A stretch of 12,368 bases of DNA from Promethearchaeota archaeon (lineage in GTDB: Archaea > Asgardarchaeota > Lokiarchaeia > Sigyniarchaeales > SOKP01). The notes beneath the pieces are model-generated. The model had not been told where the DNA came from. It made no database searches and saw only the letters and a list, made by a program, of their open reading frames with translations. The position numbers and the translations under genes are program-made. The number at the start of each line of letters is the position of its first letter. Within the stretch, counting starts at the first letter, position 1. Positions 1 to 12,368 of the stretch are shown here, piece by piece. Location of the stretch: NCBI GenBank assembly GCA_048940445.1, contig JBHLON010000066.1, positions 1 through 12,368 on the forward strand. The letters are read 5' to 3'.

Positions 1-1577
1 TTAGGGAGTTTCTTTATCCTTTCGATTAATTTTTGTGGTAGTTCTTTGTATATCTCTACTAAACCCGTAAGATATTTAGCTTGTTCTTCTTTAGTTAAGA
101 AAGCTAATTCTTTTAGAATTTCTTTCTTCTCTTTTTTAGGTATATTAAGGTCATTTATCTGTTTTCTAATCTCTTTTGATAGGACTGAAAATATTTTCGA
201 AAAATACTCTTTAACAATTTTTTTATCCTTTTCATTTTTTACTGGAAGTAAAGAATCATGAAGTCTTAATTTATCCATATTAGTGCCTTGTGGTGTAGTA
301 ACAGATCTGACTTCTATAGGTTTTTTTTCTTCTACTTTCTCTTCTTCAATATGATCAGCTTCCTCTTCTACTTCATGTTGGGAGGTCTCTTCTCCTCCTT
401 CTTTAGACAATTCTTGTTTAGACTCTATAGGTAATTCTTGTTTAGATTCTATTTCAGTGAATTCTTCTTGCTTTTCAATTTTCTCTGCTTTATCAAGTGT
501 ATAATCTTCCTTAGGGATTACTCTTTCGGGTTTTTTCACCCTTTCATATCCAGGGTACTCAACTTTCTTTATTTCGACAACTTCTTGAAATTTTGATAAA
601 TCTGATGGCTTTCTAGCAGCCAAGAAAAACATTAGGATTCCTTTTAATAAAATAAATATGCCGATTGCAAAAAAGATTGTTCCGAATATTCCTAAGATAA
701 AAGTACCAATAGCCACTTTAAAAGATAGCAACTTTTTCTCTCTGATTTTCTCTCTCCTTCGAGCATCAATAATGAGAATTAACATGGGAATAAAGCAGTA
801 CAATGCTAAGATTATTGAAATAATTGTAAATATTATCCATGGATCCAAACTACTAATTCTTAGCGAAATGAAGTTAATTAGACTTATTATAGGTCTTGCT
901 TGTAAATTAATTAGAGCAAATCTATATAAAACAAGAAAAGTAATGATAATTCCAGCTTTCGCAGAAAATTCATTGAGTGAATCCTTCATTTTTAGCCCAA
1001 AATTGTAAAGTCTATATGTTTTTTCTTTAGAATTAATAGCTACATATATAAAGATTAATATCCCCTTTATTAAGAGAAGCACTCCTACGCCATAAATAAT
1101 ACAACCCAATATACCAAAACAAAAAGCATCTAATAGTATTTCATCATATCTTTCAGCTTCGATTCTCGGTGAAATATGACTTATATCATATGCAACTATT
1201 AATAATCCAGCTGTTCCAAAAGATAAATGCCTAATTAAAATGTTAATCCAATTATTTGGATCAATGAAAATTTCAAATAATAAACCAATATAAATTCCTG
1301 AGAATATAAGTATAGGTAAATAAGCAAATTTATTGAATTTTTTAATTGCATTACTTAATTTAGACCTACGTCTATCAGTTATTGCATATGTCGGAGTTTT
1401 AGCAGAAGGAATTTTAGGATGTTTTAATTCTGGTTGCTTAAATTTTATTCCCTCTAAAGAAAATGGAGTTCCACACATTTCACAATAAACTTGAACCTTA
1501 TTTTCAATAAGTTCAGACAATTCTTTTGGAAATACATATCCACATTCCCGACATATGAATAATTTTTCTTTAACCAT
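1..1577 (-). CDS. Zinc-ribbon-containing polytopic membrane protein, hypothetical (>525 aa, C-terminus runs off the window)
   Basis: Not in the ORF track. Manual translation from the ATG at 1577 stays open to position 1. It begins MVKEKLFICRECGYVFPKELSELIENKVQVYCEMCGTPF (CxxC-x19-CxxC), followed by several hydrophobic segments, a Glu/Lys-rich linker (EEFTEIESKQELPIESKQELSKEGGEETSQHEVEEEADHIEEEKVEEKK) and a helical region ending ...KELPQKLIERIKKLP. A 525-codon frame without stops in such AT-rich DNA is very unlikely by chance. Confidence 0.9.
   Translation of the reverse strand, partial: MVKEKLFICRECGYVFPKELSELIENKVQVYCEMCGTPFSLEGIKFKQPELKHPKIPSAKTPTYAITDRRRSKLSNAIKKFNKFAYLPILIFSGIYIGLLFEIFIDPNNWINILIRHLSFGTAGLLIVAYDISHISPRIEAERYDEILLDAFCFGILGCIIYGVGVLLLIKGILIFIYVAINSKEKTYRLYNFGLKMKDSLNEFSAKAGIIITFLVLYRFALINLQARPIISLINFISLRISSLDPWIIFTIISIILALYCFIPMLILIIDARRREKIREKKLLSFKVAIGTFILGIFGTIFFAIGIFILLKGILMFFLAARKPSDLSKFQEVVEIKKVEYPGYERVKKPERVIPKEDYTLDKAEKIEKQEEFTEIESKQELPIESKQELSKEGGEETSQHEVEEEADHIEEEKVEEKKPIEVRSVTTPQGTNMDKLRLHDSLLPVKNEKDKKIVKEYFSKIFSVLSKEIRKQINDLNIPKKEKKEILKELAFLTKEEQAKYLTGLVEIYKELPQKLIERIKKLP
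409..452. repeat. In-frame 24-bp-period tandem duplication (IESKQELP/IESKQEL) in the acidic linker
   Basis: aattcttgtttagactctat (409-428) and aattcttgtttagattctat (433-452) are identical at 19 of 20 positions. Confidence 0.85.
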
Positions 1578-1593
1578 CTGAATATCACACTAA

Positions 1594-1604
1594 TATATTT
1601 ATAA
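1594..1604 (-). promoter_or_regulatory. Candidate TATA box for the zinc-ribbon membrane protein gene
   Basis: The minus strand reads TTATAAATATA, with its first 8 nt 20-27 nt upstream of the ATG at 1577, near the archaeal leaderless-promoter spacing. The AT-rich background makes this weak evidence. Confidence 0.3.
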
Positions 1605-1691
1605 TTCAATTTATTTTTTTTTCATTTTTAAAAACAGACTTAGTTTTTTAAAGATGCTATAGCGTTAATTTAATTATAAATTCTCTGAATT

Positions 1692-1716
1692 AAAAAAAAA
1701 TTGGAGTCCAATTTTT
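1692..1716 (-). terminator. Perfect inverted repeat overlapping a T-tract; candidate terminator or operator
   Basis: On the plus strand, AAAAATTGGA-G-TCCAATTTTT (1696-1716) has 10-bp arms. On the minus strand it ends in T9 (1700-1692) and starts about 21 nt downstream of the stop codon at 1738. Confidence 0.45.
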
Positions 1717-1737
1717 GGGATTCTAGGCTAAATTAAA

Positions 1738-3303
1738 TTACATGAGAAGTTCTTTCCAGTTTATATTTTTAATTGTAATGTGGAGATAATGATCATCATC
1801 CACAATATTATATTTAAGGTTTTGAAACATATCTTTAGCTCTTTTCATTGCTTGTTCCAAAGGAACTACTTTATCATTTTTACCATGATATACAACAACA
1901 GGAATCCCAATTGGCTCAAATTTCGAATCTATTAGTTCCTCCATTGTAAAAAATGGGGCGAACAAGATTAAACGTTCTACCTTTTCTGGATTTTGCAAAG
2001 CGTATAAAGCTCCCATCAAACCTCCAAAACTTGAGCCGATAATTATCCATTGATCTCTTTCTTCCAAAATAGTTTTTAATTGCATCATTCTTTCGAATAA
2101 GATTGATTTTAAACTCTTTTCTGAATTATAAGGTTTGAAATCTGGTATAAGGATGTTCGGAAATATTGATTTTAAATATTGTCCTTTAAATCCTTTACCC
2201 GAACTTTCAAGTCCATGAATGAAAATAATATTGTAATCGCTTTTATACGAACTAGAACTAAAATCTTCACGAAATTTCTTTAATTCTTTTCTATAGCCTA
2301 AAAACATTAATAAAAAAAGAATAGAAAAATCTATTGCAATAATCGTTAGTGTTATACCATAATATTTATATGTATAATTTATTAAATTTAACCCTATACC
2401 AATTATAAAGCCCGTTAGGAGCCTTGAACTAGTTGTACTTTTTCTCAATAGTAACCTCTGTGTACCCCAATCTATCAAACCTGGAATAGGAGCCAATATC
2501 ATTAAAAATAATGCAATTTCGGGGCTAGGAGAAACATGAAATATCAAATTTATTAAATGGAAGAAAAATAATGTGATGATTCCACCTATGATTACACCTG
2601 AACATCTGGAGCAAAAATATATTTTAGTCCTTCCAAATTTTAAATGAAAGGTGTGGTCACTGGCAGAGAGTGGATGATGAGTTAAAATTAAATTATAGAT
2701 ATGGTGTTCTTCCCTCGCTAGATACCAATCATACAAATATAATAAAGCGGGGACAAAAAAAACTGCTGAAATTAAAGCTTGAATTAGGAATTTAGTTCCA
2801 TAATTAATTATAATAATAAATACATCAACTCCTCCCCTACTTACAATGAATTGAAAGATAATGATCTCTATAAATGTGATCAATGAAGAAATGCCCAATA
2901 TTAGAACAATTTTCAACATTTTTTTTTGATTTCGATACATTAATGGTTTATATTTGTATAATCCACAAATTAACCCATATATTGAAATAATTATTATCCA
3001 ATCAAGACGAATGGAGGAATAAAAAGATAATTGAAACAATAATTCACTTATAAAGCCAGAGATAAATCCATGTACTGAACCTGCAAGAACACTAAAAAAA
3101 GTAAATATAAGTAAAGTAAAATTGAAGTTTACTGAAAAATTATTGCTTTTTATAAAGGGGGTGGAAATAGAACCAAAAAGCTCTGAAGCATAAAAATAAC
3201 ACATAATAATAAAGATTTCAATAAGAATATTTACAAATATTGTGCGCTTTGTAATCTTTTGACCTTGATCTTCACTTATTCTCTTATCTATAGAATGTTC
3301 CAA
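1738..3303 (-). CDS. Membrane fusion protein: ECF S-component-like domain + DUF2085-like membrane domain + C-terminal alpha/beta hydrolase (YqiA/UPF0227-like esterase)
   Basis: 521 aa with a TTG start and an in-frame TAG two codons upstream. The N-terminal hydrophobic domain contains FFSVLAGSVHGFISGFISELL and WIIIISIYGLICG (S-component-like). The middle contains THHP...HTF...FCSRCSG and IDWGTQRLLLRKSTTSSRLLTGFIIG (DUF2085-like CxRC and DxxTQ...S...RxxTG). The C-terminus has FIHGLESS, GSSFGG (Ser425), HGKND (Asp477) and DDDH (His505). The hydrolase call is strong. The two membrane-domain calls rest on motif recognition only. Confidence 0.8.
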   Translation of the reverse strand: MEHSIDKRISEDQGQKITKRTIFVNILIEIFIIMCYFYASELFGSISTPFIKSNNFSVNFNFTLLIFTFFSVLAGSVHGFISGFISELLFQLSFYSSIRLDWIIIISIYGLICGLYKYKPLMYRNQKKMLKIVLILGISSLITFIEIIIFQFIVSRGGVDVFIIIINYGTKFLIQALISAVFFVPALLYLYDWYLAREEHHIYNLILTHHPLSASDHTFHLKFGRTKIYFCSRCSGVIIGGIITLFFFHLINLIFHVSPSPEIALFLMILAPIPGLIDWGTQRLLLRKSTTSSRLLTGFIIGIGLNLINYTYKYYGITLTIIAIDFSILFLLMFLGYRKELKKFREDFSSSSYKSDYNIIFIHGLESSGKGFKGQYLKSIFPNILIPDFKPYNSEKSLKSILFERMMQLKTILEERDQWIIIGSSFGGLMGALYALQNPEKVERLILFAPFFTMEELIDSKFEPIGIPVVVYHGKNDKVVPLEQAMKRAKDMFQNLKYNIVDDDHYLHITIKNINWKELLM

Positions 3304-3330
3304 AATCTAACCAAGTTGTTTGTTTATGAT

Positions 3331-3990
3331 TTAATTAAATATATGATCCAATTCTTCTAGTAATTTTTGCTTTGTTAATTCAAATCCTTTACGGAGGACT
3401 TTTAAAATTATATTCTTGCCAGCTAATACTTTTAATATAGAAGGATCTTTTTCCACAATTTCTATACCCGCTTCATTAAAATCTAATTGCCTCTTTAAAG
3501 CATAAAATGCTTTTTCCTTCGTTTTAAATGCTGCGCGGGATAATTCATCATAATTTGTTATGTTATCTTCATTAACACTCAGGAGTATAATGCTCTCTTG
3601 AACTTGTGTAATAAAACATTTCTTTGTAATTTCTTTTAAATTGGGGTAGTTCTTATGATCTCTCTTACACTGTCTATCAGTTTGGTCATTCTGAAGATAA
3701 ATAATAAAGTTTTTATCAATTATTTGATTGAATTTTTCCTCTGAGTAGTTACCATCTTTTATAAGTTCCTTAGCAGAATTAAGAGTCACTTTTATCTGTT
3801 CTAATGTACCTTTCCGAGCATCTTTACCCCAATATTGATAAAAAGATTTTACTACTGGTTTAACTACTACATTCAATACTCCTAAATCTAATTCACTATC
3901 TAATAAAGCTTTACCAAAATTTAAAGAAATTTCGGTCTGTTCTTTCATTCGTTCTTCTAAAATCCTATAATTCCGTTCTAGATGAGCCAT
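3331..3990 (-). CDS. Hypothetical alpha-helical protein, tandem paralogue A (219 aa)
   Basis: Long ORF aligning end to end with the neighbouring 221-aa ORF. No family recognised. Confidence 0.9.
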   Translation of the reverse strand: MAHLERNYRILEERMKEQTEISLNFGKALLDSELDLGVLNVVVKPVVKSFYQYWGKDARKGTLEQIKVTLNSAKELIKDGNYSEEKFNQIIDKNFIIYLQNDQTDRQCKRDHKNYPNLKEITKKCFITQVQESIILLSVNEDNITNYDELSRAAFKTKEKAFYALKRQLDFNEAGIEIVEKDPSILKVLAGKNIILKVLRKGFELTKQKLLEELDHIFN

Positions 3991-4101
3991 TTTGACATTT
4001 TCATCTTGAATTGTTATTTAACTACTTGAGTCCCTTAAATTGGTCTAATTTTGTTTTAAATATGACTAAAAAATTTGAAAATAATATTCAAATTAATATT
4101 T

Positions 4102-4767
4102 TTAATGTTTATGATTATATGTATCATTTAGTGCTTTCATAAATTCTTTTTTTGTTTGCTCAAAACCTTTCCGCAAAACTTTAACGATTATTCTTTTGGC
4201 AACTGGGATACTGAGAATACTTGGATCTTCTTCAATTAAACTTATTGACTCATCAGTGTATTCTAATTGCTTCATCAAATTTTTTTGGGCATTTTCTTTA
4301 GTACTAAATGCGATTCTACACAAATCACCGTAGTCATTTACTTCTTCCGCAACAATTAAAAAAGATACAACTTCTTTCACATAATTAATAAAGGTTTTCT
4401 TGGCTATTTCAACTAATTTATTGTAATTCTTGTGAGACTTTCTGCACTGATGTGTTGTTTGATCTGCTTTAAGATACTTAGGAAAAAACTCTTCAATTAT
4501 TCTATTGAAATCATGTTCAGAATCTGTATAAATAACTAGTTTCTTTCCCGCTTCTAACGTAACTTTTATCTGTTGCATGGTACCATATCGAGCATCATTT
4601 TGAGTCCAATAATCATAAAATGTTCTTACTATTGGTTTTACTATGAAATTGAGGATACCTGTGTCTAATTCAGTGTCGATTAGTTTTCTGCCCAACTTAA
4701 AAGACGTCTCCATTTGTTCAATCATTCGTGCTTCAACTATGTGTGAGTTGCGTTCGATATAAGCCAT
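4102..4767 (-). CDS. Hypothetical alpha-helical protein, tandem paralogue B (221 aa)
   Basis: Long ORF with about 107 identities over about 220 positions to paralogue A by manual alignment. A purine-rich GAAGGGGA lies 7 nt upstream of the ATG. Confidence 0.9.
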   Translation of the reverse strand: MAYIERNSHIVEARMIEQMETSFKLGRKLIDTELDTGILNFIVKPIVRTFYDYWTQNDARYGTMQQIKVTLEAGKKLVIYTDSEHDFNRIIEEFFPKYLKADQTTHQCRKSHKNYNKLVEIAKKTFINYVKEVVSFLIVAEEVNDYGDLCRIAFSTKENAQKNLMKQLEYTDESISLIEEDPSILSIPVAKRIIVKVLRKGFEQTKKEFMKALNDTYNHKH

Positions 4768-4966
4768 GATTAAATCCCCTTCAGTTTAAAAATCTATTAA
4801 ATGATAAATATATTAGTTAAATAAAAGAAAAAATTAATTTAATAATTTTTAATAATTATAATAGTTTTAAAGATTTGTTAAGATGATTTCATTCATTCTT
4901 TTATAGTTAATTTCAAATACATTAAAAAACACCCTAATTATTAAAAATAAGAAAAAATAGATTAAA
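4768..4966. promoter_or_regulatory. Divergent promoter region between the paralogue cluster and the 1237-aa gene
   Basis: A 199-bp very AT-rich gap between head-to-head start codons. Individual elements cannot be assigned reliably. Confidence 0.55.
4775..4782 (-). promoter_or_regulatory. Possible Shine-Dalgarno sequence for paralogue B
   Basis: The minus strand reads GAAGGGGA-tttaatc-ATG, the only G-run in an otherwise very AT-rich intergenic region. Confidence 0.35.
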
Positions 4967-7900
4967 ATGCGTTATATTTTCAAGATATTAATCTTAGGTA
5001 ATGTAGAATATATTCCCTATTTCCTTACTAATGCATTTTCTGAGAATGGTGAAGAAAAAGATAGTATTTTATTGTGGTATAAAGAAATCAATGTATTTGA
5101 AGATGTTTGTGATTTAGAAGTTGATGCTATATCTGATATGATAAACACTAATTTTGATGAGATTCTTCCAGAAGTAGATGGGATAATTTACTTTCTAAAT
5201 CCACAAAACAAAGAGGAATTAGAGTATTTTGATCTAATTCTTCCTATTATCGATTCAGTTAAAAGAAATATTCCTATGGTCATAATATATTACAATTCTG
5301 ACGGGATAATCCCGATTTCTTCTAATGAATTACTCGAAAATTTATGGATAAAATATCCTCAATTAGAAGCTTTTGTTAATGTTTCTCCAAGAGAGTTCTA
5401 TCAACCACTTCAATGTTTAGGTCTAGCGATGATTACAGGAGACACACCCTTAAATATTGAAAATGCTTGGATGCGATTTCCAATTTTTATCTTGTTAGCA
5501 AATTTATATTTCGAAAGGCAACAATACTTTTATGCTGCTCAAGCAATTCGAAAAGCTGCTATGATTGCAGACATATTCAATAAAACTGAATTTTATATAA
5601 TTAGCGAGCAAGCAGCTTTACTTTATTCGAAAGTAAATTTATATTTAGAAGCCTCAAAAATTTTACAAAGTATAGATAAACGCAAATCTGAAAACTTTAA
5701 GAAATTATATGGGGAATCTATTATTTTAGAAGGAAATAAACTATTCAATAAGAGAAATTTTGAGGCTGCAGCTAAGCAGTATTTAGTAGCAGCTCAGTGG
5801 GCTACAATAGAATTAAGAGATATAGAATTAAGAAATGAAACCTTCAAATTGGCAATTAATTCATGGATATCTGCTTGCAAAGTTGAAAATTCTTTTAAAA
5901 TTCTAAATAGTTTACCACACTCCATTGTTCTTACAATTTTAAACGAGATTGATGATAAGATAATCGCAGCCGCTAATTTTTTAGTGAGAAACGAAAACCT
6001 AAATAGAGCAATAGATCAAATCTATAGGGCTATAACTGTCTATCAAAGAGAAGGACTTTTTGATCTTCTAGAAAAATTCACATATAAACAAGTTGATATA
6101 TTGATTAAGCTTTTAGAATTACAGATTAAGGAAAGAGATAATTATTCTGCTAAATCTACATATGATGAGATAGAAAACTTATGGGAATCTTATGGTGTAA
6201 AAAAGACTAATCTTGACAAATTATTAGAGGAATTAATTGAGCTTTTCCTAAACGAGTTAAATTTTGGGATAGCCACTGATTTAATGAATAAATTAAATTC
6301 TCTAGCTGGTAAAAAAAAATTAACTAAAATTAGAGAGAAAATAGAAGAAGAAGCTAAGGAATCAAGAAAAAAGGAATTTCAAGAGAATCTTGATAAAGGT
6401 CTCACGGTAATAAAGGAATTTCTTGAGGAAGAATTAAAGATTATAACAAATTTAAATGAACAGATAATTAAAGAAGCTAATATATTAGTTGAGAGTAATG
6501 AATTCATCAAGGCTGCTGAGCGAATAAAGAATCAGGCAAATTTTTTGAGAAATATTGGGAAAGAAGGGATTCAGGAAGAATTGCTTGAAAAATCATTAGA
6601 TATATTGCTTGTAGGTAAATCTATGACCCAATTTTTTATAATTTTTACGGAGTTATCTGAAACAACAAAAGAAAGATATTTAATAGAAAGCTTTCAAGTC
6701 ATTTCCAAAATGTTAAAAGAAATGAGGAATAAGAAAGACTTTCATGAACTAGAAAGAATATATGGAAATCTAATAAAGATATATAGAGATCAGGAATTAT
6801 ATGAACTAGCTCAAACAATTACAGAGGAATATATCGAAGTGATAAAATCATATGCAATTCAAATTTTAGAAACTGAAAAAAGTGCCCGGGGAATAGAACG
6901 TGTATTAAATTTAGTAAATAGAATATTAGAAATTTCACATGCTTATTTAGAAGATAAAAAAATTAATCTTAACGATATTTATAAAATTATCGCTGAAATA
7001 TACATTGAACTTGGAAATCTATCAGAAGCTCATGCCATTAACGATCTAATTGACAATAAGTCGATTAACGCAGAAATTAACAGAGAAATCGAAAGAATCG
7101 AATCACAAAGAAGTGCAATTGAAATTAAGGAAGCTGAAGAGGCTCATAGAAGAGAAACTCTTCCAGAAAGGCTATCCCATATACAAATGATAGCTAGGGG
7201 TGAATTTATTAGTCATTATAATCAACTTAGACAGAGAAGAGCCTATAGGAGGGCATATTTCGATGCGGCTTTGAAATTTTTAGACTCTAAGGACTATGAA
7301 AAAGCAATTGAAAAATATGAAGAAAGTATTCATCAACTAATTAAGATCAAGCAATATAACTTAGCTGGAATATCATTAGCTGTAATGGCTGTTATTAGAT
7401 TGAAACAAGAAAAATTTAATTTAGTTGAACCCTTATTGAAAAAAATTAAAGATACTTATCCTAAATTAGTACGCTTATTATCAGAAACATTTTCAGTTAT
7501 ATTAATTGAGTATCTTATCGATTTAAATAAAATTAAGAAAATATTTTTAATGGATTATGTAAACTTCTTTGAAATCCTGCCGTTGTTTAAAGAAGAAGAA
7601 ATATTCATAGAGAAAGATAAGAGTAAGGAATTACGAGAAGAAATTCCAATCAGTTCAATAGAAATGGATAACTTGAAAGAAAAAATAGTTAATTTAGCTG
7701 ATAAAATCCAATTAGAGAAATCTGATATTGCAAAGAGAAAATTAATGAGAGATCAATACTGGAGATATGCTTTGGAAGACCTTTCAAATAAGAGATATTA
7801 TGTAGCAGCAATAGATGATTATCTTAATGTAATCCCCCAATTAATGGAAAAAAAGTTTTATAAACAAACGGCAGTTAGCCTCATAATTGGATGCCTATTA

Positions 7901-8680
7901 ATAATTAAGGGGAGAGATATCAAATCAGCTAAATCTAGTTTTTATGAAAACCTAAGTAGATTAGAAAAATACAAATCTCCAATTGAAGATTTGGCAGAAC
8001 TAAAGCTTATAAAAGAATTATTCTTTGCGATGGAAAATGATTTGAAGGAAATTACAAAAATAATTTTAACTACTCTTATTCATAAGTTAGCATTATTTGA
8101 TCAAGAAAGCGATTATATTAGTAGCTTGCTTCCAGAAGAAGTTGCTCCACAACAAGAAATAGCAATTTCAAGAGAAGAATTAGGAAAGAAAACTATTGAT
8201 TTACTTCAACGCGAACAAAATTTAGCTAACTTAAAGCAAAACTTGCCAGATATCAGAAGAGAGAAAGAAGATGTTCTGAAGATACGTACTGCTCTGAGGA
8301 GATATTATTATAAAGATATCATCTCTGCCTTAGAAGATGATAATTTGAAACTTGCTGGAGATTTGTATTATGATCTTGCTAAATCTGCCTCTGAAAAGAA
8401 CGACTATACTACAACTTCGTTGTTGATACTATTACATGGATTAGCTTTAATAAAAAATAAGGACCCAATAACTAATATAAAATCAAGTATCGATAAATTT
8501 CTGAACTCTCTGGGATTAAATAAAAGAGCAGTAGAAAAAACTTTTTATATTAAATGCATAAATTTCATTCTAGATGTTGTGATAAATAAGCTTGATAAAT
8601 ATATAGCTCCTATAAATGAAATGTTACAAGTTTTACCTTTATTCGAGGAAGAAAACAAATTAAAACAAATAGAACTTTAA
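4967..8680 (+). CDS. Large scaffold-like protein: N-terminal degenerate small-GTPase-like domain + TPR/SNAP-like alpha-solenoid + three C-terminal helical repeats (1237 aa)
   Basis: Residues 1-158 follow the Ras/Rab strand pattern (YIFKILILG, YKEINVFEDVCDLEV, EVDGIIYFLN, NIPMVIIYYNSD) without GK[S/T], DxxG or NKxD. TPR-like helices follow, for example EGNKLFNKRNFEAAAKQY and ALKFLDSKDYEKAIEKYEESI. Three repeats end in LPLFKEE, LALFDQE and LPLFEEE. No obvious transmembrane segment. Confidence 0.85.
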   Translation: MRYIFKILILGNVEYIPYFLTNAFSENGEEKDSILLWYKEINVFEDVCDLEVDAISDMINTNFDEILPEVDGIIYFLNPQNKEELEYFDLILPIIDSVKRNIPMVIIYYNSDGIIPISSNELLENLWIKYPQLEAFVNVSPREFYQPLQCLGLAMITGDTPLNIENAWMRFPIFILLANLYFERQQYFYAAQAIRKAAMIADIFNKTEFYIISEQAALLYSKVNLYLEASKILQSIDKRKSENFKKLYGESIILEGNKLFNKRNFEAAAKQYLVAAQWATIELRDIELRNETFKLAINSWISACKVENSFKILNSLPHSIVLTILNEIDDKIIAAANFLVRNENLNRAIDQIYRAITVYQREGLFDLLEKFTYKQVDILIKLLELQIKERDNYSAKSTYDEIENLWESYGVKKTNLDKLLEELIELFLNELNFGIATDLMNKLNSLAGKKKLTKIREKIEEEAKESRKKEFQENLDKGLTVIKEFLEEELKIITNLNEQIIKEANILVESNEFIKAAERIKNQANFLRNIGKEGIQEELLEKSLDILLVGKSMTQFFIIFTELSETTKERYLIESFQVISKMLKEMRNKKDFHELERIYGNLIKIYRDQELYELAQTITEEYIEVIKSYAIQILETEKSARGIERVLNLVNRILEISHAYLEDKKINLNDIYKIIAEIYIELGNLSEAHAINDLIDNKSINAEINREIERIESQRSAIEIKEAEEAHRRETLPERLSHIQMIARGEFISHYNQLRQRRAYRRAYFDAALKFLDSKDYEKAIEKYEESIHQLIKIKQYNLAGISLAVMAVIRLKQEKFNLVEPLLKKIKDTYPKLVRLLSETFSVILIEYLIDLNKIKKIFLMDYVNFFEILPLFKEEEIFIEKDKSKELREEIPISSIEMDNLKEKIVNLADKIQLEKSDIAKRKLMRDQYWRYALEDLSNKRYYVAAIDDYLNVIPQLMEKKFYKQTAVSLIIGCLLIIKGRDIKSAKSSFYENLSRLEKYKSPIEDLAELKLIKELFFAMENDLKEITKIILTTLIHKLALFDQESDYISSLLPEEVAPQQEIAISREELGKKTIDLLQREQNLANLKQNLPDIRREKEDVLKIRTALRRYYYKDIISALEDDNLKLAGDLYYDLAKSASEKNDYTTTSLLILLHGLALIKNKDPITNIKSSIDKFLNSLGLNKRAVEKTFYIKCINFILDVVINKLDKYIAPINEMLQVLPLFEEENKLKQIEL
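7226..8650 (+). repeat. Three protein-level repeats (periods 167 and 183 aa) in the 1237-aa protein
   Basis: The repeats start LRQRRAYRRAYF (aa 754), IAKRKLMRDQYW (aa 921) and LKIRTALRRYYY (aa 1104). Their LxLF end motifs start at aa 871, 1041 and 1223. Confidence 0.85.
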
Positions 8681-8687
8681 CCTTTTA

Positions 8688-9596
8688 TTAAATATCAGCA
8701 TATTTCATTAGATCCTTAACTCTCATTCGGAGAGTTACTTCAGTTACACGAGCTAATTTACTTATTTCTTTTTGAGTTCTATTTTCATTACAAACTTTTG
8801 ATCCAATATAAATTGCCGCTGCTGCAATACCTTTAGGATCTTTACCAGCTGAATTGAATCCGTGATCCTTCGCATTTTCAATAATTTTTACTGCTACGTT
8901 CCTACATTGCATCGATAGTTTTAATTCATCATTAAATTTATCAACATACCTGTCTGGTGTGAAATGTTGGACTTTCAAATTTAATTTGGGCAAAACCTCC
9001 ATCAGAATCAACCTATAACTCTTTATTACTTTCTTTTTGGGTATCTGAGCTACCTTTGTTATTTCCTCTACGGTTCTGGGAATACCATGAACACGTAAGG
9101 CACAAAAGATTGAAGCAGAAAGCAAAGTATCAATACTTCGCCCCATTGTTAATTTCTTTTTTACAGTTTGCGTATAAATCCGTAAGGCATCTTCAGCTAC
9201 AGTATCAGGGATTCCTAACCTTTTTTGTAAGCGTTGTAAATTGGGTAAAGCAATCCATAGATTTCGCTCATAACTCGTTGTCAAGGATCTATGAATTTTT
9301 GCTAATCTATTAAACTTAGATTTATACTTTGGACTGAGTAATGTTCCTCTCGCATCACGGCTTCCTCGAATAATTGTTCTGGGTCCGATAGGACTATAAA
9401 CACGTTCATTGCTTTTTCTTTTCTGAATTTCCTCTTGAGTAAATGCTCTCCTTGGGGAATCATCCAGAATTCTGCTATATACATAACCGCAGTTTAAACA
9501 AACATTAAAGCCATCTTCCTCACTGATTTTTGGAGAATCACAGCACTGTTTAACATCTTCTTCAAAAAAGTTATCTTCTTCAAAATTTGATGGCAT
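8688..9596 (-). CDS. tfb: Transcription initiation factor IIB (archaeal TFB), probably an alternative paralogue
   Basis: 302 aa with an N-terminal Zn ribbon (CC...DGFNVCLNCG), a B-linker, and two cyclin-fold repeats carrying GRSIDTLLSASIFCALRVHGIPRTVEEI and GKDPKGIAAAAIYIG...RTQKEISKLARVTEVTLRMRVKDL. Confidence 0.95.
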   Translation of the reverse strand: MPSNFEEDNFFEEDVKQCCDSPKISEEDGFNVCLNCGYVYSRILDDSPRRAFTQEEIQKRKSNERVYSPIGPRTIIRGSRDARGTLLSPKYKSKFNRLAKIHRSLTTSYERNLWIALPNLQRLQKRLGIPDTVAEDALRIYTQTVKKKLTMGRSIDTLLSASIFCALRVHGIPRTVEEITKVAQIPKKKVIKSYRLILMEVLPKLNLKVQHFTPDRYVDKFNDELKLSMQCRNVAVKIIENAKDHGFNSAGKDPKGIAAAAIYIGSKVCNENRTQKEISKLARVTEVTLRMRVKDLMKYADI

Positions 9597-9803
9597 AAAT
9601 ATTGAATTAATTGGAGCTTTTATTGGAATTTTTTATTTTGTGTATAGTATTTAAAATAAATCAGATATTTAAATTTTAATAAAATTAAATCGGTAGTGAA
9701 AATTTAAATCTTAAATTATTTAACTATTATCATAAAACGTAAATAAATAATAATAAAAACTTATCAAAACTACTTATATTTAAAATTAAGAGCAAAAAAG
9801 GCA
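9597..9803. promoter_or_regulatory. Divergent promoter region between tfb and the GTPase gene, with a candidate BRE/TATA at about 9765-9784 (+)
   Basis: A 207-bp AT-rich gap. In caaaactacTTATATttaaa, the TTATAT at 9774-9779 lies 25-30 nt upstream of the ATG at 9804. Confidence 0.45.
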
Positions 9804-11030
9804 ATGTTAACAGATATTTCAAATATAATTAATATCTTTTCGAAATTCTTGGATGCGAAAGAATCTAAAATAAATAAATTAAACACTTTGGATGAAATAA
9901 AAGAATTACCTATCCATTCTTTTAAATTCTTTAATAAAGAGATCGCTAAGTTATTAAAAGAAATTTTAGATGTTTCAAATATAGAACACCTATCAAAAAT
10001 TAACAGAGAAGACCCATTTGAAACTATAAGAAAGAAACATGTTGGAGAACAATTAGAGATTAACAAGAAAATTGAAAATTTAAAACAGGATTATCCAGAA
10101 TTAGAAAAAAATTTAAAGAAAGCAATTACAATAAGCTCTATAGTAATCAATGCTAAAGATCAAGATGAAATTTTTGAAAAACATGCTCAGAAAATTATGA
10201 TTATTGGTCTGGATAATGCAGGTAAAACAGCTATTTTATCAAAATATGGAGGAAGATTAGGGATAGACGAATTGGTAAACTTAAAACCAACTAAAGGTGT
10301 ACACCGCGAATTAATCAAAACTACAGATTCTGAACTAGACGTTTTTGTATGGGATATGGGTGGCCAAAAACTATATCGAAATAAATATTTAAAGCACCCA
10401 GAGTATTATTTTCTTCAAATAGATTTATTAATTTATGTTATTGATGTTCAAGATTCAGAGAGGTTTGCAGAATCATTTGAATATTTCGAAGAAATATTAC
10501 AAATTCTTATAACTTTGGAAGAAAATCCATTTATTGTAATTTATATTCATAAAGTAGATCCAGATATTAAAAGTGAGCCTGAGATCCTTTTAAGTATAGA
10601 ACTATTGAAAGATAACATTAATACTATAATGAATCAGTATGGTTTTGATTATGAAGCTTATCTTACTTCAATTTACTCGTTAATTTCAAATGAACCTAAA
10701 TTTTCAAAATATATCAAAGAAGTGATGAAAACCACTGATTCATTGACCAATCCAACATTAAGGAAAGTAGAAGGTCTGGGTAAAACCTTGGAAGAAACGA
10801 TGAATGCTGTAATCCGTCTCTCAGAAAGTATATCAAAGCAGTTAAGTGATCTTGACAGTAGATTAAAAGCAATAGAGAGTGGAGCGTTTCAAGTGGCACA
10901 AAGTGGGATCCCAATTAGTATTGCTAATCCCAATCAAGCACAAGCACGAGTTAATCCAGCAGATTCTCGACTGAAGGTTCTTGACGAATTGAAACAACTT
11001 TTTGATAAGAAAAAAAGACTTAATTTATAG
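9804..11030 (+). CDS. Arf/Rag-like small GTPase with N-terminal helical extension and C-terminal coiled coil (408 aa)
   Basis: All G motifs are intact: G1 GLDNAGKT (aa 135-142), G2 PTKG, G3 WDMGGQ (183-188), G4 HKVD (249-252), G5 TSI (288-290). A heptad-like segment LRKVEGL...LSDLDSRLKAIESG follows, then the terminal helix SRLKVLDELKQLFDKKK. Confidence 0.92.
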   Translation: MLTDISNIINIFSKFLDAKESKINKLNTLDEIKELPIHSFKFFNKEIAKLLKEILDVSNIEHLSKINREDPFETIRKKHVGEQLEINKKIENLKQDYPELEKNLKKAITISSIVINAKDQDEIFEKHAQKIMIIGLDNAGKTAILSKYGGRLGIDELVNLKPTKGVHRELIKTTDSELDVFVWDMGGQKLYRNKYLKHPEYYFLQIDLLIYVIDVQDSERFAESFEYFEEILQILITLEENPFIVIYIHKVDPDIKSEPEILLSIELLKDNINTIMNQYGFDYEAYLTSIYSLISNEPKFSKYIKEVMKTTDSLTNPTLRKVEGLGKTLEETMNAVIRLSESISKQLSDLDSRLKAIESGAFQVAQSGIPISIANPNQAQARVNPADSRLKVLDELKQLFDKKKRLNL

Positions 11031-11036
11031 GTTTGT

Positions 11037-11744
11037 TTACCTTCTTAAAAATTGTCTTAAAATTTTGTGTAGTGCAATAAGAACTATTATACTAAATATA
11101 CCTATACACAAAATAATATACCAAATGTTTCCAAATAACCATGAATTAAACCTATAATATTGAATCTGGAATGGTATGAATGATTCCAAAAACATAATTA
11201 AATCATAAAAGAATGGGGACAACAGAAATATTGATAACGAAAAGCCGATTAATCCAATTAAAAATCCAAAAATTACATCACTCGGGTAGTGAACTCCTAG
11301 TTGGATTCTTGAAAATGAGACAATTAGCGCAAATATAAGAAATATAATCATTATAAGTAATGAATTCAACAGATAACCAACCAATAAGCCTTGCGATGTA
11401 ATATTATAAGCATGCCACGATGGAAAACTTCTTGAAGTGGGCTTTCGTTCGAGAATATTAATATTTTCTAAGTTTTCAAATGGTCTAGATCGCCCAAATA
11501 GCCTTTTGATTGGCGCGATTAATATGAGCCCAATGAGGAAAGTAATGCTTATATGAGCAAATACATAAGGATCATACCAAATAAATAGATAATATGCCAT
11601 TAATGTTAGCCAGATAGTTTCTCTTCCAAAAAAAGAAAGAATTTTTAAAATATATGTGACAGGTTTTCCTCCAATTCCATTATATCTTAAAAGGACCTTT
11701 TGATCCCACTTATATAAACGATTCAATATCTTTTTTGATTCCAT
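11037..11744 (-). CDS. PAP2-family membrane phosphatase (lipid/polyprenyl (pyro)phosphate phosphatase-like)
   Basis: C1 KRLFGRSRP (Kx6RP), C2 PSWH (canonical PSGH), C3 SRIQLGVHYPSD (SRx5Hx3D), plus multiple hydrophobic segments. Confidence 0.93.
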   Translation of the reverse strand: MESKKILNRLYKWDQKVLLRYNGIGGKPVTYILKILSFFGRETIWLTLMAYYLFIWYDPYVFAHISITFLIGLILIAPIKRLFGRSRPFENLENINILERKPTSRSFPSWHAYNITSQGLLVGYLLNSLLIMIIFLIFALIVSFSRIQLGVHYPSDVIFGFLIGLIGFSLSIFLLSPFFYDLIMFLESFIPFQIQYYRFNSWLFGNIWYIILCIGIFSIIVLIALHKILRQFLRR

Positions 11745-11762
11745 ATTTATAGCGAAAAATTC

Positions 11763-12368
11763 TTATAATCTCTGAATTGAATTAAACAAATCATAGGCTT
11801 TTTTTAGATTAGGAATTTGGTCTTTAAAATATTCTAATGAATGAGAATCTGAACCAACAAAAAAGGAAGCACCTTCTTCTAAAAGTCTTAATGCTACACT
11901 TTTAGATGGAAAGGATCTCCCAATTGGAAATCTCTTACCTGACAGATTATATTCGATCTGTATCTTATTCTTTATGCAGGAACGCCCTAATTCTACAATT
12001 CTTTCATCTGATATATCGCAATCATTTGTAGGTTTTATATCGTTCTCATTAATGTAACGAAATATCGTATCTATATGACATACATTTTTAAAGATTTTGG
12101 AATCAACCATATCATTGAAAACTTCGAAATAATCATTGATGATTTGTTTTATTGATAACTTTTTGGTTAATTCTTCTAATCTCTCTCTATTTGTTATAGG
12201 ATAATGAATAATCCATTCATGAATGGACCCCCCAATGAAATCCAATTCCTTCCCATAATCATCCATAAATTCCATTAATGCAATTTCTTTGTCTCTATAA
12301 TATTCAATTTCAAGCCCTCCAAGAATAAAATCAAATGATTCTTTGAGTTGATCAATCTCTTCCAGATA
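11763..12368 (-). CDS. PHP-family phosphoesterase (histidinol-phosphatase HisJ/HisK-like), 5' end outside the window
   Basis: The frame stays open upstream of the track's Met at 12275 to the window edge (YLEEIDQLKESFDFILGGLEIEYYRDKEIAL-MEF...). PHP motifs are GLEIEY, DFIGGSIH, HID, IEYNLSG and GSDSH. Confidence 0.88.
   Translation of the reverse strand, partial: YLEEIDQLKESFDFILGGLEIEYYRDKEIALMEFMDDYGKELDFIGGSIHEWIIHYPITNRERLEELTKKLSIKQIINDYFEVFNDMVDSKIFKNVCHIDTIFRYINENDIKPTNDCDISDERIVELGRSCIKNKIQIEYNLSGKRFPIGRSFPSKSVALRLLEEGASFFVGSDSHSLEYFKDQIPNLKKAYDLFNSIQRL

Follow-up and report, generated by a model that had tools for sequence, protein, structure and literature searches.

A protocoatomer coat protein combines a beta-propeller with a solenoid. 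In the large TRAPP subunits, a GTPase-like domain is combined with a solenoid and with four Ig domains (PMC10152722; PMC8204860), and in Trs85 the GTPase-like domain cannot bind nucleotide (PMC8204860). Fungal Trs85 has no C-terminal Ig-like domains. Another described system is AAGAB, a class i pseudoGTPase that needs no nucleotide to bind longin-fold sigma subunits (PMC12490416). No Asgard pseudoGTPase was found in the literature searched.

The window, i.e. the whole stretch of 12,368 nucleotides analysed here, is a complete contig of a 3.64-Mb genome of a Promethearchaeota archaeon and carries on its forward strand an open reading frame of 1237 amino acids (4967-8680). The initial annotation had described this frame as a dead GTPase head on a helical tail, an observation that is confirmed here, and every motif that it quoted was found in the frame. 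No membrane helix was detected in the 1237-residue protein, the peak 19-residue hydropathy being 1.36. The gene is divided as follows:

4967-8680, forward strand: whole gene, pseudo-GTPase with helical modules, soluble according to hydropathy
4967-5443, forward strand: pseudo-GTPase domain, probably Rab-derived, aa 1-159, pI 4.0, G1, G3 and G4 lost
5438-5482, forward strand: conserved linker between head and solenoid, aa 158-172 (G158, N163, W168, P172), with a putative packing role
5483-5641, forward strand: TPR-like cap helices, aa 173-225, from the model
5642-6358, forward strand: TPR-like block A1, aa 226-464, TPR_2 in 28 of 60 members, apparent duplicate of A2
6389-7114, forward strand: TPR-like block A2, aa 475-716, tandem duplicate of A1 as judged by hhalign
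7175-7612, forward strand: helical module B1, aa 737-882, with a long entry helix (701-759)
7679-8122, forward strand: helical module B2, aa 905-1052
8225-8668, forward strand: helical module B3, aa 1087-1234

The PDB sequence search with the whole protein returned nothing and the Pfam search only TPR matches, all sub-threshold; the head on its own matched nothing in either. Folding was performed for aa 1-235 and aa 700-1237, and the A blocks were judged from sequence profiles. The predicted model of aa 1-235 has the topology of a G-domain in its head, and the structural neighbours listed for this head include Rab23, Sec4, Rab3C, Ypt32 and KRAS with 10-17% identity, which bears out the earlier assignment of residues 1 to 158 or 160 to a G-domain fold. 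The loss of the nucleotide motifs, also noted earlier, extends to the orthologues: neither the G1 motif GxxxxGK[ST] with its P-loop lysine nor the G4 motif [NT]KxD occurs in any of the 140 full-length members. The G3 motif DxxG after strand 3 is absent in this protein; five close relatives have an out-of-register DxxG string at 57-60, and none of them has a P-loop. Conservation within the head is lowest in the P-loop and alpha1 (0.39) and reaches 0.79 in beta4. The most conserved elements, beta4, R100, P103, W127, E134 and the linker residues W168 and P172, may represent the face that is docked on the solenoid. In two pairwise comparisons, dN/dS of the head was 0.077 and 0.169, with higher values of 0.23-0.24 for A2 and the B modules. 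Since the motifs are lost family-wide and the head is under selection, decay confined to one genome is excluded. According to the predicted model, the head is a G fold in which the G motifs are lost in all orthologues, i.e. the class i pseudoGTPase pattern, and it probably does not bind nucleotide. A sensor role, in which the head still binds nucleotide or another small ligand via non-canonical residues, would be in keeping with the intact fold, with the conservation of G11, D64 and D71 and with the DxxG string of the five relatives. However, the P-loop is devoid of lysine and small residues in every member, variability is highest in the P-loop and G4 loops, and acidic residues strongly prevail in the head (27 D/E versus 9 K/R). 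We regard such a sensor as very unlikely.

When the head profile was compared with 30 GTPases from its own genome, most of them Rab-like, the match was 89% (E = 2e-6), as opposed to 15% for the Arf/Rag-like set. Its strongest other match within this genome is a Rab-like domain that is partly degenerate (E = 5e-5). More Rab-like residues are kept in strands 2-3 of the deepest, Sigynarchaeal-type members, one of which is named Sigynarchaeota. It is therefore likely that the head derives from a Lokiarchaeal Rab-like GTPase, a statement of profile affinity and not of an order of events. Within the order, the gene was matched in 121 of 134, 13 of 14, 1 of 1 and 4 of 4 genomes of the four families, mostly as a single copy, and it was not found in seven genomes of sister orders. 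Elsewhere in the phylum only weak, GTPase-level matches occur; those from other classes of Asgard archaea, with E between 1e-4 and 1e-5, were rejected as family members, the two inspected being ordinary GTPases. Both cultured Lokiarchaea carry the scaffold. The orthologues of P. syntrophicum (DSAG12_01390), L. ossiferum (NEF87_003838) and Harpocratesius (MCF2141874.1) are all annotated as hypothetical, and neither the orthologue tags nor a family name is mentioned in the main texts of the literature searched.

The genome of the window also contains at least 53 open reading frames with G1, G3 and G4 intact. Further pseudo-GTPase candidates are L093:615-1865 (reverse strand) and L094:1001-2545 (forward strand) of the same genome, with Rab-like domains, partly degenerate P-loops and longer tails.

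The initial annotation had recognised a TPR/SNAP-like helical tail of about 1000 residues, which holds, and had missed its architecture of two plus three modules. A1 and A2 align in hhalign over 237 columns with a probability of 97.5% (E = 5e-12). The number of B modules has changed at least five times between close relatives on the tree, several lineages having one module fewer, and in longer proteins the B profile matches only this pseudo-GTPase scaffold family. These profile comparisons indicate that the tail grew by internal duplications within the family. The model of aa 700-1237 is all helical (pLDDT 89, pTM 0.40), in agreement with the earlier remark that no Ig-like beta C-terminus is visible, and has disordered linkers between the B modules at 886-894 and 1059-1066. 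B3 contains an invariant Arg in a basic helix and an invariant Glu in a closing LPLFxxE motif.

The top structural neighbours of the B region are alpha/gamma-SNAP and Sec17, and related helical folds nearby are the PCI helical bundle of Rpn6/CSN, Get4 and HAP40. The B modules could accordingly be related to the C-terminal half of alpha/gamma-SNAP and form a disassembly adaptor that brings a Cdc48/NSF-type AAA ATPase to a substrate held by the head and A blocks, which we consider rather unlikely. Unlike SNAP, the B module has about half the length, is tandemly repeated and shows no detectable sequence match, and its rigid fit is poor. There was no PF14938 or full-length SNAP match; six of 94 modules gave matches that did not reach the cut-off, the best with E = 0.005. 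Across 251 Asgard genomes, the SNAP Pfam model matched only in its TPR part (to about 226 of 282), in other proteins, and for this reason there is no full SNAP profile for a profile comparison. An even more specific arrangement, a dead Rab head with tandem true homologues of the SNAP C-terminal domain acting as an adaptor of a Cdc48-type ATPase at an actin/BAR membrane cortex, is distinctly unlikely; if true, it would mean that the SNAP module has a prokaryotic source and that the TRAPP-like design of dead GTPase plus solenoid was invented independently.

Outside the Sigynarchaeal-type branch, a divergent upstream block is kept, which comprises a gene of 220-240 aa without family, a DUF2085 membrane protein and an HTH regulator. 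In the window, the scaffold gene is surrounded by the following genes:

3-1577, reverse strand: zinc-ribbon, multi-pass membrane protein with an acidic linker, no family match, conserved in the loci of family f1
1738-3303, reverse strand: membrane protein of ECF S-component-like and DUF2085 type with a fused alpha/beta hydrolase
3331-3990 and 4102-4767, reverse strand: two tandem paralogues of a 220-aa family without Pfam match, present in the upstream block of 20 of 21 loci
8688-9596, reverse strand: TFIIB gene (tfb), convergent with the scaffold gene, with 7 bases between the two stops, conserved in the loci of f1
9804-11030, forward strand: intact Arf/Rag-like GTPase, extended by 125 aa at its N-terminus and coiled at its C-terminus

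In many relatives, the gene at 1738-3303 is represented by two genes or is without the hydrolase. Downstream neighbours vary with the lineage: f1 has tfb and the Arf/Rag-like GTPase, L. ossiferum has a BAR protein, and one clade has a 320-aa TPR-bearing gene with an E2 enzyme. No operon partner emerges from gene order. The Arf/Rag-like GTPase, two genes from the scaffold in f1 and a tandem triplicate in L038, is adjacent only in f1 and one f2 contig, and was not taken as a partner because of this limited adjacency and the opposite-strand tfb in between. The BAR-domain protein Bar2 (UYP47554.1; L083:12208-13560, forward strand) lies directly downstream of the L. ossiferum orthologue on the same strand. 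It was rejected as a conserved neighbour, being adjacent in L. ossiferum only; BAR relatives occur in 25 of 61 genomes of the order and are elsewhere unlinked to the scaffold. In Harpocratesius-like genomes, a co-oriented downstream gene (L031:7032-8915, reverse strand) has by eye a gelsolin-like N-terminus, for which Pfam and PDB gave no support.

Two other neighbours look by eye like longin proteins. One is a 153-aa gene in G314 (L090:7363-7821, reverse strand), 87 bases upstream of the orthologue on the same strand, whose profile matches about 44 open reading frames in the genome of the window. The other is the 320-aa gene (L098:9565-10527, reverse strand) with a longin-looking N-terminus and a TPR-like tail, which is present in 74 of 81 genomes of the order and in one clade adjoins the scaffold and the E2 enzyme. 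The longin identity of these neighbours received no support from Pfam, PDB or hhalign. The initial annotation had rightly placed a GTPase-like domain, followed by a solenoid, at the start of the large TRAPP subunits (PMC10152722; PMC8204860), and this common domain order, together with the two longin-looking genes, would suit a true homologue or functional equivalent of TRAPPC8/9/10/11 whose solenoid binds a longin protein and anchors a Rab-activating complex. However, the C-terminus is all-helical instead of four Ig domains, the tail stems from family-specific duplications, no conserved amphipathic insert lies between head and solenoid, and the family occurs in a single order. None of 41 genomes of this order had a match to Bet3/TRAPPC3 (PF04051), as against two of two genomes of family f9, the positive control, in which the scaffold gene was not found, but a distant TRAPPC3/V4R-like protein is reported in MK-D1, and distant V4R/TRAPPC3-like and longin proteins in Lokiarchaea (PMC10933270). 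PF04628 (TRAPPC2 longin) had no match in the own genome. The Pfam TRAPP models, run on the own genome, gave no match on the scaffold gene and matched nowhere or only controls. Among the best 50 structural matches of aa 1-235 there is no large TRAPP subunit, although a weaker match may lie below these, and the sole TRAPPII entry is the Ypt32 chain. Homology or equivalence to a large TRAPP subunit is highly improbable, and the restriction to one order makes convergence likelier than ancestry of the eukaryotic complex.

In the supplement of bioRxiv 10.1101/2025.11.30.690169, GNAMCCOK_03871 equals UYP47554.1 (Bar2), so that GNAMCCOK_03870 should be the adjacent orthologue UYP47553.1; its listed mass is 143.86 kDa, compared with 143.95 kDa computed for the orthologue. 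The same supplement gives eight peptides for the L. ossiferum orthologue, and in the Lokiactin pull-down it was quantified in three of three samples and in none of three IgG controls, with a log2 ratio of 0.90 (adjusted p 0.044; controls imputed; authors' cut-off 1) (10.1101/2025.11.30.690169). Roughly at least 130 proteins rank above it. Being below the cut-off and inside a broad background, the pull-down shows that the protein is expressed and does no more than hint at the actin cortex. The orthologue is not among the proteome entries listed by abundance down to log2 14.4, which suggests low abundance; its neighbours have 18.5 and 20.2. The RPKM of the MK-D1 orthologue is 202, with 171-328 for neighbouring hypotheticals, and is not separable from background. 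RNA data for the Harpocratesius locus were not present among the sequencing runs searched.

This apparent scarcity bears on a structural coat or lattice, in which the acidic head (pI 4.0) would bind the basic B modules (pI 8.5-9.1) of other molecules to form a network under the membrane. Charge complementarity and a layout of one head with two to three flexible tails would suit such branching, but judging from the proteome entries listed (at least log2 14.4) the L. ossiferum orthologue looks too scarce for a coat, which makes a coat fit poorly, and the protein has neither a beta-propeller nor a membrane anchor. We give this lattice very little credence. Of the earlier idea of a non-catalytic scaffold with parallel architecture, the G-domain fold, the motif loss and the helical tail stand, and a specific link to TRAPP, tethers or coats is not supported: among the structural matches listed, true Rabs are closer to the head than any TRAPP subunit, the tail is self-duplicated, the four Ig domains are missing and abundance seems to be low.

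We propose, with a probability of about 60%, that the protein is a nucleotide-independent, probably low-copy, multivalent adaptor or scaffold. In the ancestor of the order, a Rab-like GTPase from the expanded Lokiarchaeal set would have been joined to a TPR protein and would have lost its switch, the dead head now being a constitutive binding surface. The back face of the head (beta4, alpha4, beta6, alpha5 and the linker) may dock on the first TPR helices, A1 and A2 would serve as a spacer with peptide-binding grooves, and each of the two to three flexibly linked B modules might bind one copy of the same partner via its basic helix, resulting in avidity. In this way, a multi-protein complex would be held together or its assembly aided. 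Given such a scaffold, the likeliest setting is the membrane/actin cortex, although this placement is tentative and more likely wrong than right.

In Lokiarchaea, one of the many Rab-like switches would thus have become a conserved module without catalytic function, carried by a large helical scaffold. Such a combination of dead GTPase and scaffold is known otherwise from TRAPP subunits and AAGAB in eukaryotic trafficking. The orthologues in both cultured species (DSAG12_01390, NEF87_003838) open binding, structure and partners to experiments. Unlike Rab/Ras and the Asgard Rab-like GTPases, the scaffold has lost G1, G3 and G4 family-wide and continues behind its head with about 1080 aa of helical modules, and unlike a protocoatomer coat protein it begins with a G-domain and has no beta-propeller. 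It shares the sequence of GTPase-like domain and alpha-solenoid with TRAPPC8/Trs85, C9/Trs120, C10/Trs130 and C11, but has duplicated A blocks and two to three B modules instead of four Ig domains; the design parallels that of the large TRAPP subunits, and kinship is not supported by the present evidence. By analogy, the best functional precedent for the head would be AAGAB: like its N-terminal domain and the GTPase-like domain of Trs85, the head is a G fold without G motifs and a probable protein-binding module (PMC12490416; PMC8204860), whereas, in contrast to both, it is archaeal, likely of separate Rab-like origin, and known here from sequence and model.
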